Assembly: GCA_000004985.1 (NCBI GenBank)
Contig: GG738914.1
Direction: 5' to 3' (one strand)
Source of the DNA: Naegleria gruberi
Lineage: Eukaryota
DNA: 64,000 nucleotides
Shown here: positions 1 to 64,000 of the stretch, piece by piece
Position numbering within the stretch: position 1 is the first letter of the stretch
How the letters are laid out: the number at the start of each line of letters is the position of its first letter
Position numbers and translations under genes: made by a program
Notes under the pieces: model-generated
Seen by the model: the letters and a program-made list of their open reading frames with translations, nothing else
What the model was told of the DNA's origin: nothing
Databases searched by the model: none

Positions 1-677
1 GGTTTTCAAATTATTTATTTACCCTATGCAGATGGTATTAGAAAATTACAAGAATTTACAAATGAACAAACACCAACTGATAAACATATTCAATTAGCTA
101 AAAAGATTACAAAGAAATTAACAATAGATTTTAATCCACATGAATTTACAAATCCATCACTTCAACAATTTTATCAATCATTACAAGCATTAGCTTTAGA
201 ACATTCAAATATTGAACAAATTGAAGATGTTTTAAAACCTGATAAGGAGGGTATGAAGAAGTATGAAAATTTAATGAATGAATTTAAAGATATGATATTC
301 CCTTCTGATTATGATCCTGATTCTAAAAAGTTGACAAAATCAACAACACGTACTTCTTCTTCAAAGGTTAAGAAGGAAGAAGAAGAAGAAGCAACAACAG
401 CAGCAGCAGACTCTCAAGATGTATCTGAATCAACATCTAAAAAGAAAACTGCAACACGTAAAAAGACTAATGATTCCAAGAAACGTAAAAAGGCAGAAGA
501 ATCTGAAGAGGAAGAAGAAAAAAAGCCAAAGAAAAAGAAGGCTGAATTATCTGAATCTGATGAAGAAGAAGAAGAAATTGATATGGTACAATTAATTAAA
601 GATGGTAAAGCAGATAAATTGAAAGTAGATATTTTGAAAGAATTTTGTAAACAATACAAATTGAAAGTGAGTGGAAG
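1..677 (+). CDS. Ku70 (XRCC6-like) C-terminal portion, partial CDS; it enters from upstream of the window and runs into the N-gap
   Basis: Frame-1 translation from nt 1 reads GFQIIYLPYADGIRKLQEF...NPSLQQFYQSLQALALEHSNIEQIEDVLKPDKEGMKKYENLMNEFKDMIFPSDYDPD. An acidic/basic linker (EEEE, KKRKK) follows, then VDILKEFCKQYKLKVSG, which resembles the Ku70 SAP motif (compare human LKEACRAYGLKSG). The ORF is open from position 1. Confidence 0.65.
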
Positions 678-727
678 NNNNNNNNNNNNNNNNNNNNNNN
701 NNNNNNNNNNNNNNNNNNNNNNNNNNN
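678..727. other. assembly gap (50 N)
   Basis: Run of exactly 50 n, a scaffold-gap convention of unknown true length. It interrupts the Ku70 SAP-domain coding region. Confidence 0.95.
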
Positions 728-768
728 ATTATTTAAATTATTATAATATAAATTAATTAAATTATTTT

Positions 769-1404
769 TCATTGAATATCAACTTGTTCTTGAGCTAGTT
801 CAATATTCCAAATTGACATGTGTGACATAAAGCCTTCATAAAATCCAAAATTTGGATTTCCTTTCATAGCATAACCAATACATAATTTATCCATAACAGG
901 TTTATATAATTTATCAATGGATGTATTAACATTTTTATCCAATTTTCCATTTAAGTAAAATTTTAAATTTCCATTTTTAAAAGTAAAACAACAATGATTC
1001 CATTCATTAATAATAACATTAGATGATGAAGATTGACCACATATTTGAATTGACACATTGTCATTTCTACTTCCTAAGAATCTAATCTTATTTTGGTAAA
1101 TGTCAAATCCAAATCCACCAAAGCCTTCACCTGCCACACATGAATCAAATATTCTGACATCTCCAGATTTAGTAGGTTTAATCCATGTCATCATTGTTAA
1201 TTGTGATACTTTTTCATCATTACTATTTATATCATATAATTGTTTTGGAATTGTCATTTGAAAATGAATACTATTTTTAAATGAAAATACTTGATTTAAT
1301 CCATCTTGATCGTTATTAGATAATGAAGAAGAATTATTAGTTGGAATTGTTTCTTCAAACAATGATGGTGACTGATGGGTTGTTGAGGTTTGTTGTTGTC
1401 CCAT
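769..1404 (-). CDS. pentraxin/LamG-like (concanavalin A-like lectin fold) protein, copy A of a tandem duplicate
   Basis: 211-aa ORF. It contains NEWNHCCFTFKNGNLKFYLNGKL and a C-terminal GFYEGFMSHMSIWNIE, resembling the pentraxin HxCxS/TW...FWVDGK core and the terminal beta strands. Upstream on the same strand, MSDVMLQQRLQLSYDDEFYKFIFQTYKKK (1296-1493) is out of frame because of an A9 homopolymer, whereas copy B has A10. Confidence 0.45.
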   Translation of the reverse strand: MGQQQTSTTHQSPSLFEETIPTNNSSSLSNNDQDGLNQVFSFKNSIHFQMTIPKQLYDINSNDEKVSQLTMMTWIKPTKSGDVRIFDSCVAGEGFGGFGFDIYQNKIRFLGSRNDNVSIQICGQSSSSNVIINEWNHCCFTFKNGNLKFYLNGKLDKNVNTSIDKLYKPVMDKLCIGYAMKGNPNFGFYEGFMSHMSIWNIELAQEQVDIQ

Positions 1405-1652
1405 TTTTTTTTGTATGTTTGAAATATGAACTTGTAAAACTCATCATCATATGATAATTGTAGTCTCTGTTGTAACATAACATCACTCATCAATTAAATA
1501 ATTTTCATGATTATTTATTAGTATTATTATATTCACTGAAAATAACCATTTTCAAAATTTACAAATATCCACACAAATACTAATTTAAATTAGAAAATAT
1601 TGTAAATTCCTAATTAATAATGTTTTTCATTATTCAGAGAGAATTTCCAATA

Positions 1653-2390
1653 TTAAGAACTATCATAATTCAATGCAGAGGCAGTTAGTAAATTTGATGA
1701 TGATGTGTTATTTTTCTTCTTTTTCTTCTTTTCATTTTCATCTTTTCGTTTTCTCTTTTTTACTTCCACAATTTCTAATTGAGAAATTAAATCTTCTTTT
1801 TCCAAAGTTTGTTCCACTAATTCATCTGCTGATACTACTCCAATATTATCAATACTATCAATACCACTATTAATACTTGTATCTTTAATTACAATATGAG
1901 ATTCTTGTAAATATTTCTGAATTTCTTCCTTTTCCTTATTAATAATTTCCAATCTTTCATTCTTTAATTTTTCTTCCTGTTCCTTTAAATAGAGAATATC
2001 ATCTTCATCAAGTGATCTTGGTGCTTGATTTCCAATAACTTGTTCTAATTCTTGTTGTTTTTTCAATTTATTTTCCATTAATCTTTCATAGAGTGGTCTT
2101 GTATCGGCTTCTTCTTCTTCATCTGCTAGTGATGATTCTCTAGATTCTAATAGAGAGGTCCATTTAGGATTTGAATGTTGTTGATTAGATGTGGATGATG
2201 ATGATTCATTATTTAGGCTTGTTTCTTCTTGTTGATCAACATCATTGTATTCCGAAGATGATGATTTAAATTCTAATTTTGTTCTCGATGAAAAAGTATC
2301 TGCTAGTTTTTTCTTTGCATTAGTAGTGGTAGTAGTAGTAGTATTGCTATTAGTGGTGGTATTGAATGGAAGATTAGAGTGATCCATCAT
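1653..2390 (-). CDS. NIP30/FAM192A-like protein (PA28gamma-interacting family), copy A
   Basis: 245-aa acidic protein. TRPLYERLMENKLKKQQELEQVIGNQAPRSLDEDDILYLKEQEEKL matches the conserved NIP30 N-terminal domain pattern (SLYERLQEQK...LDEDE..FL). A charged coiled-coil tail follows. Confidence 0.5.
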   Translation of the reverse strand: MMDHSNLPFNTTTNSNTTTTTTTNAKKKLADTFSSRTKLEFKSSSSEYNDVDQQEETSLNNESSSSTSNQQHSNPKWTSLLESRESSLADEEEEADTRPLYERLMENKLKKQQELEQVIGNQAPRSLDEDDILYLKEQEEKLKNERLEIINKEKEEIQKYLQESHIVIKDTSINSGIDSIDNIGVVSADELVEQTLEKEDLISQLEIVEVKKRKRKDENEKKKKKKNNTSSSNLLTASALNYDSS

Positions 2391-2447
2391 AATTTTTATT
2401 TTTTTAAATTTAAAATTTATTATTTATTTTGAAGATGTAGCCTAGTA

Positions 2448-2497
2448 NNNNNNNNNNNNNNNNNNNNNNNNNNNNNNNNNNNNNNNNNNNNNNNNNN
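2448..2497. other. assembly gap (50 N)
   Basis: Run of exactly 50 n between the two copies of the ~1.6 kb tandem repeat. Confidence 0.95.
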
Positions 2498-2499
2498 GA

Positions 2500-3040
2500 C
2501 ATGTGTGACATAAAGCCTTCATAAAATCCAGAATTTGGATTTCCTTTCATAGCATAACCAATACATAATTTATCCATAACAGGTTTATATAATTTATCAA
2601 TGGACGTATTTACATTTTTATCCAATTTTCCACCAAACCTGTTATGGATAAATTACATGTATGTGGATACATGTAAATGTGGTTACATATGAATCAAATA
2701 TTCTGACATCTCCAGATTTAGTAGGTTTAATCCATGCCATCATTGTTAATTGTGATACTTTTTCATCATTACTATTTATATCATATAATTGTTTTGGAAT
2801 TGTCATTTGAAAATGAATACTATTTTTAAATGAAAATACTTGATTTAATCCATCTTGATCGTTATTAGATAATGAAGAAGAATTATTAGTTGGAATTGTT
2901 TCTTTAAACAATGATGGTGACTGCTGGGTTGTTGAGGTTTGTTGTTGTCCCATTTTTTTTTTGTATGTTTGAAATATGAACTTGTAAAACTCATCAATAT
3001 ATGATATTTGTAGTCTCTGTTGTAACATAACATCACTCAT
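2500..3040 (-). pseudogene. pentraxin/LamG-like gene, copy B, disrupted by an internal deletion
   Basis: About 97-99% identical to copy A at both ends. Roughly 450 bp of coding sequence (copy A ~961-1160 onward) is replaced at 2633-2700 by ~60 bp that includes an inverted copy of the adjacent sequence. The resulting ORF ends DSYVTTFTCIHIHVIYP*. The N-terminal extension is in frame here (A10). Confidence 0.55.
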
Positions 3041-3214
3041 CTATATTAAATAATTTTCATGATTATTTATTAGTATTATTATATTCACTGAAAATAACCA
3101 TTTTCAAAATTTACAAATATCCACACAAATACTAATTTAAATTAGAAAATATTGTAAATTCCTAATCAATAATGTTTTTCATTATTCAGAGAGAATTTTC
3201 AATATTAAGAACTA

Positions 3215-3940
3215 TCATAATTCAATGCAGAGGCAGTTAGTAAATTTTGATGATGTGTTATTTTTCTTCTTTTTCTTCTTTTCATTTTCATCTTTTCGTT
3301 TTCTCTTTTTTACTTCCACAATTTCTAATTGAGAAATTAAATCTTCTTTTTCCAAAGTTTGTTCCACTAATTCATCTGCTGATACTACTCCAATATTATC
3401 AATACTATCAATACCACTATTAATACTTGTATCTTTAATTACAATATGAGATTCTTGTAAATATTTCTGAATTTCTTCCTTTTCCTTATTAATAATTTCC
3501 AATCTTTCATTCTTTAATTTTTCTTCCTGTTCCTTTAAATAGAGAATATCATCTTCATCAAGTGATCTTGGTGCTTGATTTCCAATAACTTGTTCTAATT
3601 CTTGTTGTTTTTTCAATTTATTTTCCATTAATCTTTCATAGAGTGGTCTTGTATCGGCTTCTTCTTCTTCATCTGCTAATGATGATTCTCTAGATTCTAA
3701 TAGAGAGGTCCATTTAGGATTTGAATGTTGTTGATTAGAAGTGGATGATGATGATTCATTATTTAGGCTTGTTTCTTCTTGTTGATCAACATCATTGTAT
3801 TCCGAAGATGATGATTTAAATTCTAATTTTGTTCTTGATGAAAAAGTATCTGCTAGTTTTTTCTTTGCATTAGTAGTGGTAGTAGTAGTATTATTGCTAT
3901 TAGTGGTGGTATTAAATGGAAGATTAGAGTGATCCATCAT
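3215..3940 (-). CDS. NIP30/FAM192A-like protein, copy B
   Basis: 241 aa, near-identical to 1653-2390. A 3-nt and a 1-nt indel near the stop change the last ~15 residues (…NNTSSKFTNCLCIEL* versus …NNTSSSNLLTASALNYDSS*). Confidence 0.5.
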   Translation of the reverse strand: MMDHSNLPFNTTTNSNNTTTTTTNAKKKLADTFSSRTKLEFKSSSSEYNDVDQQEETSLNNESSSSTSNQQHSNPKWTSLLESRESSLADEEEEADTRPLYERLMENKLKKQQELEQVIGNQAPRSLDEDDILYLKEQEEKLKNERLEIINKEKEEIQKYLQESHIVIKDTSINSGIDSIDNIGVVSADELVEQTLEKEDLISQLEIVEVKKRKRKDENEKKKKKKNNTSSKFTNCLCIEL

Positions 3941-4365
3941 AATTGATGAAGATAAATATCTTTTATTTTTTTAAATTTAAAATTTATTAAAATATTAATT
4001 TTGAAGATGTAGCCTATTGGACAAGCAATCACTCAATATGACAAAGTAATAATTCTGCTATTTTGTGTATTGCTAATGGTTGAACCATTTTAATCCAAGA
4101 ACTTGTTCCAAATAACCACTTGAAAACCTGTGGGTTAAATATTGAATGCGAAACTTTCCACAGTTAATAATTTTTACTCAGATGAACCTTTGACACACAA
4201 AGTAAGACAGATAACAATTTATAACTCAATATTTATATCACATGTCGATTCGCATAATAGAGGTTGCTTATCAATACATTGAATTATAAATAAATATTCA
4301 AAAATCAAAAATCAAAAAAACTCATACACGTTAATTCATCATCCACACACCTGCTGAGAGCGAGA

Positions 4366-6729
4366 TTGAAAATGTTACTTCAAACATCATCAGAATTCAT
4401 TAATGATAATACAACAACAAGTGGTACCAACTCTACACAATTAGCCTTGTTGAAATGTAAATTATCATCCGAGAGAACATTACATGGATTAGGCTTTGAT
4501 GGTTCTAATTTACAAACCTACTTGGATGCACATATCAATGTTGATCAATTCCTCCTACAAATATTCTCTCATCAACAATTAGATACTCTGAAGGGTGCTG
4601 CTATTGCTGGTTTTACAAAATTATTAAATACATGGAATCCTAGTAATAGTAATAATAATAGCAATAATACATCATCAACAACAACAACAACAGATAAAGT
4701 CTATACTCCACAACAAGATACAATGAGTGTTGTTATTATTGATGTTGATTATTGGAATGAATTTCCATCATTAATTAATAATACTAATATTAATAATAAT
4801 GCTAAATATGGTATTCATATTCCATATCATGGAATGTTAGCAATTGGAGTTAAATTTGGTAATTTTCTAATGAGATGGACAGAATATGGTATTGTTGATA
4901 TTATTAATTTACAACAATTCTCTCCAAGTACTTTACAAAAATCTTTAATTATTAAAACAGTATCAACACCTATTAAATATAATACAAGTAATTTGAAAAA
5001 GATTGCAAATTTAATAATTCAATATAATACTCAATATCAATATGATTTATATGATAAAAGTCCAATTCAATTTATTAGAGATTTAATGGAATGTGTTGGA
5101 ATTAATTTCAAATTAGGAAAATGTAGTTTATTATTAAAAATTATTGAAACTCATTGGAAAAAGTTTTTTGGTAATGAAAAATGTGGAATTATTATAAATC
5201 CATATATTGAATCTGATAATTTATATAATTGTACAGATTATTCACATTTTATTGAAATTTCAAAGAATTTATTACAATATAATATTACCTATTCAAGTGA
5301 ATATTCATTTGAATGGTCAATTTTAAAATCATTTGAAAGAACTTTAAGATTATTATCAATGTCATGTACATTTGAACCTTCACTAAGACATGATTATATT
5401 GTAAATTCAAATACTGAACAATTATTTGGAAATGTTTCAATTAATACTAATACATTGAAATATATTTCATCTTCATTTAATATTGAAGAAGAAAATTCAA
5501 ATACAGATAAAAAGAATTCTGATACCATATTTGTATTATGTATGGATGGTGGTGGTACAAGAGGTCTCATTCTCTCAATTATTTTACGTGAAATTGAAAA
5601 GAGAACTAATCGTAAATTGAATGATATTTTTGATTTAGTTTGTGGAACATCAACTGGTGCTCTAACTTCAAGATGTGTTCAATCTGGTTTATCTGGTGAA
5701 GAAATTCAAACTCTTTATACTCAATTAGCAACTGATATTTTCAGTTCTAAATTAATTTTAAATGAAAAAATTACAAAATTTTACAAGACAGTTTCCTCTG
5801 GTAATTGGTATGAAGGAAGTAAATTAGAAGCACTTACATTGAGTAAAATTTCAAGATCCAAAGAGAATGATATCCTCTATTTACAAGATTTATATCAAAT
5901 TAAACCAAAGGCATTCTTTGTGAGTACTTTGGTCCCATCCACATTATCATTACAATCAATGAGTGATAATAATTCTATCAACAACAACACTAACAACACC
6001 TCCACCTCCTCCAATCAATCAAATAATAATACTACATCTGGTCAGTTGGAATATGAACGTGCTAGGTCAGATGAACCAATTTCATACATTTTTAGAACTT
6101 ATCCATGTCCATTCAATAAGGAAAATCAACCTACAAGATATAAGGGAACATGGAATGGACAAAATATTCCACTTTCAAGTTGTTTAAGAGCATCAACTGC
6201 TGCACCTGTATATTTTGATAAGAAGAGAATTGGTAATTCTCATTTCATTGATGGTGGTATTTGTAACAATAATCCAACTGAAATTGCCATTACTGAAATG
6301 AAGAAAATCTTTCCAAATCACACAAACTTTTGTGTTATTAGTTTAGGTACTGGTAAATATGTTAAACCAGCTCAACAACAACCAGAAAAAAAGTCATGGT
6401 TTTCATTTGGTCAATCCAATCCTCCTACTCCATCTTCAAATAAGGGATCTGATAAGATTACAGCTAATTTGACAACATTATTAGATATCTTTGAATTGAG
6501 TATGTCAAGTGAAGCAATTTCAAGAAGAGTTCAAGATATTGTGAATGAACAAACAGATAAGAATATTACCTATTTTAGACTTAATCCATCTTTACCAACT
6601 GATATTCCATTAGATTCTACTTTACCAGAAGTTTTTGAATTAATGGCTCAACAAACAAGAGAATATCTCAGAAATGAATCTGAATCTTTTGAAAAGATTA
6701 TCAAATTACTTTCAAATACTTGTAAATAA
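4366..6729 (+). CDS. patatin-like phospholipase (PNPLA/iPLA2 family)
   Basis: 787-aa ORF with CMDGGGTRGLILS (GGGxRG oxyanion motif), CGTSTGA (GxSxG nucleophile) and FIDGGICNNNP (catalytic DGG). Confidence 0.85.
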   Translation: MKMLLQTSSEFINDNTTTSGTNSTQLALLKCKLSSERTLHGLGFDGSNLQTYLDAHINVDQFLLQIFSHQQLDTLKGAAIAGFTKLLNTWNPSNSNNNSNNTSSTTTTTDKVYTPQQDTMSVVIIDVDYWNEFPSLINNTNINNNAKYGIHIPYHGMLAIGVKFGNFLMRWTEYGIVDIINLQQFSPSTLQKSLIIKTVSTPIKYNTSNLKKIANLIIQYNTQYQYDLYDKSPIQFIRDLMECVGINFKLGKCSLLLKIIETHWKKFFGNEKCGIIINPYIESDNLYNCTDYSHFIEISKNLLQYNITYSSEYSFEWSILKSFERTLRLLSMSCTFEPSLRHDYIVNSNTEQLFGNVSINTNTLKYISSSFNIEEENSNTDKKNSDTIFVLCMDGGGTRGLILSIILREIEKRTNRKLNDIFDLVCGTSTGALTSRCVQSGLSGEEIQTLYTQLATDIFSSKLILNEKITKFYKTVSSGNWYEGSKLEALTLSKISRSKENDILYLQDLYQIKPKAFFVSTLVPSTLSLQSMSDNNSINNNTNNTSTSSNQSNNNTTSGQLEYERARSDEPISYIFRTYPCPFNKENQPTRYKGTWNGQNIPLSSCLRASTAAPVYFDKKRIGNSHFIDGGICNNNPTEIAITEMKKIFPNHTNFCVISLGTGKYVKPAQQQPEKKSWFSFGQSNPPTPSSNKGSDKITANLTTLLDIFELSMSSEAISRRVQDIVNEQTDKNITYFRLNPSLPTDIPLDSTLPEVFELMAQQTREYLRNESESFEKIIKLLSNTCK

Positions 6730-6734
6730 AAATT

Positions 6735-7487
6735 TTATAAAATCCAATCTTCTCTCATTGTCTTTTCACCTTTAACATATGGAGTATATCCCTTAATAAT
6801 TTCATCCATTGAAGGAAGTTCCTTATTATTCTTGAAATAATCTTGTTGAGTATTAACTTTGTAAAATTCCTTAATACGTTTCAAATCACTTCCCATTTCA
6901 AATCCCTTAAATTGTTTCAAAACATCAAGTCTGACAAGGAATGGTAAATACATCATATCAACCATTGAAGGTTCAGAAATATCACCTAAAAAGAATGGAG
7001 ATTTTTCACCATTTGATTCTTGCATTGCTTTCAATCCTTCATTTTCAAGGAATTGTAAACATTCTTCCAATTTTTGTTTTAAAACTTGTTCCTTAGATGG
7101 ATCTTGATTAAACATGTAAGCATAAATAGATTTAGCCAATCTTGTATTACAATAATAAGTCCAACTACGTTGCATAGCTCTCATATATGGATCTTTGTGC
7201 ATCAAATCATGTTGAGTATAAACATCATTGACATATTGATAAATTGCTGCAGATTCATAAATAGGCTTGTTATTATGAACAAGAACTGGAACCTTTTCAT
7301 AGCCCCGATCAATATATCACTGATCATCATTACTTACCTTTCCATATGGAGTCAAGGAGAGAAATTCCTTACTCTTCAAACTTAAATTAACATTAATATT
7401 TTCATAGGCTACTTCCTTGAAGGCAAGAATCAATTTAATTCTATCAACGAATGGACACAAACGAGAACCGTAGAGTTTTAAAGACAT
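6735..7487 (-). CDS. glutathione S-transferase, omega/Cys-type, 2 exons (7338-7487; 6735-7292) with a 45-nt GTAAGT..AAAAG intron
   Basis: Exon 1 encodes MSLKLYGSRLCPFVDRIKLILAFKEVAYENINVNLSLKSKEFLSLTPYGK, a thioredoxin-fold N-domain with a CPF active-site cysteine. Exon 2 encodes VPVLVHNNKPIYESAAIYQYVNDVY...MMHKDPY..., an alpha-helical GST C-domain. The reading frame is consistent across the splice. Confidence 0.75.
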
Positions 7488-7939
7488 TTTTTTTAGTGTA
7501 TTTTTCTCTCAGAGAATCTTGTATGTGGTTTTTTCGCGTGTTTTGCCTAATAATTTCCAATTCAAAATGTTGGGACCTTTTTTAGTCATTAGTTTGGTAA
7601 CTTGTTGACAGTGCTGTGGCAGTTAATTGTTATTCTGAAATGTTATCTGGAATCAGGATGTTTGTTGGAATTTTTACAAGATTTTCATTCTTTTCAACTC
7701 CCTTACAATGTAATTCACAACCATTGCCCAACCTCAAACCAAATCCAAATATCTTCTATATTGCTCCATGAAGAGAATTTAGATGAACAACTGAAGATCA
7801 GATATGGCATTGAATGATAGTATGTAATTGAATCTTGGGCACTCACTTATACATCTGAGTTAGTTTCAAAATAAAGACCATTGAAGTCACTATCCTTGAA
7901 GAGACACACCTCCTAATTGCTGTTTTCATTCACACCAAA

Positions 7940-9469
7940 TTAAAACCTTTTATTCTTTCTATTTGATTTTGAAGGTGATTTTGGTGAATTGGAAGGTAAA
8001 CTATAAGATCTATTTCTTTTTGTTTTTAGTTTTTTTGGAAGACTTTCTTGAGGAGGATTAAGCAAATGATCGAAACATGGTGGTTCATCAGGTGTAGTCA
8101 GAGCAACTGTTGGAGGTTGCTTTCTCTTATGGCTATCTGAAAATAAGGCCATTGGATTTAATCTTGAAGGTGATTGAATAAGAATTTTAGTCACTGAACC
8201 TGATCTTTCCCTTGATTTCAATGATTTTGGAGTGAGGGGTGGTGTTGGAGTATCCAAAGGATATGTTTGATTATTAACATTTTCATTATTTCTGTTGGAT
8301 GTTATTGATGATGGATTTGTTGGCTGCACTGTTATTGCACTGGCAATCATGTTATTACTTGTAGGTGATGATGAAGAATTCACTGATGGATCTATTGAAG
8401 ATGTGGTGGTGGATGCATATTCTTCAAGTTTAGAATTTGGAACTGTTGTTGGTGATGAAATACTTGATTTACGTTTCATTGTATATCCACTAAGGCTGTA
8501 TCTTCTGATTTGTGGTTGAGCATTCGAATTTGAAGTACTCACTGGTGGTACAGGTGATGGACTTGATAATTTAAATGGACTTGTTAAACCAATTACTCCA
8601 TTCAAATTTGATGAAGATCCAGTAGTTCCCAATATGGATGTTGAAGAGTTACTGAGTGAAGTTCCAGAGTTTGTTGTTGTACCACTACTAGTTCGTGTGT
8701 AGAGCTGAGTTAGTGGTGTGACTATAATTCGCTTGGGATGTGCCCTTAGATTTGGTTTTTCTAAGGGTGGAAGTGTTATATTTGATAATGTCGACGTGGT
8801 ATTATTATTAAGTGTTGATGAAGGTTGAGTATTTACATGAGTATGAAATTGATGATGATTAAGAGGATTAATAAATGATTGAGTATTAATTATATTACAA
8901 TCATCTTCATCATTGTATTTAGAAGAGGTAAGACGAAAGGCTGTTAAATTGACAGCTTCCTCCTCAGCTTCTTCTATTGAATTGTAGTAAGGTCGGGGAG
9001 ATGATGAATCAGAGTTTGTTTGTTGTGATTGTTTTGGTGTTGAATAACTGTTACTTCTTTGAGACTTTCTTGGTGAATATCGAGGTGAAATGTTTGAATA
9101 GCTGGCACTTTTGGCAGAGGATGCTCCACTTCTTGGCGAATTTGGTGATGACGATGAAGATGATTGAGAAAGAGCATTAGGTCTCAAATCTATTGGTATT
9201 ACTCTATTTCTATGAGGAATGTAGGAAACTGCAGAGTGTCTTCTATTTTGAAATTCTTCAGGATGAATTGGTATTCCCTCATCTGTCCATGTATTATATT
9301 GATAGGAGAGAACCCTTAATGAATTCGTTGGTAGTGATTGACTTCTAGAGTAGAGTCTCTGTTTGGCATTATAGTGATTCGAGTGGAGTAGGAAAACATT
9401 ATCTGTTGTTGGTTTCTGTTGTTGTTCAGTTTGTGCTAATTGAAGAGAAGATGATTTGTTTCCCATCAA
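7940..9469 (-). CDS. Ser/Thr/Asn/Pro-rich low-complexity protein of unknown function
   Basis: 509-aa uninterrupted ORF that is mostly low complexity. A start Met and stop are present. No recognisable domain by eye. Confidence 0.4.
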   Translation of the reverse strand: MMGNKSSSLQLAQTEQQQKPTTDNVFLLHSNHYNAKQRLYSRSQSLPTNSLRVLSYQYNTWTDEGIPIHPEEFQNRRHSAVSYIPHRNRVIPIDLRPNALSQSSSSSSPNSPRSGASSAKSASYSNISPRYSPRKSQRSNSYSTPKQSQQTNSDSSSPRPYYNSIEEAEEEAVNLTAFRLTSSKYNDEDDCNIINTQSFINPLNHHQFHTHVNTQPSSTLNNNTTSTLSNITLPPLEKPNLRAHPKRIIVTPLTQLYTRTSSGTTTNSGTSLSNSSTSILGTTGSSSNLNGVIGLTSPFKLSSPSPVPPVSTSNSNAQPQIRRYSLSGYTMKRKSSISSPTTVPNSKLEEYASTTTSSIDPSVNSSSSPTSNNMIASAITVQPTNPSSITSNRNNENVNNQTYPLDTPTPPLTPKSLKSRERSGSVTKILIQSPSRLNPMALFSDSHKRKQPPTVALTTPDEPPCFDHLLNPPQESLPKKLKTKRNRSYSLPSNSPKSPSKSNRKNKRF

Positions 9470-9745
9470 GTCAATTTTTTCTTGTTTGTTTTAATAAACA
9501 ATGTATGATGTGGAACGATTCAGTACGCCGCATCTTATTTGATCAAACAGAGGCTCAATGATCGGTGGACTTTATTCTCTTTTCTCGCTAATGTGCTGAT
9601 TGAGCCCTGGATCCAATAACGAGATTTGCCAGCTTAACGAATCCAGTTATCCTTATTTATAATTGCAGTAATATTTTGCCTTTATCCGAAATGTTGATGA
9701 CCAAATATAAGCACTCATGGTTAAAACAAGTATTTGATAAATTTA

Positions 9746-11378
9746 TTACATTTTAACCCTCTTTGTGGGTGATACAAACTCGTCTAAAACTTCTTCAAAT
9801 TGCACTCTCTTCGTTGAAAAATTAATATCAACATCTGAGAATGAGTGCTCACTATTTACAAGTTGACTATACAATTGATTATAAAAGAATGACATATCCT
9901 TAGTTTCACACGACCTAAAGTAAGCAATGGTATGAAACGAACCGCATGACATTTCAAGTTTGGCATTTCTTCTCTTATTAACTTCATTTTCCAATAGGAG
10001 AACTCTTGCAGGCGCAGAAATGCAAGATCTGAAACAATCATCAGCTCCACAGGGACAAGACTTTCCATTACTTTCACAGCTATGAGTTGTTGGATCCAAG
10101 CATAATTCTCCCTGACAATTACTACCACAAACATAAACATGACCTTGCTTGGTTACCATAATCGTCCTATTTGTACCATAAATCTTTTCTGCCTCAATTT
10201 GAGAAAGTAAAGGTGATTCAGTAAACCTCTTATAGGCAAGCAAATCATCTGATCCCACTCCCAAACTGCCACAATAATTTACTCCAGAAACATACATTAC
10301 ATCATTGTGTGTACAAAGAAACGTCGACAAATAAGCCATGTGCATTAACTTGAATGATTTAAGCAAATCATCACCATATTCTGTTACAATGAGTTTACCA
10401 TTCTTGTCCATAAAACTCTTCTTCTTGAACTTTCTTCGTTCTAATTCAATTGGAGAGCAACAACAAGGACAAGAGATCCACACTTCACCTGAATTCATCA
10501 ATATACCAGTGTGAAACAGACCAACTTGAATATCTTGAATGGAATTCTTTGTATTGTTTTTCAATGAGGAGGCGTAAAGGTTTGGAATGTCTATTTTTTG
10601 GAATGAGTATTTCTCTAGTTTCTTTTGTGAACTTATGATTGGTTTGTAGCTTGTATTTTGTTGTTGTTGATGTACATTACATTGGTGGCTATTATCTCCA
10701 CAAACATATAATTGTTCTGTCTCAAATAGAATAAAAGTTGACTGCCAACCACAACTTATCAGTTTAACTGGAAGATTTTCACCTGGTATTAATGTGCTAC
10801 TACTACTACTACTTCCATTTGTTGTTGCTTTTTGCTGTATTGATACTCTTGTTGGAATTGAAACACGTTGATTCATACAATCCCCTATACCTATTTGCCC
10901 AATTTTGTTCTTACCAAAACTATAGATATGATGTTCTTCAGTCTCTATAAAGGAATAATCACCTCCACAGTAGATATTCCTAATGGGTGGACATGGCCTT
11001 CTTTCCTCACCTACATATTCCAAATATTGAGGTTCTTCTATTGGATCAAAGTGATATAATCCTAATTGTCCATTCTATCAAAATGATTAGAGTTTACAAA
11101 AAATTCAAACTTACCTTATTCTTCCCAGCTACAATTACTCTTTTATCCCTTGTTAAGAATAAGGAATGAAAATCTCCACTCGCAACTTTAATAATTTCAT
11201 TGGTTTCTAATAAATAATGATGTCTTGTAAATTGAGCATCGGTGCTTGCTCCGAAATAATATGATTCAAATTTTTTAGCCTTAGTATTTGAAGGTTTTTG
11301 TAGGCAATGATGAAATGAATCATTACCAAAGAAGAATAAATTTCCAGCTAGATTTGATTGTCCTTTGTTTTTCCTCAT
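9746..11378 (-). CDS. RCC1-repeat (regulator of chromosome condensation-like) protein, 2 exons (11115-11378; 9746-11074) with a 40-nt intron
   Basis: Exon 1 reads MRKNKGQSNLAGNLFFFGNDSFHHC...VASGDFHSLFLTRDKRVIVAGKNK|gtaagt. Exon 2 reads NGQLGLYHFDP...YCGGDYSFIETEEHHIYSFGKNKIGQIGIGD...YVCGDNSHQ..., with repeated G-x-N-x-x-GQLG and hydrophobic beta-blade motifs typical of RCC1 blades. The frame is continuous across the junction. Confidence 0.6.
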
Positions 11379-11744
11379 TGACTTGGGTTTTTCTTGAAGA
11401 GAATTTTCTCCGAGGGATAATAATGAAGGTAATACACGATTGCATTTGTGATGATTGTTTTACTTCACTCATCATCTGATAAAGAACGGCAAATCGGTAT
11501 TTGATGAATTGATAATAATAATATTGATGATGGAGAGAATGGAAAAACCAAGGGAAGTGGACAGGATGATGTATTTTTTCTTGTTAAATTTTATGGTCGT
11601 GAAGAGTTTCGCCATCGAAAGAATTAAACCGCCTCTTGTCGCCTAAATAGTTTTTTTTAAAACTGTAGTTGGCACTAATATTCGGCATTTATTTACTTGG
11701 TGCAATCCTATCGGAATGTCTTTCAGACTATCAAGTTGGAATTA

Positions 11745-14700
11745 TTACAACTGATAGTCTGTGGCCATATTATTATTACTGTTGTTATTATGATTGATAA
11801 GAACACCGCTGTTATTATTGCCATTCGTAATAACATATCCATTATTCATAATTGAGGAACTGTTTGTACTCATCATGCTTGATGTTAAGGGAATCATTGA
11901 GGAGTTACCAGAAGTTCTATACATTGATTGTGGAGTAGGTAAAAATTGATGAGCTGACGAAGAGGATGGTGTTTGAGTTGGGAGAGATGGAGCATAACCA
12001 GACGGATTATAGCCACCACCATTAATCGGCTGAATGGAAAATCCTCCGTTATTTTGGACTGGGAGATTAACTTGTGAAACATACATAAAGGGGTTTGAAA
12101 ACGATTGTGGACCACCATTCAATGTTGGAACTGTTGAGGATGATGCAAAATTGGATTGATTTGCAGAGCCTTGAACTTGCATTACATTATGTGCCACCTC
12201 ATTAATTTTGAAAAATTCTTCTTGTAAAGTTTCTGCTGGTTTTAATCTTTGTTGAGGATCATAGTGGAGAATCTTGGTGACAACATTGTAAAGTTTAAGG
12301 TAATTCTCAAATGTTTCAAATGGGCAAGAGTATGGTGAAACATGTCTCTTTGGTGAAATATTAATAATAATATCATAAAGTGAAATTGAGGATGGTACAA
12401 TTGTTGAATCAAGAGGTTCGTATTGTCCTATAGAGGAATTAAACTTGAAGAATTTGTCCTTCTTTGGAGATTGTTCAATCATTTTTCTTGGTGGCATTCC
12501 TAATAACTGAATAATTTTGAATATCTGATCAGCTTCATTTTTTCCATCAAATAATGGATTACCTGTGTGCAATTCAACAAGAATACACCCATAACTCCAC
12601 ATATCAATTTCTGTTCCATAAGGTAACCCCAATATTACCTCAGGCGATCTATAAAATCTACTTTGAATATATTTATACATCTTGTTATTTACGTAACAAG
12701 AACTTCCAAAATCTATAACTTTGATACTCGTTTTCTTTGAATTTTTCAACAAAATATTTTCAGGTTTTAAATCACAATGAATAACTTGTACATCTGGTCT
12801 TGAAAGGAAGCACAATGTACGAAGTAATTCTTTTCCAAATCTATAGATTCTCAATAAAGATATTCCATTAAAGTTTGTTGCTTTTAACAAATCGTAAAGA
12901 TTCATCGAAAGAAGCTCAAAAACAATGCAAAGATGGTTCTTCCATGCAAAATAGTGTTTCATCCTTACAATATTGTTCTTACCATCAGTATCTTTTGAGT
13001 TCAAGTCTTTCAACAACCCAATCTCTATTTGGGCTTGGCTATGAAATTGTGGCTTATTTTTGATAATTTTAACTGCCACACTTTCATCATTGACGCAGTC
13101 ATATGCTTTTACAACAATTCCAAAAGATCCTTTACCCATAATTTCTTCGACTAAATACCTTTCATTGATCAGTTCACTCAATTTAACAATATAATTTCCT
13201 TGAGAGTCTGAAGAACTTTGACTTACAGATGGTTGAGGTACATTAATAGGTTGTTGGTAGAAATTCTGATTATTAGAATTATTTGAAGCAATGTTAGGTA
13301 CTTGATTCTTTGGATATTGTTCTTGTTGAGTATATGGAGGTGGAGGTTGTAATATTTGGGAATGCATTAGTGAATTGTTGTTATACTGTGGAGGGTTATA
13401 TGTGTTTGTTGGTTGGTAGTTATACAATTGTACTGGGTTATTACTGAAATTCGATGAGCTATACATTAATGGTTGACTATATTGTTGTTGAGAAGGAATG
13501 TCTTGTTGGTAATTTGGGTTATTAGCAACTTCAGGGTATGGATTACTTTGATAAAGGCTTGTTGTCAATTGAGTGCTTCCAATATTTGGTAACGTTTGAG
13601 ATGGATATCCATTCTTTTGTGGATCCACATATTGACTTGATGAATAGGTTTTTCTTTGTTTTGATGATGGTGTTGATTGAGATGATTTTCCATTTTTTAA
13701 ATGTCTCAATCTTCTTTCCTCTTGTTTTCTAGTATAGTAAATGTCATTAATAGTTTTGTATGTTTTCAAGACGTTAACTGATAATTTGATAGTATTCGAT
13801 TCCTTTCTCTTTTGAGATAAAGTGTTGTCGATGAGTGTTGATGTTGGTGTTGCCAAAACTTTTTGGTAATGTGCATCGGATCTTTGATTAATTACTTTAG
13901 GTTTCAATAGAATTTTGTTTGTGTTACTCGAATAGCTATTATTTTGAATGTTTGGTGTCTGATTCATAATTAAACCTCCATTTGAGGAGTTACTATTTCT
14001 CATAATCACATCTGCGTTACTACTACCTGAAGGTATTGAGTTTTGTGAATTCAAATTATTTATACTTCCACCATTTGTAAAATTGGAATAGAATAATGAT
14101 TGATGCGTCGAAGATCTATTATTTTGAGGTTGTTGATAGTATTTTGAAGATGGAATAGATTGTTCAACATCTGAAAGAGTCAGTATAGAAGTGACAATAT
14201 CACGATTATTATTATTGCTATTTCTATGTTGATAGATATTTGGAGTATTTGGTTGTTGATAAGTCGAAGAAGCTAAATCGGAATAAAGAGAAACACTAAC
14301 TTGAGAGTTGGAATAGGGAGGAACATTTTGTAACTGACTCGGAATGATAAGACCATCATGATTTGGTATCGAATTATTTACTATAGAATGTTGTTGATAT
14401 GTTGATGGTATTGATTTATCATATTGAATATTGGAAGTGTTGACTAAAGGGATAGAATTTAAATTATTGGATATATTGTTACTGTTATTCATAGAGTGAG
14501 GTGTTATATAATTATTATTATTTGGTGCTGTAGTAAGTACGTTACTATTAGAAAGCAATAAATTTGATCCACCATTGTTACTGTATTGATGTTGTTGTTG
14601 ATGTGATGGTGGTATATGATGATAGAATTGAGAAGGAAATTGTTGATAATTTTGTTGGAAGGATGATGAATTAGGATTATTGATGATCATATTATTGTTG

Positions 14701-14786
14701 TATATTGTAGACTGACTATTAGTTCCAAATACAGATGTTGGTGGTAGAATTGCAAATGTTGATGAAGGAGATGATGTTCTTGCCAT
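11745..14786 (-). CDS. DYRK-family dual-specificity protein kinase with long Q/N/S-rich N- and C-terminal extensions
   Basis: 1013 aa. Kinase core motifs are YLVEEIMGKGSFGIVVKAYD, VAVKIIKNK, HCDLKPENILL and DFGSS. The activation loop YKYIQSRFYRSPEVILGLPY is the DYRK signature. DMWSYGCIL is also present. Confidence 0.85.
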   Translation of the reverse strand: MARTSSPSSTFAILPPTSVFGTNSQSTIYNNNMIINNPNSSSFQQNYQQFPSQFYHHIPPSHQQQHQYSNNGGSNLLLSNSNVLTTAPNNNNYITPHSMNNSNNISNNLNSIPLVNTSNIQYDKSIPSTYQQHSIVNNSIPNHDGLIIPSQLQNVPPYSNSQVSVSLYSDLASSTYQQPNTPNIYQHRNSNNNNRDIVTSILTLSDVEQSIPSSKYYQQPQNNRSSTHQSLFYSNFTNGGSINNLNSQNSIPSGSSNADVIMRNSNSSNGGLIMNQTPNIQNNSYSSNTNKILLKPKVINQRSDAHYQKVLATPTSTLIDNTLSQKRKESNTIKLSVNVLKTYKTINDIYYTRKQEERRLRHLKNGKSSQSTPSSKQRKTYSSSQYVDPQKNGYPSQTLPNIGSTQLTTSLYQSNPYPEVANNPNYQQDIPSQQQYSQPLMYSSSNFSNNPVQLYNYQPTNTYNPPQYNNNSLMHSQILQPPPPYTQQEQYPKNQVPNIASNNSNNQNFYQQPINVPQPSVSQSSSDSQGNYIVKLSELINERYLVEEIMGKGSFGIVVKAYDCVNDESVAVKIIKNKPQFHSQAQIEIGLLKDLNSKDTDGKNNIVRMKHYFAWKNHLCIVFELLSMNLYDLLKATNFNGISLLRIYRFGKELLRTLCFLSRPDVQVIHCDLKPENILLKNSKKTSIKVIDFGSSCYVNNKMYKYIQSRFYRSPEVILGLPYGTEIDMWSYGCILVELHTGNPLFDGKNEADQIFKIIQLLGMPPRKMIEQSPKKDKFFKFNSSIGQYEPLDSTIVPSSISLYDIIINISPKRHVSPYSCPFETFENYLKLYNVVTKILHYDPQQRLKPAETLQEEFFKINEVAHNVMQVQGSANQSNFASSSTVPTLNGGPQSFSNPFMYVSQVNLPVQNNGGFSIQPINGGGYNPSGYAPSLPTQTPSSSSAHQFLPTPQSMYRTSGNSSMIPLTSSMMSTNSSSIMNNGYVITNGNNNSGVLINHNNNSNNNMATDYQL

Positions 14787-15562
14787 ATTATATAAACTAC
14801 TACTATAACGTTCTCTTCTCGTCCCAATCTTTTTTCTAGGCTTTAAAGAGATGATATTTTGGATCGGATCAAAACTTATTATTCAATTAATTGTTTGTCC
14901 CTATTTTCATTAGAAAATAGTAAAAACAATCTATACAAATGATCTCCAAGTGTACTTTTTCTTATTGGTATCACCGATTGATAGATAATTATGAACAATA
15001 AAATGGAAACAACAACTCTGAAAACAACAATATGAGGCCTATCAATAACAATAACCGTAATTTTTTTGTGTTGGAATAAAAAAAGATTTGTCAAGAATCA
15101 GAAATTGCTTGATCATTGGAAGACTGTCATGGTGGTACCTGAGAAATGTTGAGCTCTTTTATTGGTACTTTTCAGATGGATAACAGAAGAACAAATGATG
15201 AATTTTCATTGCCTAGAGTTTGTATTATACAAACTTTTACTTGAATGTGGTGATGGAATAATTATAAATTCCAATAAGGTCATTTCCAATAGATGTCAAC
15301 GATGCAACCACAGTCCATCAAAGTAAAGAACTTCTTTGATTTAATCGTTGGAAACTGACAACAATCATTCAGAGAGATCGAAAGATAACTGATTAACTGA
15401 TTTCCCAGTGATTGAGGTAATTGTTCAAGGAAATTCTTTTGGTCGTGATGTCAGATTGATAAACAACTTCAAATTGTTGTATAGGATGAGATGGTTGTTT
15501 TTTCTTTGGAGTTTATGTTTGTTTATTAGATAAGAATAATTTTGTGAATGAATTCAACAGAA

Positions 15563-16699
15563 TTAGTCAAATTCTAATAAGGTCATTTCTGGTTGACATG
15601 CTAATCTGATTCCAAAGTGACCTCCTACTCCTCTGTTAATGTTAAAAAAGGATTTTCCTTCCCTTAAACTCATTGTTTGTCTGTGACTCTCTAATAATGG
15701 AACCAAATGATTATTTTCATTTGTTTCAAACATTCCTTCATTCCAATCCCAATTATCTATTGGATTTTTGAATTTCATTGATTTTAAAAGAAACTGAATA
15801 ACTGATTCTGGTAATTTTTGGAAAATAAACTGGACGATACTCCAACCAAATATTTTGAATTGACCTGCATGAGTATGACCTGTCAATAGTACGTCTGTTT
15901 GTACTCCCTTACAGTTCTCATATTTTGGAATTTTACCTTGTTTCTCAATTAAACAACTTGCACTATCTGGAACATGTGACATAACTATGTGTGTTGAATT
16001 GTTTGTAATCTTTGGGTTCTTTGAAATCAAGTTAGCAAGACGAACTGGATTGAAATCATCCTTGTGATAATCTGGTAATCCAATTATTACTATATCATTA
16101 TCCTCATCATAATAATATTCATTATCCAATACAACTGTCATATTGCCATATTCAAGAACTTGTTTCAAAAAATGTCTCTGTCCTGTGTGTAAATCATGAT
16201 TACCAAATACAGAATAGATCCTTTGCTTTGTATCATTGTGAATCTGTTGCAAAGCTATCTTCATTGGTTTAAGAATGTCATTAACAATTCCACGAGATGA
16301 ATGAATAACCTCACCATGTACAAAATCGCCTGTTATTAACACATAGTCTGGTTTTTCTTCTAGAATTTTTTGAATCATTTCATTTTCTAAATGTTGAGGA
16401 AGTGTAGGTGGATCCTCGAATGCATCATAATGCAAATCTGTAAATTGTGCAATTTTGATGGGTTTTGCATTTTCTCTCCTCGTTTTGATAGAATACTTGA
16501 TGACTTCAATATGTTGCAGGTGTTGGGTTTTTTTAGAGATGAATCTAGCAAGTTGATGAAGATGATGGGTATTTATTTTGTATGGTTTGAGTTTGTTTTT
16601 CAATTCGGGATTGCTAATTATCAAATCCGTATATTGTGTTAGAGAATAAGTACTGATAAGGAGTAACAAGGAAAAGAAGAGGAAGAGAAATTTGTTCAT
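15563..16699 (-). CDS. calcineurin-like metallophosphoesterase with an N-terminal signal peptide
   Basis: 378 aa. Hydrophobic N-terminus MNKFLFLFFSLLLLISTYS, then the metallophosphatase motifs ITGDFVHGE, GNHD and TGHTHAGQ. Confidence 0.8.
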   Translation of the reverse strand: MNKFLFLFFSLLLLISTYSLTQYTDLIISNPELKNKLKPYKINTHHLHQLARFISKKTQHLQHIEVIKYSIKTRRENAKPIKIAQFTDLHYDAFEDPPTLPQHLENEMIQKILEEKPDYVLITGDFVHGEVIHSSRGIVNDILKPMKIALQQIHNDTKQRIYSVFGNHDLHTGQRHFLKQVLEYGNMTVVLDNEYYYDEDNDIVIIGLPDYHKDDFNPVRLANLISKNPKITNNSTHIVMSHVPDSASCLIEKQGKIPKYENCKGVQTDVLLTGHTHAGQFKIFGWSIVQFIFQKLPESVIQFLLKSMKFKNPIDNWDWNEGMFETNENNHLVPLLESHRQTMSLREGKSFFNINRGVGGHFGIRLACQPEMTLLEFD

Positions 16700-17979
16700 T
16701 TTTTTTAAAGTTAAGAAACAAACATGTATGGCTTAGTCAATTTGTAACTTAGAGAATTGAAAACACGTGTTTATTGAGAAGAAGTCATTTCAATAACACG
16801 TTGTTTTATTGATGTATTAAAAAATTGTAAACTCATACATTCAGAAATCATTGAATACAATGAAATAGATGATCTTGTTTTTTAAGGTGAAAGGATTCTC
16901 GAACAACAATAATGAGGAGGTATCTTTGTATTGATTGAATCTCTGTTGTATGAACATGAATTGATTGCATTGATACAAACCGAAGAGGAGAAAATAGAGA
17001 TCAAAAAAGTTAATTACACTTCTACTCCAGGTTTGAGGATGCTCTCGATTTGTTGATCAGAATTAAAAAAAAAAGAACAACACTTGAGGTTGATAATATG
17101 GTCAACACAACAATTATCATCATCTACAACTTCTCAATGGAAAGCTAAAGTCAATAGACTCAGTTTACTTTAGTTTGATCAATATAGTAATAACAGAATT
17201 CATCAACAAAAACTAGTACAACTGATTTTGATCATTAACTACAACAAAATGTGACACAACAACTCAAAGAGTTTCTTCTTCAACATGAAGTCACACATTG
17301 AGAAAACAACAAAATACCACTCTTATTATAAAAATCTTCCTTTGAGTTTACAAAATATTACAGCAACAACTACAAGGCAACCAAGGTGAAGACAATTTGA
17401 TGGCTGGACTTCACGCAAGACACAAAATCGAACTTGCTATCCATAAAAGTCTCTTTGGATTTTGGCGGGAAGGGCACTAACAAGTTCAAATCGATTTTCT
17501 TCACACAACGTTCAATGACTCACTTCAATTTTGTTTCCCTCCTTTCATCAATCTAATAATATTTATAAAAAAATCAAACAGTTCCCGCGCAAGTGCTGAT
17601 CTTCATTGAATTATTAATTTGTTCTTTGTTACGTTGAACCCTTCAATAGCAGAGCAGAGAAGAAGAGAAATCCTTTTTGTATATTTATCCATCCAACTGA
17701 CATTAATTTCCACAACAATCTGATCAATTACTACCAACAAAAGTTATTGATTTTAATCCTTTCTGTATTCTATTCATCCAAATTCCTAATCATCAGATTT
17801 TTATTGGTAGTTTTTTGATCAAACAACTCCAATCTGTTCCATAGTTTAAAATCCTAATCACTAATATTCAAACTGACTCTGTAGTATATAATCCCAAGGT
17901 TCTAACCTTTGTATTTTAACAAATCCACAACAACACATTCTGTATTCACCACACACCAACCATTTGTACATATATCAAA

Positions 17980-19204
17980 ATGCTCCAAACTTTAAACAAC
18001 AACAACAACAACATTATTAACAATAATGGTGAGTATTGAGTGTAATAACTATTCGATCTAATGCGCGCCCAAAGCCATGTATATTAATCCTAAAAAGAAG
18101 GTTCTCTCAAAATGGTGTGCCAACCATGGTGTGAGTCCAAACACTTCTTCCTCTATGGTAGTTAACACTACCACTACTGCTGTGGGTAATATCAAGATTG
18201 AAGATACTACCACTAATCCTTGTACAATTTCCAACTATTCAATGTATTCTCCAACTGCTCCTCACCTTTCCCTTCCTTCCCAATCACACATTGACAATAT
18301 TTCAGATTCTTGGAAAGTTGTTCAACGTGATGAAGATTATTTCAAGAGAAATAACTGTAGATTAAGTACTTCCATATCATTGACTTATTCAAGAGAAGAC
18401 AGTTCCTGTCTTGAACCACTTGAAAGCGGTAATATCGTCTTGTATTCCTCCCTAAGATATCTTCTCAAACATGATTTCAAGTTGACCTCCTCAACCAATG
18501 TTAACCTTCCACAAATTTTGTTCATGAGAGTTGACCTTATTGGTGGTACCATCAAGGAAAAGATTAATGGTGTCATTTCCCATAGTTCTGAATTGTCTAA
18601 TACCTACCAAAAGGTTTTCAAAGCTGACTCTCGTCTCCAAATTGAAAAGGTTCAATCCTATAAGCAAGCTGTTCACTTTAAGCTTAGTCTCTTTGATTTG
18701 TCTGACTTGGAACATGCTATTTGTGTTTTAGACAGTGTCTCTTTCAATGTATTTGCTAGAAAGAAACAAGATGGTTCCGTTTCTCCAAAGACCAAGAAGA
18801 CTAAGAACAGTGCTACAAAGAGAAGTTTGTCTGCAACTGATGACAATATCAAGTCATCAAAACAACCAAAGGTAGAAGATGCCTTTTGTAACAATATTTC
18901 CAATACTTTTTCCTATGCTCAATCAATTAATGTTACCCCTAGTAGTGTTAATAATGATATGCATCTCTCAGATGGTTCTCTTTCCCTTCTTGCTAACGTT
19001 CTTACTAATCCATCTAACTATTTAGATGATGATGAAGAACCAGAACACAACCTTGAAATTGATGATGGAGAACCAGTCAACTGTGATAATCAACTCCTCT
19101 GTACATATGAACACCAATTGAAAGAATTGATTTCCCATATTTCATATCTTTCTAGTGAAGAAAGAGCTATTGCTCTTCAATCTGCTATTGTTGCCTTGAG
19201 ATAG
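17980..19204 (+). CDS. hypothetical protein, 2 exons (17980-18028; 18075-19204) with a 46-nt GTGAGT..AAAG intron
   Basis: ATG CTC CAA...(AAC)6...AAT AAT G|gtgagt...cccaaag|CC ATG... joins in frame to the 375-aa ORF (MYINPKKK...IVALR*). The acidic C-terminus is DDDEEPEHNLEIDDGEP. No domain recognised. It is preceded by a 1.3 kb ORF-free leader. Confidence 0.5.
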
Positions 19205-19477
19205 ACAACAACAAATAATACCTGTGACAATTTTGTAATTTTGTTTCATCTTGATGCAATTGGGATTTTTTAACTTTGCATTCAAGACTTGTCTATATTG
19301 AATAAATGTAGAGTTTTTTTTGAATTTGATAAAAAACTTTATGAAAAACAAAAGGAATTCTTAAGAAATTGCAATATCTTTATCAACGTTGATTATTAGG
19401 ATGATTCTATTGAATGGAGAGCCTTCTCCCTAGCCTCTTCCTTACGTAATTAAAATTAATTTTAATAATTAAAAAAA

Positions 19478-21592
19478 ATGGCTATCAAAAAATCAACAAC
19501 CTCTACAACATCTTCTGGTGCTTCCTTGCCAGAGGATGAAGCCTTGGTACATAGATTATTACAAGAATCTTTGTCAAATGTAGCCACAACAAGTAATGTT
19601 CATAATTTACAAAAGGATGATCATACTACCGATAGTGAAGAAAATAACAAGTTATGTTTGGAAGCTTTACAAGGACTTCTCTCATCATCTTCATCAGCAT
19701 TGAATACAAACCAAATTGTAGAACAATATACAAAGGTTTACGAGCGTATTCACAGTCCAGCTATCCTTTCCAACAAGGTTCAAATTAAAAATTTAACTGA
19801 ATCAATTTCAAAGGAATCTATTGAAAAGTGTTTTAAATATTTAGAATCACAAAAATCACGCTTGACTTCAGAAAAGGTTAATGTTATGGCTCTTCGTTTC
19901 CATGAAATTTTAATCCATTTAACTTTCTTAGGAAAATCTATTGATATTATTGGTGCAGGTGTTGTTGAAAGTTGGATTCAACCATTGTTAAAACTCTATA
20001 TTGATTCAAATGAACCATCAAAGGAATTGTTAACCTACACTACACAATCTGTTAGATTCTTCTTCAAGATTGTTTCTTCATTCAGAGAAATGGTTAACTA
20101 TGTTGCTAGATCTACATATATTTTTAATATTAATATGGCTAGAAAAAATAGATTAGAAAAGGAAAACAAATCTAATCAAAAGACACCACGTTTGAAGGAA
20201 GATCCAAACAAGACAATTGATCCTGAAGAAGCTATGCTTCAAGAAATGGATAAGGCTGATGAAGAAAAGCTTAAAGAACCAATGATGGATAATGAAAGAG
20301 AAGTTGATGAATATTTTGATGAGGATGAAAATGAACGTTTACTTGAATTTAAAAAGAGAATTATTAATAAGAATATTTTAGGAGTTTTGATTGAAGCTGG
20401 AGAACAAAATATTAAGAATTTGTCCAAATTGGAGGGTGATGATTCTAGTGATATTGCTGTTTGTTATCACTATAACTCGAAATTGATTATTCAAACTCTT
20501 GTTGAACTTTTGGATGTTTCTGTTTCTCAACCAAGATTTGAAGAAATTTCTAATATGGTTGCTGAATTGTCCAAAAACTTCTTGATCAGTTTTATTGATT
20601 ACTATTTTGATAAGGATAGATTAATGCTTGAAAAGGTTCTTTTACTCATTTCATGTTTTGTCAGCAATGAAAAACTTATTCCACTTGTCAATAGCTCAGG
20701 TTTGATTGGAAAGGTTGTTGATTTATTGAAGAAATATGTTGTCAAAGGAGAAGAGGGATCAAAATTCAGTGCCTACATTTGCTCATTATGTTGTTATATT
20801 ATTGGTAGATCATGTATTAAGAATAATTCTGTTGCAACTTCAATTCTCAAAGAATATGGTACTCCAAATAATTATTCTTTGATGACTACCATTTTCAACA
20901 GTTTGATTAAGAATAATAGAGCTTCTACATTGAGTCATATGACATATGCTGCCTTCCTTGCATTCCAAGGTCTTTTATCAGCTGAAGGATCAACACAAGC
21001 AATTCTCGACTTGAATAACGAAATTGATTTTGTCGATCTTTTGATTAAGGATATTAAGTATACTAGAGAAAAAATTGATGTCTATCTTCGTGATATCAGA
21101 TTCCATTCAATGGTTTTGTTAAAGGTTATTTGCAATAGTTTAAATGCTAGTTATGCCAATGCTTCTGAATCCATGAAGCAGGAGATTGCTGCTCTCTTAG
21201 AAAAGATTATTGATTCAGGTGTTATTCAATCAATTTATGAAGTTATTCAAAAGAGTGCTGAAAAGAAAGATAAGAAGAAACAAGACAAGCAATCACAATC
21301 ACACGATTTAAAGGAATTCTGCTTCAATAGATATACCAGATTTGGATGCATTTCTAGTTTGAATACTGTCTTCCAAACCTCAGGAAAATGTAATGATACA
21401 ACTGTGCGAACAAAATTAATTAATCTCATCACATCAGAACAACAAATTGGTGAACTATTCCAATTCCTCAATTATGTAGAATCAAAGAAAGTTCAAAAGA
21501 CAATGAGTCCAAAGAGTATCATGATCATTATTATCATTTTTGCTGTCTTTTTGATTTCTTTACCAGTTATTTTCAACTTTATTAGAAAGTAA
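19478..21592 (+). CDS. hypothetical helical-repeat protein with a C-terminal transmembrane anchor (tail-anchored)
   Basis: 704-aa ORF. The last ~25 residues (MIIIIIFAVFLISLPVIFNFIRK) form a single hydrophobic helix immediately before the stop. The rest is a predicted alpha-helical, Leu-rich protein with no recognisable family. Confidence 0.5.
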   Translation: MAIKKSTTSTTSSGASLPEDEALVHRLLQESLSNVATTSNVHNLQKDDHTTDSEENNKLCLEALQGLLSSSSSALNTNQIVEQYTKVYERIHSPAILSNKVQIKNLTESISKESIEKCFKYLESQKSRLTSEKVNVMALRFHEILIHLTFLGKSIDIIGAGVVESWIQPLLKLYIDSNEPSKELLTYTTQSVRFFFKIVSSFREMVNYVARSTYIFNINMARKNRLEKENKSNQKTPRLKEDPNKTIDPEEAMLQEMDKADEEKLKEPMMDNEREVDEYFDEDENERLLEFKKRIINKNILGVLIEAGEQNIKNLSKLEGDDSSDIAVCYHYNSKLIIQTLVELLDVSVSQPRFEEISNMVAELSKNFLISFIDYYFDKDRLMLEKVLLLISCFVSNEKLIPLVNSSGLIGKVVDLLKKYVVKGEEGSKFSAYICSLCCYIIGRSCIKNNSVATSILKEYGTPNNYSLMTTIFNSLIKNNRASTLSHMTYAAFLAFQGLLSAEGSTQAILDLNNEIDFVDLLIKDIKYTREKIDVYLRDIRFHSMVLLKVICNSLNASYANASESMKQEIAALLEKIIDSGVIQSIYEVIQKSAEKKDKKKQDKQSQSHDLKEFCFNRYTRFGCISSLNTVFQTSGKCNDTTVRTKLINLITSEQQIGELFQFLNYVESKKVQKTMSPKSIMIIIIIFAVFLISLPVIFNFIRK

Positions 21593-21614
21593 ATTGTAAT
21601 TTTTAAAGAATAAT

Positions 21615-22610
21615 TTAATGTTTTGTTTTTTTGCTTGCAGATTGAGGTTGTTGAGAATTACCTTTACGCTTATGTTCAGGTGTTTTCTGTTGATTGTTAT
21701 TATTTTGATTGTCATGTTGTTGGTGTTTCTTTTTCTTTTTTTTCTTCTTTGGTGTTCTATTTTGTTGCTCTCCAGAGGTTGTTTGAGATTGAGAACTTTC
21801 TACAGAGTGTTGAGAGGATATTATTTGGTCTAGTTGACTGGATGCCTGAGTATTCTTAGTTGAGGAAATCGCCTTACGAAGAGCTTGTTTTTCTTCTTCT
21901 CTTACAGAATATGTTTCATTCCTATTAATGAGCTCTATAGTTTTTTGTGACTCTGCCAATTTAGCATACACTCCTCCTAATTCTGTTCCTAGCAGTTGTG
22001 AATCCTTTGCAAATTTAGCTATTTGATTATCAATTTCTTCAGGATCCCACACAACACTTCCAAACTGTTTTTTTTCATTCGTAGAATTTGAGGTTGATTG
22101 GATAATTTTTTCATTTTCTTGAGCCTTTTCAAAATCTACATTCAGTTTCTCACACTCTTCTTTGAATTTTCCTAGATCAATTTGAGCTAAATTGTTATTC
22201 TTTAAAATTTCCATTACTTTCTTTTTATGTGAATTAATCTCTTCAACAATTTCAATCATTTTCTTGTGATAATTTAGAACTCTTTCCTCTAAATTAACAT
22301 CCTTAGGCTCTTTTGTTTCTTTAACTATTTTAATTGAAAGAATGAATCCAAAAAAACAAATGAAATCCTTACCTGAAAATTGTTTTTCTAGAGGTTTCAT
22401 AACCCTGACATTACTATACAAATGTTTTGAGAAGGAATCTTGAATTTTCGACAGTTGAACTTCTAATATTCTTATATCGGATTGTGATAGATTTTCACTC
22501 TTCCTTGCTTTAATTTGTGTTGATAGATTTTTTAATTCGGAGACTTGATCATTGTACATGTTAAAATCCCTGATCCTAATCAGTGATGTTGTTTTTCCTT
22601 TTGATGACAT
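21615..22610 (-). CDS. coiled-coil protein with a Q/K-rich C-terminus; the gene model is uncertain because of a likely internal intron near 22320-22380
   Basis: 331-aa ORF MSSKGKTTSLIRIRDFNMYNDQVSELKNL.... The hydrophobic segment DFICFFGFILSIK coincides with a caggtaag..ttaaaatag element on the coding strand, suggesting a ~50-nt intron. Heptad-rich helical sequence. Confidence 0.4.
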   Translation of the reverse strand: MSSKGKTTSLIRIRDFNMYNDQVSELKNLSTQIKARKSENLSQSDIRILEVQLSKIQDSFSKHLYSNVRVMKPLEKQFSGKDFICFFGFILSIKIVKETKEPKDVNLEERVLNYHKKMIEIVEEINSHKKKVMEILKNNNLAQIDLGKFKEECEKLNVDFEKAQENEKIIQSTSNSTNEKKQFGSVVWDPEEIDNQIAKFAKDSQLLGTELGGVYAKLAESQKTIELINRNETYSVREEEKQALRKAISSTKNTQASSQLDQIISSQHSVESSQSQTTSGEQQNRTPKKKKKKKKHQQHDNQNNNNQQKTPEHKRKGNSQQPQSASKKTKH

Positions 22611-22879
22611 TGTTGGTTATGATAATTGTATAATGATCATCCAATAATAATAATTGAAAAATACTAGCAAATAAATAATAAAACACCAATTAACGGTTGG
22701 TTTGTTTTTTTTAAATTTTTGGGCGCCAAAGTTTTTATTTAAAATTCCCTTTGCGTTTGTTGTTTGCAAAACAAATTAGCAATTAGAGTAAGTGATTTAC
22801 ACACTAATAATCCTTCTCCAATTTAAATTATATTTAAATAATAATTTTAATAATTAAAAAAGTCCAAAATAATAATAAT

Positions 22880-23486
22880 TTAGAATCTAAAATATGGATC
22901 CAATGATTCATCAGTACTGGATTGAGGAAGAGCCAAAACAAGTCCTGCAATACTCTTGTCAACAATAATTTGGCAGGCTAATCTAGAATTTTCATGAACG
23001 AATGGGGCATCCTCCAGAATTTCGGCTTCATCTTCACTACATTGTGTTAACTTGTGTTCATGATCGTTAGAAACAATAACATGACATCCAACACAAGCAC
23101 ATTCTCCAAGACAAGTTGAATCAGGAACAAGGTTAATACCAGCTCTTCTAATTGAATCCATTAAAGTTTCTCCAACATAGGCCGGAACTTGGTGGACCTT
23201 TCCTTCTCTATCAAAAACTGTAATGTTTACTACCTTATCCATAACGGATGGCTTTTGAGCAGATTCAACATCGTGATTTATTCTTTGGGCATTGACTAGT
23301 ATCATCCACCATCACAATAATAATATCCAAATAATTATTTTAAATTATTACTAATAACAATTTAATATACCTACCTTGAGCAAATCTGGTGGTACATTTA
23401 TTAAATTTATGAGCGAAAGAGATGTGGGAATGTTGCTTCAAAGATGAGCTTCTGAAGAGGGAAGTTGCGATTTTTCTTGCATTCAT
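22880..23486 (-). CDS. adrenodoxin-type [2Fe-2S] ferredoxin (mitochondrial, Yah1-like), 2 exons (23375-23486; 22880-23295) with a 79-nt intron
   Basis: Exon 1 encodes MNARKIATSLFRSSSLKQHS..., a presequence-like segment ending CAAG|gtaggt. Exon 2 encodes (V)NAQRINHD...DSTCLGECACVGCHVIV...ENSRLACQIIV, with the four-Cys pattern (C-x5-C-x2-C...C) of adrenodoxin-like ferredoxins. Confidence 0.8.
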
Positions 23487-23748
23487 TTTTTTAAATATTA
23501 TTTTTACATTTGTGATGAATAATACATTGAAATTTATTTAAAATTCTCAAGTTTACTACTTCTTTGTTTTATGAATATCATTAAAGAATATTGTAAATGT
23601 TAATTGAAAATAATTGAGATAATTGATTACAATAGAATAACGACAATTTACATAATAAAATTGGAGGGGAATATTTATTGGGATAAGAGTTTAGATAATA
23701 ATTAAAAGAAATAGGAAATCAAAATTATTAGGGTTTACAGAAATAACC

Positions 23749-25020
23749 TTATTCGTTTTGTTCACTTAGGGCAGCATATTGATTCTTGCTTTCAAGATCT
23801 TGTTGTTCTTCTTCTTCAGACTTCTTAGAAGAGGTTGCTTTCTTATTGGTATTATTGGTATTGTTTGAGAAACCACCTCTGTTAGCTTGTTGATATCTTC
23901 TACCACCTCTTGGCTTTGAAGTAGCAGTTTGGAATTCATCTTCTTGGTTAGTTTCACCTTCCTTCTTTTGTTGTGTAGCCTTCTTCTTTGAAGACAAAAT
24001 ATCCAAGTTTGGTTCCAAAGCTTTCAAATCCTTTTCTTTTGGTTCCCAAGGCTTTCCTTCTCCGAAAAGTGAAGGTTTAGCTGGTCTTTGAGATGACTTT
24101 GATTCTTCATATCTTGGCTTTGATGAGAAAGATCCAAAAGCTCCACCAGCATTGTTATCTTCTCTTGGTTTACGAGTAGTGTTGTTAGTATTATTCTTCT
24201 TGCTACCGAATGGGTTAACATCCAAATCACCACCAGTTCTCCAATTGTCAGCTTTATCAGCAACAGATTGTGGTTGAGTTCTTTCAAAGTTATCATTTCT
24301 TCTAAATCCACCTTCTCTTCTATTTCCTCCTCTGAATGAATCTCTATTATCAACAGTGACCTTAGCAGCAGTATCAGGAGAAGCAATATCAATCTTGATG
24401 GATCTACCCATGAAATCGCTACCATTGAGACTAATAGCAAGCTTTAAATCTTCAACAGTGTCAAATTCAACATATCCGTAACCCTTTGGACGTTGAGTTT
24501 CTTTATCCTTTGGAAGGGAAATATTGATTGGGCTTGATTCACCGAAGAAATCAGACAAATCATCTTTGGTAGCATTGAATGACAAGTTACCAATAAAAGC
24601 AACAAATGGTCTTTCAGTTGGTAATTCATTTTGTTGTTGTGGTCTTCTTTCTCTTCTTTCAAATGAAGATGATTCGCTGAAACCAGAAGATGATTTTTGT
24701 GGAGCACCTTCAGAGTAGAAAGATGAAGGTTTAACTTTAGATTGGGCACTATTACCCAATTCACGAGAGTAATTGTTTTCTCTGTGTTGACCAAAACCAC
24801 TGTTATTATTGAATCTACTACCTCCGTGAGAACCTTCATTGTTGGCTCTTAATTCATCAAGAGTAAGACCAGTTGATGTTGTGGAAGCAGCAGTTGGTGT
24901 TGTTGTTGTTGGTTCTCCTTCCATTTCTTCAGCCCAGCTGTCAACGGAGCTAGTAGTTAAGAAAGTTTGCAAATCAACGGTATTACCTCTAGCGTTCTTT
25001 TTGACTGTCTTCTTTGTCAT
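23749..25020 (-). CDS. eIF4B/eIF4H-like RNA-binding protein (single RRM plus an Arg/Gly/Asp-rich tail)
   Basis: 423 aa. The RRM reads PFVAFIGNLSFNATKDDLSDFF...KGYGYVEFDTVEDLKLAISLNGSDFMGRSIKIDIAS. It is followed by RDSFRGGNRREGGFRRNDNFERTQ-type repeats typical of eIF4B. Confidence 0.6.
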   Translation of the reverse strand: MTKKTVKKNARGNTVDLQTFLTTSSVDSWAEEMEGEPTTTTPTAASTTSTGLTLDELRANNEGSHGGSRFNNNSGFGQHRENNYSRELGNSAQSKVKPSSFYSEGAPQKSSSGFSESSSFERRERRPQQQNELPTERPFVAFIGNLSFNATKDDLSDFFGESSPINISLPKDKETQRPKGYGYVEFDTVEDLKLAISLNGSDFMGRSIKIDIASPDTAAKVTVDNRDSFRGGNRREGGFRRNDNFERTQPQSVADKADNWRTGGDLDVNPFGSKKNNTNNTTRKPREDNNAGGAFGSFSSKPRYEESKSSQRPAKPSLFGEGKPWEPKEKDLKALEPNLDILSSKKKATQQKKEGETNQEDEFQTATSKPRGGRRYQQANRGGFSNNTNNTNKKATSSKKSEEEEQQDLESKNQYAALSEQNE

Positions 25021-25648
25021 GATGTAAGTTTGTTATGTGTTAATATTTTTTTAAAAACGGGTTTTTGTTTATTGTGTGCTTCAATTTTTGTAACCAGCAA
25101 GCAACAAGCCTTTGAATATTCTCTTCAAAGAAATGAGCTAATTCTGTTCTCATTTCAATTTAGTTGTATCGTCTTGTAATTTATCTCCAAACCATGATCA
25201 TCTATGCGTTTGTGACTATTAATAAATTAAATTTTAAAATTTACATTCCTTTTTTTTGAAATACATTGTGATGTAAATGTAAAATTATTTAAACTGTTAG
25301 ACTAAAATATTTTATATATAGATTTAATTAATTTTTTCTCTTACTTATCATTTCAAAAATAAATATTTTGTTGATTTTTATTGTTGGGATGGAAATCTTA
25401 ATATTTTTCAATTCTTTGACTATTTTGCATTTTACTGGTGGAGTGAACTTGACACTAATAAAAAACCAATGATTTCCACTCTGTTCTGGCCTGTGAAGAA
25501 GAGAACATGTGTTGTAAATGTGTTCCGAAAATAGATTTCATCAAAAAAAAATTTCTGGTGTGCAACTTGATCATCATATCGTCATCACGAATTTTTGATT
25601 AATTCACTCGCTACAAATAATAATCATCACCACACAATATAAAAAAAC

Positions 25649-26419
25649 ATGGCTCAATCACCAGAACAAGCAATTGAACAATTTTTGCTTTTAGGTAAAA
25701 CTGTGAAGGGAAAATCAGCTGTTAATCTTATCCAACAAGCTATTAACCATCCTAACACATTTGTATTCTCTGAAATGTTAGATCTGAAAGGTATCAAGGA
25801 ATTAGAGGGAACAGAAAATCAAAAGGATTTAAATACATTAAAGCTTTTCGCTTTTGGAACTTATAGCGAATACAAGGCTAACCCACAAAACTATTCCCAA
25901 CTCTCTGAAAAGAATTTGAACAAACTTAAACAGCTTTCAATTGTTACACTTGCATCAAAGAGTCGTCTTCTCAAGTATGAAGATTTATTACGTGAGTTGG
26001 ATATCACTAACGTCAGAGAATTGGAAGATACATTGATCGATTGTATGTATCAAGGATTGTTAGAAGGTAAACTGGATCAAAAGTCAAAGTGGATGGAAGT
26101 TTATGAGACAATTGGTAGAGATATCAAATTAGATGATATTGATCAAATGATTTCTGTATTAAAGAACTGGACAGTCGGAGCAAAGGAAATTCTTAAAGGT
26201 ATCGATGCCAACGTGGAATATGCCAACAAGCAATTCAAGGAACACAATGAACACAAGAAGAAGTATGAAAAGGAAATTGCTAATATTGAAGAATCAATCA
26301 AGGCCAGCATTGAAGATGAAAACTCTGGTGGTATGATGAGCATGATGGGTATGATGGGAATGATGGGTGGCAGACCTGCTGGTGGTGCCTCTGCTGGTGG
26401 ACGTAGAAAGAATAGATAA
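25649..26419 (+). CDS. COP9 signalosome subunit 7 (PCI-domain protein)
   Basis: 256 aa. EQFLLLGKTVKGKSAVNLIQQAINHPNTFVFSEMLDL, LKLFAFGTYSEY, LSIVTLASK, LEDTLIDCMYQGLLEGKLDQKSKWMEV, IGRDI and WTVGAKEILKGID align block by block with CSN7 (human EQFLLLAKSAKGAA...FAYGTYADY...LSVVTLAAK...[27 protein letters not shown]...). Confidence 0.85.
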   Translation: MAQSPEQAIEQFLLLGKTVKGKSAVNLIQQAINHPNTFVFSEMLDLKGIKELEGTENQKDLNTLKLFAFGTYSEYKANPQNYSQLSEKNLNKLKQLSIVTLASKSRLLKYEDLLRELDITNVRELEDTLIDCMYQGLLEGKLDQKSKWMEVYETIGRDIKLDDIDQMISVLKNWTVGAKEILKGIDANVEYANKQFKEHNEHKKKYEKEIANIEESIKASIEDENSGGMMSMMGMMGMMGGRPAGGASAGGRRKNR

Positions 26420-26634
26420 TTTGTAAATTGATCATCATACACGATTCTCCTTGTAGTTTTAAATAAATTATTAAATGTAAATGTATTTTGTATCGTTGAT
26501 AAGTGGAGGAACTACATGTAGTTCTTTAGTGCTCTTAGAGAAATGAAGAGAGAATAGGCCTAAAAGTTGATCCCACTATTCGAAATTCCTCCGTACAGAA
26601 TAGTGAATAAATTATTATTAAAATTCAAAAAAAT

Positions 26635-27813
26635 ATGTCTTTTTCATTTGGTACCACTTCAAATCAAAATAAGCCTGCAACCACAGGATTTAATTTCGGT
26701 ACCACAAATAACACTGGAACAACAGGAGGTACTTCAACTGGATTTAACTTCGGAGCACCAACAACAACAGCTAACACACAACCAACAACAGGATTTAACT
26801 TTGGTACAACCAATACACAACCAACTCAGCCAACAACTGGAACAACAGGATCAACTGGATTTAATTTTGGTACAACAGGTACAGCAACAAATACACAACC
26901 AACTCAGCCAACAACCGGATTTAATTTTGGTACTACAAACACTGTTGCTAATACAAATACTGGATTTAATTTAGGAACTCCTACAAATAATCCAATTGAT
27001 AATAGTTTCAAAATTATTGAATTAAAGTATAAATCTTCCACTGATACTCCTGACAATCCATATTGTAAATTTATTGTAGGTTTTGATGATTTGAACTTAA
27101 CAAGTACTAATTTTATTTAACAGCATTTCTTTTATAATGTAGTTGATGATGGGAAGCAACAAGCAACTTTAGAAGCCTTGACGAGAAAATATGCTAGATC
27201 TATTAACCCAGAATTATGGAGACAAGCTATGGAAAAAAACCCAGATCCGTCTAGATTAGTTCCAATACCTGCAACATCTTTTAAAGATGTCAAAGACCGT
27301 GTGGAAAAACAACAAAAGAGAATTGAATTAATGAACGATTTTTTGAAAGTATTGGATTCTAAAATTTCTGAATGCAAAACTAAACATGAAGCTGATACTA
27401 TGAGTAGAATTGGTGGTATTAAACAAAGACATACTGATCTATCCCATAGAATTCTTAAAATTCAAAGCAAACTCGAGGTATTGACACAATCAGGTATTGG
27501 TATTAGAAATGAAGACATTTCATTGAGAAACAAATTAAATACCTTACAAAGAGAATTACACAAACCAAATCAATTTAGAGGAAGACTTATTGAATTATCT
27601 CCTCAAGTCAATTACTATTTACAACAATCTAACTTGTTACTGAATAATAATACTTTAGATGATGAAACTAAAGAAAATGTAAAGAACTTTTTGGAACAAC
27701 AAACAAATGGATTAAATGAGTTATTGTCCATATTGAAGAAGGATATTAAGGATATTAATTATATCAAGCAACAAGTATCTGCAGATAAACAAAAACGCTC
27801 AATAAATTATTAA
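26635..27813 (+). CDS. FG-repeat nucleoporin of Nup54/Nup57 type, 2 exons (26635-27064; 27141-27813) with a 76-nt intron
   Basis: Exon 1 carries ~10 GFNFGT/FG repeats (MSFSFGTTSNQNKPATTGFNFGTTNNTGTTGG...). The intron is GTAAAT...TACTAAT(branch)...TAG. Exon 2 (F)DDGKQQATLEALTRKYARSINPELWRQAMEKNPDPSRLVPIPATSFKDVKDRVEKQQKRI... is the alpha-helical Nup54-type domain with coiled coils. The frame is continuous. Confidence 0.7.
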
Positions 27814-27855
27814 ATAATAAATAATTCGAAAATTATCCTTGACTATATTATGAAT

Positions 27856-28263
27856 TTACATTGGGATTTTTCCTGATTCCTTCAAAACTTTAACTTGGTC
27901 TTTAACTCCTTTCAATGTATATCCCTTTTCTAATAAATCAAAGTAAAAAGATACATCTCTTTGACGGTGAGCTCTAACTGATGGTTCAAAATTTACAAGT
28001 TTAGAAGCGTCTTGGTCAGCTTCAACAGCAAGACGAACAACACGTTCTACGAAATATTTTCTAGTTAATTGTTTATGTTCAGCACCGTGACTGATTGGTC
28101 CAGGTGTTCCGTTGGTATAACTCCAATCCGGTAAATCATGCAAAGCACCTCCTTCATTACCACATCTTCCCATTCCTCTTGCTTTATAAAATTTTTGTCC
28201 AGCTCTTTGGTTGAATCGTAAAGCTGTTGTTTTGATAGCCTTTGTTCCGTTCAAGAAAAGCAT
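27856..28263 (-). CDS. small basic protein, possibly mitochondrial ribosomal protein mL41 (MRPL27-like); start probably at the internal Met (MLFLNGTK...)
   Basis: The ORF track extends to 28326 but the first 21 residues look non-coding. The core AGQKFYKARGMGRCGN...LPDWSYTNGTPGP resembles the mL41 GNKxxYKGTRASGIGRHT...TPD pattern. This is an assignment from memory of the family only. Confidence 0.3.
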   Translation of the reverse strand: MLFLNGTKAIKTTALRFNQRAGQKFYKARGMGRCGNEGGALHDLPDWSYTNGTPGPISHGAEHKQLTRKYFVERVVRLAVEADQDASKLVNFEPSVRAHRQRDVSFYFDLLEKGYTLKGVKDQVKVLKESGKIPM

Positions 28264-28805
28264 TTTTTTATTTTCAATTTTTATAATTAAAATTGTTTTG
28301 TGATGAGAATTAATTGAATCAGTCAAAATGTTCTCAAATGTGATAAGTATATTTATTTTCTTTAATTCTTAGATAAAGTTCTTATTGGCACTATTTGAAT
28401 GGAGCAACTTGAGAGACATTCTTCAAATTTTGAACCGCCAAAATTTTTATTCGTTCATTTGTTATTCTTTTTGTATGAAGATGATAGGAATATTTTGTTA
28501 CGTTCAATAAGAATCAAATATTGTTGTGCAAGACTGATATATCCGTTACAAAGTATTGAAATAATATAATGTTAATTCTCCAATTGGCTTCCTTACTCTG
28601 TTCATAGGCGACTTGTGTCGAAATTGTAAAGAAGGCCAACCAAGAGCCGATATTTGGGCAAAACTTGATGCACCTCTTTTAGAAAAATTAAAAAAAAAAT
28701 ACAGAGAAAAGTAAGTCATCATATCACTCGCAATTGATTGCTGAACAAATTTCTTTTGCCATCATAAAAATTTATCATCATCACTTTTAAATTTAAATAA
28801 TCAGA

Positions 28806-29375
28806 ATGAGCAAGACCGTTAACCTTGTCTTTAAAGACGTTATTCGTAGAAGAAACAAGCAAGCCTTGAACCTTGTCCCAAAGGAACTCCAAGACTCTTT
28901 TGTTGAACATTGGGCTAAGTGGTCACACGATAACGTTCCAGCCCCAGAACAAACTATTGACAAGGAATGGGTTATGAAGAAGTATAACATCTCCACTAAG
29001 CCAGTCCCAGCTAACGCTTCCCACGTCAAGTTTGCCTCTCCATTCGGTAACGCTGAAGAAGGCCGTATGAACGCTCTCATCAAATACGAAAAGGAATTGC
29101 AAAGAGTCTTCAAGTTTGTTGATAATGGTAAATTCCTCCTCGATGTTCACCCAACCTTTACTAACAGAAAGTTCTCCGTCTGGGCTTACTCTGCTTTGTT
29201 CTTGCTCGTCCCAATCGGTATCTTTGTTTTGATCTTCAACCAAAATCCACTCTACAAGTCTCTCTTCGAAGGCAGCATCTGGGCTCAAAAGAAGACTGAC
29301 AAGAAGGCTTGGGACTCTGTTGAAATTGAAACTGTTTTCGATAGTCACTCAAACCTCACTGTTAAGAGAGTTTAA
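28806..29375 (+). CDS. hypothetical protein with one predicted transmembrane helix (possibly a respiratory-complex accessory subunit)
   Basis: 189-aa ORF with good codon structure. Single hydrophobic helix FSVWAYSALFLLVPIGIFVLIF. No family recognised. Confidence 0.4.
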   Translation: MSKTVNLVFKDVIRRRNKQALNLVPKELQDSFVEHWAKWSHDNVPAPEQTIDKEWVMKKYNISTKPVPANASHVKFASPFGNAEEGRMNALIKYEKELQRVFKFVDNGKFLLDVHPTFTNRKFSVWAYSALFLLVPIGIFVLIFNQNPLYKSLFEGSIWAQKKTDKKAWDSVEIETVFDSHSNLTVKRV

Positions 29376-29616
29376 ATTTTTGGAACGAATACATCATCGT
29401 TTTTAAATAACTAAAATGTAACACGTACTTCTTCCGTTTGGGTCATGAACAATAAAAATGACGCTTAGGGTCAATTTGTCTTTAAACCTTGTACTTTATC
29501 TTTTTGAAAACAAGAACAATAGTTTCCATACAATCTTTGAAAAGATCAAAGATAATCTTGTTTTTCAATTATTGAAATAGTCAATTACAAAAAGCCCAAA
29601 TTATTTTTGGTTTAAT

Positions 29617-30603
29617 TTATTTCAACAAAGCAGAAACACCAGCCTTTTCTTCGAGGAGTTCCTTAATGGAGAGGTCAATCTTATTTTGAGAGAAAGCATC
29701 AATCTTCAAATCCTTGACAATTTCATACTTGCCATTACCAGTACAAACGATTGGATATGAAGTATAAACACCAGGCTTAATACCGTATGAACCGTCAGAT
29801 GGAACAGCCATACTCACCCATTCACCGTTGCTTCCCAAAGACCAATCACGCATGTGCTTAATAGCAGCATCGGCAGCAGAAGCAGCAGATGATGAACCAC
29901 GAGCATTAATGATGGCAGCACCACGTTGTTGTACAGTTGGAATGAATTCAGATTCAACCCAAGTCTTTTCAACCTTGGAAGAAACTTGAACACCATCAAC
30001 CAAAGCATATGAAAGATCTGGATATTGAGTAGCAGAGTGGTTACCCCAAATAGCGAATTTAGACAATGAACGGACTGGAACCTTCAACTTGTTAGCAACT
30101 TGAGCCAATGCACGATCATGATCCAAACGAGTCATGGCAGAGAATTGCTTTGGATCAATATTGGAAGCATTTGAAGCAGCAATCAAAGCATTAGTATTGG
30201 CTGGATTACCAACAACCAAAGTCAAATTGTTACTCTTAGCATGCTTACCGAGGGCTTTACCTTGAGTTTGGAAGATCTTGGCATTTTCCAAAAGCAAATC
30301 CTTTCTTTCCATACCCTTTGAACGTGGCTTGGCACCAACGAGCAATGTATATTCAACATCTTTGAAACCTTCAGCCAAATCACTGGTGGCAGTGATACCT
30401 CTGACCAATGGGAAGGCACAGTCTTGCAATTCCATAACAACACCTTCAACAACCTTCATTGAGTCTGGAATATCAATCAAAACAATGTGAACTGGTTGAT
30501 CCTTGCCCAACATTTCACCACTAGCAATTCTTGGAATCAATGAGTAAGCAATTTGACCAGCAGCACCAGTAATAGCAACACGGACAACTGGCTTCTTTTG
30601 CAT
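29617..30603 (-). CDS. MDH1: malate dehydrogenase, cytosolic (MDH1) type
   Basis: 328 aa. [79 protein letters not shown] and IWGNHS(A)TQYPD match cytosolic MDH almost motif for motif. The in-frame sequence upstream of the Met ([14 protein letters not shown], preceded by ...tttag) hints at a possible extra 5' exon. Confidence 0.9.
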
Positions 30604-30771
30604 GAATCCGACATCTTGGTATCCTTGATAAGAAAGTTTACCACCCTAAATATTATTTAAATCATGTAGAGGATCAGTAAAATCCAAAATTATTGTTGTT
30701 GTTTGTGATTATTTGTTTTCATCAAATTATTGTTATTATAATAAATTCATGTTGATAAATCTCCAAACTTT

Positions 30772-31041
30772 CTAAATATTAATACGTACAACTCTGGAAG
30801 CAAGTCTCATGACGTGAGCAAAGTCTTCTTCAGACTTGACTGTCGAAGCGACGAAAGCCAATTCCTTGGTAACTTCAAATTCGTTATTTGTGTTAGTCAA
30901 GATGGATTGAATGGCTTCTTCCATAGCAGCTTGTCTACCATCAGTAACATCGGCATAAGCACGAGTTTGGATAGATTTATTGATGAGGGAGGATGATGTG
31001 AATTTGTTAGCCTTCAACAAACGGGCAGTCTTGCTCAACAT
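30772..31041 (-). CDS. small hypothetical protein with a presequence-like N-terminus (possibly a small mitochondrial protein)
   Basis: 89-aa ORF MLSKTARLLKANKFTSSSLINKSIQTRAYADV.... The N-terminal 30 residues are basic/hydroxylated with no acidic residues. No family recognised. Confidence 0.3.
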   Translation of the reverse strand: MLSKTARLLKANKFTSSSLINKSIQTRAYADVTDGRQAAMEEAIQSILTNTNNEFEVTKELAFVASTVKSEEDFAHVMRLASRVVRINI

Positions 31042-31442
31042 TTTTATATTTTTTTCGTGTTGCTTACAACGCAGCGTTTTTTATTTTTATTCGCTTCTGC
31101 TGGTGGAAAAATTGTCAAGCTGCCACTATCATCAATTAAAAAATCCGAAGTTTAGTATTTGCTGTGTTGATGATGACCGTGGTCATTGAGGATGTTTTAC
31201 TTGGATTAAAAATAAGAAATGTAGTGATTAGGAGTTAATAGTGTGGGGAAATAGATTTCATTTTCAATCAAAAGAATCACTCCGATCAGTGTAAATTGTA
31301 TTTAATATTAAAAAGAATTATAGATTTAATACCTTACTAAATAACACATTATTGCAAATAATATTCAAATAAAGTTCCAATTAATAAGAATCATTTCACC
31401 ACTTAATACTTTGACTTCTTGCTTCACGGTTTTTGTTGAATT

Positions 31443-32285
31443 TTGTTGATTAAAAAAATGTCATCAAGTGATTCTGAAGCTACCACCAATAACACCACTA
31501 CTAGTGATTCTCTCAAACCGTCTACTCCTCATTATACTTCCAAATTCTCATCACTCTCTGGATTTGGTATGAAAATTTTGGGAAAGTACGGATTTCAAGC
31601 TGGTGAAGGATTGGGAAAGAACAAGGATGGCATCAAGGATCATGTAACTACTTCTAAAAAGTATCATCAAACAGGTATTGGTATTGGTTCTGAAAAGGAA
31701 AAGAAACCAAATTATTGGTGGGAAAACTCTTATAATCAAATGTTGGATAATATTGCCAAGAAGAAATCTACTTCCGATTCTGATTCAAGCAGTGATTCAT
31801 CTGATGAGGAAGAAAAGAAAAAGAAGGAAAAGAAGGAAAAGAAGGAAAAAAAGAAGGAGAAGAAGGAAAAAAAGGAAAAGAAAGAGGAATCCGAAGAAAA
31901 ATCCGACAAGAAGAAGAAGGAAAAGAAAGAAAAGAAAGAAAAGAAGAGTAAGAAGAGATCCAAAGAAGATTCTTCTGATAGTGACTCTAATTCATCAAAT
32001 GAAGAAAAAACAAGCAAAAAGACTAAACATTGCACAGTAGAAGGATCTTCAGTTTTACAACCAGAATTTTTCAAAGAATGTGAAGGAAGAACTTTGAAGA
32101 AATACAGACAAGAGGGTAAAGAATCCAGAGCTAAGAAACACGAAGATGAATTAATTGCAAAATTGAAGGAAGCCAAAGAGAAAATGGATGCTTTCAATCA
32201 ACAAAGAAAATTCAAACATGTTGTTACTGAGAAGAGAAAGGTTCAACAAAACAAGGTCAAAGTTTATAGAGATTTTGAAGATTAA
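31443..32285 (+). CDS. G-patch nucleolar protein of PinX1/Pxr1 type with a Lys/Glu-repeat tail
   Basis: 280 aa. N-terminal G-patch SGFGMKILGKYGFQAGEGLGKNKDGIKDHV, then TGIGIGSEKEKKPNYWWENSYNQMLDNI (compare PinX1 NNHLGLG...DNW...FNQLL). It has (KKEKKE)n repeats like yeast Pxr1 (KKDKKDKK). Confidence 0.65.
   Translation: MLIKKMSSSDSEATTNNTTTSDSLKPSTPHYTSKFSSLSGFGMKILGKYGFQAGEGLGKNKDGIKDHVTTSKKYHQTGIGIGSEKEKKPNYWWENSYNQMLDNIAKKKSTSDSDSSSDSSDEEEKKKKEKKEKKEKKKEKKEKKEKKEESEEKSDKKKKEKKEKKEKKSKKRSKEDSSDSDSNSSNEEKTSKKTKHCTVEGSSVLQPEFFKECEGRTLKKYRQEGKESRAKKHEDELIAKLKEAKEKMDAFNQQRKFKHVVTEKRKVQQNKVKVYRDFED
31800..31965 (+). repeat. coding microsatellite (GAA/AAG-rich; encodes (KKEKKE)n) inside the PinX1-like gene
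   Basis: gaggaagaaaagaaaaagaaggaaaagaaggaaaagaaggaaaaaaagaaggagaagaaggaaaaaaaggaaaag... is an imperfect 9/18-nt periodicity. Confidence 0.6.
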
Positions 32286-32288
32286 TAT

Positions 32289-34190
32289 TTATGAAATATT
32301 TGACATTGGATGCTGTTTGAAAATCAGCCTTTCAGCTCCTTGCTCTTGATATTCATCAAGTTTCATCCAATACGTACTATTATTATAATTATTGATTAAG
32401 AGAGATTTTCCACCCATCCAAGCAGAGTTCTCATGATTACTTTCACCAGTAACATTAATTAATGAGCCTGAAGGTGAAATTTTTCTAATTTCATTTTCGA
32501 GTCTTGTGTTGAATCCTTTAAATAAAGTATTTCCACCACAAACAAACACATTACTTATTAATTCTGCTTGTTGCTCTTTGGAAAATTCCTGTAATGTGTT
32601 TTCCAATATCTCAGCAAGACCTATTTGATCTCTTCCAGCAATTAATGGTTGGAAAACAATTTCTGGAATACGAATTCTTTCAACTGTCAATCTTAACCCA
32701 GTATTATCTGACATGTTCTTACTTTTCTTATATTGAGAAATGAAATGTGACTTGACATAGTCAGTCCTCTTCTCACCGAAATGTTTCATTTCTACTTTGT
32801 GGATGAGATTTGTTAAATCATTAACTTCAGAAGTAGCTTTCTTTACCTTCTTGGCATCAACAACTTCTTCCTTAGTGGAGGATTTCTTCTTTTTTTTCTT
32901 CTTTTTCTTATCAGTATCGTATAAACTCCAATCATCAAAGGTTTCATCTTCTGCATCATGAATTTCAGCTGCAATTTTGGATTTTTGTCTTTGCTTTGAG
33001 GCAGCTGATCTTTTGCTCTTAAGGGTGTGATCTTTGCTTTGTGAAGAAAGTTCAAATTGCATTTTTTGTAATTTGAATTGAAGTTGAGCCAATTCGTTCC
33101 TCTTGGTTTCTAACCATTTTTCACACTCAGATAAGTTTTTAAACTCAGGAATTGGGTGTTCATCAGGTTTAATTTCTGCTGTTAATTGTGCTGCAGCTTC
33201 TTTTGCTTTTAAAAATTCCTCATATTGCAACTTATTGTTGAAAATTCTAACAGTGCTATTTTCATAAAATTCCTTGTCTTCTGATAGTTTTTGCAATACA
33301 GAATGATAATCATCAGAAACCTGACAATAGTTGACTTTTAAGAATTCTGCCTTTGTTACAGACAAGGAAGGTATTCCCAAAACGTCATAAATAGGAATAA
33401 AATATTTAGAATCTGTCCCAATATTTGGATATTTCAATTGCATTGTCTTTAAGAGTAAATCAGTGGCATGAAAACCTCCTAAATTTAATCTTTTACAACT
33501 ATTCCACTGGACTGTACCATTTAGTATTGGTATCACGTGAGTAGAGTGAAAACCAGATCTAATAATTAATGAATTTACATTGGAATAATTCAATGATTTT
33601 TCTGTACAAGATTGATGCAAACTTAATAAAGCATCAATAGATAAATTAATAGCAGGTATTCCATAACATTCGAATAATATTTCAAGAGTAGATTGTCTTG
33701 TAAATGCAGGATTTAAAATAGATTCAGTAATTACTAATGGAATATCTTTTAAACTAATGTCACTAGCTGTTGAAAATCCCAATTTATAGAATATATAATC
33801 CATCACTTGTTCAAAATATTCAAAACTTGTTACTAAATCATTATCAAAAGGAGATCTTGCATTATATCTTAAATAATCAAAAGGATGTAAATCATTTCCA
33901 ACTAAATATCCTCCATTATGAAGTACTAATTTATCATCATCGGAAACAAAATCCAAATTTTTAATCTCACTCGCTTTTAACTTGGCACACAATGGCCTAA
34001 AATTGAGAACAGGTTCATCCATTGAAGACCAACCAGCCCTACAATGATAACTTCCATTATCAATAATAATTCCTAAAGGATGATTTTCATCGGTACTCAT
34101 TGATGGCACCGGATGAATCTTTTCAATTTTATGCAAGTCTTCATCTTCCTCTATGGTTTCAAAGTAATTTTTCATTTGCATCATCATCAC
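32289..34190 (-). CDS. actin-related protein, Arp5-like (actin fold with a large charged insertion)
   Basis: 633 aa. N-terminal actin-fold phosphate loop GIIIDNGSYHCRAGWS and C-terminal FVCGGNTLFKGFNTRLENEIRKISP...NSAWMGGKSLL. A ~150-aa K/E-rich insertion (KKKKKKKKSSTKEEV...) is typical of Arp5; Arp8 is not excluded. Confidence 0.6.
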   Translation of the reverse strand: MMMMQMKNYFETIEEDEDLHKIEKIHPVPSMSTDENHPLGIIIDNGSYHCRAGWSSMDEPVLNFRPLCAKLKASEIKNLDFVSDDDKLVLHNGGYLVGNDLHPFDYLRYNARSPFDNDLVTSFEYFEQVMDYIFYKLGFSTASDISLKDIPLVITESILNPAFTRQSTLEILFECYGIPAINLSIDALLSLHQSCTEKSLNYSNVNSLIIRSGFHSTHVIPILNGTVQWNSCKRLNLGGFHATDLLLKTMQLKYPNIGTDSKYFIPIYDVLGIPSLSVTKAEFLKVNYCQVSDDYHSVLQKLSEDKEFYENSTVRIFNNKLQYEEFLKAKEAAAQLTAEIKPDEHPIPEFKNLSECEKWLETKRNELAQLQFKLQKMQFELSSQSKDHTLKSKRSAASKQRQKSKIAAEIHDAEDETFDDWSLYDTDKKKKKKKKKSSTKEEVVDAKKVKKATSEVNDLTNLIHKVEMKHFGEKRTDYVKSHFISQYKKSKNMSDNTGLRLTVERIRIPEIVFQPLIAGRDQIGLAEILENTLQEFSKEQQAELISNVFVCGGNTLFKGFNTRLENEIRKISPSGSLINVTGESNHENSAWMGGKSLLINNYNNSTYWMKLDEYQEQGAERLIFKQHPMSNIS

Positions 34191-34405
34191 GGAACAGCAA
34201 ATTTGCTACAGTGTAATTGGAGGAGATGATGTACAGATAAATTTTTTAATTTGGTTTTTCCGAATCAAAATGTTGTTAAACTTTTAATATTTAATATTTT
34301 AATTTAATACAATGGATAATACTCTTATAATATTGTTATCTTACAATTTCTTCAGGAAATATTTAATGTTTTTTTATGGATAACTGCAAATTCAAAATTT
34401 AAAAA

Positions 34406-35084
34406 ATGTCTACAAACCAAAATCAATCACTCAACCAATATGATGGTCATATTGTTGTTTTCGGAGCTTCTGCACCAAAGCCTGGTGAACCATTATATGA
34501 ATTGAGTGTAGAACTTGGTGATAAATTGGGAAGAGAAGGTTATTCTGTTTGCACTGGAGGGTAAATTTCGTCACAATCAATTTTATTCTAACATTTCATA
34601 TGCTAATATTAATTTAAATTGATAATGTAATGACAATATGTATTGATAATATAGATATGGTGGAACTATGGAAGGAGTTTCTAAAGGAGCTGCTTCTCAT
34701 CCAGTTGATGTAAAGGGTGTCATTAGTAGTAAAACATTCTACAAGAGAACTGAACAGGGAAATAAATACTTGACCACCACTCAAGATACCAATGATTTGT
34801 ATGGAAGAATTAAGGGATTGACTGATTCTGGAAGTTATATAGTAGTTCTTCCAGGAAGTCTTGGAACAGCTGCTGAATTGATGATTGCTTGGAATTTGTA
34901 CTATATCAATGAACATTTCCCTGCTACTGAAGATCCAGTGAAGAAGATTTTCGTCTTTAGAGGTAAGGATATTGAATTAAAACTTGGAAAACTTAATGTA
35001 TTCATATTTACAGACCCATGGGAAAAGATTATCAAATTTATTTCAACTGAATTGAATTCATCACCTAAATATTTGAAATGGTAA
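34406..35084 (+). CDS. LOG-family protein (TIGR00730 Rossmann-fold; cytokinin riboside 5'-monophosphate phosphoribohydrolase-like), 2 exons (34406-34560; 34655-35084) with a 94-nt intron
   Basis: Exon 1 reads MSTNQNQSLNQYDGHIVVFGASAPKPG...GYSVCTGG|gtaaat. The intron ends ..atag|. Exon 2 reads (G)YGGTMEGVSKGAASHP...IVVLPGSLGTAAELMIAWNL. Together these give the LOG signature xTGGGxGxMEA, with the PGGxGTxxE motif present. Confidence 0.7.
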
Positions 35085-35217
35085 GTTGTATATTATTTGA
35101 AAAGGATGATAACTTGCATTAGTTTCCATTTTGTTGATACTGTTGATGAAATTATTCAAGCATTGAATCAGAAATAAACCAATCTTCAAATAGATCAGTA
35201 AATTTTGTAAAACCATG

Positions 35218-36393
35218 TTAATAGTTTAGGTTGTAACCTGCTTTCTCGGCCTTCTTCAACCAACGTTCACTCTCTGATGCATTCTTTGGAACTCCTTTAC
35301 AACCATCACGTAACATTTCACCAACTAAGTGCATTGCATTTGCTTCATTTTGATTGGCAGCTTTTAGTAAGTATTCATAAGCTTTCGAGTATTCCTTATT
35401 TTCTAATAGTATTAATCCAGTCATATATTGAGCTGATTTGTGTCCCATATCTGCTGCTTTAGTAAACCATTCCAAAGCTTTCTCTTTATCGATTGGCACT
35501 CCCAATCCCATTTCATATATGGACCCAAGTCTGAAACAAGATTCAGAATTCTGTGATAATTCGAAAAGTTCCCTTGCTTTCTTATAATTCTGAACTACTC
35601 CTGTGCCATTAAGATACATCCAACCAAGCCAATGTCTTGATTCCGGAAGATTATACTCACTTGCCTTAGTCAACCATTCCAAACTCTTTTCATAATCTTT
35701 CTGAAAGAGGTAAATCTTTCCTACCATTTCTTTTGCTCGTGGAATATCTCTTTCAACACTTGATGCAGCTTTGAGAGCCCATTGTAAAGCCTCCATAACA
35801 TTTAGCTCACATCCTTGACCTGCAATATACAGACTGGCAACTTCAAATGCAGAGAGAGGAATTCCACTATTGGCTGCATCAACAAACCATTCCATTGATT
35901 TTTTGTAATCAATGTCAACTCCAAGACCTTCTTTATAACAATATCCAACCAAATGTTTCCCCTTATTGTAACCCAATTTTGCTGATTTCAAATAACAATC
36001 AAATGCTTCTTTGTGATTGATTCTTCCACCAAGACCTAATACTAAGAATTCTCCCAAATTGAAAAGGGCTCTCGGATTTTCATTCATTGCTTCTTGTTTA
36101 ATATGATCTATGATGAGTGGAGGTATGACAACAGTGTCTCCTTTTTTCCTAAGAGTAATGAGTCTTTCAGCAAAGGTTAGCTCGTCTTCAAATTTCAAAT
36201 TTGTTTGAAGGATGGTTATTTCATCATGATTATTAGTACTGCAAATCCGACTGGCTGTACTGAACACCCTTAATGAAGAATTAGTGGCCGATATTGTTCT
36301 ATAATTTTTCCTTATACTTGGAAAGGTCGTCGGTAATTTGATACTTTTTGAAATAATACTATTCAAGTGCTTGAAGAATGTTTGTTGTTTCAT
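35218..36393 (-). CDS. Sel1-like repeat (SLR/TPR-like) protein
   Basis: 391 aa. Six or more ~36-aa repeats match the Sel1 consensus, for example ALFNLGEFLVLGLGGRINHKEAFDCYLKSAKLGYNKGKHLVGYCYKEGLGVDIDYKKSMEWFVDAANSG and AQYMTGLILLENKEYSKAYEYLLKAANQNEANAMHLVGEMLRDGCKGVPKNASESERWLKKAEKAG. Confidence 0.8.
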   Translation of the reverse strand: MKQQTFFKHLNSIISKSIKLPTTFPSIRKNYRTISATNSSLRVFSTASRICSTNNHDEITILQTNLKFEDELTFAERLITLRKKGDTVVIPPLIIDHIKQEAMNENPRALFNLGEFLVLGLGGRINHKEAFDCYLKSAKLGYNKGKHLVGYCYKEGLGVDIDYKKSMEWFVDAANSGIPLSAFEVASLYIAGQGCELNVMEALQWALKAASSVERDIPRAKEMVGKIYLFQKDYEKSLEWLTKASEYNLPESRHWLGWMYLNGTGVVQNYKKARELFELSQNSESCFRLGSIYEMGLGVPIDKEKALEWFTKAADMGHKSAQYMTGLILLENKEYSKAYEYLLKAANQNEANAMHLVGEMLRDGCKGVPKNASESERWLKKAEKAGYNLNY

Positions 36394-36609
36394 TTTTTAT
36401 ATGTTAATAATAGATATTGACAACACTATTTATTCAATTTATTGTTTTTTTATTATTGATGTACATCATCCTTAATATGTAAATATGGAAGCTCCCTTTT
36501 ATGGACGAATAGGTGAATGCATCAGACAAATACAAAGGGGCCTAACTTTTTATCTCATCTAGATGATGGATGTGGAAAACAGAGAACCATTTTATAAGTT
36601 TAATATTAT

Positions 36610-38784
36610 TTAAATGTGCTTTACAGCCTTTATGATGAGCAAGTAAAGTCCAGATGCATTGATTCTTATATGACAATCTCCAGTAAGATTTTTTGGAACC
36701 TCTTTCATAGCTGTAACAAGACTTCCTTTAGCACTATCTGTAGGTTCTTTAACACACTCTACCAAAGAAAGGTATTCCATTAGGGAAACAACTTTGATAT
36801 TTGAGAAGGTATGAAGAACTCTCAAATTATAGTCAGTACATTGATTCGTTGCAGTGAAACACATTGGTGCATAGATTACTAATGCTCTTGGGTTATACAT
36901 GAACAATGAATAGTAAGAGTCTAATCCTTGATTAGTTATGAATACATCCATTACTGTGAAAAGTCTTATTTGCTGAACAACAGTCATATCGTCCAATTTC
37001 AAGTTCAAAATTCTAATACTTTCATATCTGTCATCAGGAATTCTGTGAGAGTTGACTTGCTGTAAAATGTCCTTGGCCAATCCACTTAAGTAGTCAGTCA
37101 ATTTATCAGCATTCACAATACTTTCTTTCTTGGAAGAATTAAGTATACCAATAATCAAAATCTTCTTTCTTCCTTCAAAGTAGCTTCTTGGAGGTACATA
37201 TCCCATTCCATTCAAAACGTAATCTCTGAAAACTGGAATCAAGTGATGTCTCTTTTCAGGTGATAGGAAATAAGAGTCAGGAGAACCTACAACCAAACTT
37301 GAAAAACAAGTGTCCAATTCCTCACCTTCCTTATCCAACGGTTTGGATTGAGCATTTCTCAATTGTCTACATGGAGCAAAATCAACATAGGTACCCTTCT
37401 CGTCATTATCACAAACTTGAAGAGGAAGACTAGATGAAACAAATGATCCAAAATCAATTGAAAGGTCTTCAGCCATAGATGCCTTTTCTAATTGTGCTCT
37501 AGAGAATTTACCAGTTCCATCATTGTGAACATCATCTAGGAACAAAATATTATTGTCATAATTTACAAACTCGTAATCGGCCATCTGATTAAACATTGGC
37601 AAGTAGTTGTTCATAACAAGTGATCCAACTTCTTCAGCATTATGTCTGAAAAATCCAAATGTTGGAGTGGAGACCCATTTGAAATTCTTGGCTAATGTAA
37701 TTGTGGTTGGATGAATTTTCTCAGGAGTCAAGTTTTCAGAGCCCTTATATAAAACAGATTTTGGAGGTGGTGCTATCTTTAACTTGAATTTGGCTGGAGA
37801 AAACTCTTCATTGTAAACAGAAGATGTAAAAACCCAAGGCCTTTCATTTGTTTCCAAAGGTTTGTTTGTGTAAATAATCCACTCTCCTTTTCTATTCAAA
37901 CAGATATTTTCAAATCTGCAGGTTGTAAATTGAACATCAGTCTTTTTAACACTATCCATATCCACATCATTCCTGATGCAATTGTCTTTACTCTCAAACA
38001 TGTAACTAATAGCAGATAGAGTTGATTTAGGAATTGTTGATACATCAATTCTTGCCTTAATTTCATTTTCCTTGTCAATGTAAAATCCAGGTTCACTCTT
38101 TTCTGGGCCCCTAGAAATAGATATCAAAGGTTGTGATATATCTGACTCTGATACACTAGTTAATCTCTTGTCGGAAGTAAATGTTTCCATAATCGAAGGA
38201 ACTTTGGGAGGATTATATCTGCTCAAAAGAGGGAAGGCAGTTTTACTAGAACCTGATTTCAAGCCACCAAAGAACACTCCCTTGATTTTAGATAAGGCTG
38301 TTGTTGGTTGAATGGTGTTCTTTCTCAACAAGGACAGCTTTTCCTTTGAATCTGATAATTCCTTATTAATGGATTCTTGGAATTGAGAATGATGGTGTTG
38401 GTCCAAATGCTCAAAAGAAGAACTAATATCCCTTTCAAAATCCTGTCTTTCAGCAACGCTACTGAAAAAGTACAGCAACATATTTAAGAAGAAAATCAAC
38501 AATGAAATATAAAAAACAACCTTGATGAAGAATACGATGGATCGTTTAGGTTGTAGGGCCTTAAATGTTTGTCCATTGTGATTAGCATTTGATGAATTGA
38601 GGGACTGGAAATGCAGTGATGACGTATGATTTGGTAGCGAATGATTAAGGGTTACACCAAATGGTGTTGAGGTGGATGGTTTGTTACTTGAATCAAGCAG
38701 AGGTCCCTCCGAAGAGAACATTTTTTTTAATATTGATATCTTAAACGAATATCTAGCATCGCTCTCTCTATTGTTCTGGAGCAA
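36610..38784 (-). CDS. hypothetical type-II membrane protein; possible DUF563/GT61-like glycosyltransferase
   Basis: 724-aa ORF with a single N-proximal TM (IVFFIKVVFYISLLIFFLNMLLYFF) and a large lumenal domain. The C-terminal FTVMDVFITNQGLDSYYSLFMYNPRALVIYAP loosely resembles the GT61 vGvHGAgLTN..F..pgavviEi motif. This is a weak assignment. Confidence 0.35.
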   Translation of the reverse strand: MLQNNRESDARYSFKISILKKMFSSEGPLLDSSNKPSTSTPFGVTLNHSLPNHTSSLHFQSLNSSNANHNGQTFKALQPKRSIVFFIKVVFYISLLIFFLNMLLYFFSSVAERQDFERDISSSFEHLDQHHHSQFQESINKELSDSKEKLSLLRKNTIQPTTALSKIKGVFFGGLKSGSSKTAFPLLSRYNPPKVPSIMETFTSDKRLTSVSESDISQPLISISRGPEKSEPGFYIDKENEIKARIDVSTIPKSTLSAISYMFESKDNCIRNDVDMDSVKKTDVQFTTCRFENICLNRKGEWIIYTNKPLETNERPWVFTSSVYNEEFSPAKFKLKIAPPPKSVLYKGSENLTPEKIHPTTITLAKNFKWVSTPTFGFFRHNAEEVGSLVMNNYLPMFNQMADYEFVNYDNNILFLDDVHNDGTGKFSRAQLEKASMAEDLSIDFGSFVSSSLPLQVCDNDEKGTYVDFAPCRQLRNAQSKPLDKEGEELDTCFSSLVVGSPDSYFLSPEKRHHLIPVFRDYVLNGMGYVPPRSYFEGRKKILIIGILNSSKKESIVNADKLTDYLSGLAKDILQQVNSHRIPDDRYESIRILNLKLDDMTVVQQIRLFTVMDVFITNQGLDSYYSLFMYNPRALVIYAPMCFTATNQCTDYNLRVLHTFSNIKVVSLMEYLSLVECVKEPTDSAKGSLVTAMKEVPKNLTGDCHIRINASGLYLLIIKAVKHI

Positions 38785-38904
38785 CTTACTTGAAATTACG
38801 TCATTTCCGTAATATCACCAATATGGTTATTAGAAAAAGCAAAAACCAAAGCATTAATCACATACTGTTACAATGAATTTCCTCTTAAAAGTGGATTTAG
38901 TAAT

Positions 38905-39469
38905 TTGAAAAAAATGTCAGAAAGTGAAGAGCCAACAGCATTTTGCATTTTAGATGATCACATCAAGTCGGAAGAACTAATACAAAACTATACAACTATT
39001 CGAAATGAAATGTTGGAAATTGAGAGGAATAAGCTTTTGCTTGTTGTGATTGGTTGCTTGAGAGATACAAATAATAACTTTACAAGATTTCAAATGGCAT
39101 GTTATGACAAGTCGTGTGGGAAATTCGTCACTGTTTGCTCTTTATCAGTCGGATTTACACAAGAACTAAAACAAGAGATCTCAGAAAGATTATCCAAACT
39201 CATAATACCAAGTCCAAGTGCTAATGTTATTTTCAATGAAAAACAGCCAGCTCAGGTTTGGTTTGCCAATTACAGTTTGGGAAGTAAAAGCTGCTGATGT
39301 TGGGTTATCAACTGTTCATATGGCTGGACATGGATTGATAAAGGAGGGAGCAGGCTTTGCACTTAGATTTCCAATGTTTAACAAAGAGAGGCCATTCAGG
39401 AAACCAAAGGATATTACCACTGTTGATGATATAATTAAAATGTATCATCGACAAGCTATACTATTCTAA
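38905..39469 (+). pseudogene. relic fragment of an ATP-dependent DNA ligase, C-terminal OB-fold region only, with a frame disruption
   Basis: Two overlapping ORFs in different frames. MACYDKSCGKFVTVCSLSVGFTQELKQEI resembles the ligase OB-domain (GKFxTVCKVGTGFSDEEL). VWEVKAADVGLSTVHMAGHGLIKEGAGFALRFPMFNKERPFRKPKDITTVDDIIKMY matches the ligase I C-terminus ([40 protein letters not shown]...). No adenylation domain (KxDG) lies upstream; a different gene starts at 38784. Confidence 0.5.
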
Positions 39470-40824
39470 ACTTCCTCTTCATAATCAGTTTCTTCGCTTA
39501 TTTCAATATAATCATTTTGAACAGATCGTATTTCTTCTCTACATTGTGTGAATTCTATTTCTTCTGCTCCTTCCTCAAGATACCTGTGTACGAATGATCT
39601 TTCAGAGTATAATTCATCAAAATTTTTCTCGATTCTGGAAAAAGTTTGGCTTATGCTGGTGGAGTTTGACAACATGTTAACATCCCTATCTCTGTAACAA
39701 ATATTTCCACCAGGAATATTCGACAGAGGACCATCATGAATTCCACATTTAAAACCAGCTGGGCACCAGTCAACAAATTTAATTTCTCTGGATGTCTTGA
39801 TCTTGGCTATGGCAGAGCTAACATGTCTAATGCAAATATCCCCTCTGTATTGGACAGTGCACACCATGAATTTGCCGTCCATTAAATTGCAATTAGTCAT
39901 CACTGAATATTTATCCATAAAACAACTTTCAGTAAGCTCAGTAATAGTTGGTTTCTCATAACTACAGAAAACAAATTCCTTAGGGTACAAAGGACTCATT
40001 GAATTGATAAGATATTTAACAGGCGGGTACGGGACAAGATTTGTCATTATTTCAGAAATAGATGAATTCAAACTTCCTTCTCTCCTTACTGATATTGTAG
40101 CCGAGGAGATTGCATTTGCAATAATTTCATTCAAATCTGTCATCTTTGGGTGCTCTACATTCAGCTTGTTTTTACAAATGTCAATTAAAGCTTCATTTTC
40201 CACAATAACTGAAGCATCCGAATACTCACGAATGGAATTCATTCCAAATAGGACATTGTATGATTCCACACATGAAGATACAGAACTTGGTGAAGCTAAA
40301 ATATCAAAACTTAATTTACACTTTTTCTCAAACCCTGGTGCTAGTCTCTCCATCAATAAATCTCTAAAACCAGAGCCAGTTCCTCCATTAAGAGATGAGG
40401 TTATTAAGAAACCCTGTAATGCGTCACATTCTTCAACCATTTTCTCAATTCTTTCCAAACAATTTTCCAAAACTAAATTTCCTCCAACTCCTCTTCCTTT
40501 AGCAAAATTATTGGCCGTATTTTCATTGCCACTAATTAAACTCTCACCATCATAAATATTATTATTTCCTGATCTGATTTTATCAATAATTTCAGAATCC
40601 AAATCAACGAATAATGCTCTTGCTCTCATCGTTCCGTCCATTGACTCGGAAAAGAAATATTTATCAGCTGCAGAATGATTGTGAATTTTAGCACCAGTTG
40701 AAGAATCAATTCCATGTTCCAAACACAATAAATCCCAACAAGTGTTTCCGATCTGAGAGCCTGCTTGTCCAATATGAATAGAAATTATTTCTCTCATTTT
40801 CTTGGTTGGCTTATTTTTTGTCAA
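39466..40824 (-). CDS. highly divergent alpha-tubulin-like protein
   Basis: 452 aa. MREIISIHIGQAGSQIGNTCWDLLCLEHGI (compare alpha-tubulin [30 protein letters not shown]), the tubulin signature NGGTGSGF, TNLVPYPP, KFVDWCPAGFKCGI and SNSTSI are all present. By eye, sequence conservation outside these blocks looks low relative to canonical alpha-tubulin; no identity was computed. An acidic tail is present. Confidence 0.75.
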   Translation of the reverse strand: MTKNKPTKKMREIISIHIGQAGSQIGNTCWDLLCLEHGIDSSTGAKIHNHSAADKYFFSESMDGTMRARALFVDLDSEIIDKIRSGNNNIYDGESLISGNENTANNFAKGRGVGGNLVLENCLERIEKMVEECDALQGFLITSSLNGGTGSGFRDLLMERLAPGFEKKCKLSFDILASPSSVSSCVESYNVLFGMNSIREYSDASVIVENEALIDICKNKLNVEHPKMTDLNEIIANAISSATISVRREGSLNSSISEIMTNLVPYPPVKYLINSMSPLYPKEFVFCSYEKPTITELTESCFMDKYSVMTNCNLMDGKFMVCTVQYRGDICIRHVSSAIAKIKTSREIKFVDWCPAGFKCGIHDGPLSNIPGGNICYRDRDVNMLSNSTSISQTFSRIEKNFDELYSERSFVHRYLEEGAEEIEFTQCREEIRSVQNDYIEISEETDYEEEV

Positions 40825-41120
40825 TTTTTAATTGAAAATTCAGGATTGTTTTACAATGATATTTCTGAATCATTTATTTTACATTCATTATTATTGTAAA
40901 CATAAGTAAATTATTTTCATTTTCTTTGGAGCTCCGATATATCTTAATATGAGATAATTCCGTCGGGATTTATCAGTAATCAACTCCAGAACTCCAGATG
41001 CTTACGTTTATTACTACTGTGAGTACAACTTGATATCAAGGTGGAAATTGAAATCAATTCACAACACCTTTAAAATCTTTCAAATTCGAGAACAACACAA
41101 AGCAATTTAAAATCAAAAAA

Positions 41121-42248
41121 ATGTCTTCAAATACTTGTTCCCTCTCACAAAATTCCATCAATACGATCAATAAATTGTGGGGGTTTGAAAGCTCAACACA
41201 AACTGTGATTAAACAATCGGAAAATCATACCTATTTGGTGAAGGATAATTCCGAACAATCCTATATTTTGAGACTCACTCCTAAACATCATCGTTCAGTG
41301 AAGAGTATTTGGGCTGAATTGGAATATTTGAATTTAATTCATGATCAAGCTAAATTACATAGTCAAGATGAGAAGTATGCTCTCAATGTTTGCCCACCAA
41401 TTGCTAAGAAGGTGAATGAAAATGGAGAATTTCTGCTCATTGCTGAATTGGAAGAACCATACGAAACTGATAAGGAAAAGGTTTGGTATGGAGTCTTGTT
41501 TGAATATGCTCAAGGTAATTCTGTTGTTGATAAATGGATTGGTTTGACTGATGATTCAATGATTGTTGCAATTGGAGATGCTATGGGAAGATTACACAAG
41601 ATTATTTCTGAAAAGGCTGGAAATCCTGAAAGATGGGACGAAATGGCTAAATATATTCCAGAAATTTCAGGCACTCATAATGGAGCTTGTGATTTGAATC
41701 GTATTAGAGAAAGAGCTCAAAAGGATCATGAAATCTCAAAGACTTTAATTCAAATATATGATGCAGAATTGGCTGAATTTTTGAAATCTCACCCAATTGA
41801 CTCTGAAAATTATGGTATTGTACATGGTGATATCAATGTCAGTAATTACTTTGCCAAGGTTCAACCAGAAGGAACCAAGCTGTGGATTTTCGATTTTGAT
41901 CAAGTTCATAATAATTACTTTGGACATGAGCTTGGTGTCGTACTTCATACAGTTACTTTCTTTGAAAACGATGGTCTTGGAATTGGTAAAATTGAAGGTT
42001 TCGATGGTGATAGATTTAGAGAACTATTCCTCAATGCCTACAAAAATGCCTATCCACCTATGGCAAAATATTTGGATGTTGAATCATTGAAAAAGTTTGA
42101 ACTCCTTCGTGCTTTCTATCACACATCTATTGCTGCCGATATTTTGTACCTCAAGACTGAAAATCCTGAATCAAAAAATTTCGAAGAAGCAATTATTGGA
42201 TTTTGCCAAATTGTTGTTGACAAGTTTATTAAGATCCACACTCAATAA
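41121..42248 (+). CDS. APH-family phosphotransferase (aminoglycoside/choline-kinase-like protein-kinase fold)
   Basis: 375 aa. Brenner motif IVHGDINVSNY (HGDxxxxN) and the metal-binding WIFDFDQV (DFD) have APH/ChoK-family spacing. The N-terminal lobe reads YILRLTP. Confidence 0.65.
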   Translation: MSSNTCSLSQNSINTINKLWGFESSTQTVIKQSENHTYLVKDNSEQSYILRLTPKHHRSVKSIWAELEYLNLIHDQAKLHSQDEKYALNVCPPIAKKVNENGEFLLIAELEEPYETDKEKVWYGVLFEYAQGNSVVDKWIGLTDDSMIVAIGDAMGRLHKIISEKAGNPERWDEMAKYIPEISGTHNGACDLNRIRERAQKDHEISKTLIQIYDAELAEFLKSHPIDSENYGIVHGDINVSNYFAKVQPEGTKLWIFDFDQVHNNYFGHELGVVLHTVTFFENDGLGIGKIEGFDGDRFRELFLNAYKNAYPPMAKYLDVESLKKFELLRAFYHTSIAADILYLKTENPESKNFEEAIIGFCQIVVDKFIKIHTQ

Positions 42249-42619
42249 AGTCTACAAAATATTTTTGAGTTAAATATTTCTTGGAATAGAATTTTCAAGC
42301 AGTTCATCACTTTCGAATACACTTCATCTCCTATTACTGAGTTTGATACTTGCTCTGTTCAGAATCGTCCAAAATTATCAAACGAAACTTGTTTCAATAA
42401 TACGATGCACCCAAAATCGCATTTGTCTTAAAAATATTGAAAAAATCTTTAAAAAAATTTAATTGAAAAAAAATAGGGCCGAAACTGTGGACTCTTTCTC
42501 GATCGATATTGCTTTTGGAGTTGTAATTTTTCGACCATACGTAGATATTAATGTCTAGTTTTAGTGGTTAAAAATTGCAAAAGGTAGAATGCAAATTGAT
42601 CAAGAAAAAAGATAATGAC

Positions 42620-42690
42620 TGCGTCGACCGGGAATTGAACCCGGGTCACGGCGATGGCAACGCCGTATTCTACCACTAAACCATCGACGC
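42620..42690 (-). tRNA. tRNA-Gly (GCC)
   Basis: Reverse complement GCGTCGA TG GTTTAGTGGTAGAAT ACGGCG TTGCCAT CGCCGT GACCCGGGTTCAATTCCCGGTCGACGC A. It has a 7-bp acceptor, D arm, anticodon loop TTGCCAT (GCC), T arm GGTTCAATTCC and discriminator A. A downstream TTTTTT (plus 42605-42610) is a Pol III terminator. Confidence 0.85.
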
Positions 42691-42754
42691 TTCTTATAGT
42701 TACTCTAAAATGTTCAATATGGTCTGATTGGAAAGAACCGGATGGAGTTTGCTT

Positions 42755-43006
42755 TTATTTCTTTGCTGCTTGCATATCCTTTCTATATCTAGCACTAAAA
42801 ATCTCTGTTGTAATATCAAATGCTTGCGTGTAATTTGTTGCACAATTCATTAAACAATCCTTGTCGTTAGAGCCTAATTCCACACTTTTAAAATATCCTT
42901 TAAAACATTTATCAAAACAAACATCTATACTATCAAATCGGAATGTAAGAGCGAGGTTCTTCTCCACAGCATCTTGTCTTTTTGCAAACTCGCTGTTTTT
43001 AGACAT
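42755..43006 (-). CDS. small Tim (Tim8/Tim13-type) mitochondrial intermembrane-space chaperone
   Basis: 83 aa with the twin CX3C motif: DVCFDKCF and DCLMNCATNY separated by ~15 residues. Confidence 0.7.
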   Translation of the reverse strand: MSKNSEFAKRQDAVEKNLALTFRFDSIDVCFDKCFKGYFKSVELGSNDKDCLMNCATNYTQAFDITTEIFSARYRKDMQAAKK

Positions 43007-43553
43007 TTTTTATTATTAATATTAATTTTAATTAAATAATTTTGATTAAATACAGTTATCACAATAAGCAAATAAATTGACTTTAGAATATTGAAAATAA
43101 TTTAATTAGATTGAACTGTATTATGAATTTATTCAATTATTAATAATATTCCGAAGAATGAAATTTGACATTAACCACAAATGAAACGACCCATTCATAA
43201 TCATGTATCAAATAGTATCTTACTTCAAACACAGTTGAAATTCAAAAAACAATTCAAGAACCTGAAACAGGTGAATTTTCAAAATATTTTGTAAACTCAA
43301 TTCCAAAACTAGCCAATCACTTGAAAAATATCCATTCATCAGCATTTAGCCACATTTCCATTGGTTGGGCGCTGTTAATCACTAAGAATCTCTCAAAACC
43401 AAGCCAATGTCACCCTCCTACTATCCTCCATGATGCAAGTATTAGTTTCATCCATCTACCAATATCTAGTCCTTCGGGAAACAAGAACAAAAATTATTTA
43501 CTCCGAATTCAAAAATTGCAAAAAACAGTTTTTTATATGAAATTTAAAAAAAA

Positions 43554-44892
43554 ATGCTCAAATCAAGAGTCATTGCCTCACGTGTTTTAAAGAATAATAA
43601 TCAAAAATGCATCAAATTGATGGCCGGAACACAAAGATGTGTCTCCAGATCACCATTATTTGATTTTACCGAAGAAGAAGTCATGATGCGTAATCTTGTT
43701 CAAGACTTTTGTAAACAATCACTTCCGTGGGAGCTTGTTTCCAAGATGGACAAGGAATCAAAACTTGACCCAAAATTGTTGGATTCATTGTTTGAAGTTG
43801 GATTAATGGGTATTGAAATTCCAGAGGAATTTGGTGGCAGTGGAGCTAATTTTACTTCTTCAATTATTGCAATTGAAGAATTGGCCAAAGTTGATCCTTC
43901 AATTTCTGTCATTGTTGACGTTCAAAATACTTTGGTTAATAATTTGGTTCGTAATTATGGTAATAAGGAACAACAAGAAAAGTATTTGACTCTTCTTGCT
44001 ACTAAAGGTCTTGGATCTTTCTGTTTATCTGAAGCAAGCTCAGGTTCTGATGCATTCTCATTAAAGACCAAGGCTGAACTCCAATCTGATGGATCCTATG
44101 TTTTGAATGGTACCAAATGTTGGATTACCTCTTCACAAGAAGCATCTTTCTATATCGTTATGGCCAATACTGATTTCTCTAAGGGATACAAGGGTATTAC
44201 TGCCTTTTTGGTTGACAAGACTAATCCTGGTGTCAAGATTGGTAAGAAGGAAGATAAGCTCGGTATTAGGTATGTGTGTAATTTATTATTGAACTTGTTT
44301 TCTTAACACTTTTATTAGAGCTTCATCAACATGTGAAGTTATTTTGGAAGATTGTAAAGTTGGCCCAGAATCAATTCTTGGAGGTGTTGGTAAGGGTTAC
44401 AAGATTGCTATTGAAATGCTCAATGAAGGTAGAATTGGTATTGCTGCTCAAGTATGTATTTTATGATTTTGATTGTTGACATTTAATAAGATGATTGGTT
44501 TGGCTCAAGGTGTCTTTGATTACACAATGCCATACTTAAAGTCTCGTAAGCAATTTGGTACTCCAATTGCTGATTTCCAAATGATGGAATATCATTACAG
44601 TAAACTTGCTACTGAAATTGAAGCTGGTAGATTAATGGTTTATAATGCTGCCAGAATGAAGGAAGCTGGACAAGTATTTACTAAGGAAGCTGCTATGGCC
44701 AAGTTTTACACCTCAGAAGTTGCTGGAAATGTTGCAACCAAGTGTATTGAAATGTTGGGTGGTGTGGGATTCTGTCGTGATTTCAGTGCTGAGAAATATT
44801 ATAGAGATTGTATTATTGGTAAGATTTATGAAGGTACCAGTAATATCAACTTGGTCACCATTGCCAAACATGTAAAAAAGCAATACGATTAA
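43554..44892 (+). CDS. acyl-CoA dehydrogenase, short/branched-chain type (ACADSB-like), mitochondrial, 3 exons (43554-44269; 44319-44451; 44491-44892)
   Basis: Presequence [19 protein letters not shown]-domain [14 protein letters not shown]; middle beta-domain [28 protein letters not shown]. Introns are GTATGT...TTATTAG (49 nt) and GTATGT...AATAAG (39 nt), both frame-preserving. The C-terminal domain [18 protein letters not shown]...[28 protein letters not shown] resembles ACADSB ([28 protein letters not shown]). Confidence 0.85.
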
Positions 44893-44927
44893 TTTCTTAA
44901 TAAATTAATTTATTTTAATAAGTCAAT

Positions 44928-47900
44928 TTAAAACTTTGAGCTTCTACCAACCCAAATACCAATCAAGAAACAAATCAAACCCACAGCAACACTTCTACCA
45001 TCAAGAAGAGCCCTCATAAAGCCCATTCTACTGACAAATACCAAGAATGTGAATACAGTGGCAATACCGCTAAGAGTCATAATGGTGACTGCTCCAATAA
45101 CTGGAATACCACTTAATATTTTGATCAATAAAGAAAAGGCAATTACTGGCAATACTCTCATATGGGGAGTGTGAGAAAACTTGACAAATTCAACAACGAG
45201 CTTGCTAAATTCCAATTCCTTAAGCTTTGAAATTGAATTTTCAATGTGAGGCAAGTCATGAACAAAACACTTGAACAAGTATATGGCTGGGTATCCAAGA
45301 GTTGGAATTATAACGGAGAGTGCTGTAAATTTGGTAATTTGGTCTTCAACTCGTTTGTTAATGAATAATGAAATAGCAAAGGTTGCAACAGCACAGAAAA
45401 TAGAAAGGTAGAGACGAGAATAACTGATCTTAGTTGTTCTTTTTGGAGATGCTGCAATATCTGATGAATTCTTGAACTTGTCAAGCTGATTTTGGAAAGT
45501 TATAACCTCCTCATCATCACTCCAAGTATTGGTAGTCAAATATAAATAAATAGTAATACCAACAGCTTGAGAAACTTGAACATAAGCACCAAAATGACCT
45601 GATGTGGCACTAGGGAAGAACCATCTAATAATCCAATCAGTAAACATGGCTGTCATGGATGCACCAAATACCCAACGTAAGAATGCTCTCATACTCATCA
45701 TATTTGTCTTTTTGAATTGAGAAAAATCAGAAACGAGATCACTTGATACGTGACTAGCAATTTGTCCAAATACTACACCATTGAACACTAACATAAGCAT
45801 TGGATCTGTTGGATCCTTTGGATAGAGAGGGAATCCTTGGAAAATCAAATCACTCCACAATGCTAGGGCAAAGCACCAATGTTTCCAGAAAGTGGCCTTA
45901 ACCATGGTGCTAAGCATAATTGCTTTTTCTAAACCGTCCTTTGCTAATAAATCCAAAACTGGCTCCCATTCTGTACTCCAAATATCAGCTTGTTTACAAA
46001 CGTCTTCAGTTTCTCCAGACTTGACACCATAACTGATATCACAAGCTCTTAACATTTGAAGATCATTGGTACCATCACCCATGGCAAGAACATAATTTCT
46101 TCTGTGGAAGAACTTTTCATATAATGTTCTTGAGTGATAATGCTGAAGTAGTTTGACACACCACAATTTGAGACCTGGTGTAGATCTACAAAATACAATC
46201 GAGTTGACAAACTTGTTCTTCTTGTTCTTCATATTGATGAGGTCAAGCAACTTTTCAAATACAGGTCCCTTGAAATTGGATCCTTGAGAGGCATAGAGTG
46301 TTCTCATATATTCCATGCAAGATCTATCAAAAAAGAATGTAGATGGACCATTCATGGTTTCTTCATCAGCATTTTCAAGAGATTCCAATAATTCCCTTTC
46401 ATTAGATCCGCAAATATTAATATGGTTTGGCAGTGATAGATGGGTTGCAATTAGTTTAGCATTCTTATAAGAGTCTCCTGTACAGATGCAGAATTGTTTA
46501 CCGGCATGGGTCAATTGTTTGATGCCTTCTTTGACACCATCTCTATAACGATCGACCATGTAAGTAATGGAAGTCATTTTAATGTTCTTAAGAGCATCCT
46601 TAACAATTTCTAATTGTGTTTCAGTTTTCTTTTCATTATCCTTAATCATGAAACTGTCTCTCCAAGATGTCATGATTGTTTTAGCTTCTGACTCTGTAAT
46701 TTTCTTGATACCATGACTCCATGTTCTTGGAGCTCCCAATCCTAATTGGTCATCATTATCTTGAGATTGATGCATACTAGTCCACTTTTCAATTTTGTGA
46801 ATGGAAGATGGATGAGTTGTAATACCAGTTTCTCCTCTCCAAAACAATTCATCACCAGCTTGAACACTGACATAATATTCTCCAGTGTTAGCATCTTGAA
46901 CAAGACATGACTTGCACAAATATTCACGAGTGAATCCAAAGAATGAAATAATCTTTAAGTGATGTTTTTCTCTCTTTTCTGAGCATAAAGTTTCAAATTC
47001 CACAAAACCTGGTTCAATATCTTGAGAATCAATAGGCCAATGGGAAACAAGATTAGAGTATGGAGAGACCATTTTTCTGATAGCTCTTTCTTCTGGTTCT
47101 ACACCTGTAGTACTGAAAATAGCAAAGCAATTGTCCTTATGACATTTGGTAACCTCCATTTCACATTTTACATCATGTTCATAAATAATGTGATGTTCAT
47201 CAAAGTTGATTATATTATCTTCTTCATCAAGGAATAACATGGCATATTTTGGTTGCATCAAGTTGACTGTAAGAGTTCCTGTCTTGTCTGAAATGATACG
47301 ATTCACATAGGCAATTACATCAGATGCCAATGAATTGTTACACTTGACTCCACTTCTAAAGTTGAAAGATAATAAGTGACATACGGTGGTTCTTAATTGT
47401 TCCAAACCTTGAGGGACCATCATGTTAATGTACATAATTTGAGTAATCAAGACTTTTCCAAATGAATGTTCCTCATTACCTTCAACACCAAAGAATGAAC
47501 TGGCAATTGTGTTAACAATTGATAAGAAGAGCATGAGGGCTAAACTGATAAAGAATCCCTTTTGAGTATACTCTTGGAAAGGAGTTGCTTGTTTTGATGT
47601 GGTAGCTCCACTAGAGTGCAAAGCTTTTGTTTCAGTACCAGACCAAGCAACAATGCCTCTAATGGTAATCTTTTGATCTACAGAGGCAATCATGGAGTTG
47701 GCAAATACAATATAAGACTCATCCAGAATATATTTAGAGTTGACTGTAGCACTTCTTATAAGCAAGTTATCAATTTTGATTGTGTGTACAGATTCTGGAA
47801 GTAAGCATTTCTTAACTGGATCATTTTCACCAGTGACTGTAACTTCATTCATGTAGAGAATAGGCTTTCTTGAAGTTTTGAATTGAACATCAGTGTCTTC

Positions 47901-48818
47901 TACAATAATATCAGTCAAAATAAGGTCGGCAGGTAACTCTTCACCAATTCCAATTAAAACTTCATCACCACATTTTAATTGACCTCTTTGTTTCTCTCCA
48001 CCTGTTGCCATTCTTACTCTTCTCTCATTCTTTTCCTTATCAGTCTTCCACTTTGTCAATTGACTCTTAGTTTCAACAATTGCAATGAACAATGTAAAAA
48101 CTGCAAGTGGATAAAATGATTTACCAGTGTGAAAGACAAATAATTGAACAAAACTAATAATCAAGCACCAAATTTGAATTGGCTGAGAAAGGTAAACAAA
48201 GGTTGCATAAATAAAGCTGACAATGGTAATAGTTTGTGAATTTTGAATATCAAAGGTTGTTGTTGAAATGTAATTGGAATCTTCCGAAACTTGAGATGAA
48301 GATTTAGAATGAGTTTTACAACTATATCTTCTTCCACTACTTGTAGGAGAATCCAATATTTCAATTTCTCTACTTTTGTTTTGTAATTCATCCTTCTCTG
48401 TGTGATTCTTTCTCCAATCCAAAATGACCCAATAATTCAATAGGATCGGAATTAAGTGATTCATCACAATATAAGTCAAAATTGCAATAATTAAAGAAGC
48501 AAAGACAACAGGACCTCGTACAGTCTTGGTCTTTTCTGCTAACTTTCCTAAAGCTGGTTTGAAGGCTGTTTCAATGTGTCGACTCGAGTTTTTAAAAACA
48601 TTACTTTCCAATTGATTAACTGAAATCAAACTTGATATTTGGAAATCATCCAATTGAATGTAATAAAAGCAAGTGCATATGATGATAATATATACAACAA
48701 TGATTAGATAATATTGTGATTTGATGAAGGGAAAATTTGAGGAAGCATGAAATCCTCCCTTTCCAGTTGGACCCATCTGAGAGGGTGAGGAGAGTATCTC
48801 CTGATGATGAGTATGCAT
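44928..48818 (-). CDS. P-type ATPase, P4 (phospholipid flippase)-like but with atypical motifs
   Basis: 1296-aa single ORF, with ~10 predicted TM helices by eye. SDKTGTLTVNLM (P4-like DKTGTLTxNxM), MGDGTNDLQMLRACDISYGV (GDGxND), ICTGD and EELPADLILTDII (P4-like PADlllL) are present. The P4 A-domain DGETNLK is not seen (EDTDVQFKT instead). Confidence 0.7.
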   Translation of the reverse strand: MHTHHQEILSSPSQMGPTGKGGFHASSNFPFIKSQYYLIIVVYIIIICTCFYYIQLDDFQISSLISVNQLESNVFKNSSRHIETAFKPALGKLAEKTKTVRGPVVFASLIIAILTYIVMNHLIPILLNYWVILDWRKNHTEKDELQNKSREIEILDSPTSSGRRYSCKTHSKSSSQVSEDSNYISTTTFDIQNSQTITIVSFIYATFVYLSQPIQIWCLIISFVQLFVFHTGKSFYPLAVFTLFIAIVETKSQLTKWKTDKEKNERRVRMATGGEKQRGQLKCGDEVLIGIGEELPADLILTDIIVEDTDVQFKTSRKPILYMNEVTVTGENDPVKKCLLPESVHTIKIDNLLIRSATVNSKYILDESYIVFANSMIASVDQKITIRGIVAWSGTETKALHSSGATTSKQATPFQEYTQKGFFISLALMLFLSIVNTIASSFFGVEGNEEHSFGKVLITQIMYINMMVPQGLEQLRTTVCHLLSFNFRSGVKCNNSLASDVIAYVNRIISDKTGTLTVNLMQPKYAMLFLDEEDNIINFDEHHIIYEHDVKCEMEVTKCHKDNCFAIFSTTGVEPEERAIRKMVSPYSNLVSHWPIDSQDIEPGFVEFETLCSEKREKHHLKIISFFGFTREYLCKSCLVQDANTGEYYVSVQAGDELFWRGETGITTHPSSIHKIEKWTSMHQSQDNDDQLGLGAPRTWSHGIKKITESEAKTIMTSWRDSFMIKDNEKKTETQLEIVKDALKNIKMTSITYMVDRYRDGVKEGIKQLTHAGKQFCICTGDSYKNAKLIATHLSLPNHINICGSNERELLESLENADEETMNGPSTFFFDRSCMEYMRTLYASQGSNFKGPVFEKLLDLINMKNKKNKFVNSIVFCRSTPGLKLWCVKLLQHYHSRTLYEKFFHRRNYVLAMGDGTNDLQMLRACDISYGVKSGETEDVCKQADIWSTEWEPVLDLLAKDGLEKAIMLSTMVKATFWKHWCFALALWSDLIFQGFPLYPKDPTDPMLMLVFNGVVFGQIASHVSSDLVSDFSQFKKTNMMSMRAFLRWVFGASMTAMFTDWIIRWFFPSATSGHFGAYVQVSQAVGITIYLYLTTNTWSDDEEVITFQNQLDKFKNSSDIAASPKRTTKISYSRLYLSIFCAVATFAISLFINKRVEDQITKFTALSVIIPTLGYPAIYLFKCFVHDLPHIENSISKLKELEFSKLVVEFVKFSHTPHMRVLPVIAFSLLIKILSGIPVIGAVTIMTLSGIATVFTFLVFVSRMGFMRALLDGRSVAVGLICFLIGIWVGRSSKF

Positions 48819-49131
48819 GAATGATTTTGGTGTTTTAATCCTACAAAAGATGGTTCAAGGAAGATGTGTTGAATGAATGGATAATCTTTTTTTAATTTGT
48901 TTTATTAATAAATGTTGTATTAATAATACTGAGTAACAAATTGCGTGTAAAACGTGTTCGGATGCTACTGTTCAATCACGTTCAATTTGTAGAATATCGG
49001 AGAAGAACAGATGATGACGATAATTTCAACGAACGAGGTTAAGAATTAACGACTTAAATTGTGTCATTAGACATGGCAAAACAAAAGGAATAATATTTAG
49101 AATTTTTGAATAGTTTAGTTTTTTAAATTAT

Positions 49132-49554
49132 TTAATCAGATTCAGATTCTTGCACAACAGCAGTATGGAGACCCTTGAAGGTTGGAACAATCTTGAAACC
49201 AACAATAACTTGGAACTTGTTGACCTTATCCCAGTCTTCGTGATTTGGGTTAGCCATTCTTCTCAAAATAAGTCTGACCTTCTTTGGTGGATTGTGGATA
49301 CCTTGATTCCAGACATACTTGTTCAATTCTGGGTCCAACTTGACTCTGGAGCAGTTCATGACCTTTCTGGCGTGGGACTTGATAGCACGGACAGCTCTAG
49401 CAGCTCTTCTTTGGATTGGCTTACCAACCAATTCTCTATGGAGATTGAAAGTGGATTCCAAAGCAACTTCGGATGGGAGCTTCTTCTTTGGTACGAAGGC
49501 CTTTCTCTTTGGCTTTTCAACAATGTTTGACATACTGACTTTTTTTTTCAACAA
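49132..49554 (-). CDS. RPL31: 60S ribosomal protein eL31
   Basis: EVALESTFNLHRELVGKPIQRRAARAVRAIKSHARKVMNCSRVKLDPELNKYVWNQGIHNPPKKVRLILRR...KFQVIVGFKIVPTFKGLHTAVVQ is colinear with eL31 ([71 protein letters not shown]...TFKNLQTVNV). The true start is probably the internal Met (MSNIVEK, ~49533). Confidence 0.85.
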   Translation of the reverse strand: MLKKKVSMSNIVEKPKRKAFVPKKKLPSEVALESTFNLHRELVGKPIQRRAARAVRAIKSHARKVMNCSRVKLDPELNKYVWNQGIHNPPKKVRLILRRMANPNHEDWDKVNKFQVIVGFKIVPTFKGLHTAVVQESESD

Positions 49555-49572
49555 ATTTTTTCAGAATTTTGG

Positions 49573-51303
49573 ATGACTACCAGGTATTGTTGTTTTACAA
49601 TGAGATTTTTTTCAGTCATTCTACGCAGCAAGTCAAAAAGAAAGCCATGTTGCCACATATTAATCCATCAACACATGACGGAAATTGTTCAACAACATTC
49701 TCTAGATAATAATCATGATGAAGTGATCAAATTCTACTCCATGAGTGGGTATCTTCTTTTAGTAGAACATCTTCTCTATATTGAACAAGAACAGGAACGA
49801 GAGGAAATTAAAAAGACTTCCCTCACAACAACAAACTTTCTCGAAACATCTAATACCAACAACAAACAATTAATAGATGAACACAAAAACATTCAAGCTT
49901 CCGAAACAACAGAGGACTTGCTAATAAGAATTGATTTAAGAGCAGAGAGAAATTCGCTTCCTAAATTTCTTCATCACTTTGAAGAGAATTGCTTGTTTGA
50001 TGGTTTTGAGTGGTTTCACCACTCTTTCCAGCCTTCTCCAACAATAACCTCGAATTCAAATAGGACGATGGATCCCATCAGTACCATCTTTTGTAGAAAT
50101 CCATCAAAGGAAGCTTTTCTAATGTTCCTACAGGAAAGAATTCATCAACATACCTACTCATCATCTTCAAACGGTTTGTTTAGTAAGAGATTGGACGTGG
50201 ACTCTATCAGAGAGTTACGAAACAAGTTTATAGAAAAGACTTTCCTCAAAGCTTCCTCATCGTCATCTTTAGAAGGTGGTGCTCGTGTTACCTTTCCATC
50301 ATCATTGAAAACAAGAGAAAAGAAGACTGACTTTCTCCTTCAAATTTGCAACATGACTATTGAGAATAATTTAAAGGATGAGAATGTAGCCAATTATTCG
50401 GACAAGTTTTTTGGTTCCTTTCTGAAATGTTCGTTGGCAACTCTTGAAGCTGCTGATAAAGTGTCTTTACCACTCTCCATTCAAGAAACTTCTGTGGAGA
50501 AGGATATTACCATTGCAAAGAGGATTATCGGAGCATGTTATAGAAATGTTCTAATTCTCTACTTTATTCAAATTATATTTGCTTCTGGTGTATCATCCAT
50601 TAGTCAGCAACAACAAGTGGAGAATCCTGACTCTTCATCCAGTTCAATTTTTCACTTCTCTAAAGAGTATAATATTCTGATGAAACAGATACTTTATGTG
50701 ACCTCCTTGATGAATGTAATTGTGAAAGAGTATGAACAAACAGATCAATCAAATGCTAATTATTCAAATTATAGGAATGTAGCTTTGAGAAATATTGTTT
50801 TGGAAATTTATGAAGAACAGGAGAGACAACACAAAACAAAAGTTAGGCAACCCTTGGAAAAATTGTTTCATCAACTTGTACATGAAAATTTGATGGAGAG
50901 TTATCTTTTCTTGTGCAAACAAGTTAAAAGACAAATGGAACTTCATGGATATGGTTCTAGTGGTGTGGAAATATTAACCAGAGATGTCTTGTGGTGGATT
51001 TTCAAAGTTTTCAATGCCATTAAAGTAATGGAAAAGAATGAAAAGGAAAAAATTTCCAAAGAGCAAGAACGAGCTGAGCTTTATCACCAAGTGAACTCAC
51101 CAATTCTCAATGACCAAAAAAGACTAAAGCTTATTGAGCTTATCTCACAAACAGAACCACCCAAAAGTATAGAACAAGTATTGGATAATCAAAAACTGGT
51201 TACTTTTTATTCAAGTCCAGAGTTTGAAGAAGATTTTCCTTTCGATCAAATTCTTTCCAATTATGAGGAAAATAAGAAGAAATCTAAGATTTCATTTCTT
51301 TAA
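49573..51303 (+). CDS. hypothetical protein (helical); start probably at the internal Met near 49677
   Basis: 576-aa ORF with coding-like composition. No family recognised. The first ~35 codons are Cys/Arg-rich and look like 5'UTR read-through. Confidence 0.4.
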   Translation: MTTRYCCFTMRFFSVILRSKSKRKPCCHILIHQHMTEIVQQHSLDNNHDEVIKFYSMSGYLLLVEHLLYIEQEQEREEIKKTSLTTTNFLETSNTNNKQLIDEHKNIQASETTEDLLIRIDLRAERNSLPKFLHHFEENCLFDGFEWFHHSFQPSPTITSNSNRTMDPISTIFCRNPSKEAFLMFLQERIHQHTYSSSSNGLFSKRLDVDSIRELRNKFIEKTFLKASSSSSLEGGARVTFPSSLKTREKKTDFLLQICNMTIENNLKDENVANYSDKFFGSFLKCSLATLEAADKVSLPLSIQETSVEKDITIAKRIIGACYRNVLILYFIQIIFASGVSSISQQQQVENPDSSSSSIFHFSKEYNILMKQILYVTSLMNVIVKEYEQTDQSNANYSNYRNVALRNIVLEIYEEQERQHKTKVRQPLEKLFHQLVHENLMESYLFLCKQVKRQMELHGYGSSGVEILTRDVLWWIFKVFNAIKVMEKNEKEKISKEQERAELYHQVNSPILNDQKRLKLIELISQTEPPKSIEQVLDNQKLVTFYSSPEFEEDFPFDQILSNYEENKKKSKISFL

Positions 51304-51307
51304 TAAA

Positions 51308-52816
51308 TTATTTCTTTGTGATACGATAGGATGAGCTTTCTTGTTTGATAATGGATTGGGTTGGAATATCAGCGAATCCAGCTTCTTTCAGAGCTTTCTT
51401 CATTGTGGTTGTAACACCAACTGGTAGATTGATGGGATTGACTTTTACCTTGGTTGTGGATCTTTGGTTAGCGATGTGTTCAACCAAGAGATGGAGTGGA
51501 ACTTGTTGAGTAGCTCTTTTGGAGGATGAGAGTTTGAAGAATCTTGTATCAGTAATATTCTCTCGAATCATTACTTGTTTAATTCTGTCTTGCAGGGTTG
51601 ACATTTTAGATTCTAAAAGTTTGTATTCGTCCTCAATTTCCTTTATAGAATCCTCAATATCAGTAATGTCTTTAGAGCTATCAGAAAATTCAGCTAGTGG
51701 AAGAAGGTATTCATTCTTACTGTCCTCTTCTTCAAGATCCTGTGGAGATTCCTCTGAATCTGCAGATCTGGCATTATACAAATATTTGAAATAGGACTGC
51801 AAGTGGAATGAATTGTCTTGATGAACAAGAATATTAATTAATAATTGATGCACTCCAAATAATGTAATGACATCTTGGGTTGCATATTCAACTTGAGTAG
51901 GTGACAGTGGTCTTTCGAACCAATCAGATTCTTGTAATTCCTTCTTGTTGGAGTATGTCAATAATTCCTTGATTTCCTCCAAGTTTCCAATGTCATTACT
52001 TGTCTGGGAGACATTATTGATATGGGAAATAATTCTACTTGTAAGATAATGAGAAAGAGTATCAAGCTTATAATTGGAAATTGGTAAAAGATGGTATGGA
52101 ATGTATTTGCTAGAAATTTCATGAGTACAGGATACATTTTTACAATAGGAAGCTCCTCCAAGGAATTTCAAATCAAAAGTCTTGTAGTGAAACACCTTTT
52201 CACATCTCTCATCAAACATAATATTATCTTCAAAGTAATCTAAAAGATCATCAGACATATCCAAAACATCTAAAATTACAATTTTCCCATTCGGCAGAGC
52301 ATCTCTAATTAATACACTTTCAATTTCTCGAATTACCTTATTATCAATGAATTGATCTACATTTTCCTCCTCAACATTTTCCACAGGTTTTAAAGTGTAT
52401 TCTCTCTTTTCCTCTAATAAATGTGAAATTGAAGGTGGAACAATCAAAGGATTGAATAATCTCAAAATTTGATCATTTACACGAGGACTAGAAACCACCA
52501 AACATTGAATACAGGAGAGACGTTCCGAGTTTGTTTTAAATCCACCAACTTCAGTATCCAAATAAAAGACAGTATGAACATTCGGATCATTTATCATTTC
52601 TTTCCATTCATCTATTTTCGCCTTGGCCTGTTTTTCATTGCTGATTAATTCCACAAATTTCTTCTTGTTGGATTTTGGAGGAGAAACATTGTCATTAATT
52701 AATTCTTCTTTGGAGGCAGAAGATAAATTATCTGATGATGGTGAAGAAATTTCTTCATTTTGATGGAAGATGGCTACTTTCATTTTTTTGTTATTTAAAT
52801 TTTGGCGGCAACCCAA
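51308..52816 (-). CDS. 3'-5' exonuclease domain protein (DEDDy family; RNase D/WRN-exo/Mut-7-like)
   Basis: 502 aa. Exo I VHTVFYLDTEVGG (DxE), a central H-x..D and Exo III YATQDVITLFGVH (YxxxD) have DnaQ-like spacing. The C-terminal part is an acidic coiled-coil. Confidence 0.6.
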   Translation of the reverse strand: MGCRQNLNNKKMKVAIFHQNEEISSPSSDNLSSASKEELINDNVSPPKSNKKKFVELISNEKQAKAKIDEWKEMINDPNVHTVFYLDTEVGGFKTNSERLSCIQCLVVSSPRVNDQILRLFNPLIVPPSISHLLEEKREYTLKPVENVEEENVDQFIDNKVIREIESVLIRDALPNGKIVILDVLDMSDDLLDYFEDNIMFDERCEKVFHYKTFDLKFLGGASYCKNVSCTHEISSKYIPYHLLPISNYKLDTLSHYLTSRIISHINNVSQTSNDIGNLEEIKELLTYSNKKELQESDWFERPLSPTQVEYATQDVITLFGVHQLLINILVHQDNSFHLQSYFKYLYNARSADSEESPQDLEEEDSKNEYLLPLAEFSDSSKDITDIEDSIKEIEDEYKLLESKMSTLQDRIKQVMIRENITDTRFFKLSSSKRATQQVPLHLLVEHIANQRSTTKVKVNPINLPVGVTTTMKKALKEAGFADIPTQSIIKQESSSYRITKK

Positions 52817-52846
52817 TTTTTTAACTCCAAGAAATGATTAAAAAGA

Positions 52847-52888
52847 TGGGGTCAGTGAGGATCGAACTCACTACCTTAGGATTATGAG
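52847..52888 (-). pseudogene. tRNA-Met(CAT)-like 3' half (truncated tRNA remnant)
   Basis: Reverse complement CTCATAA TCCTA AGGTA GTGAG TTCGATC CTCAC TGACCCC A. This is a canonical CAU anticodon loop, 3' anticodon stem, 5-nt variable loop, T arm and acceptor 3' strand with discriminator A, followed by TTTTT. No complementary 5' acceptor strand (GGGGTCA/GGGGTYR) or matching 5' anticodon stem is found upstream. Confidence 0.4.
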
Positions 52889-53346
52889 ATATACGGGTAG
52901 CCATTATTTTTCCATTGGGGATATTTATATTTGCCAGCAATGTTGGAAAGTTCATTGGAAATTATGTGTTGGATTTAGGAAATCCTCCTGACAGAGATTT
53001 ATTTTGAGCACTATTTATTGATTATAGCTATCAATACATCACCAAAGATTATCAAGATAGGATGGAGAGATCATTGTTGATAAAAATGTTGGAAAGATTT
53101 GTTAAAGAAGAGTATGGTTTTTCAATGGAGAATATCATCATGTTTGGTGATGATGAAACAAAAGGAAAATTACAAAAGAGAATCGAGACAAATTCTTTAA
53201 CAAAATACAATGACATTGAAGATTGGAATTCTCAAATATTAAAATGATTATTATATATCTTCATCATCTAATTATGATAAGAAGAGAGACCGAAAGAATT
53301 ATGAGAATACTAGCAATAATAATAGATCTTCATATGAAATCTTCAT

Positions 53347-53703
53347 ATGAGTCATCACGAAAGACCTACCAGATTTAGCTTCTTTTTAGTTGCCTTATTT
53401 GTTGTTATTATTACAATTCTCACCATTACATGTGTTGGAATGAGTGGATATTTAATATTTTATGATAAGTGTCTTGATGATGCCAATGTATTGAACTTAT
53501 TTCCTTACAATGACCCAATGGCAATCATTGCAAGAATTATTATTTCACTCAATATTATAAAGTCAATTCCATATGCTTTATTTATGCCAAGAGATTGTTT
53601 ACATACATTGCTAAAGACAATTTTACCAGAATTATACAACCAAATTCAAAGGTCAAAAGTTAGAAACAATATTCTTCTTAGCTTGCATTTTTGGTTGTTG
53701 TAA
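53347..53703 (+). pseudogene. fragment of an SLC38/AVT-type (Aa_trans) amino-acid transporter, internal TM7-8 region only
   Basis: VGMSGYLIFYDKCLDDANVLNLFPYNDPMAIIARIIISLNIIKSIPYALFMPRDCLHTLL matches the SNAT/AVT segment FGYLTFYEHVESELLHTYS..ILLLIVRLAVLMAVTLTVPVVIFPIRSSVTHLL. An N-terminal ~250 aa and C-terminal ~100 aa expected for the family are absent from the flanks. Confidence 0.45.
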
Positions 53704-53938
53704 ATGCGTGTAATTGCAAAACACCTCAAAATCAATTTTCTCATTAAAAACAAATCGAAATGATGAATAAAAAAGAGAGTATCATGTCCACATCCATTGA
53801 GTTTTAATTTGTCATTTTTTGTGTTCTTCCACAAAGTAAACCTGCCAATCTTTTAGTATTTTATTAAAAATACCTTTAAAAAAAATCAACACCACAAACT
53901 CACAATACGGGTAGTGTCAAGAATCATCATATTATCAA

Positions 53939-54916
53939 ATGCTCTCTAAAATTCTTTTGTGGTGTTTGGCTTCCTTTTGCTTTGGAGGTTTACTTGGTTC
54001 CCTGATTGTCATTCAACACCGAAACTATAGTGTTCATGAATCTCAATTGACTTCTGGTAGCCTTCGACCTCCCTCTTCATACAAAACAAATCTACCTACG
54101 GCTTGTACTCCTCTTCCTTCGGCAACAGCAACAATATCCACCCCACAGTCCTCTTCTTCACTTCAATCAAAAGAACAAAAACTACGCGATATTTGTATCA
54201 TCCAATACGAATCAAGAAAACTGAAATCTATACAAAGTGCAAATTTAGAGGATGGCCAGAAGGGTTATTTCATTAGAGACTTGTCTATTTATGTGAACCA
54301 GAGATATGCCAAAAGACATGGCTATCCCTATGAATTTATTATTGCAGAGGAGAATGGAAGAAACGTTACTAGACATGCCGCTTGGTACAAATTAAAACTC
54401 ATTGAGAGGTATTTGATTGAGAATGAAAAAAAGTGTCAATTTGTTCTATTTATTGACAGTGATTGTTATTTCAGAATTATGAGTGCGACCATTGAGAGTG
54501 AAATAATTGATCTATATGATATGAATCAGGAAAATGGAACAAAGTTTTTTCTAGCTCCAAAGGATGAATATGGAGATTTTTTAAATTCTGGAACGTTGTT
54601 TTTCAGAAATAATGTCCAATCAATTCGATTCCTCAGAGAGTGGTGGGATGAAGGAGAGAAATCTCCCCAATATTTCTTCAGTCATCCATGGGAACAAAAG
54701 ATATTAGAAATTATGAGAGCAAGATATTTTGACTATATCATTACAGCTGGTAGTTACCACATAACATCTCCGAAAGGAACGTTCATTAGGCATTTGTATG
54801 GACGACCTGATGGAATAGCTCAGAGAGACAATTTCTTGGCCTCAGTAGGAATTAGTTTTGCTCAAGAGTATGAAGCAGAAGCTTTTAAAAGTGTCAAAGT
54901 AGTTCATTTAGGTTGA
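53939..54916 (+). CDS. type-II membrane glycosyltransferase, GT34-like (Mnn10/Gma12 alpha-1,6-mannosyl/galactosyltransferase family)
   Basis: 325 aa. N-terminal signal anchor LLWCLASFCFGGLLGSLIVI. AAWYKLKLIERYLIENEKKCQFVLFIDSDCYF fits the GT34 WaK...ewvwwlDsDA motif (DxD). Confidence 0.5.
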   Translation: MLSKILLWCLASFCFGGLLGSLIVIQHRNYSVHESQLTSGSLRPPSSYKTNLPTACTPLPSATATISTPQSSSSLQSKEQKLRDICIIQYESRKLKSIQSANLEDGQKGYFIRDLSIYVNQRYAKRHGYPYEFIIAEENGRNVTRHAAWYKLKLIERYLIENEKKCQFVLFIDSDCYFRIMSATIESEIIDLYDMNQENGTKFFLAPKDEYGDFLNSGTLFFRNNVQSIRFLREWWDEGEKSPQYFFSHPWEQKILEIMRARYFDYIITAGSYHITSPKGTFIRHLYGRPDGIAQRDNFLASVGISFAQEYEAEAFKSVKVVHLG

Positions 54917-55103
54917 ATTTTCATTTGTTATTAGAAAATAGGTTAAACCATAATTTGAATGATTAATACGTAGTTTGTTTATGTTCTTTATTGACACTTC
55001 GATGTTAATCTTCGAAAACACACCAGCAGCTTTTTCTGAGTGAAAAGCGAAATTGCAGTAAAGATTGAGTGTTCACTTCAATATTATTACCAAAAATAAG
55101 TTA

Positions 55104-56375
55104 TTAATAAAAAGAATGTTTAATTATTATAGATTTTCCTAAATCCTTATTATTTTCATATGGTCTACTAAACCAATCCCATCTATACCAAATTAAATAT
55201 TCTTTTACCCATTCCCATCCTTTCCAGTCATCATATGTATTACCAGCACAATTGAAATGTATTGCTCCCATAAAATGTGTTGTTCTATCAGCTGAACGTG
55301 AACGTGATGGTACTCCAAAGAAATTTTGACAATTTGCCAAATTCCAAGATGGATCCAATTCATTAAAAAAATTTGGTTTCATCTTATTTAGGGCAAATAA
55401 AAAATCTTGATCACTTCCATTTCTCTTTTCTTTAGATATTTGTTGTGTTTTTTCATCAAATCCAAATATTTCAATAGAAGCAGGAATTGCAAATTCTTTT
55501 AAGTAATTTACCTTTCTGGTCTTTTTCATATCCCATAAAAAAATACATGAGCATACATGGTTAGGCCCTTTACTTTCCCAATTAGGTTCTCTTGTCCATG
55601 AAAATAATGTTTCTTCTTTAAATTTATCAAATTCCGAAAATAATAAATCAGGATTTGTTCCAAATACCATATCTGTATCAACAAATATTGTTCTTTTAAC
55701 AGTATCAAATACTTTATCAAGAAATAATTTTACCATTCCCCATTTTCCTTTTGTAAATTAAATATTTAAATAATCTAAATATTACAATAATTTAAATATT
55801 AACATACCTGAATGATGTACAATAGGTATTTTTAATTCATTACATTCTTCATCAATTCTAGTTAAATTTACAATTTTAAAATTAACATTCAATTGTGTTC
55901 TATAAACTTTAATTCTATTAAAAACATTTTCTATTAGAAAATTCATATTATATAAATCGGTAGCAATATTTAATTCAATTTGAGTGTTTCCAACATGATT
56001 TAATAATATAGATTTTATCAATAGTGTAGTTTCATCACTTGTTGTTCTATTTCCACCAGAAACAATGGTAATTGATAGAGTTTTATCATTATCTTTGTTA
56101 ATTAATGTTGTTGCTGGTAAAGTTTGCGATGATGACAATAAAGGTGTAGGAGTGGTAATACAACTATTATGTGATATTGTTGTACTTTCGTTTTGTGGGG
56201 ATGTTCTTGTGGTTGTTTGTATTTGTAGGAAGAAGAATAGTATGGTAGGGATGGAAATAATTGTCAAAATAATGAGAGATTTGTGTTTTGTTAGCAGCAT
56301 TTTTTTAATATCAATAAGTGGGAAAATAACTTTTGACAGGGGTCTTGTTGTGGGTTGCCAGACATCAAAAACCAA
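55104..56375 (-). CDS. type-II membrane glycosyltransferase, GT8-like (LARGE/GXYLT/glycogenin superfamily), 2 exons (55808-56375; 55104-55747) with a 60-nt intron
   Basis: Exon 1 has a TM anchor LIILTIISIPTILFFFLQ and a stem, ending ...PIVHHS G|gtatgt. The intron ends ..tttacaaaag|. Exon 2 reads (G)KWGMVKLFLDKVFDTVKRTIFVDTDMVFGTNPDLLFSEF..., the GT8 K(L/I)FLP...viyLDaDvi motif with DxD. The frame is continuous. The true start may be the second Met (MLLTKHK). Confidence 0.55.
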
Positions 56376-56702
56376 GAAAACAGTGAAACATCTTCATATT
56401 TTGCATTTCACTGTTATGACTATATAATAGTAGTTCAGCAAGGTAAGATGTCTCAATTAGTTGTTGTGGAAGAAGAGGTAGTCTCACACTGAATTTTCTC
56501 TTTGTGAGGTTGTTTTAATTTTTGATGAAATTGATTCCATTACAGAATTGATGTCGACTGCGCCATGGCCCTACACATTGAGTTTAAAAACAAATGATGA
56601 ACAAGCATATTTAAGGGAAGATGAACGTGTCTTGAGACCTAGTGACACTAGGAAAAACTTCGGAATTCATAATTTTTTATTTCCTTAAAACAGGTAAAAG
56701 GA

Positions 56703-56791
56703 AGGGTGGTACGTGGATCGAACACGTGACCATCGGATGTCTGCTGCAATTAACTTTGCAATCCGGTGCTCTACCGCTGAGCTAACCGCCC
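56703..56791 (-). tRNA. tRNA-Cys (GCA) with a ~17-nt intron
   Basis: Reverse complement GGGCGGT TA GCTC AGCGGTA GAGC A CCGGA TTGCAA[agttaattgcagcagac]A TCCGA TGGTC ACGTG TTCGATC CACGT ACCACCC T. Anticodon GCA, intron after position 37, discriminator U (typical for Cys), downstream T-run. The fold has one C-A mismatch in the acceptor (4:69) and one in the anticodon stem (27:43). Confidence 0.6.
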
Positions 56792-56809
56792 TGTTGATTA
56801 CATCCTTAA

Positions 56810-57154
56810 CTATTGAACGTCTTCCCTAAAGGAGTTCCAATCCACTCTAAGGACTGGATCTTTTGAATGGAACAAAGTTCTGCTATAATTAGTATGATAA
56901 GGAGGTTGCAAACCTTGAAATTTTGATTCCTTATAACTATTATACTTTTCTTTGTTCAAATTGTAATTGTATCGATTGGCTTCAAAAAGAGAAAAGTACA
57001 AAACTACTTGAAGAGAAAGGCCTGCCATGATTGGCCATTTCCACTTCTTCATCAAGTCAGTGGACATGCCATGGAAATGCATCTTGTGATTATTAGTTGT
57101 TGTTACCATTTTTTTAAAGTTTGGTTTAATTGAATGTTTTACAATGATAATCAT
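56810..57154 (-). CDS. small hypothetical single-TM protein
   Basis: 114-aa ORF (likely start MSTDLMKKWKWPIMAGLSLQVVLYFSLF). One hydrophobic helix, no family recognised. Weak call. Confidence 0.25.
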   Translation of the reverse strand: MIIIVKHSIKPNFKKMVTTTNNHKMHFHGMSTDLMKKWKWPIMAGLSLQVVLYFSLFEANRYNYNLNKEKYNSYKESKFQGLQPPYHTNYSRTLFHSKDPVLRVDWNSFREDVQ

Positions 57155-57168
57155 TCAAAATGGAAAAT

Positions 57169-58461
57169 TTACAAATCTGGTATGGTTTTGCAGCATTGAC
57201 CATACATGTGCTCTACTTTATCAATGCTCAATCGTCGATTAAATCTTTGTTCCTCTATTTTGAGTTTAGGGAAGCATTTACAAAGCAATAGAGCAGTTGT
57301 TTCATCCACCTTATTTCCTCCAAATCGGAAAGTTGTCAACTCGGGGAGGTTAGCTTTGGTGAGTGGCATTAATTTACAAGATTCAAGTCTGTTCTTGGAC
57401 ATATCCAAGTGCTTTAGTTTGGGTAAATTGATTGATGGCATGAATTCCAAAAATTCTAATGAGTTAAATAGTTCAATATTATTGGATAATTTCAACTTTC
57501 GCAGTTCTTTCAAATCATTCAGACCAGTAAGCTTGCTGATCATTGTGCTCGATATGTCCAACTTTCTCAATCTTACCAGATTAGAAAGATCAATAGAAGT
57601 AATACATGGGTTATCGGAAATGTTCAATTTTTCCAATTTTCTTAATTTTGTGAGAGGTATCTGGCTGATTACTGTTAGTGAAAGATTGAGTTGTCTCAAT
57701 TCTTTCAGATTCGAAATGAATGAAATGGCATCACCAACAGGAGTAAAACTCAGATCAAGTGTTGTCAAGGTAGTTAATTTTGGTAGATATTTGAAAGCCT
57801 CGTCAGTATTTACCCTTGCTTTCAATTTTCTTAGTTTCAGATCTTTCAATGCAGTTATATTACAAATATTTTGTATTCCAAGCTCACAAACACAGCTGTC
57901 CATAATTTCCACACATTTCAACTTCATGCTGCCAAATAACTGATAATCAGCAAGTGTCAATTTTACATTTCGCAAACTAATCTTTGTCAACTCTTTCAAA
58001 TTACCTAATTCTTTCAAACAATTATTATCAAACTTGATTTTAGATTCATTATCAAATTTAAATCCTCTCAAATTACTATGTATTATCAACCGTTTGATTT
58101 CATCATCATTTTCCACTTTTTTAAATTTAATTTTCGTTCCGAGATGAGAAATTAATTTCAAACCTCCCTTCTCAGCTAATTTCCTCCATCTTTCATACTT
58201 TTTCATGCAATCAAACACAATATTAATCTGAACATTACTTTCCTGTACATATCTGTACCATTTCCTCGATACCAAAGCACACTTTATCACCTCTCTATTA
58301 TGCAAATAGGTAAAAATCACTTTCGATATCACTTCCGAACCCAAAGTTTCGATCAGTGGCTCTTCCTCATCAGCATCATCACCAACACCTCCTCCCAATA
58401 ATAAGCCCTGTTCTCTCGGCTGACTCGTGCTACTACTAAAAAACGTTCGAAAGAATTGCAT
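57169..58461 (-). CDS. F-box / leucine-rich-repeat protein
   Basis: 430 aa. The N-terminal F-box reads VISKVIFTYLHNREVIKCALVSRKWYRYVQ. It is followed by 12 or more LRRs of ~24 aa (LKELRKLKLSNNIELFNSLEFLEFMPSINLPKLKHLDMSKNRL...). Confidence 0.75.
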   Translation of the reverse strand: MQFFRTFFSSSTSQPREQGLLLGGGVGDDADEEEPLIETLGSEVISKVIFTYLHNREVIKCALVSRKWYRYVQESNVQINIVFDCMKKYERWRKLAEKGGLKLISHLGTKIKFKKVENDDEIKRLIIHSNLRGFKFDNESKIKFDNNCLKELGNLKELTKISLRNVKLTLADYQLFGSMKLKCVEIMDSCVCELGIQNICNITALKDLKLRKLKARVNTDEAFKYLPKLTTLTTLDLSFTPVGDAISFISNLKELRQLNLSLTVISQIPLTKLRKLEKLNISDNPCITSIDLSNLVRLRKLDISSTMISKLTGLNDLKELRKLKLSNNIELFNSLEFLEFMPSINLPKLKHLDMSKNRLESCKLMPLTKANLPELTTFRFGGNKVDETTALLLCKCFPKLKIEEQRFNRRLSIDKVEHMYGQCCKTIPDL

Positions 58462-58671
58462 CGTTGATTGGCGCTTATTTTTTTCTTAAAGTTTTACAGT
58501 AGCAACAATAATGTGGAATGTTAGTGGAATGGAGGCAAGGCAATAGTATGTGAAATCTGGAATTGTTGGAAACTAGTGGTTACTTATCTACAATGGTAGA
58601 TATTCTTGAGGATTCAAAGAGAGTGAGAATGAATTGTGAAAGAGGAAAGTTTGGTTTTCATTGTTGGATGA

Positions 58672-60033
58672 TTAGGGATATTGGACTCGATTTCCTAAGG
58701 TGATGTTTTGATAGGCTTCCTTCATGCGAATGTCAAATAATTCTTTCGAGTATTGTACATAGAATCCATTGGATTTAACTGCTTCGATCTGAAGTAGCAA
58801 GTTGTTCTTTCTGTTTTGTCCGTTTAATAAATAACCCAAATTTGTTCCATCCATTCTGATATTTCTTTGAGGATCATATAGAGATGAAATATTGCTATTT
58901 GGTGGAGAACTCTGATAAAGATGTTGTTGAATTTCAGTATCTTTCTGTAGAGATAGGGGAATTAAGGAAGTAAGAAATCGATTCTTTGAAATTGCAAGCA
59001 AAGCCAATGTCTTGTCATGTTTCAATTCTGTGGAGCAGAATTCGTATGCTTCTGGATTCTTTTGAATAGCTATCATGACCAGCTCTCTATCATTTTTCAA
59101 TTCATTGGAGGCATATTTGAGAGCTGCACCATTTTGATTCACTGCTTGGAGCACTATTTCTCTATCATTCCTTAGTGAATCGTCCAAATATTGAAGAGCT
59201 GCTCCGTAGCGAGTGACACTTTTCATGACAATGTTTCTGTCTTTTTTGAGAGTTGTTGATGCATATTGGATGCAAGAACCTTGGCTTTTGATTGCTTCCA
59301 TTACTAATTCAAAGTCATTTTGTAAATTGGAATTTACATATTTAAGAATCTCAGGATGAGTATTGACAGCTGTTATCACAATTTCCCTATCATTTCGAAA
59401 TGAAAATGTGTATTCCAATGCTCTTCCGTTTCGTTTCACAGCCTCAAATACCAATTCTCTATCATTCTGTAATGATTTATCAGCAAACTTGATAGATAAT
59501 GGCTCGTTTTTCACTGCCTCCATCATTAATTCCCTGTCCTTTCTTAATTGTTGCGAAACATGCGAAAGAATTTCTGAATCTCCATTTCTTACACATTCCA
59601 ATAGTACATTCCTACAATTTATCCATTTCACTAACTCCTTTTTTACTGATCCAATCTTAATAATATCACTAAATTGGTATCTTTTAGCTAATTTTACAAC
59701 CATTTCCTCAGTCAATCGATCTTGCAATTTTTTCCCTTGTTTACAAAAGCTTACAAAAAATTCAACGAAAATGTCTTCATCTTGTTGTAGGCTCGGAGGA
59801 ATCTGTTCAAATATCGAAATGGCCTTTGGAAAATCCCTTCCACAATTTTCTCTTCTAATAAACTTGAGTAGAAAATTCTTATCATGAGAAAATTCTATCG
59901 GAATGTATTGATAATTGTCTTCTCTGCGCTCCAGCCATAATTTTCTAAATTTCCTATCAATAGAATAGTGGTTTTTCAGGAGAGAACTTGGTGCCGAGTC
60001 GGAGAGCATAATTATAACATGTTGTTGATTCAT
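58672..60033 (-). CDS. repeat protein with 7.5 tandem 25-aa repeats (DUF4116-like)
   Basis: 453 aa. After a ~160-aa non-repeat head come DRELMMEAVKNEPLSIKFADKSLQN / DRELVFEAVKRNGRALEYTFSFRN / DREIVLQAVNQNGAALKYASNELKN and further copies. I recall this motif as DUF4116-like; this is unverified. Confidence 0.6.
   Translation of the reverse strand: MNQQHVIIMLSDSAPSSLLKNHYSIDRKFRKLWLERREDNYQYIPIEFSHDKNFLLKFIRRENCGRDFPKAISIFEQIPPSLQQDEDIFVEFFVSFCKQGKKLQDRLTEEMVVKLAKRYQFSDIIKIGSVKKELVKWINCRNVLLECVRNGDSEILSHVSQQLRKDRELMMEAVKNEPLSIKFADKSLQNDRELVFEAVKRNGRALEYTFSFRNDREIVITAVNTHPEILKYVNSNLQNDFELVMEAIKSQGSCIQYASTTLKKDRNIVMKSVTRYGAALQYLDDSLRNDREIVLQAVNQNGAALKYASNELKNDRELVMIAIQKNPEAYEFCSTELKHDKTLALLAISKNRFLTSLIPLSLQKDTEIQQHLYQSSPPNSNISSLYDPQRNIRMDGTNLGYLLNGQNRKNNLLLQIEAVKSNGFYVQYSKELFDIRMKEAYQNITLGNRVQYP
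58950..59550. repeat. 75-bp periodic coding tandem repeat (the 25-aa repeats of the 58672-60033 gene)
   Basis: Repeated ...aatgatagagaa(a/t)t(a/g)gt... blocks corresponding to the NDRE(I/L)V motif at 75-nt spacing. Confidence 0.5.
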
Positions 60034-60331
60034 TTTTTTTGATCTATTACAATGAAATGAAGTTATTGTAAACTTTCACAACCTTCTTTACATGTCTTTC
60101 TTGAAGTACTTGATTTTGAATTTATCTCATATCAAGAATCATTGATTTTCTTCTTTTGGTTTTGAATTCGTCCAGTTTGAGTTAATCAAGGTCAATAAAA
60201 GCTTGTTTACAGGTCTTCAACATTATTTCTTATACAATGAAAATATTCGAAAGTACAATTAAGATTTATTCAAAAAGATAATTCCAGATGTCAAAATCTT
60301 CAACACGTCAATTACAAAACCCAAACAATTC

Positions 60332-61231
60332 ATGACTCAAAAAAAAATGACCAAACGTGTATTAATTTTTGGTCAATCAGGTGTAGGTAAATCCTCCATG
60401 ATCAATGCTCTCGCCAATAGCAAACTCCCAGTTTTGGATGGAGCAGTTGGAACCACCTTTGAAAGCGAAGAAGTTTCGTTTAAAGATTCGTCCAATCAAG
60501 AAATACTTCTCATCGATACAGTAGGTCTCAGCGAATCAGCAACTGGCACCTCCTCTTCAATCGATTCTTTCATCAAACTCAAAAATCTATTGAAAAAATC
60601 AACTTGCGGTTTCAATTTAATGATCTTTGTAACAACCAAAGATCGAATCACAGGTAATGATAAAGCCAATATCGAACTATTCAAGACTATTCTTGGTGAT
60701 GACAAAGTGCCAGTAATCATGGTGGTTAATAAGAGTGAAAATCTTGAAGATTGTGAGAATATGGTATTAGATTTGGAGAGTAATCAGTGGGTTACTAAAA
60801 ATCTTTTGTATATTGAACAAGTTTATGGAAAGGATTGTTTTGCTTGTATTAAATCGACTTCTTTCCCATGTACGAAAGGAGACGATTTGACATTCTCTGA
60901 AGAGGAAAAGAAGTTGGTTAGTGAAGCTTCGAGAAGGATTGTTCTCGCAATGATTAACAAGTACTCTTCCAAGGAAAGTGTAGTACTTATCAGATCTAGT
61001 CAAGATTTATTTTCGAAACTCGTTCGAATGTGGAATTTGTTTCTTTTTAAAACTGGAGAGACAGCTTTCAAGATTGGAATTGATTTACAATCATTCTCAA
61101 GTGTTGGAAAGTTGGCAGAGAAACTAAAGGTGATCTTTAAGGCAGATATTAATTTTCTTGAACTGGCTATGGATCTTTATGGAATTGGTGTCAATAACAA
61201 TGAACATGATGTTGCTTGTAATAAAAAATAA
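60332..61231 (+). CDS. P-loop GTPase of MMR_HSR1/AIG1-like type with a C-terminal helical domain (paralogue A)
   Basis: 299 aa. G1 LIFGQSGVGKSSMINAL, G2 AVGTT, G3 LIDTVGL, G4 VVNKSE. The same architecture recurs in the next two genes. Confidence 0.7.
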   Translation: MTQKKMTKRVLIFGQSGVGKSSMINALANSKLPVLDGAVGTTFESEEVSFKDSSNQEILLIDTVGLSESATGTSSSIDSFIKLKNLLKKSTCGFNLMIFVTTKDRITGNDKANIELFKTILGDDKVPVIMVVNKSENLEDCENMVLDLESNQWVTKNLLYIEQVYGKDCFACIKSTSFPCTKGDDLTFSEEEKKLVSEASRRIVLAMINKYSSKESVVLIRSSQDLFSKLVRMWNLFLFKTGETAFKIGIDLQSFSSVGKLAEKLKVIFKADINFLELAMDLYGIGVNNNEHDVACNKK

Positions 61232-61283
61232 ATCTATCAAAGTAATGGACGAAACTGAAAAGTAATACTTTCGAATAAATTTA

Positions 61284-62177
61284 TTAGAATCCCAAAATAT
61301 CCTTAGCAACTTCTTGTGCCTTCTCCTTACTAACACCAAAGTTAATCATTAGCGCTTGAGTAACATTTTCCAACTTTTCTTCAAGCTCATCACGAACATT
61401 GAAAACATCCTTATGACCAAATATTCCAGCAATAGCATTTCCAATACTTGCAAAGGTCTTTTTCGTATTAATATAGAACCAATTCAATACTCTTGTGAGG
61501 ACTGTCATGAAATTTTCCTTCGTTACAATAAAAATACTTTCATCAGAAGCATGTTGGTCAATCAGATCAAACAATAGTTTTCTTGAGGTGTTGCATAATA
61601 AATTGATACTTTCATTGTTGCTAGTAAAGGAAGGTTGTGGGAAGGCAACTGTTTGTTTTGCACAGAAGGTTTGCTCACCGAAAGCACTTGCCAATTGAGA
61701 TTCGTTTTGTTTAATCCAAGTATTATTGGTTAAATCATCGAGAGATTTCAAACCGTTATCTGTGTCAGCTTTGGAAACAACCATAAGTGTTGGAACTTTG
61801 TTTTGGCCAAGGATTTGAGAGAATAATTGAACATTCTTTACATCACTACTTGTGATTCGTCCCTTTTCGAATACATAGATGAATAGGTTGAAACCTGTCA
61901 AGGAATCTTTCAAAAAGTCTTTCAACTTTACAAAGGCGGTAAAGTTATCAACTGTGCCAGATTCACATTCATTCAAACCTACTGTATCATCAAAACGATA
62001 GATTTTACCATTGATCTCTGTTCCCTGTTTGTTGATTGGTGGAATAATTGTCATTTGAAAAGTGACACCAACAGCACTGTCGTCAGTATTAAAGTTTTCA
62101 CCAGTCAAATTGTTTAAAATTGTGGTTTTGCCTGATCCTGAACATCCATAGATTAACACACGTCTTTCTGTTTTCAT
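61284..62177 (-). CDS. P-loop GTPase, paralogue B of the same family
   Basis: 297 aa. G1 LIYGCSGSGKTTILNNL, AVGVT, FDDTVGL, G4 VVSKAD. It is colinear with paralogue A (...GFNLFIYV(F/T)...KVP(V/T)(I/L)MVV(N/S)K...). Confidence 0.7.
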   Translation of the reverse strand: MKTERRVLIYGCSGSGKTTILNNLTGENFNTDDSAVGVTFQMTIIPPINKQGTEINGKIYRFDDTVGLNECESGTVDNFTAFVKLKDFLKDSLTGFNLFIYVFEKGRITSSDVKNVQLFSQILGQNKVPTLMVVSKADTDNGLKSLDDLTNNTWIKQNESQLASAFGEQTFCAKQTVAFPQPSFTSNNESINLLCNTSRKLLFDLIDQHASDESIFIVTKENFMTVLTRVLNWFYINTKKTFASIGNAIAGIFGHKDVFNVRDELEEKLENVTQALMINFGVSKEKAQEVAKDILGF

Positions 62178-62346
62178 TTTTTGTTTTTTATAATTCTTAT
62201 TCGAATCCTTCTAATTGTTTGCAATGTCCATTTTCCAGTGTTGTGAGAATTACAAAAACCTAATTTGAAAATTAAATACTTTTTTGAACCCTAGTCTGCC
62301 CATTTTCTGAACCAAATGAATACTTTCCAATAAATCAAAAAGAAAA

Positions 62347-63492
62347 ATGAAACCACCAAGTTTCGAATCACAAGTCATAAATTCTTCCAACTCTAAAACA
62401 CAACAAATAACTGCCTTCAACAGTGTTACCTACAATACCGACAATACCATTGCTATCAAATATCTAAACCAATCGAATGGTGACGTTTCCAAAGCCATTG
62501 AAAATTATTTTGATGAACAGGAACAACAGTCAACTGATTCAGATCGATCAAGTATTTCAAATCCTTCCAGTGATGTAATTCGCATTTTGGTTGTTGGTAT
62601 TACAGGTTCTGGTAAATCATCCCTTGTCAATGGAGTTACTGGAAGTACATTAGCAACAAGTGACAATGCCAATGGATGTACCTGTGGATATAAACGACAG
62701 GAATGTGAATACGAAAGTCAAAAATTCGAATTAATCGATACAGCTGGATTTGGTGAAGTTTCTGAAGTTGGAACTGTAAAACCAGATGTTGCTTTCAAAT
62801 CTATTCAAAAATTGGTCAGATATTCATACTCTGGTTACAATTTGATCGTATTTGTGACAACAAAGAAAAAAATTACTCAAACTGATGTTGATCATGTCAA
62901 GCTAATCACAGAGATACTTTGTAAAAACTCCATTCCAACAGTATTACTTGTTAACAAGTCTGAATCTGGTGCTAACAAAATTGATGACATCTGTCAAAAT
63001 AAGTGGCTCAATGATAATAATGGAGCAAATCTGAATGAATTCTACAAAGCTTTTGGAAAGGACACCTTTCGAGCCATTCAACAAATTGCTTTTCCAAAAG
63101 GTGAAAAATCAATCCTTCAACAAATTAGAGAAGCATCCAAAAGGATATTCTTCGAGAAGGTTATTCCCTATGCTTCCCCAACAAGAATTGTCATGAAACA
63201 CACAGTATCTCAATTTCTATCGGATTGTTACAGAACTGAGACAAGTGGTGTAGATGGTACCTCAAAGCATAATTTCATTGTTGGAACCATACTATTGCCC
63301 TTCCTTCCACTCATGTTATGGGCGGAGAGTTTTGAAAAAACCATGAAAAAGAGGGAAATTAAAGAGTTGGAAGAAGAGCACAGTAATTTTTTGGTTTCAA
63401 CCTTATCAATCAGTAAGAAACAGGCAGTACAAATTGCCAAAGAGAGCGTCACCTATGAATTTTCTGAATTGGGATCAGGTTCATGGGAATAA
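62347..63492 (+). CDS. P-loop GTPase, paralogue C, with an N-terminal UBA-like module
   Basis: 381 aa. Residues ~20-60 DNTIAIKYLNQSNGDVSKAIENYFD have a UBA/CUE-like pattern. Then G1 LVVGITGSGKSSLVNGV, NGCT, LIDTAGF, G4 LVNKSE, followed by a longer C-terminal helical/hydrophobic region (ILLPFLPLMLWA). Confidence 0.65.
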   Translation: MKPPSFESQVINSSNSKTQQITAFNSVTYNTDNTIAIKYLNQSNGDVSKAIENYFDEQEQQSTDSDRSSISNPSSDVIRILVVGITGSGKSSLVNGVTGSTLATSDNANGCTCGYKRQECEYESQKFELIDTAGFGEVSEVGTVKPDVAFKSIQKLVRYSYSGYNLIVFVTTKKKITQTDVDHVKLITEILCKNSIPTVLLVNKSESGANKIDDICQNKWLNDNNGANLNEFYKAFGKDTFRAIQQIAFPKGEKSILQQIREASKRIFFEKVIPYASPTRIVMKHTVSQFLSDCYRTETSGVDGTSKHNFIVGTILLPFLPLMLWAESFEKTMKKREIKELEEEHSNFLVSTLSISKKQAVQIAKESVTYEFSELGSGSWE

Positions 63493-63720
63493 CGAGTTGA
63501 CTTGTAAATCCTAACACACGCTCATGCTCTTTCACTCTGTACCTATACCAACCTACCGTGTAACATTCTTGTTAAATTTGCTTTCAATTCCGTTGATTAC
63601 GATCAATCAACATTTTCAAACACAAAACATAAAAGCTTGTTTGTTGTTCAACAATTTTTGCTTTTACAAAATCTGCTCAAAAGTCTGACCTAAATATTTG
63701 AATTCTACAAATCAAAAAAA

Positions 63721-64000
63721 TGTTGTTAGCATCTGTCCTTCTTTCAATCTTTGCAATCTGCTTCACTATTGTGTTGATCATTCTCTGTAAAACTGAATTT
63801 GATTCTGATGAAATTTATGTTTTTCCTTCGGTAAGCATTGACGGAAAGGAAGAAGACAACACGTCATCAATTTTTGAACCATTGCCAACATGCAGTAGTG
63901 CTCCTCTATCATCAACTCATGAAGAAGTGGACGAAAGTGTTCCATTGATCATTGACTTGGGATTATTTGATTGTTATTATGGGAGACCAAAGAATAGTGA
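63721..64000 (+). CDS. 5' part of a gene encoding a protein with an N-terminal TM/signal anchor, running off the window end
   Basis: ATG at 63721, then MLLASVLLSIFAICFTIVLIILCKTEFDSDEIYVFPSVSIDGKEEDN..., open to the end of the window. Confidence 0.3.

Follow-up and report, generated by a model that had tools for sequence, protein, structure and literature searches.

The apparent tandem duplication of a LamG-like gene and a FAM192A/NIP30 gene on a Naegleria gruberi NEG-M scaffold is best read as a pair of uncollapsed haplotypes, that is, as one locus written twice and a draft-assembly artefact. We put the probability of this reading at roughly 0.7, and we infer that both sequences occupy one position on the chromosome. 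An earlier note on this DNA had offered two options, a recent duplication, which it chose for its title, and uncollapsed alleles or haplotypes. The second option is favoured over the first by an isolated contig that holds one copy, by homology ends that are also contig ends, by the lack of a sequenced junction between the copies and by the reported heterozygosity of the strain. The features of the locus are listed below by their positions in the window, which is the whole 64-kb stretch of DNA that was analysed.

1–677, + strand: Ku70 gene, 3' part (Ku_C arm and start of the SAP domain; Pfam Ku_C E = 1.4e-18), cut by gap 1
678–727: gap 1 (50 N), left of copy 1
728–2447: contig A, 1,720 bp, isolated by a gap on either side; copy 1, proposed haplotype 1
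769–1404, − strand: intact Laminin_G_3 (LamG-like) ORF of copy 1, 211 aa (Pfam E = 1.4e-17)
1653–2390, − strand: FAM192A/NIP30 of copy 1, 245 aa, EFC37805 (NAEGRDRAFT_53447), with the conserved ...YDSS C-terminus
2448–2497: gap 2 (50 N), coinciding exactly with the supposed junction of copy 1 and copy 2
2498–4016: start of contig B, which runs from 2498 to the window end; its first 1.5 kb is copy 2, proposed haplotype 2
2633–2684: 52-bp filler of copy 2, in place of 186 bp that code for the LamG core in copy 1 (950–1135)
2642–2953, − strand: truncated LamG ORF of copy 2, 103 aa, EFC37806 (NAEGRDRAFT_74413), ending in out-of-frame filler
3215–3940, − strand: FAM192A of copy 2, 241 aa, EFC37807 (NAEGRDRAFT_53448)
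3944–3960: 17-bp segment 5' of the FAM192A ATG, shared by copy 2 and the environmental contig L004, missing from copy 1

Two near-identical units with structural differences

The units of ~1.6 kb described in the earlier note were recovered at 815–2444 (copy 1) and 2498–4016 (copy 2), and their ungapped blocks are 98–100% identical. Over 1,432 aligned nt, 21 substitutions were counted (1.47%), plus indels. The similarity is far above chance (blastn E = 0), and the pair is the sole repeat longer than 100 bp within the window. The longest stretch of identity is ~430 bp, and the copies differ once per ~70 nt. Each unit holds one Laminin_G_3 gene and one FAM192A/NIP30 gene. The gene identities given before (LamG-like and NIP30-like) were confirmed by the Pfam matches to Laminin_G_3 (64.7 bits against a gathering cut-off of 27.6, residues 65–208 of the 211-aa ORF) and to FAM192A_Fyv6_N (NIP30/PIP30; 47 bits for both copies against a cut-off of 20.2, E = 3e-12).

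The structural differences that had been noticed are also present. In copy 2, the 186 bp at 950–1135 of copy 1 are swapped for 52 bp (2633–2684), and a homopolymer that is T9 in copy 1 (1404–1412) is T10 in copy 2 (2953–2962). Further differences, absent from the earlier note, are 17-bp and 5-bp indels 5' of FAM192A and a 2-bp deletion (relative to 1696–1697) that frameshifts the FAM192A tail of copy 2, turning the conserved ...SNLLTASALNYDSS tail into KFTNCLCIEL. The intergenic region diverges by 2.4% and the FAM192A coding sequence by 0.69%, the latter with four synonymous changes and one non-synonymous change. Because of this distribution, the differences look like real natural variation under selection rather than read error.

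Homology ends coincide with contig ends

The window contains exactly two runs of N, which bracket copy 1, and its only long repeat coincides with these only two gaps. The pair had been described as bounded by the gaps on both sides; gap 1 does lie left of copy 1, but gap 2 lies between the copies and there is none at 4016. Likewise, the junction expected as sequence at ~2400–2500 consists of 50 Ns, and no sequenced junction connects unit 1 to unit 2. Since the supposed junction is a run of Ns, the tandem arrangement comes solely from scaffolding.

Both homology boundaries (815/2498 and 2444/4016) fall at the contig end of one copy, and neither boundary of the pair has contiguous sequence on both sides in both copies. 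The left homology end, 2498, is base 1 of contig B, and the right one, 2444, is 3 nt short of the end of contig A, which stops while it is still homologous to contig B. The first 87 nt of contig A (728–814) have no counterpart in contig B. The locus order is Ku70 -> LamG <- FAM192A <- patatin ->. In N. lovaniensis and N. fowleri, Ku70 continues for 19 further codons and a stop beyond ...KLKVSG, so the true size of gap 1 should be at least 60 nt. We agree with the previous view that the assembler had trouble at this locus.

Such a layout is known from duplicated overlapping contigs, which are defined as adjacent contigs that share over 300 bp, at an identity above 95%, in an alignment at most 300 bp (ideally 10 bp) from the facing ends (PMC2864568). 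Here contig A and contig B are neighbours on one scaffold with 50 Ns between them, and they share 1,262 bp at 98.5% identity plus 135 bp at 97.8% by megablast, or 1,334 bp at 96.8% when indels are counted. On contig A the alignment stops 3 nt short of the end, and on contig B it begins with the first base. When such cases were put to mate-pair tests, haplotype mis-assembly accounted for 96% of them in chicken, 97% in chimpanzee and 80% in cow (PMC2864568), these being vertebrate rates from other assemblers and organisms. False segmental duplications from divergent haplotypes have been described by Kelley & Salzberg 2010 (PMC2864568) and also by Ko et al. 2022 (PMC9516828). The present case is like a worked example of Kelley & Salzberg (1,537 bp, 98.9%; PMC2864568) in its 1.7-kb contig A and ~98.5% identity, and like the class as a whole in coming from a Sanger whole-genome shotgun of a genome reported as heterozygous, with the alignment flush with the facing ends. 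Unlike in that class, contig A lies almost wholly within the overlap and has a unique flank of just 87 nt. Kelley & Salzberg classify by mate-pair likelihoods in vertebrates (PMC2864568), whereas the locus here is classified by contig layout. NEG-M has been reported as heterozygous with a mosaic pattern (PMC6201504), a genome-level rather than locus-specific report, and Naegleria is described as mainly a heterozygous diploid (PMC9928731).

The proposed course of events is that the assembly wrote the single locus Ku70 -> LamG <- FAM192A <- patatin -> twice. NEG-M would be heterozygous here, with ~1.5% substitutions, the 186-to-52-bp deletion-insertion and indels of 17, 5, 2 and 1 bp. The Sanger whole-genome assembler would have been unable to merge the reads of the two haplotypes, because structural differences block merging; the earlier note had held these same differences against an artefact, but they are what stops an assembler from merging haplotypes. 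The haplotype-1 arm would have become the separate 1.7-kb contig (728–2447) and the haplotype-2 arm would have opened the long contig (from 2498 on). Both contigs would be tied to the same flanks by mate pairs, and the scaffolder would for that reason have made them neighbours with a placeholder gap in between, producing an apparent tandem duplication. Two observations speak against this reading. Both lesions, the LamG deletion-insertion and the frameshifted FAM192A tail, are on copy 2, as in a decaying paralog, and haplotype redundancy is not widespread in the N. gruberi assembly, which has only 4 duplicated BUSCOs.

Comparison with environmental and sister-species sequences

Identity to copy 2 is 99.0% for L004, an independent environmental contig, and 98.8% for copy 1. 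L004 agrees with copy 2 at 6 SNPs and at the 17-bp indel, and of the 9 differences between the copies that it covers, 7 match either copy 1 or copy 2, in a consistent haplotype pattern. Midpoint rooting places the split of copy 2 and L004 later than that of copy 1 and copy 2. Most differences in the FAM192A region are common to copy 2 and L004, so they predate the NEG-M clone and the split is not very recent, which contradicts the "very recent" event proposed before. These sequence comparisons suggest that copy 1 and copy 2 are population-level haplotypes older than NEG-M. L004 is the only FAM192A-like sequence recovered from the environmental sample; a contig that spans the unit should carry a FAM192A at ≥90% identity, and the homolog clusters contain none but L004.

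FAM192A orthologs are present in N. lovaniensis and N. fowleri, a single one in each on long contigs, in relatives that are distant (35–39% protein identity). No LamG ortholog was found within 10 kb of FAM192A in either species. The contig with the best LamG homolog (L005) was set aside as uninformative on copy number, being non-syntenic and without FAM192A. Exact-protein look-ups with both FAM192A ORFs and the LamG ORF gave no match, and JGI metagenome contigs yielded no relative, whether scanned at the protein level or with a DNA pattern of 23 specified bases. Protein look-ups, homolog clusters and JGI metagenome scans yielded no second N. gruberi assembly and no contig spanning the units.

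The LamG gene and its lesion in copy 2

The truncated ORF of copy 2 has no Laminin_G_3 Pfam match. With the LamG ORF as query, exhaustive HMMER search returned paralogs as well as the annotated fragment P0009, which is 96% identical; identities were 46% for the N. gruberi LamG paralog EFC39657 and 54% for an environmental homolog. The lack of any match in a word-indexed protein search was a false negative. The T9/T10 shift is probably harmless, because it lies upstream of the annotated LamG ATG, with EFC37806 beginning at MGQQQ. An N-terminal extension (MSDVML...), which as coding sequence would make the shift a frameshift, was rejected as unsupported: the paralogs are without it and the JGI model begins at MGQQQ.

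Polymerase-theta or snap-back end joining leaves a deletion with a templated inverted insertion as its footprint. The scar in copy 2 is similar, since 186 bp are deleted and the 52-bp fill opens with a perfect 21-nt inverted copy (2635–2655) of 2566–2586, at a distance of 48 nt, and continues with an imperfect repeated motif. The mechanism here is read from the scar itself, and a chimeric clone near the contig end is possible. Haplotype 2 would hold a null LamG allele formed by deletion plus inverted templated insertion through snap-back or polymerase-theta-type end joining, and it would also carry a FAM192A allele with a frameshifted C-terminal tail. On the haplotype reading, NEG-M probably carries a heterozygous null allele of this LamG-domain gene.

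Alternative readings

A genuine and older LamG–FAM192A tandem duplication, with copy 1 functional, copy 2 decaying and the assembler broken at the repeat, is the main rival explanation, at odds we would call clearly unfavourable though real. As in recent tandem duplication with pseudogenisation, there are two head-to-tail units that are ~98.5% identical, and one of them has lesions in both genes; that both disabling lesions sit on copy 2 is in its favour. Repeats are known to cause assembly gaps, JGI annotates the sets as separate genes (EFC37805–37807), and other paralogs of the LamG family exist in N. gruberi. Unlike in such duplications, however, the junction is a run of Ns, the units are delimited by contig ends only, and the sister species are single-copy for FAM192A. 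With a difference every ~70 nt and no identity longer than ~430 bp, Sanger reads should have bridged the junction. Since the copy 2/L004 split follows the copy 1/copy 2 split, a real duplication must be old and common to wild relatives, yet only one environmental FAM192A-like sequence was recovered. It is doubtful that NEG-M holds a true tandem common to wild lineages, in which copy 2 would be on its way to loss via an end-joining deletion with inverted templated insertion and a tail frameshift. The end of contig A matches 798–802 over 5 nt (CTAGT); this was considered as possible junction microhomology and discarded, because it is expected by chance and reads would bridge so close a junction.

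It appears very improbable that contig A came from another part of the genome, as a dispersed duplicate misplaced by the scaffolder. Small contigs are easily misplaced, and with gap 1 in between, the 87 nt at 728–814 cannot be tied to the Ku70 contig. However, the scaffolder needs mate links to these flanks, the order and orientation fit a simple overlap with contig B, and no second FAM192A locus was seen in N. lovaniensis or N. fowleri. We give still less credit to a redundant contig made of error-rich or chimeric reads from the same haplotype, a sequencing artefact with no real variation behind it. The T9/T10 difference does resemble read-end noise, as do the final 3 nt of contig A, and the inverted 21-nt filler, 135–187 nt from the contig end, could come from a chimeric clone. 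Such an origin is at odds with the consistent haplotype pattern at 7 of the 9 differences covered by L004, with the 4:1 ratio of synonymous to non-synonymous substitutions in FAM192A and with the 17-bp and 5-bp indels, which are not Sanger error types.

Consequences for annotation

An ordinary draft-assembly artefact of this kind would hold nothing surprising for a specialist, and the main value of the case is as a caution. If the pair were a true tandem, the duplication would be common to wild lineages of the N. gruberi complex and would capture, at a dated stage, the decay of a duplicate gene pair in a heterolobosean. If the copies are haplotypes, EFC37806, EFC37807 and by implication one FAM192A entry (UniProt, EukProt) would be allelic duplicates rather than paralogs, and three N. 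gruberi gene models would inflate gene counts and estimates of family expansion. The scaffold would be ~1.8 kb too long at this locus, and the two sequences would form a phased haplotype pair with an estimated local heterozygosity of ~1.5%.

Two near-identical units, each with a LamG and FAM192A gene pair

The window contains two near-identical direct repeats, 815–2444 (copy 1) and 2498–4016 (copy 2), the only ones above 100 bp in its 64 kb (G+C 32.6%). Megablast aligned the two copies with 98.5% identity over 1,262 bp and 97.8% over 135 bp. The ungapped blocks between them are 51–300 nt long, the five longest (91–300 nt) showing 96–100% identity, and substitutions were observed at 21 of 1,432 aligned positions (1.47%). 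The genes of the units and their flanks are as follows.

1–677, 3′ part of Ku70, flanking gene
769–1404, minus strand, Laminin_G_3 (LamG) ORF, 211 aa (Pfam E = 1.4e-17)
One per unit, minus strand, FAM192A_Fyv6_N (NIP30) ORF (E = 3e-12)
4366–6729, patatin-like phospholipase, flanking gene

Both the near-identical unit pair and its LamG plus NIP30-like gene content, as described in the earlier note, were therefore confirmed. The copy-1 FAM192A ORF is EFC37805/XP_002670549 (NAEGRDRAFT_53447, 245 aa; 100% identity, full length), and that of copy 2 corresponds to EFC37807/XP_002670551 (NAEGRDRAFT_53448, 241 aa). Both genes are on one 233,110-bp scaffold.

The 211-aa LamG ORF ends 41 nt short of the gap at 678–727. 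Its closest relatives (N. gruberi EFC39657 and the environmental protein P0007) are 340–362 aa long and continue at the C-terminus for about 140 aa past the LamG domain. Either this is a short form of the gene, or that gap contains its last exon. The intact ORF seemingly has no record in protein collections, in which the truncated copy-2 fragment is annotated. A word-indexed homolog search with this ORF gave no match, though the 96%-identical N. gruberi fragment P0009 is in the same collection; negatives of this search are therefore not readable as absence. An ENA contig other than L004 (see below) encodes a protein (P0157) of 362 aa, the length of EFC39657, which shares a cluster of at least 90% identity with this paralog.

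The copies lie on separate contigs

There are exactly two N-runs in the window, 678–727 (gap 1) and 2448–2497 (gap 2), 50 nt each. In the published assembly (40.9 Mb, 784 scaffolds, 1,977 contigs; PMC6125883) gaps occur on average about every 34 kb, so a pair separated by 1.7 kb is locally clustered. Contrary to the earlier note, they do not bound the pair: the first lies to the left of copy 1, the second exactly at the would-be junction between the copies. Copy 1 is therefore a free-standing contig of 1,720 bp (728–2447, contig A), and copy 2 is the opening 1.5 kb of contig B, which extends to the window end. The very first base of contig B already belongs to the homology, and only the final 3 nt of contig A lie beyond it. 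Neither of these repeat ends is inside contiguous sequence. Not one base of the junction is sequenced in the window, and the tandem order is given by scaffolding alone. Gap 1 cuts the Ku70 gene, whose orthologs continue after ...KLKVSG with SKKDLIQRITDFL.QKKKI*, so the gap must hide 60 nt or more, and its 50 Ns stand as a placeholder, not as a measurement of its length.

In diploid whole-genome shotgun assembly, divergent haplotypes can be built as two contigs (Kelley & Salzberg, PMC2864568). "Duplicated overlapping contigs" are defined there as adjacent contigs whose alignment exceeds 300 bp in length and 95% in identity and stops no more than 300 bp from both contig ends. Contigs A and B show all three properties, the alignment coming as close as 10 bp to both ends (the ideal case), and the example contig in that study (1,537 bp, 98.9%) almost equals the present case in size and identity. 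Mate pairs indicated mis-assembly for 5,698/5,947 cases in chicken, 13,159/13,571 in chimpanzee, 1,094/1,366 in cow and 8/22 in dog, which has low heterozygosity (Table 1 in PMC2864568). NEG-M is reported as heterozygous with a mosaic pattern in PMC6201504, and Naegleria is described as mainly heterozygous diploid in PMC9928731.

Differences between the copies

In copy 2, 52 bp (2633–2684) replace the 186 bp at 950–1135 of copy 1, which encode the conserved LamG core also present in the paralogs P0007 and P0008. The replacement opens with a perfect 21-nt inverted copy (2635–2655) of 2566–2586, giving an inverted repeat with a 48-nt spacer only in copy 2, and continues with a stuttered ACATGTA..TGTGG motif. 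This arrangement resembles the scar of a repair by templated insertion; alternatively, it may come from a chimeric clone near the contig end. The annotated LamG of copy 2, EFC37806, is a fragment of 103 aa and terminates within this filler. A homopolymer also differs, T9 at 1404–1412 in copy 1 versus T10 at 2953–2962 in copy 2, so the description of one copy as deleted and one as homopolymer-shifted holds. The EFC37806 model starts at MGQQQ, placing the homopolymer upstream of the LamG ATG, and the difference is probably harmless. Copy 2 also lacks the 2 bp that correspond to 1696–1697, and this deletion alters the FAM192A C-terminus. The ...YDSS end, found in the orthologs of N. lovaniensis (P0004) and N. 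fowleri (P0005) and in P0003 and P0006, is kept in copy 1 and lost in copy 2. Both real lesions (LamG and the FAM192A tail) are thus on copy 2.

The copies further differ by two indels (17 bp and 5 bp) that lie ahead of the FAM192A ATG and by a small intergenic one. The FAM192A CDS differs by 0.69% (five substitutions, all but one synonymous) and the intergenic region by 2.4%. This pattern points to divergence under purifying selection and not to read errors, and the differences are real variation; an artefact made of errors only is very improbable.

Comparison with an environmental contig

The contig L004 (ENA ERZ929261, run ERR1078381, PRJEB11402; 852 bp) spans FAM192A and encodes P0006. It has private changes and is therefore neither of the NEG-M sequences. 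It agrees with copy 2 at six SNPs and the 17-bp indel, and with copy 1 at one SNP and the 2-bp site, which shows that the FAM192A deletion is private to copy 2. Pairwise identity is 98.8% between the copies, 99.0% between copy 2 and L004, and 98.4% between copy 1 and L004. These results indicate that the split between the copies is at least as deep as that between copy 2 and the wild lineage. It did not happen very recently within the clone that was sequenced, which contradicts one of the two alternatives in the earlier note, a very recent event. The metagenome assembly containing L004 includes an N. gruberi-complex organism, with a FAM192A region 98.4–99.0% identical to NEG-M.

Haplotypes or paralogs

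The repeat probably represents two haplotypes of one heterozygous locus (probability about 0.7), which would have been assembled separately without merging and then placed serially in the scaffold. Two alleles from an outcrossing population would directly account for the depth of the split. As sequence the repeat is real; as a feature of the genome, the tandem duplication most likely does not exist.

That the tandem duplication is genuine but older, its second copy now decaying, is unlikely. The location of both lesions on copy 2 is the main point in its favor. In a diploid that propagates clonally, it is also unremarkable for a single haplotype to carry recessive lesions. From the L004 comparison, such a duplication would need to be old and common to wild relatives. 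N. lovaniensis and N. fowleri have one FAM192A each (on 716-kb and 748-kb contigs), which is weak evidence against a gruberi-specific duplication because these species are distant. A dispersed duplicate misplaced beside contig B is considerably less probable still.

Synteny and other features

In both sister species GST is upstream of FAM192A and Ku70 is 7–8 kb away, and no LamG gene was found within 10 kb of FAM192A. In N. fowleri, GST is directly upstream, and five called genes including dynamin are between FAM192A and Ku70. In N. lovaniensis, a DDE transposase gene (8497–9753 of its contig, L001) and a 403-aa gene are inserted between GST and FAM192A. The local synteny of N. gruberi (1–7500) is unlike both: the patatin-like phospholipase is between FAM192A and GST (6735–7487), and the LamG gene is the only one between FAM192A and Ku70.

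The sole tRNA in the window is tRNA-Gly(GCC) at 42620–42690 (minus strand). Two short tandem arrays, 26786–26913 and 31807–31947, are probably coding low-complexity repeats, one with a 66-nt period and 1.9 copies, the other purine-rich with a 9/21/30-nt period (AGGAAAAGA).

Follow-up and report, generated by a model that had tools for sequence, protein, structure and literature searches.

A perfect 21-nt inverted repeat beside a deletion in one of two near-identical LamG-like gene copies of Naegleria gruberi: a probable short-range template-switch scar

How did one of two near-identical versions of a LamG-like gene of Naegleria gruberi come to carry a deletion filled, in part, with an inverted copy of its own flank, and are the two versions separate genes at all? 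Both are found in a 64,000-nucleotide stretch of contig GG738914.1 (assembly GCA_000004985.1), referred to here as the window, the sequence of which we take to be that of the JGI Sanger draft of strain NEG-M. The window is AT-rich (G+C 32.6%), its long ORFs are densely packed, and only two assembly gaps interrupt it. These gaps bound the contig of copy A, while copy B forms the left end of the next contig, from 2498 to approximately 4019 (Table 1). Both units consist of a LamG-like ORF and a FAM192A/Fyv6_N gene on the minus strand. The two FAM192A ORFs match N. gruberi proteins at 100%, and one 233,110-bp scaffold carries both. To the right of the units lies a patatin-like phospholipase gene. 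The product of the left neighbour (window 1-677), a gene interrupted by the first gap, has a Ku70/Ku80 C-terminal arm (PF03730, E = 1.4e-18) and, after it, a low-complexity linker of acidic/basic character and, by our own reading, the apparent start of a SAP motif; that an end-joining factor adjoins an end-joining-like scar is a coincidence.

Table 1. Features of the two LamG-FAM192A units and of the copy B junction, in window positions.
Feature	Position	Strand	Description
Assembly gap 1	678..727		exactly 50 N; between the Ku70-like gene contig and the copy A contig
Copy A	728..2447		1,720-bp contig with a gap on each side; intact LamG-domain ORF and FAM192A/Fyv6 gene copy 1
Copy A LamG-like ORF	769..1404	-	211 aa; Laminin_G_3 (PF13385), E = 1.4e-17, profile positions 15-150 of 151
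Segment in A, absent from B	950..1135	-	186 bp, approximately aa 91-152 (62 codons)
8-mer CCACCAAA	1115..1122	+	in the deleted segment; identical to B 2630-2637, which spans the left junction
FAM192A/Fyv6_N gene, copy A	1653..2390	-	EFC37805.1 / XP_002670549.1, 245 aa
Assembly gap 2	2448..2497		exactly 50 N; separates A from B
Copy B distal LamG remnant	2498..2632	-	equals A 815-949, 97.8%; out of frame with the proximal part
Left arm / donor	2566..2586	+	TAATTTATCCATAACAGGTTT; also in copy A at 883-903
B-specific insert	2633..2684	+	52 nt, in place of 186 bp; 57 nt counting ACATA (2685-2689)
Right arm	2635..2655	+	AAACCTGTTATGGATAAATTA; reverse complement of 2566-2586 without mismatch; lacking in copy A
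Truncated copy B ORF	2642..2953	-	103 aa, ends YVTTFTCIHIHVIYP-stop inside the insert; EFC37806.1 / XP_002670550.1 (NAEGRDRAFT_74413), equals P0009
Insert tail	2656..2689	+	34 nt, quasi-repeat TTACATGTA-TGTGG / ATACATGTAAA-TGTGG / TTACATA
Copy B proximal homology block	2685..3944		equals A 1136-2394, 98.5%; 14 mismatches, 4 gaps
FAM192A/Fyv6_N gene, copy B	3215..3940	-	EFC37807.1 / XP_002670551.1, 241 aa; C-terminus frameshifted by a 2-bp deletion

The protein encoded by copy A is a Laminin_G_3 (concanavalin A-like lectin/glucanase) domain protein, its ORF scoring 64.7 bits against PF13385 with a gathering cut-off of 27.6. A HMMER homologue search of 1.84 billion representative proteins returned two full-length relatives, namely P0007 from an ENA metagenome (54% identity) and P0008 from another N. 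gruberi scaffold (46%), the latter annotated as "LamG domain-containing protein". The same search returned P0009, a protein of 103 aa with 96% identity to copy A residues 1-90. A first homologue search with copy A had come back empty, missing even P0009, so negatives from that tool are weak. The intact 211-aa ORF itself did not turn up in the protein collections searched. The neighbourhood of P0007, the closest full-length relative, is unrelated to the N. gruberi locus and does not reveal its prior state.

Two side observations concern the ends of this ORF. A T-run at its 5' end measures 9 nt in copy A (1395-1403) and 10 nt in copy B (2944-2953); with 10 T, the LamG ORF gains 29 upstream codons (MSDVMLQQRLQISYIDEFYKFIFQTYKKK-MGQQQ...), which with 9 T are out of frame. 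The better-preserved copy A may thus have a frameshift of its own at the T-run, or a sequencing error in the homopolymer may account for the difference. At the other end, the ORF terminates after ...EQVDIQ, 41 nt short of gap 1 (window 728-771), and three relatives (P0007, P0008 and P0082) run 130-150 aa past the matching EQV/DEV position. This C-terminal part was not found anywhere else in the window. The true length of gap 1 may far exceed 50 nt, with a 3' exon concealed in it; alternatively, this family member may be naturally short.

Aligned by blastn, copies A and B share two collinear homology blocks, between which the segment present in A is replaced in B by the insert. The B-type SNP states in these blocks are G at 2531, C at 2605, T at 2611 and C at 2737. 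The net change in copy B, -134 bp, is not divisible by three; the frame is therefore shifted and the distal remnant lies in another frame. The missing residues, approximately 91-152 (...AGEGFGGFGFD...RFLGS...EWNHCCFTFKNG...FYLNG), constitute the most conserved block in the family alignment with P0007 and P0008. Since copy A and both of these relatives keep the core segment lost in B, the ancestral state is A-like and B is derived.

The consequences for the reading frame are direct. The stop codon of the copy B ORF is supplied by the insert, which also encodes the last 13 residues of XP_002670550.1, and the ORF matches no Pfam family. With 62 core codons lost, the frame shifted and a stop in the insert, copy B cannot make the Laminin_G_3 domain. 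On the gene strand the insert reads GTAACC...AACAG, and an intron within it was considered and rejected, as no GT-AG intron (20-250 nt) restores the frame while retaining the distal domain.

The most conspicuous component of the insert is its right arm, which forms a perfect 21-nt inverted repeat with the upstream donor, the two arms being separated by 48 nt. Across the 64-kb window, no other perfect local inverted repeat exceeds 12 nt, and none of 100 first-order Markov simulations attained 21 nt. When the insert was compared with the window by blastn-short (E = 6e-7), it matched copy A solely via the left arm, at A 883-903. The inverted arm can be extended to 29/32 with three extra bases, and there is no significance beyond the 21-nt core. 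A pre-existing 16-nt direct quasi-repeat, TACATAATTTATCCAT / TATATAATTTATCAAT, with copies 24 nt apart (2562-2577 / 2586-2601; A 879-894 / 903-918), overlaps the donor arm in both A and B. It offers the new arm a second register, 2587-2601 with 2644-2658, in which 87% of positions are complementary, and it may have favoured misalignment.

These results refine the picture drawn in an earlier note on this DNA. An inverted copy of upstream sequence some 50 bp further on had been described there, and the perfect 21-nt match at a 48-nt spacing (0/100 simulations) bears this out, as does the absence of the right arm from copy A in blastn-short searches, its presence there having been named as grounds for abandoning the idea. 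The extent of the change had been overestimated: the coding sequence lost amounts to 186 bp (A 950-1135) rather than about 450 bp, and the insert said to be some 60 bp unlike A, which does contain an inverted arm foreign to A, measures 52 nt, or 57. Nor does the inverted copy open the insert at its first base, two orphan bases (CC, 2633-2634) preceding it.

Read along the plus strand, the junction runs ...TATCCAATTTTCCA, then CC, then AAACCTGTTATGGATAAATTA, then CATGTATGTGGATACATGTAAATGTGGTTACATA, then TGAATCAAAT..., the block TATCCAATTTTCCA being collinear with A through position 949. The sequence itself shows the AAA with which the inverted copy starts to be complementary to the TTT at 2584-2586; these 3 nt may have acted as the primer. 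The 8-mer that spans the left junction, CCACCAAA, recurs within the segment deleted from B; it has seven copies on both strands of the 64-kb window, and the chance of one in the deleted segment is ~0.01. Its occurrence at A 1115-1122 possibly marks a further templated piece of 5 nt with a microhomology on either side, CCA and AAA. If so, the 8-mer would be composed of CCA, the end of the left flank, and CCAAA copied from A 1118-1122, which would explain the orphan CC.

The tail that follows the right arm comprises approximately 2.5 copies of a TACATGTA...TGTGG motif and has a 10-nt inverted repeat of its own, 2653-2662 / 2667-2676. Its donor was sought in the continued inverted template, in the deleted segment (both strands) and in both flanks, none of which gave a significant match: the eight tests returned p = 0.04 to 0.9, uncorrected, with p = 0.48 for the continued inverted template. 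A candidate donor at A 1557-1573 (reverse complement, 15/17 matching) was discarded as a chance match, its E value in the window being 8.9.

Taken together, we consider it likely that a short-range template switch or templated insertion left the junction as a genuine scar, without any function of its own, in one of the two versions of the locus, which are 98.5% identical. Support comes from flanks that are collinear with copy A on both sides of the insert (97.8% and 98.5%). In published short-range models, the products are newly formed inverted repeats with indels at their flanks, the switch points showing 2-3 nt of identity (PMC5453318). A DNA 3' end, in mid-extension within the coding region, would have come off its template and primed anew on the opposite strand ~50-70 nt behind, using the 3-nt microhomology AAA/TTT at 2584-2586. 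It would then have copied at least 21 nt backwards and undergone further, poorly resolved slippage, before returning to the original template 186 bp further on, close to CATGAATC, where synthesis continued. In four-point notation the event would be a '3-2-1-4' with a displaced return point, leaving a new inverted repeat beside a deletion. Counting against a single switch-and-return are the orphan CC and the 34-nt tail, which it leaves over. A two-step reading, which fits slightly better than a single event, would begin with a 168-bp deletion between the CCA triplets at A 947-949 and 1115-1117, after which a local switch would swap 13-18 nt for the inverted copy and the tail. Both the succession of these steps and the setting of the synthesis, replication or break repair, are our inference.

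Among known mutation classes, the four-point model of short-range template switching (Loytynoja & Goldman 2017, PMC5453318) resembles copy B in its collinear flanks, in making a perfect inverted repeat without a pre-existing one, in the switch order 3-2-1-4 and in the 3-nt identity at the switch. The features by which that model is recognised, namely the inverted copy, the collinear flanks F1 and F3 and an ancestral state lacking the inverted copy, are all present here. It differs in that the return point in copy B lies 186 bp ahead, which adds a large deletion, and a single switch-and-return fails to account for 34 nt plus 2 nt of the insert. The model explicitly leaves out multiple rounds (PMC5453318). 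FoSTeS/MMBIR, which proceeds by serial switches at 2-5 nt microhomologies, shares with copy B the combination of a deletion with an inverted templated segment; the microhomologies seen here are AAA at the entry to the inverted copy and, only if the CCACCAAA piece is accepted, CCA. In contrast to the kb-to-Mb copy-number changes that FoSTeS/MMBIR brings about via distant forks, everything identifiable in copy B takes place within ~250 nt, with a net change of -134 bp, and the identifiable donor lies 49-69 nt away rather than in a distant template. The FoSTeS/MMBIR-like origin put forward in the earlier note is therefore retained as regards templated reverse-complement insertion by template switching and given up as regards scale, every identifiable template being within ~70-250 nt, a distance that suits short-range template switching (PMC5453318) or snap-back SD-MMEJ (PMC2943611) better: the family of ideas is right, its scale wrong. 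The scar is a further instance of an already described mutation class.

The same product could also have been reached by double-strand-break repair of the snap-back SD-MMEJ, Pol-theta type, a course that we hold to be possible though doubtful, in which a resected 3' tail would fold back, extend, dissociate, repeat the cycle and finally anneal across the break. Copy B and the SD-MMEJ products described by Yu & McVey (2010, PMC2943611) have in common a deletion accompanied by an insertion that stands in inverted repeat with adjacent retained sequence. Such repair necessarily leaves an inverted repeat containing the insertion, would explain the quasi-repeated tail (TACATGTA..TGTGG, ~2.5 times) as well as a deletion with short microhomologies, and has been described as producing complex insertions from several overlapping local copies (PMC2943611); the tail suits iterative repair synthesis well. 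The published junctions, however, lie mostly less than ~20 bp from the induced break and carry inserts of a few nt, and the copy B insert measures 52 nt, with its donor 49-69 nt away. SD-MMEJ junctions are recognised by their position: one half of an inverted repeat, 4 bp or longer, takes in the junction together with at least one base on each side (PMC2943611). In copy B the right half of the repeat begins 2 nt (CC) past the left breakpoint, so that on a simple reading the junction falls outside the repeat, contrary to SD-MMEJ, and would fall inside it only if CCAAA is a separate templated piece. The sole visible primer repeat, moreover, is 3 nt long, and a literature search for a Pol-theta homologue in N. 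gruberi found nothing. The final sequence would be compatible with either course, and we lean slightly towards a template switch during synthesis over SD-MMEJ.

Both courses presuppose that the junction exists in the genome. It might instead be an artefact, arising from an AT-rich plasmid clone rearranged in E. coli or from a single poor read at a contig end, which we regard as unlikely. The junction does lie 135-187 bp from a contig end that abuts a 50-N gap, a context absent from the earlier note, and draft coverage is typically lowest in such places; the coverage of the NEG-M Sanger draft is presumably of the 8x class. Furthermore, the collections searched hold no second source of the junction, the sole match being the gene model on the same scaffold: a homologue search with the copy B ORF returned nothing beyond that model, exact-protein look-ups with five window ORFs and P0001 gave no match, and scans of JGI metagenome contigs, one for a protein pattern and one for an exact 23-mer, produced no hits. 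Against an artefact, homology to A resumes past the insert for 135 bp at 97.8%, which is not how trailing noise would look. Because two of the three differences in this distal block are synonymous, its source is a B-type molecule that has been under selection, and not A-type reads or base-calling noise. Ordinary chimeric clones fuse unrelated fragments, and a templated inverted insertion at a local deletion is not what they produce. An origin as a simple fold-back chimera of the library was rejected as well, since the orientation becomes collinear again after 21 nt and continues for 135 bp homologous to A.

Granted that the scar is genuine, as we think likely, the version that carries it may be either a tandem paralogue or a misplaced second haplotype, and between these the odds are about even. 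The latter would make A and B two haplotypes of one heterozygous locus that were falsely scaffolded in tandem, B being a null allele, a reading to which we give an even chance and which is compatible with a template-switch mechanism. Naegleria has been described as mainly a heterozygous diploid (PMC9928731). In Sanger assemblies, falsely duplicated haplotype contigs are mostly shorter than 2 kb, show a median identity of 98.1% and stand beside their twin, and a large fraction of such contigs in heterozygous genomes are misplaced haplotypes (PMC2864568). The false segmental duplications reported by Kelley & Salzberg (2010, PMC2864568) are like copy A in being small (<2 kb), gap-bounded contigs ~98% identical to their scaffold neighbour. 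Copy A is a 1,720-bp contig between the only two gaps of the window and shares 98.5% identity with the beginning of the adjoining contig; A 815-2447 aligns to that contig at 97.8-98.5%, indel aside, which is the profile of split haplotypes. From the value that both gaps share, we infer that 50 N is a floor or placeholder rather than a measured length. Copy A departs from those false duplications in extending 87 bp beyond its twin on the left and in the mismatch of its last three bases to the twin's flank (GTA at the contig end, unlike TTG in the right flank of B). The motif CTAGT occurs again at A 795-799, which would allow a tandem junction with a ~15-nt gap, although the chance of this is ~0.09 and contig ends are unreliable. 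The candidate A-to-B join would read CTAGT followed by TCAATATTCCAAATT.

The FAM192A genes provide evidence on both sides of the same question. Four of the five coding differences between the A and B genes are synonymous and one is non-synonymous, the retrieved N. lovaniensis and N. fowleri loci each have one FAM192A copy, and an 852-bp environmental contig from a close relative (L004) has the B state at seven events and the A state at two, in the manner of a third allele; all of these favour haplotypes. Conversely, both disabling changes, the LamG scar and the FAM192A C-terminal frameshift, are on B, as in a decaying redundant duplicate. The frameshift results from a 2-bp deletion at 3247 (relative to A 1696-1697), by which the C-terminus changes from ...SSSNLLTASALNYDSS to ...SSKFTNCLCIEL. 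The conserved C-terminus ...LNYDSS is retained in A, in the environmental P0006/L004 and in the distant P0003, and since all of them retain ...YDSS the C-terminus of B is derived. At the sites where the two genes differ, the odd one out is mostly A (6 SNPs and a 17-nt indel) rather than B (1 SNP and 1 indel). The 17-nt indel, TGATGAAGATAAATATC, is situated just upstream of the FAM192A start, present in B (3944-3960) and L004 and missing in A (2393). No LamG neighbour of FAM192A is present at the retrieved N. lovaniensis and N. fowleri loci, which do not reveal the earlier state in N. gruberi. Immediately upstream of the N. lovaniensis FAM192A orthologue there is a DDE_Tnp_1/DDE_Tnp_4 transposase-like gene (L001, 4497-5753), which is absent at the N. 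fowleri locus (L002). The description of copy B as a newly created pseudogene consequently holds for its destroyed frame (the stop, the 62 lost codons and the lack of an intron rescue), while its standing as a separate pseudogene copy is unproven in view of the haplotype profile.

Finally, the new repeat is also a potential hairpin. The predicted fold of 2550-2700 as single-stranded DNA reaches -25.2 kcal/mol (z = -5.3 against shuffles), which could suggest selection for a structural element, for example a regulatory stem-loop or a small-RNA precursor. This stability, however, is a trivial consequence of the perfect 21-nt copy, and the hairpin is found in one version only, inside a disrupted ORF; no loci related to it were found in the collections searched. 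Selection for such an element is thus very improbable. There is equally little prospect that a newborn hairpin or small-RNA locus has arisen here, which, if transcribed and diced, would act against the intact partner (its arm corresponding to A 883-903). If true, this would represent the birth of a hairpin-RNA gene de novo by template switching in a deep-branching protist, as has been proposed for animal miRNAs.

The biological importance of the scar itself is small, as it represents a well-described mutation class in a gene of unknown role. Its bearing on the annotation is more tangible: XP_002670550.1 is the product of a broken frame, and the intact version, 1.7 kb away, is missing from the annotated proteome. 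Similarly, the apparent tandem duplication of LamG and FAM192A (XP_002670549, XP_002670551) may be an artefact of heterozygosity, in which case gene counts would be inflated. If A and B are alleles, the 134-bp length difference would provide a PCR marker for haplotypes, loss of heterozygosity and possible sex in NEG-M.

Follow-up and report, generated by a model that had tools for sequence, protein, structure and literature searches.

The 64,000-nucleotide stretch of Naegleria gruberi contig GG738914.1 analysed here (the window) carries an intact, highly divergent alpha-tubulin gene whose product is probably a maintained, functional member of a third alpha-tubulin lineage of this organism, apart from the flagellar and the mitotic ones, with a specialised polymer as its proposed mode of action. 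Alpha-tubulin is among the most constrained of eukaryotic proteins, and Naegleria is the classic system of the multi-tubulin hypothesis, in which current work considers two tubulin sets, flagellar and mitotic. Of the 'invariant' alpha residues, the third alpha lineage has given up one third, and it still appears to be under selection. Residues of the nucleotide pocket and of the longitudinal interface are largely kept, and the surfaces for lateral contacts, for contacts within the dimer (T5, H11') and for the binding of motors and MAPs are rewritten. If expressed and assembling, such a protein would show, by an experiment of nature, which tubulin surfaces are indispensable, and would point to an undescribed microtubule-like structure. 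The existence and divergence of the gene are already on record, since it is annotated and catalogued among the 'bonus' tubulins; it is listed by Velle 2022 and Fulton 2022, and by Fritz-Laylin 2010 as the latter cites it, in each case with no functional data. Our contribution is a sharper description of this gene.

The gene and its alpha-type product

The coding sequence is intact and intronless and occupies 39466-40797 on the minus strand, the strand of all the features of the gene given below (443 codons, from the ATG at 40797 to the stop TAG at 39466-39468). Its product is 100% identical to XP_002670562.1 (EFC37818.1; UniProt D2VZB7), a protein of 443 aa labelled 'alpha-tubulin' at NCBI, and from scaffold sizes and tree topology we take JGI protein 60961, on scaffold_70, to be the same gene. 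The original prediction had set the open reading frame at 39466-40824. This frame, for which no strand had been given, is present on the minus strand, but the true coding sequence begins further downstream. The mechanical frame opens at a TTG (40824), and two codons before it stands an in-frame TAA (40828-40830); it is the MREIISIH... sequence from the first ATG whose start coincides with residue 1 of every alpha-tubulin and which matches the NCBI model. The nine codons upstream of the ATG (40798-40824), bounded by the TAA, are most likely 5' UTR. A chance reading frame is excluded, because the probability of 443 open codons, calculated from base composition, is about 8e-17 and the five other frames hold 12-55 stops each.

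The genes flanking the divergent alpha-tubulin are unrelated to it. A divergently transcribed neighbour, encoding an APH-family phosphotransferase (41121-42248, plus strand), shares with it a 323-bp intergenic region (40798-41120), presumably the promoter region. A frameshifted DNA-ligase fragment, a piece of local gene debris, also adjoins the tubulin gene. A tblastn search of the 64-kb window with 23 alpha and beta queries matched this single locus, and no second tubulin or beta partner was found there.

The claim that the gene is a highly divergent alpha-tubulin paralogue is borne out by database matches, by structure comparison and by two phylogenies. The product has a full-length tubulin fold of the alpha type. 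Within its 443 aa, Pfam recognises the Tubulin/FtsZ GTPase domain (PF00091, E=2e-49; residues 3-209, 40171-40791) and then the C-terminal, or intermediate, domain (Tubulin_C, PF03953, E=8e-26; residues 258-390, 39628-40026). All 60 matches listed in a PDB sequence search are alpha chains (E about 1e-125). The best Foldseek matches of the AF2 model, whose pTM is 0.77 and which is of low confidence in T7/H8-S7 (residues 236-268) and in some of the H10-S9/S9-S10 region (346-355), are likewise alpha-tubulin chains, with a TM of 0.88. Identity amounts to 41-45% with canonical alphas of animal, plant, fungal, algal and Naegleria flagellar origin (43% with human alpha-tubulin), as against 29-31% with beta. 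Any two canonical alphas across eukaryotes are typically more than 70% identical, a degree of conservation that is absent here. Alpha-specific markers are found nonetheless: the S9-S10 loop SNIPGGNICYRDRDV (residues 359-373; 39679-39723) keeps the alpha-specific insertion, where beta is gapped, and the T1 loop GQAG (residues 10-13; 40759-40770) carries the alpha-type Ala12 and not Cys.

Nucleotide pocket, remodelled surfaces and proposed role

The motifs quoted in the original prediction are all found, namely the N-terminus MREIISIHIGQAG at residues 1-13 with its GQAG at residues 10-13, the GGTGSG signature at residues 138-143, and the tail SEETDYEEEV at residues 434-443 (39469-39498), which is short and acidic. 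Most of the residues that hold the non-exchangeable GTP are kept. In canonical numbering, the retained functional residues are G10, Q11, A12, Q15, D69, N101, S140, G143-G146, E183, N206 and N228, together with N249, E254, N258, W346 and K352 on the minus-end longitudinal face; the changed ones are E71D, D98N, G142N, Y224M, D251S and W407R. In both paralogues, contacts to the N-site GTP are altered by E71D, D98N and Y224M and over the greater part of the T5 loop. In the T3 loop GNENTANNFAKG (residues 90-101; 40495-40530), the Asn101 equivalent is kept, Asp98 is replaced by Asn (N93), and Lys96 is also replaced by Asn. The strict PROSITE tubulin signature reads [SAG]-G-G-T-G-[SA]-G; the T4 sequence NGGTGSG (residues 137-143; 40369-40389) keeps GGTGSG and breaks the signature at its first position, where both the gene and its paralogue have Asn137 for Gly142. 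The T5 loop PSSVSSCVESYN (residues 170-181; 40255-40290), to be compared with the canonical P[Q]VSTAVVEPYN, is remodelled and 82% identical between the paralogues.

Glu254, in T7/H8, is the catalytic residue that stimulates the following beta subunit to hydrolyse its GTP, and beta has Lys at this place. The T7 loop and helix H8 GSLNSSISEIMTNLVPYP (residues 241-258; 40024-40077) keep the Asn249 equivalent, and a check of the catalytic glutamate, suggested along with the original prediction, found it retained as E249 (40051-40053), with the adjoining Asp251 replaced by Ser246 (40060-40062). E71D, D98N, Y224M, D251S, W407R and the T5 changes affect residues of the nucleotide pocket and of interfaces that do not vary among 14 reference alphas, so that the protein cannot be assumed to bind GTP, to activate hydrolysis of beta-GTP or to dimerise with a standard beta.

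The lateral loops (H1-S2, H2-S3 and M-loop), H3, T5, H11', H12 and the tail are remodelled, and many of the changes are common to both paralogues. The strong divergence ascribed to loops and tail is evident from their identity to the canonical consensus, which falls to 20% in the H1-S2 loop, 23% in the M-loop and 7% in the tail; it also reaches outside the loops, into H3 (27%), H5-S6 (27%) and H12 (40%). With H2-S3 at 18%, the lateral-contact loops, whose conservation was to be checked, rank among the least conserved parts of the protein. The H8-S7 and M-loop region (residues 258-289; 39931-40026) is strongly diverged, with a Cys-Ser insertion of two residues that is not in the paralogue, and with Arg264, His266, Phe267 and His283 all replaced. 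His88 and Pro89 are replaced as well, and Lys40 is absent from both copies. Helix H11', FVHRYLEEG (residues 402-410; 39568-39594), belongs to the intradimer interface (PMC12934608); Trp407 has become Arg405 (39583-39585) in the window copy only, and Val409 is Leu in both. Helix H12 (residues 412-433; 39499-39564) forms the outer, motor- and MAP-binding surface. Overall, the protein is acidic (pI 4.80, net charge -24), and 65 of the 173 positions invariant in 14 reference alphas are changed.

We propose that this tubulin would still bind GTP and would pair head-to-tail with a beta-type subunit, possibly an equally divergent N. gruberi beta-like tubulin. It would build a specialised polymer, or be a minor component of one, and would dispense with the motors, MAPs and modifying enzymes that canonical tubulins use, because its lateral and outer surfaces are altered. 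The same alterations can be read differently, as those of a tubulin-fold protein that no longer polymerises and is kept for another role, such as sequestering or chaperoning a beta-type partner, capping, or regulatory GTP binding. The poor conservation of all three lateral elements, the replacement of His283, His88, Pro89 and Arg264, an H12 that is 40% identical where that of the mitotic alphas is 84-88%, and the loss of Asp251 to Ser and of the interface residue Trp407 to Arg would all fit such a protein, as would the opinion of Fulton, who thinks it unlikely that typical microtubules are assembled from the bonus tubulins. We nevertheless consider it unlikely, since the Glu254 equivalent, N249, N258, W346 and K352 are retained and make sense only against a beta E-site, the acidic tail and overall acidic charge persist, and noncanonical beta-like tubulins of Tetrahymena do enter specific microtubule arrays (PMC3382179).

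The specialised-polymer proposal can also be carried further, in a speculative form to which we give little weight. The 60961/45327 pair (the gene and its paralogue) and divergent beta-like tubulins would then make up a third, species-restricted alpha-beta system with co-evolved contacts and a non-canonical lattice, serving an unexamined structure or life stage, for example the formation of cysts, a cryptic sexual cycle or the assembly of basal bodies de novo. Candidate beta partners would be 44710, 44840 and the 53354/44804 pair, whose stem in the published tree is of similar length; the T5 loop and the Trp407Arg change in H11' would be the co-evolved intradimer contacts.

Paralogue and selection

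The sole close relative is another N. gruberi protein, XP_002682585.1 (EFC49841.1), 67% identical over its full length and presumably JGI 45327 on scaffold_2. Both proteins have E71D, D98N, G142N, Y224M and D251S, a T5 loop with PSSVSSCVE and a short tail, and both lack Lys40. The paralogue differs in an MKN that precedes REIISIH, in a longer H1-S2 loop, in lacking the Cys-Ser insertion and in keeping Trp407. It has lost 16 alpha-invariant residues on its own, as against 8 in the window copy, which evolves more slowly (branch of 0.26 versus 0.36 in the published tree). No orthologue outside N. gruberi came out of a word-indexed profile search or of an exhaustive HMMER scan, in which the proteomes of N. 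fowleri, N. lovaniensis and Willaertia were included; one high-scoring extra match in the scan turned out to be a mis-fused tandem canonical alpha. The best explanation is that the lineage arose by duplication within the N. gruberi lineage or was retained only there.

Divergent tubulins had been expected to be either specialised or decaying duplicates, and the second of these options finds little support: the open frame, a neutral simulation and the conservative nature of the differences favour a maintained gene. We judged selection by protein-level tests between the paralogues. Simulated neutral drift to the observed divergence introduced 5.6 stops on average, with a probability of 0.002 per copy of acquiring none, and neither copy contains one. 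The differences between the copies are conservative (mean BLOSUM62 of +0.19, versus -1.12 +/- 0.12 when shuffled), and the copies agree at 75% of alpha-invariant columns as against 62% elsewhere (Fisher p=0.007). Both copies are altered at 57 alpha-invariant positions, at 37 of which they have the same residue; in H3, T5, H5-S6 and H8-S7, where only 27-31% of residues match the canonical consensus, the paralogues match each other at 77-85%. Taken together, these tests indicate a gene that is intact and under purifying selection and is not a decaying copy.

We therefore regard it as very unlikely that the gene is a young pseudogene, a decaying duplicate of an alpha-tubulin gene. Its extreme divergence, the 65 positions lost out of 173 that do not vary in other alphas and the want of an orthologue among other sequenced heteroloboseans might suggest decay, and so might the gene debris represented by the adjoining ligase fragment and the lack of an EST extension of the gene model. 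Against this, there is no frameshift or stop in the 443 codons and both termini are correct, both copies have escaped stops at odds that are poor for each, the substitutions between them are conservative and avoid alpha-invariant columns, and the derived residues are common to, and conserved in, both. As for the gene model, its JGI name (fgeneshNG_pm...) has no EST extension, unlike those of the flagellar and mitotic genes, which is compatible with low or conditional expression. The literature, searched by accession and locus tag, contained no expression, localisation or biochemical report on the gene; the main text of a 2024 Naegleria RNA-seq preprint does not discuss the extra tubulins, and Logan-derived members were found for no N. 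gruberi tubulin, well-expressed ones included.

Relation to other tubulins

Its sequence sets the gene apart from both the flagellar and the mitotic alpha-tubulins of Naegleria. The mitotic alphas (alpha6; JGI 58607 and 55745; Chung 2002, Velle 2022) come from the same organism and are also divergent: they are 57-58% identical to human alpha, the flagellar alphas being 79-85% identical (PMC9036621), and, like the window gene, they lack Lys40 and a C-terminal Tyr and have changes in H11'. The divergence of the window gene and its own lack of Lys40 could thus suggest that it is a known mitotic (spindle) alpha. This identity is highly improbable, and we rejected it on a primer search, on identity and on the tree. 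Published qPCR primers for the two mitotic genes are absent from the 64-kb window, identity to the mitotic alphas is 39-41%, and of 300 neighbour-joining bootstraps 1% join the gene to the mitotic clade. The mitotic H11' signature is F404Y/W407H/Y408F (PMC12934608), and the gene has F/R/Y at these positions and not Y/H/F. The mitotic alphas have orthologues in N. fowleri and Acrasis and make up a clade of their own with them, whereas no N. fowleri orthologue of the window gene was found; they keep H12, the HP motif of H2-S3, PRIHF, Asp251 and Tyr224, none of which it keeps.

The phylogenetic placement called for by the original prediction was made with a neighbour-joining tree (300 bootstraps) of alpha and beta sequences, in which the gene falls inside an alpha clade that is separated from beta in 100% of replicates. 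In a published maximum-likelihood tree with gamma as outgroup, the pair Ngru_60961 and Ngru_45327 lies within alpha, 60961 being, as we infer, the window gene. Although 43% identity makes it as distant from alpha as alpha is from beta, the notion that it is a gamma, delta, epsilon or zeta tubulin misread as alpha can be dismissed, given that the PDB matches listed are all alpha, that the one tree groups it with alpha against beta and the other, rooted with gamma, puts it inside alpha, that it has the S9-S10 insertion and Ala12, and that N. gruberi has separate, conserved single-copy gamma, delta and epsilon tubulins (Fulton 2022).

The highly divergent 'bonus' tubulins of N. gruberi appear in Fig. 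S4B of Fritz-Laylin 2010, as described by Fulton 2022, and by that description the gene is one of seven divergent alpha-type members. It and its paralogue are the least divergent of them and sit clearly inside alpha, their stem measuring about 0.65 substitutions per site, unlike 65597, 71268, 72133, 51830, 69007, 65724 and 44774, which have branches of 1.3-2.6 and an unstable placement. In the tree of Velle 2022, the Naegleria pair joins divergent Stentor alphas as their sister, with weak support (75.9/0.992/75); this grouping may reflect long-branch attraction, and orthology with ciliate tubulins is unsupported. Some of the Tetrahymena BLTs are confined to particular microtubule arrays (PMC3382179, PMC9294176). 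With the noncanonical tubulins of ciliates (Tetrahymena ALT1-3 and BLT1-6, the divergent Stentor alphas and Paramecium kappa) it nevertheless shares the character of a lineage-specific, highly diverged isotype with a reduced or altered C-terminal tail.

Gene structure and alpha-class assignment

The reading frame on which the original prediction was based (39466..40824, minus strand) opens at a TTG located two codons downstream of an in-frame TAA (40828-40830). The earliest ATG of the tubulin ORF is at 40797, with an A-rich stretch just before it, and from there the intronless gene encodes 443 residues and ends at a TAG (39466-39468). Its product is 100% identical over the full length to EFC37818.1 / XP_002670562.1 / UniProt D2VZB7, which NCBI lists as 'alpha-tubulin [Naegleria gruberi]'. 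This match identifies the window as nuclear DNA of N. gruberi, in keeping with a G+C content of 25-36% and with genes that are mostly uninterrupted. The probability that base composition alone would yield a 443-codon open frame is ~8e-17 and the remaining five frames carry 12-55 stops each, so that the tubulin frame is not a product of chance. Pfam detects the Tubulin GTPase domain in full (E=2e-49), followed by a Tubulin_C domain (E=8e-26), and all the motifs originally quoted are found at the expected residues.

All 60 of the PDB sequence matches listed are alpha-tubulin chains (E ~1e-125), with which an AlphaFold2 model (mean pLDDT 70, pTM 0.77; weak at residues 236-268, 346-355 and the tail) superposes with a TM of 0.88. 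Upon alignment with the reference alpha and beta sequences of Velle et al. 2022 (Data S5/S6), the protein shows 41-45% identity with the alpha-tubulins of animals, plants, fungi and Chlamydomonas and with the flagellar ones of Naegleria, 39-41% with the Naegleria mitotic alphas and 29-31% with beta-tubulins. Neighbour-joining of these alpha and beta sequences places it in the alpha clade, and groups it with a second N. gruberi protein (the paralogue, XP_002682585.1 / EFC49841.1), each in 100% of 300 bootstraps. It carries three alpha-specific markers: the Ala of GQAG, the S9-S10 loop insertion that is absent from beta, and a Glu at the position of the catalytic Glu254, where beta has Lys. In the published ML tree of 1,191 tubulins with a gamma outgroup (Velle et al. 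2022), Ngru_60961 (scaffold_70) and Ngru_45327 (scaffold_2) form a fully supported pair inside alpha, with branches of 0.26 and 0.36, respectively, and a stem of 0.65. We infer that they correspond to the window gene and its paralogue, since the 67% identity of the copies fits these branch lengths and scaffold sizes support the mapping (233,110 bp for the scaffold of the window gene and 1.0 Mb for that of the paralogue; scaffold_67, scaffold_36 and scaffold_19 measure 261, 416 and 468 kb). The predicted divergent alpha-tubulin paralogue is thus borne out by the PDB matches, the identities and the bootstraps. Membership of another tubulin family is contradicted by this placement inside alpha, by the alpha markers and by the gamma, delta and epsilon tubulins of N. 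gruberi, which are separate conserved single genes (Fulton 2022).

Purifying selection and the retained and rewritten surfaces

Divergence of this extent had originally been taken to indicate either a specialised tubulin or a decaying duplicate. We judged selection by four protein-level tests: stop codons, conservative differences, site bias and shared derived states. A neutral simulation of the window coding sequence (AT-biased, ts/tv 2, no indels), run to 82% protein identity, which is half of the divergence observed between the copies, yielded a mean of 5.6 stop codons and only 0.2% of stop-free replicates; the frames of both genes are open. The 145 positions at which the copies differ have a mean BLOSUM62 score of +0.19, as opposed to -1.12 +/- 0.12 in shuffled pairs. 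Of the 173 columns invariant across 14 reference alphas, 75% are identical in the two copies, versus 62% of the other columns (Fisher p=0.007). Both have altered 57 of these 173 columns, and at 37 of the 57 they share the same new residue. This last argument is supported by whole elements that diverge from the consensus but match between the copies: H3, T5, H5-S6 and H8-S7 are 27-31% identical to the canonical consensus versus 77-85% between copies, which reads as the signature of a new constraint common to both rather than of decay. All four tests agree and, at the level of sequence, point to continuing purifying selection. Decay into a pseudogene is contradicted by these tests and by the 443-codon frame, in which no frameshift was found, leaving a maintained gene as the favoured option. 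The window copy is the shorter branch of the pair, with 8 losses of its own among the alpha-invariant residues versus 16 for the paralogue. The protein is shown to be an alpha-type tubulin of full length on which purifying selection acts.

Comparison with canonical alpha-tubulin (human numbering) shows a nucleotide pocket that is, as judged from its residues, largely intact, together with an intact catalytic and longitudinal face. The T1 residues G10, Q11, A12 and Q15 are retained, as are D69, N101, S140, G143-G146, E183, N206 and N228 of the nucleotide site. On the minus-end longitudinal face N249, N258, W346, K352 and the catalytic E254 (E249 in the window protein), whose conservation had been singled out for checking, are all kept. 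By the same comparison, the protein has remodelled lateral, intradimer and outer surfaces. Both paralogues share E71D, D98N, G142N (giving the tubulin signature NGGTGSG), Y224M, D251S and K394N, a T5 loop changed from PQVSTAVVEP to PSSVSSCVES, an altered HP motif with a one-residue deletion in the H2-S3 loop, and PPVKY in place of PRIHF. Their M-loop is mostly altered, with a two-residue insertion in the window copy only, and their H12 largely so (40% identity to consensus versus 84-88% in the mitotic alphas). The window protein lacks Lys40, has a shortened H1-S2 loop and ends in a tail of ~10 residues that remains acidic, which substantiates the predicted divergence of loops, H1-S2 region and tail; with an overall pI of 4.80 and a net charge of -24, it resembles a normal alpha. 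In the window copy only, Trp407 of H11' is replaced by Arg. H11', the most conserved element of alpha, meets beta H8 at the intradimer interface; in yeast, even W407H alters microtubule dynamics (PMC12934608).

Relatives and possible role

Among 5.8 billion proteins, a word-indexed search returned a single near relative, the N. gruberi paralogue (search handle P0002, 66-67% identity), all other matches being ordinary alpha-tubulins at 41-47%. A two-paralogue profile scores the pair at 965-989 bits, whereas the best single-domain alpha reaches ~490. When 1.84 billion cluster representatives were scanned exhaustively with HMMER, the pair's own cluster reached 965 bits and the next single-stretch matches at most 463 bits; the sole score in between comes from a canonical alpha in a tandem fusion that was mis-predicted, and not from an orthologue. 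No orthologue of the pair was found in the N. fowleri, N. lovaniensis and Willaertia magna proteomes present in the searched database, so that the lineage would be confined to N. gruberi or have been lost from these three.

The flagellar alphas of Naegleria are 79-85% identical to human alpha, and the two mitotic alphas (JGI 58607, 55745), which have orthologues in N. fowleri and Acrasis, 57-58% (Velle et al. 2022). By sequence, the window gene is neither. A mitotic identity is ruled out by the qPCR primers of the mitotic genes, which do not occur in the 64-kb window, by an H11' with F/R/Y in place of the mitotic signature Y/H/F, and by neighbour-joining, in which the protein groups with the mitotic clade in 1% of 300 bootstraps. 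The gene belongs instead to what Fulton named the 'bonus' tubulins, a highly divergent group with seven alpha-type and five beta-type members and unexplained roles (Fulton 2022); according to that review, the genome paper of 2010 was the first to catalogue them. Of this set, the window gene and its paralogue are the least divergent and the only ones stably inside alpha. Given its GenBank annotation, its presence in published trees and Fulton's review, the gene is already known, as one of a documented set and so far uncharacterised. Our analysis adds the evidence, drawn from sequence comparison, that it is under selection, its apparent restriction to N. gruberi, and a residue-by-residue map of its retained and rewritten parts.

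We propose that the protein still binds GTP. It would also stack head-to-tail with a beta-type subunit, because Glu254 is kept in both copies without other obvious purpose. Its partner, lattice and interactors would be unlike those of canonical tubulin, and the isotype is probably minor, or expressed only under certain conditions. The main rival, a tubulin-fold protein that no longer polymerises and serves a derived role, gains some weight from the missing lateral-contact residues and from D251S and W407R. No functional data on the gene were found in the literature searched. If the protein does stack with a beta-type subunit, one may speculate that its partner is among the divergent N. gruberi beta-like tubulins 53354/44804, 44710 and 44840. 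The pair 53354 (scaffold_68) and 44804 (scaffold_65) is fully supported in Velle et al. 2022 (Data S4), with a stem of ~0.6 versus ~0.65 for the divergent alpha pair; the similar stem lengths suggest a possible matched alpha/beta set. That the window gene is half of a third alpha-beta system seems to us rather unlikely.

Ciliates have lineage-specific noncanonical isotypes (Tetrahymena ALT/BLT, divergent Stentor alphas) that are the nearest functional analogues, and some of these occur in certain microtubule arrays only (PMC3382179, PMC9294176). Nothing indicates that they are orthologous to the window gene. The divergent Stentor alphas are a weak sister of the alpha pair in the ML tree of Velle et al. 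2022, which may reflect long-branch attraction.

Neighbouring genes

No second tubulin gene was found in the 64-kb window; the neighbours are unrelated to tubulin and the genomic context has no bearing on its function. Upstream, across a 323-bp intergenic gap, lies a divergently oriented APH-family (aminoglycoside/choline-kinase-like) phosphotransferase gene (41121-42248, plus strand). Tail-to-tail with the tubulin stop codon, two ORFs in overlapping frames (38905-39469, plus strand) code for the OB domain found at the C-terminus of an ATP-dependent DNA ligase. Before they are joined, PF04679 is matched over 3-63/94 (E=7e-7); joined over a 1-nt frame change near 39262-39270, they match it over 3-91/94 (E=4e-13). 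Upstream, the next gene is only ~120 bp away, so that an adenylation domain would not fit; the piece has the look of a gene fragment or pseudogene with a frameshift, or possibly of a sequencing error. Directly downstream of the tubulin/ligase-fragment pair is a 724-aa ORF (36610-38784, minus strand) that matches no Pfam family at E<=0.001. Roughly 5 kb away from the tubulin gene, a 633-aa ORF (32289-34190, minus strand) contains an Actin-family domain in two stretches (PF00022, E=1e-53) and, as it far exceeds actin in length, is possibly an actin-related protein with insertions. An acyl-CoA dehydrogenase ORF (43554-44306, plus strand) has the N-terminal and middle domains only; the C-terminal domain is presumably in the next exon, so that this gene, unlike that of the tubulin, probably contains an intron. 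Two AIG1/MMR_HSR1 GTPase-domain genes (60332-61231 and 62347-63492, both plus strand), the second with an additional UBA-like domain, look like a local paralogue pair. A 453-aa protein with at least five DUF4116 repeats (58672-60033, minus strand; E=2e-78) is also encoded in the window, and Sel1-repeat and P-type ATPase genes are among those located farther from the tubulin gene.

Follow-up and report, generated by a model that had tools for sequence, protein, structure and literature searches.

AIG1/GIMAP GTPases matter in vertebrate lymphocyte survival, in plant defence and in the virulence of Entamoeba. In GIMAP7, Arg103 is the arginine supplied in trans, a role reportedly described by Schwefel et al. 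in 2013. The motifs defining AIG1 proteins include a G4 of the form TxCD/E in corals and a conserved box, …HALLLVxQLGR[FY]TxE[ED], located between G3 and G4 (PMC7053062). GIMAP2 and GIMAP7 have provided a heterodimer model, with membrane anchors and helices folding back on the G domain (PMC8201404, PMC8066113). GTPases of the AIG clade are also known as effectors of bacterial ternary conflict systems, notably in cyanobacteria (Kaur, Burroughs, Iyer and Aravind 2020, PMC7159879). A search of the literature for Naegleria together with AIG1 or GIMAP, or for the locus tags and accessions of the genes described below, returned nothing relevant.

Organization of the locus

The locus lies in a 64,000-nucleotide stretch of DNA (the window) of Naegleria gruberi, a heterolobosean amoeboflagellate. 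Three adjacent genes in +, − and + orientation, described in the initial annotation as encoding proteins of ~300-380 aa, were recovered as intact ORFs of 299, 297 and 381 aa: copy 1 (60332-61231, + strand), copy 2 (61284-62177, − strand; XP_002670569, NAEGRDRAFT_81813) and copy 3 (62347-63492, + strand; XP_002670513, “GTP-binding protein”). All three are already covered by NCBI annotation, either as “GTP-binding protein” or as “predicted protein”. Copy 1 probably begins at its second ATG, 60347, rather than at 60332: the NCBI model (60347..61231, + strand; XP_002670512, NAEGRDRAFT_59667) has 294 aa, and in another N. gruberi strain the first ATG is shifted out of frame by a 1-bp indel at 60338. 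Between copies 1 and 2, whose 3' ends converge, lies a 52 bp spacer (61232..61283). The divergent copies 2 and 3 have a 169 bp intergenic region in common (62178..62346), which may act as a bidirectional promoter.

Copies 1 and 2 consist of an AIG1-like G domain followed by C-terminal helices, including the terminal GVSKEKAQEVAKD helix in copy 2. Copy 3 is composed, in order, of a UBA-like domain, a linker, an AIG1-like G domain, helices, a hydrophobic segment and terminal helices. The UBA-like domain (62401..62526, + strand; residues 19-60), correctly anticipated as an N-terminal module of the third copy, matches Pfam UBA_4 (PF14555) with 35.3 bits against a cut-off of 21.8 (E 9.8e-9) and is modelled as three helices (residues 16-28, 33-42 and 47-67; pLDDT 63-87). 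Its nearest solved sequence is the UBA domain of Dcn1, with a weak match (E 0.1). An interaction between GIMAP6 and GABARAPL2 has been reported (PMC3804274, PMC9111091), and the fusion in copy 3 recalls it.

The G domain of copy 3 (62575..63096, + strand; residues 77-250) carries GITGSGKS, DTAG, the conserved-box-like GYNLIVFVTTKKKIT and NKSE. In the AlphaFold2 model of the whole protein (pLDDT 80.8, pTM 0.74) this domain has a pLDDT mostly above 90, and it is followed by helices at residues 255-275, 287-299, 310-332, 338-353 and 357-374. Helices pack back on the G domain as in a GIMAP-type fold, and the top fold match is GIMAP7. The hydrophobic C-terminal segment that had been noticed in this copy was located at residues 310-329 (63274..63333, + strand): it comprises 20 residues, FIVGTILLPFLPLMLWAESF, with a mean Kyte-Doolittle hydropathy of 1.68 over 19 residues, and is followed by the basic stretch KTMKKREIK. 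Relative to the alignment of related sequences it appears as an insertion, modelled as a helix with low confidence (pLDDT 56-62). As read from the sequence, the segment is a candidate membrane anchor or hairpin, although its insertion into a membrane is uncertain, given its shortness, its two prolines and the low confidence of the model.

The genes adjoining the trio code for a protein with an F-box and LRRs and for a protein with six DUF4116 repeats (Pfam), in accordance with the F-box/LRR and repeat-protein neighbours indicated previously. A second copy of either neighbour was not found within the window, and neither gene was seen adjoining relatives of the trio elsewhere. The suggestion that the trio is linked to these neighbours gained no support, as no functional connection was found.

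GTPase motifs and similarity to GIMAP proteins

The P-loops are GQSGVGKS, GCSGSGKT and GITGSGKS in copies 1, 2 and 3, respectively. The G1 consensus proposed in the initial annotation therefore holds for all three as a P-loop, except that copy 3 has T where S was specified. The proposed G3 and G4 patterns, DT[VA]G and [NS]K[SA][DE], are present as DTVG, DTVG and DTAG and as NKSE, SKAD and NKSE. Switch-I Gly-x-Thr is invariant in the trio (G40, T42), the residue after DTxG is hydrophobic, and a Ras-like catalytic glutamine is missing in cis, as it is in GIMAPs and Toc proteins. The conserved box reads GFNLMIFVTTKDRIT, GFNLFIYVFEKGRIT and GYNLIVFVTTKKKIT; its arginine lies in DRIT in copy 1 and GRIT in copy 2, and is replaced by K (KKIT) in copy 3. 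A C-terminal helical region common to the trio, also claimed previously, is evident both in the alignment and in the AlphaFold2 model. The Pfam AIG1 model scores 36.4 bits in copy 1, 45.8 in copy 3 and 24.2 in copy 2, against a cut-off of 27; it is slightly outscored in all three by MMR_HSR1 (49.8 bits in copy 1 and 25.8 in copy 2).

Word-indexed searches for homologues, using copy 3, the trio or a 94-sequence alignment, gave mostly Der/EngA and missed copy 2 and the related subfamily, because P-loop words swamp the candidate list. The subfamily was revealed only by an exhaustive HMMER search, which returned 716 cluster representatives at E<1e-10. Its members are ~260-290 aa long, have no Pfam model of their own and align from end to end, including an RxWNxF motif and the terminal helix. 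Among the 94 aligned sequences, AIG1 is matched at E<1e-3 in 82, while the UBA-like domain occurs in copy 3 only. The subfamily G3 consensus is DT[VAI]GLNE, with the proline missing in nearly all members, G4 is mostly TGLE, TGCE or THCE, and the conserved box contains GRIT.

Fold searches place GIMAPs and Toc33/34 first, with GIMAP/AIG1 (PF04548) as the best fold match of the trio, which agrees with the initial assignment to MMR_HSR1/AIG1-type GTPases; the AIG1 score is mixed, lying above the cut-off in copies 1 and 3 and just below it in copy 2. In hhalign, the subfamily profile aligns with GIMAP7 (sequence checked against 3zjc_A) with a probability of 96% and E 3e-9. The subfamily stretch S-x-x-G-[FY]-N-L-L-I-x-V-x-x-x-G-R-I-T falls on SCPGPHAIVLVLLLGRYT of GIMAP7, so that GRIT aligns with GRYT and its arginine with Arg103 of the LGRYT box. 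The subfamily G4 TxCE aligns with TRKE of GIMAP7; TxCE is also found in coral GIMAPs (PMC7053062). The trio further shares with GIMAP/AIG1 proteins the G1 GxxxxGK[ST], the G2 threonine, the conserved box, a G4 of the NKxD, TxGD or TxC[DE] type, a hydrophobic residue after DxxG and a helical C-terminal extension, together with clustered paralogues and a patchy phyletic distribution; some members carry a hydrophobic anchor, in the trio a candidate one in copy 3.

Differences accompany these similarities. In place of the DxPG of GIMAP/AIG1 proteins, the trio and its subfamily have a G3 without proline. The IAN motif RxxxFNN[KR]AxxxE is absent from the trio: the corresponding regions read STSFP, TVAFP and QIAFP (x-x-C-F-a in the subfamily), lacking Arg and Asn-Asn, and only Phe seems to be kept. 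The hhalign alignment to GIMAP7 ends before this G5/IAN region. The C-terminal region of the subfamily (RxWNxF and a “G-x-S-x-x-E-A” helix) has no detectable sequence similarity with GIMAP extensions, and a profile of the post-G3 and C-terminal parts alone gave no significant PDB sequence match, GIMAPs included (best Era, E 0.02). G4 of the trio (NKSE/SKAD) differs even from TxCE of its own subfamily. The Naegleria set also departs from GIMAP/AIG1 in comprising three copies only and in its UBA-like fusion, found in none of the other aligned sequences. Sequence matches to Toc33, Toc34 and Toc159 are weak (31-32 bits), and the G4 and C-terminal regions differ; in contrast to the setting of these chloroplast import GTPases, Naegleria has no plastid. 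Based on the fold, the conserved box and the G4 type, the three proteins are best explained as members of an unnamed TRAFAC GTPase subfamily near AIG1/GIMAP and Toc33/34.

Divergence of the copies and distribution of the subfamily

Pairwise BLASTP gives 142 bits for copies 1 and 2 (E 1e-43, 32.7% identity), 114 bits for copies 1 and 3 and 113 bits for copies 2 and 3 (E about 1e-31). The identities of 31-33% are accompanied by similarity far above the chance level, as expected for the old, diverged paralogues originally proposed, and synonymous sites are saturated. No fourth copy was found within the window. In the exhaustive HMMER search scores fall from 414 to 185 bits after the trio; no further close paralogue is therefore on record, and the trio does not form a fast-expanding array. 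A neighbour-joining tree of 94 members is unresolved, with the trio monophyletic in 7 of 60 bootstraps. Local duplication is supported instead by reciprocal best BLAST matches and by derived features that the three share in the alignment: a K in G4, an extended loop ahead of the conserved Trp, and FG[KE][DQ]xF. Judging from these comparisons, we consider the trio to be locally duplicated, deeply diverged gene copies.

The RxWNxF motif is conserved across the subfamily, and in copy 1 it belongs to an amphipathic helix (IRSSQDLFSKLVRMWNLF; 60989..61042, + strand) with a hydrophobic moment of 0.63, the highest in the protein. Copy 3 has lost both this motif and the conserved-box arginine. In the other N. 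gruberi strain, an in-frame deletion of 9 bp (61029-61037) removes W-N-L from copy 1. Copy 1 differs between the two strains by 11 substitutions, 7 of them non-synonymous and 4 synonymous (dN/dS about 0.47), and its divergence of 1.2% equals that of adjacent intergenic DNA. The fragment of copy 2 covered by the other strain is identical. A conflict role is hinted at by such loose constraint on copy 1, as measured on 11 substitutions only. A 97% relative of copy 1 is present on one 1.6-kb metagenome contig; for copies 2 and 3, the contig index contained no exact match.

The subfamily is spread patchily over cyanobacteria, Bacteroidota, proteobacteria, Agaricomycete fungi, a nematode and a euglenid. 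Scanning of bacterial genomes disclosed at least 9 loci, a lower bound since the scan depends on one peptide pattern. In bacteria the members occur as solo genes, with genes for Uma2 and PIN toxins, Mrr, HsdR, Trypco1-trypsin, DUF4351 and patatin as neighbours, and no partner gene is conserved across the loci found. They resemble the AIG-type effectors of ternary conflict systems in clade and in defence-type context, but the latter form part of vWA-MoxR/iSTAND operons, as domains either fused into them or encoded within them, while the relatives found here are solo genes of ~260 aa (PMC7159879). No relatives were detected in viral contigs or JGI metagenome contigs scanned with the trio profile.

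Alternative explanations and possible function

A duplication of housekeeping GTPases for ribosome assembly or tRNA modification (Era, EngA/Der, EngB, MnmE or HydF type) is suggested by the best PDB sequence E-values, which belong to EngA/Der, and by the weak NCBIfam matches, which are headed by EngA, HydF and Era; on the G domain sequence alone, Era/EngA score about equal to GIMAP7. However, NCBIfam scores amount to 25-55 bits against equivalog cut-offs of 116-953 (EngA 54.9 against 306.7, Era NF000908 38.9 against 237, EngB/YsxC 28.6 against 124), which effectively refutes an Era/EngA/EngB identity, the outcome named beforehand as fatal to the initial annotation. EngA totals are inflated because of its two G domains, and single EngA domains reach ~34-36 bits, below the 39 bits of one, longer stretch of GIMAP7. 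Unlike these MMR_HSR1 proteins, the trio has no KH or other RNA-binding domain, no second G domain and a different C-terminus; GIMAP and Toc proteins lead the fold searches, and the subfamily is patchily rather than universally distributed. We regard this origin as close to negligible in probability. Only a little more credible is decay of one or more copies under relaxed constraint. It is consistent with the strain divergence and loss of W-N-L in copy 1 and with the motif losses in copy 3, but none of the three ORFs is broken, and each still has a complete P-loop, G3 and G4 although identity has fallen to about 31%, which requires long-term purifying selection, and the compared fragment of copy 2 is unchanged between strains. 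Horizontal acquisition from bacterial prey or an endosymbiont, followed by tandem duplication and by a lineage-specific function or none, would be compatible with the explanation we prefer. Copy 1 resembles a Spirosoma protein (118 bits, 34.6% identity) no less than it resembles copy 3, GIMAP-like effectors have been reported from amoeba symbionts (PMC3417536), and the range between 414 and 185 bits is empty of representatives, so that a close orthologue in other eukaryotes is not on record. On the other hand, base composition is native (33-35% GC), the trio is surrounded by eukaryotic genes, the subfamily also occurs in a euglenid (likewise Discoba), in Agaricomycetes and in a nematode, and the neighbour-joining tree is unresolved. 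We consider such an acquisition unlikely.

The trio, perhaps with its F-box/LRR and DUF4116 neighbours, could also be a cell-autonomous defence or self/non-self system directed against intracellular bacteria or giant viruses, which we find doubtful. AIG1/GIMAP relatives act in plant and animal immunity and cell death and in Entamoeba virulence (PMC8201404, PMC5884625), bacterial conflict systems employ AIG-type GTPase domains as effectors (PMC7159879), and the patchy spread of the subfamily, its bacterial genes adjoining toxin and defence genes, and the dN/dS and in-frame deletion within a conserved motif of copy 1 point in the same direction. Against this, only three copies exist, the bacterial loci have no conserved partner and were surveyed without statistical control, the two neighbouring genes do not accompany relatives elsewhere, and viral contigs yielded no relatives. 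Known defence-system models are also unmatched: PADLOC-DB 2.0 gave weak P-loop-level matches only, none over a full model (best single-domain match mad8, 28.8 bits), and a tandem metagenome protein, P0029, scored 48 bits against LeoBC over two short P-loop stretches. With 11 substitutions, a dN/dS below 1 is as compatible with relaxed constraint as with diversifying selection. The conflict or self/non-self module of the initial annotation stays a conjecture, the only indirect hints being the gene neighbourhoods in bacteria and the dN/dS of about 0.5 between strains. Its references to hyphal fusion and to conservation across fungi are inapplicable, because the host is a heterolobosean amoeboflagellate.

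By analogy with GIMAP2/GIMAP7, we favour, with a probability of roughly 60%, that the trio are diverged copies of the subfamily that would work by nucleotide-dependent homo- or heterodimerisation on membranes. The proteins would bind GTP and dimerise via their G domains, and hydrolysis would be set off across the dimer. In this view copies 1 and 2 would be soluble proteins, or peripheral ones attached by way of the aromatic amphipathic RxWNxF helix, and the hydrophobic segment of copy 3 would hold it on an internal membrane; the trio could therefore act as an anchored scaffold and a soluble partner switching it off. Heterodimerisation among the three copies would be pure inference on our part. 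The R-to-K change in copy 3 alone predicts no division of labour, since GIMAP2 retains the conserved-box arginine. Through its UBA-like domain copy 3 might bring in a ubiquitin or ubiquitin-like mark or be drawn to one, and copies 2 and 3 may be co-expressed from the putative divergent promoter common to them. Candidate processes would include organelle or vacuole surveillance, autophagy-like turnover, and lipid-droplet or ER biology. In a bolder form, which we hold to be quite improbable, the trio would be a minimal and ancient form of the GIMAP2/GIMAP7 logic in a free-living amoeba: anchored copy 3 would read the mark and the two soluble paralogues would switch it by heterodimerisation, in a cell-autonomous surveillance of vacuoles or organelles that hold intracellular bacteria or giant viruses, within a conflict-associated subfamily moved repeatedly between bacteria and eukaryotes.

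On present evidence the locus is a useful annotation and a lead. For specialists the trio is no surprise, as clustering and a patchy distribution are usual for AIG1-like genes of the clade. It nevertheless places in a heterolobosean amoeba three diverged members of an AIG1-sister subfamily that retains the conserved-box arginine and a T/N-x-x-E G4 motif, and the UBA-like fusion offers a concrete candidate link between this GTPase type and ubiquitin-like signalling. If true, the surveillance reading would bear on the origin of the immune AIG1 GTPases of animals and plants.

Gene trio, strain variation and origin

The three neighbouring genes are intact open reading frames in alternating orientation: copy 1 (window 60332-61231, + strand, 299 aa), copy 2 (61284-62177, - strand, 297 aa) and copy 3 (62347-63492, + strand, 381 aa). 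Stop codons of the convergent copies 1 and 2 lie 52 bp apart, and a 169-bp spacer separates the divergent copies 2 and 3. In BLASTP comparisons, copies 1 and 2 match with 142 bits (32.7% identity, E 1e-43), and copy 3 matches either of them with 113-114 bits (~ 31% identity, E 1e-31). As judged from these protein comparisons, they are real paralogues, as the initial annotation had proposed for the +,-,+ trio; the helical C-terminal region it described is likewise common to all three. The organism is Naegleria gruberi, so that treating it as a fungus, as that annotation did with “hyphal fusion” and “conservation across fungi”, is wrong. No fourth copy was found by tblastn in the 64 kb window.

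The P-loops read GQSGVGKS (copy 1), GCSGSGKT (copy 2) and GITGSGKS (copy 3), the switch-I Gly-x-Thr and DT[VA]G are kept in all copies, and the G4 motif is NKSE in copies 1 and 3 and SKAD in copy 2. The trio is already present in public databases, under generic names and with precomputed AIG1 hits: XP_002670512 (NAEGRDRAFT_59667) is copy 1, modelled by NCBI from the second ATG as a 294-aa protein, XP_002670569 (NAEGRDRAFT_81813) is copy 2, and XP_002670513, “GTP-binding protein [Naegleria gruberi]” on a 233-kb scaffold, is copy 3 with 100% identity. A literature search returned no paper on these genes or on AIG1-like GTPases in Naegleria.

A 1.6-kb metagenome contig from a second N. gruberi strain (L001) is 98.2% identical to window 59867-61448. 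Within copy 1, the two sequences differ by 11 substitutions, of which 7 are non-synonymous and 4 are synonymous, with dN/dS of about 0.47 (Nei-Gojobori, small counts). In addition, a 9-bp in-frame deletion in L001 (window 61029-61037) removes W-N-L from RMWNLF of copy 1, residues that belong to the family-wide RxWNxF motif. These substitutions and the deletion indicate that copy 1 is loosely constrained, which fits either relaxed or diversifying selection; its divergence between strains equals that of adjoining intergenic DNA. The 165 bp of copy 2 covered by L001 are identical to the window. Copy 1 has two in-frame ATGs at window 60332-60349, with an A-run between them (ATGACTCAAAAAAAAATG). 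A 1-bp indel at 60338 in the other N. gruberi strain shifts the first ATG into another reading frame, and the true start is therefore probably the ATG at 60347, as in the NCBI model.

Concerning the origin of the trio, copies 1 and 2 each find the other as best match (142 bits vs 118 for the best outsider), and copy 3 finds its best matches in copies 1 and 2 (114 and 113 bits vs 98.6 for the next). A Spirosoma protein is as close to copy 1 as copy 3 is, and the trio is monophyletic in 7 of 60 bootstraps of a neighbour-joining tree, which is without resolution. The three copies share derived characters, namely a G4 Lys, FG[KE][DQ]xF, the “AFP” G5 region and extra length in the loop that precedes the conserved Trp, and these support a single, ancient series of local duplications with deep divergence thereafter.

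Affinity to AIG1/GIMAP and Toc GTPases

Copies 1, 2 and 3 score 49.8, 25.8 and 50.1 bits with Pfam MMR_HSR1, and 36.4, 24.2 and 45.8 bits with Pfam AIG1 (cut-off 27). Pfam UBA_4 is recognized on residues 19-60 of copy 3 (35.3 bits vs cut-off 21.8), bearing out the UBA-like module initially noticed there. [quoted passage not shown] With a hydrophobic moment of 0.63, IRSSQDLFSKLVRMWNLF is the most amphipathic helix in the whole of copy 1.

Membership in a housekeeping GTPase family, named in the initial annotation as the outcome that would speak against its proposal, draws on the sequence-only search, in which the best E-values belong to EngA/Der, partly through summing of its two domains, and the best single stretch, GIMAP7 (39 bits, profile positions 4-198), is equalled by Era. 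This reading was rejected, as NCBIfam equivalogs (EngA, Era, EngB, HydF, MnmE, HflX, YlqF) reach 15-55 bits vs cut-offs of 116-953. The sequence-only comparison is also less clear-cut than the fold search, for which an AlphaFold2 model of copy 3 was built on an alignment of 94 sequences (pLDDT 80.8, pTM 0.74, G domain mostly > 90). In Foldseek against the PDB, ranks 1-18 are all occupied by GIMAP7, GIMAP2, GIMAP5, GIMAP1 or Toc34 chains, and Toc33 first appears at rank 20. Among viral predicted structures, AIG1-type proteins from Sylvanvirus and from a pithovirus match best, with just 12-14% identity. A profile of the region after G3 gave no significant match.

We consider decisive the profile comparison by hhalign, in which the family aligns with GIMAP7 (sequence checked against 3zjc_A) at 96% probability and E 3e-9. 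The family stretch S-x-x-G-[FY]-N-L-L-I-x-V-x-x-x-G-R-I-T falls on GIMAP7 SCPGPHAIVLVLLLGRYT, and VVTxCE falls on LFTRKEE. The arginine of the family box is aligned with GIMAP7 Arg103, reportedly identified as the arginine finger by Schwefel et al. in 2013; copy 3 has Lys in this position. The C-terminal end of GIMAP7 (3zjc_A) has an aromatic amphipathic stretch, FNRIWKMLSEIWHRF, that resembles the family RxWNxF; this likeness is beyond the reach of the profile alignment and may be a coincidence.

Motifs described for the AIG1 domain are G1 GxxxxGKS, G2 SxTx, G3 DxPG and the conserved box LSxPGPHALLLVxQLGR[FY]TxE[DE]; G4 is NKxD or TxGD, with TxC[DE] as the coral form, and G5/IAN reads RxxxFNN (PMC7053062). 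Of these, the subfamily retains G1, G2, G4 and the conserved box, while the proline of G3 and the IAN motif are missing. Therefore, we treat it as sister to the AIG1/GIMAP-Toc clade and not as bona fide GIMAPs. We put the probability that the trio represents AIG1/Toc-like paralogues, and not housekeeping GTPases, at about 85%.

Subfamily composition and genomic surroundings

An exhaustive HMMER search with the trio profile against 1.84 billion cluster representatives yielded 3470 matches at E<1e-3, of which 716 pass E<1e-10 and 37 pass E<1e-30; most are 255-290 aa long and alignable with the trio over their full length. Scores drop from 414-502 bits for the three Naegleria proteins to 185 bits for the next; thus, these representatives, in which the presence of other Naegleria proteomes is unconfirmed, include no other close paralogue or orthologue. 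The family consensus comprises RxLVFGxxGxGK[ST]S, GxTF, DTxGLNE, GTV and G[FY]NLLIxVxxxGRITxxxxxNYxLF, followed by KIPxIxVVTxCE, a conserved Trp, CF, the aromatic RxWNxF and a terminal “G-[FI]-S-x-x-E-A” helix. G4 has the form T-x-[CL]-E, found as TGLE (n = 33), TGCE (n = 19) and THCE (n = 15). MMR_HSR1 is recognized in all 94 aligned sequences and AIG1 in 82; no Pfam model exists for the C-terminal module. DnaJ domains occur in two of the 94, both with a single G domain and DnaJ at the N-terminus, and UBA_4 occurs in copy 3 only.

Named eukaryotic members come from the nematode Panagrolaimus, the euglenid Ploeotia vitrea and the Agaricomycetes Jaapia, Athelia and Suillus, whose proteins often have 2-3 tandem G domains; named bacterial members are from Spirosoma and Thiothrix. 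When 185,579 prokaryotic genomes were scanned for a sequence pattern, further members came to light in the cyanobacteria Dolichospermum, Leptolyngbya, Scytonema and one uncultured cyanobacterium, as well as in Sangeribacter, Dechloromonas, Azonexus, a betaproteobacterial MAG and Corallococcus. In tandem proteins (P0029-P0037, P0178 and others, from the three fungal genera and some metagenomes), the unit repeated 2-3 times per polypeptide is the G domain together with the C-terminal module. The nearest metagenome relative of the copy 3 G domain, P0179 (38% identity over 41% of copy 3), lies on an 8.4-kb contig (L002), with > 1 kb of apparently non-coding DNA on either side and a K_trans potassium transporter nearby, which suggests a eukaryotic origin.

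Bacterial surroundings were inspected at eight loci with usable flanks (L005-L012), the ninth, Corallococcus, being a 441-bp contig. The family gene is a solo ORF in all eight, and no recurrent or conserved partner gene was found across them. Defence and toxin genes are abundant among the neighbours, which are Uma2 and a PIN toxin in Dolichospermum, PIN, a YjcZ-like protein and patatin in Scytonema, Trypco1 with a trypsin-GUN4 protein in Leptolyngbya, DUF4351 in the uncultured cyanobacterium, Mrr in Dechloromonas and a type I restriction R subunit in Azonexus; SRAP lies directly downstream in three related betaproteobacteria. PADLOC models gave no meaningful match. The surroundings of the bacterial members hint at a location in defence islands, as seen from eight loci in a neighbour survey without statistical control.

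In Naegleria, two genes adjoin the trio on its left side (57169-60033), one for an F-box and LRR protein of 430 aa and one for a 453-aa protein in which the DUF4116 repeat occurs six times; both are single-copy within the window. Other genes in the window, such as those for an actin-family protein, tubulin, protein kinase, RCC1 repeats, P-type ATPase, malate/lactate dehydrogenase and Sel1 repeats, and GC content of 25-36%, fit a compact AT-rich eukaryote. The 633-aa actin-family ORF (32289-34190) has two separate matches to Pfam Actin and could be an Arp or contain an insertion. The tubulin ORF (39466-40824) opens with TTG, and a patatin-like phospholipase ORF (4366-6729) has 787 aa; mechanical GTG/TTG starts suggest introns or upstream exons. 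An ORF with a hydrophobic N-terminal segment (MLLASVLLSIFAICFTIVLIILC…) occupies 63721-64000 and continues past the window end.

Possible function and significance

Nucleotide-binding motifs are intact in the trio, and a hydrophobic residue follows DTxG, hence a cis catalytic glutamine is absent. GIMAP2 and GIMAP5 are GTP-binding proteins anchored in membranes, with a possible scaffold role. GIMAP7, which is soluble, and possibly also GIMAP4, forms dimers with them and contributes an arginine finger that triggers hydrolysis (PMC8201404, PMC8066113). The Naegleria proteins would likewise be GTPases activated by dimerisation. Copy 3 would be anchored to an internal membrane and linked to ubiquitin or ubiquitin-like signalling, with copies 1 and 2 as its soluble or peripheral partners. 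The common divergent spacer could provide co-expression of copies 2 and 3. Taken as a whole, this picture is tentative, at somewhat below even odds.

AIG-clade GTPase domains have been described as effectors in bacterial conflict systems (PMC7159879), and GIMAP-like effectors have been reported in amoeba symbionts (PMC3417536). An immune or conflict role of the trio itself, put forward in the initial annotation, seems unlikely. Clustered, diverged and patchily distributed AIG1-like genes are typical of the clade and no surprise to a specialist. Mildly new are the existence of a coherent subfamily, present in eukaryotes as well as bacteria, that has a C-terminal module of its own and no dedicated Pfam model, and the fusion of UBA_4 with an AIG1-like GTPase, found in one of the 94 aligned sequences.
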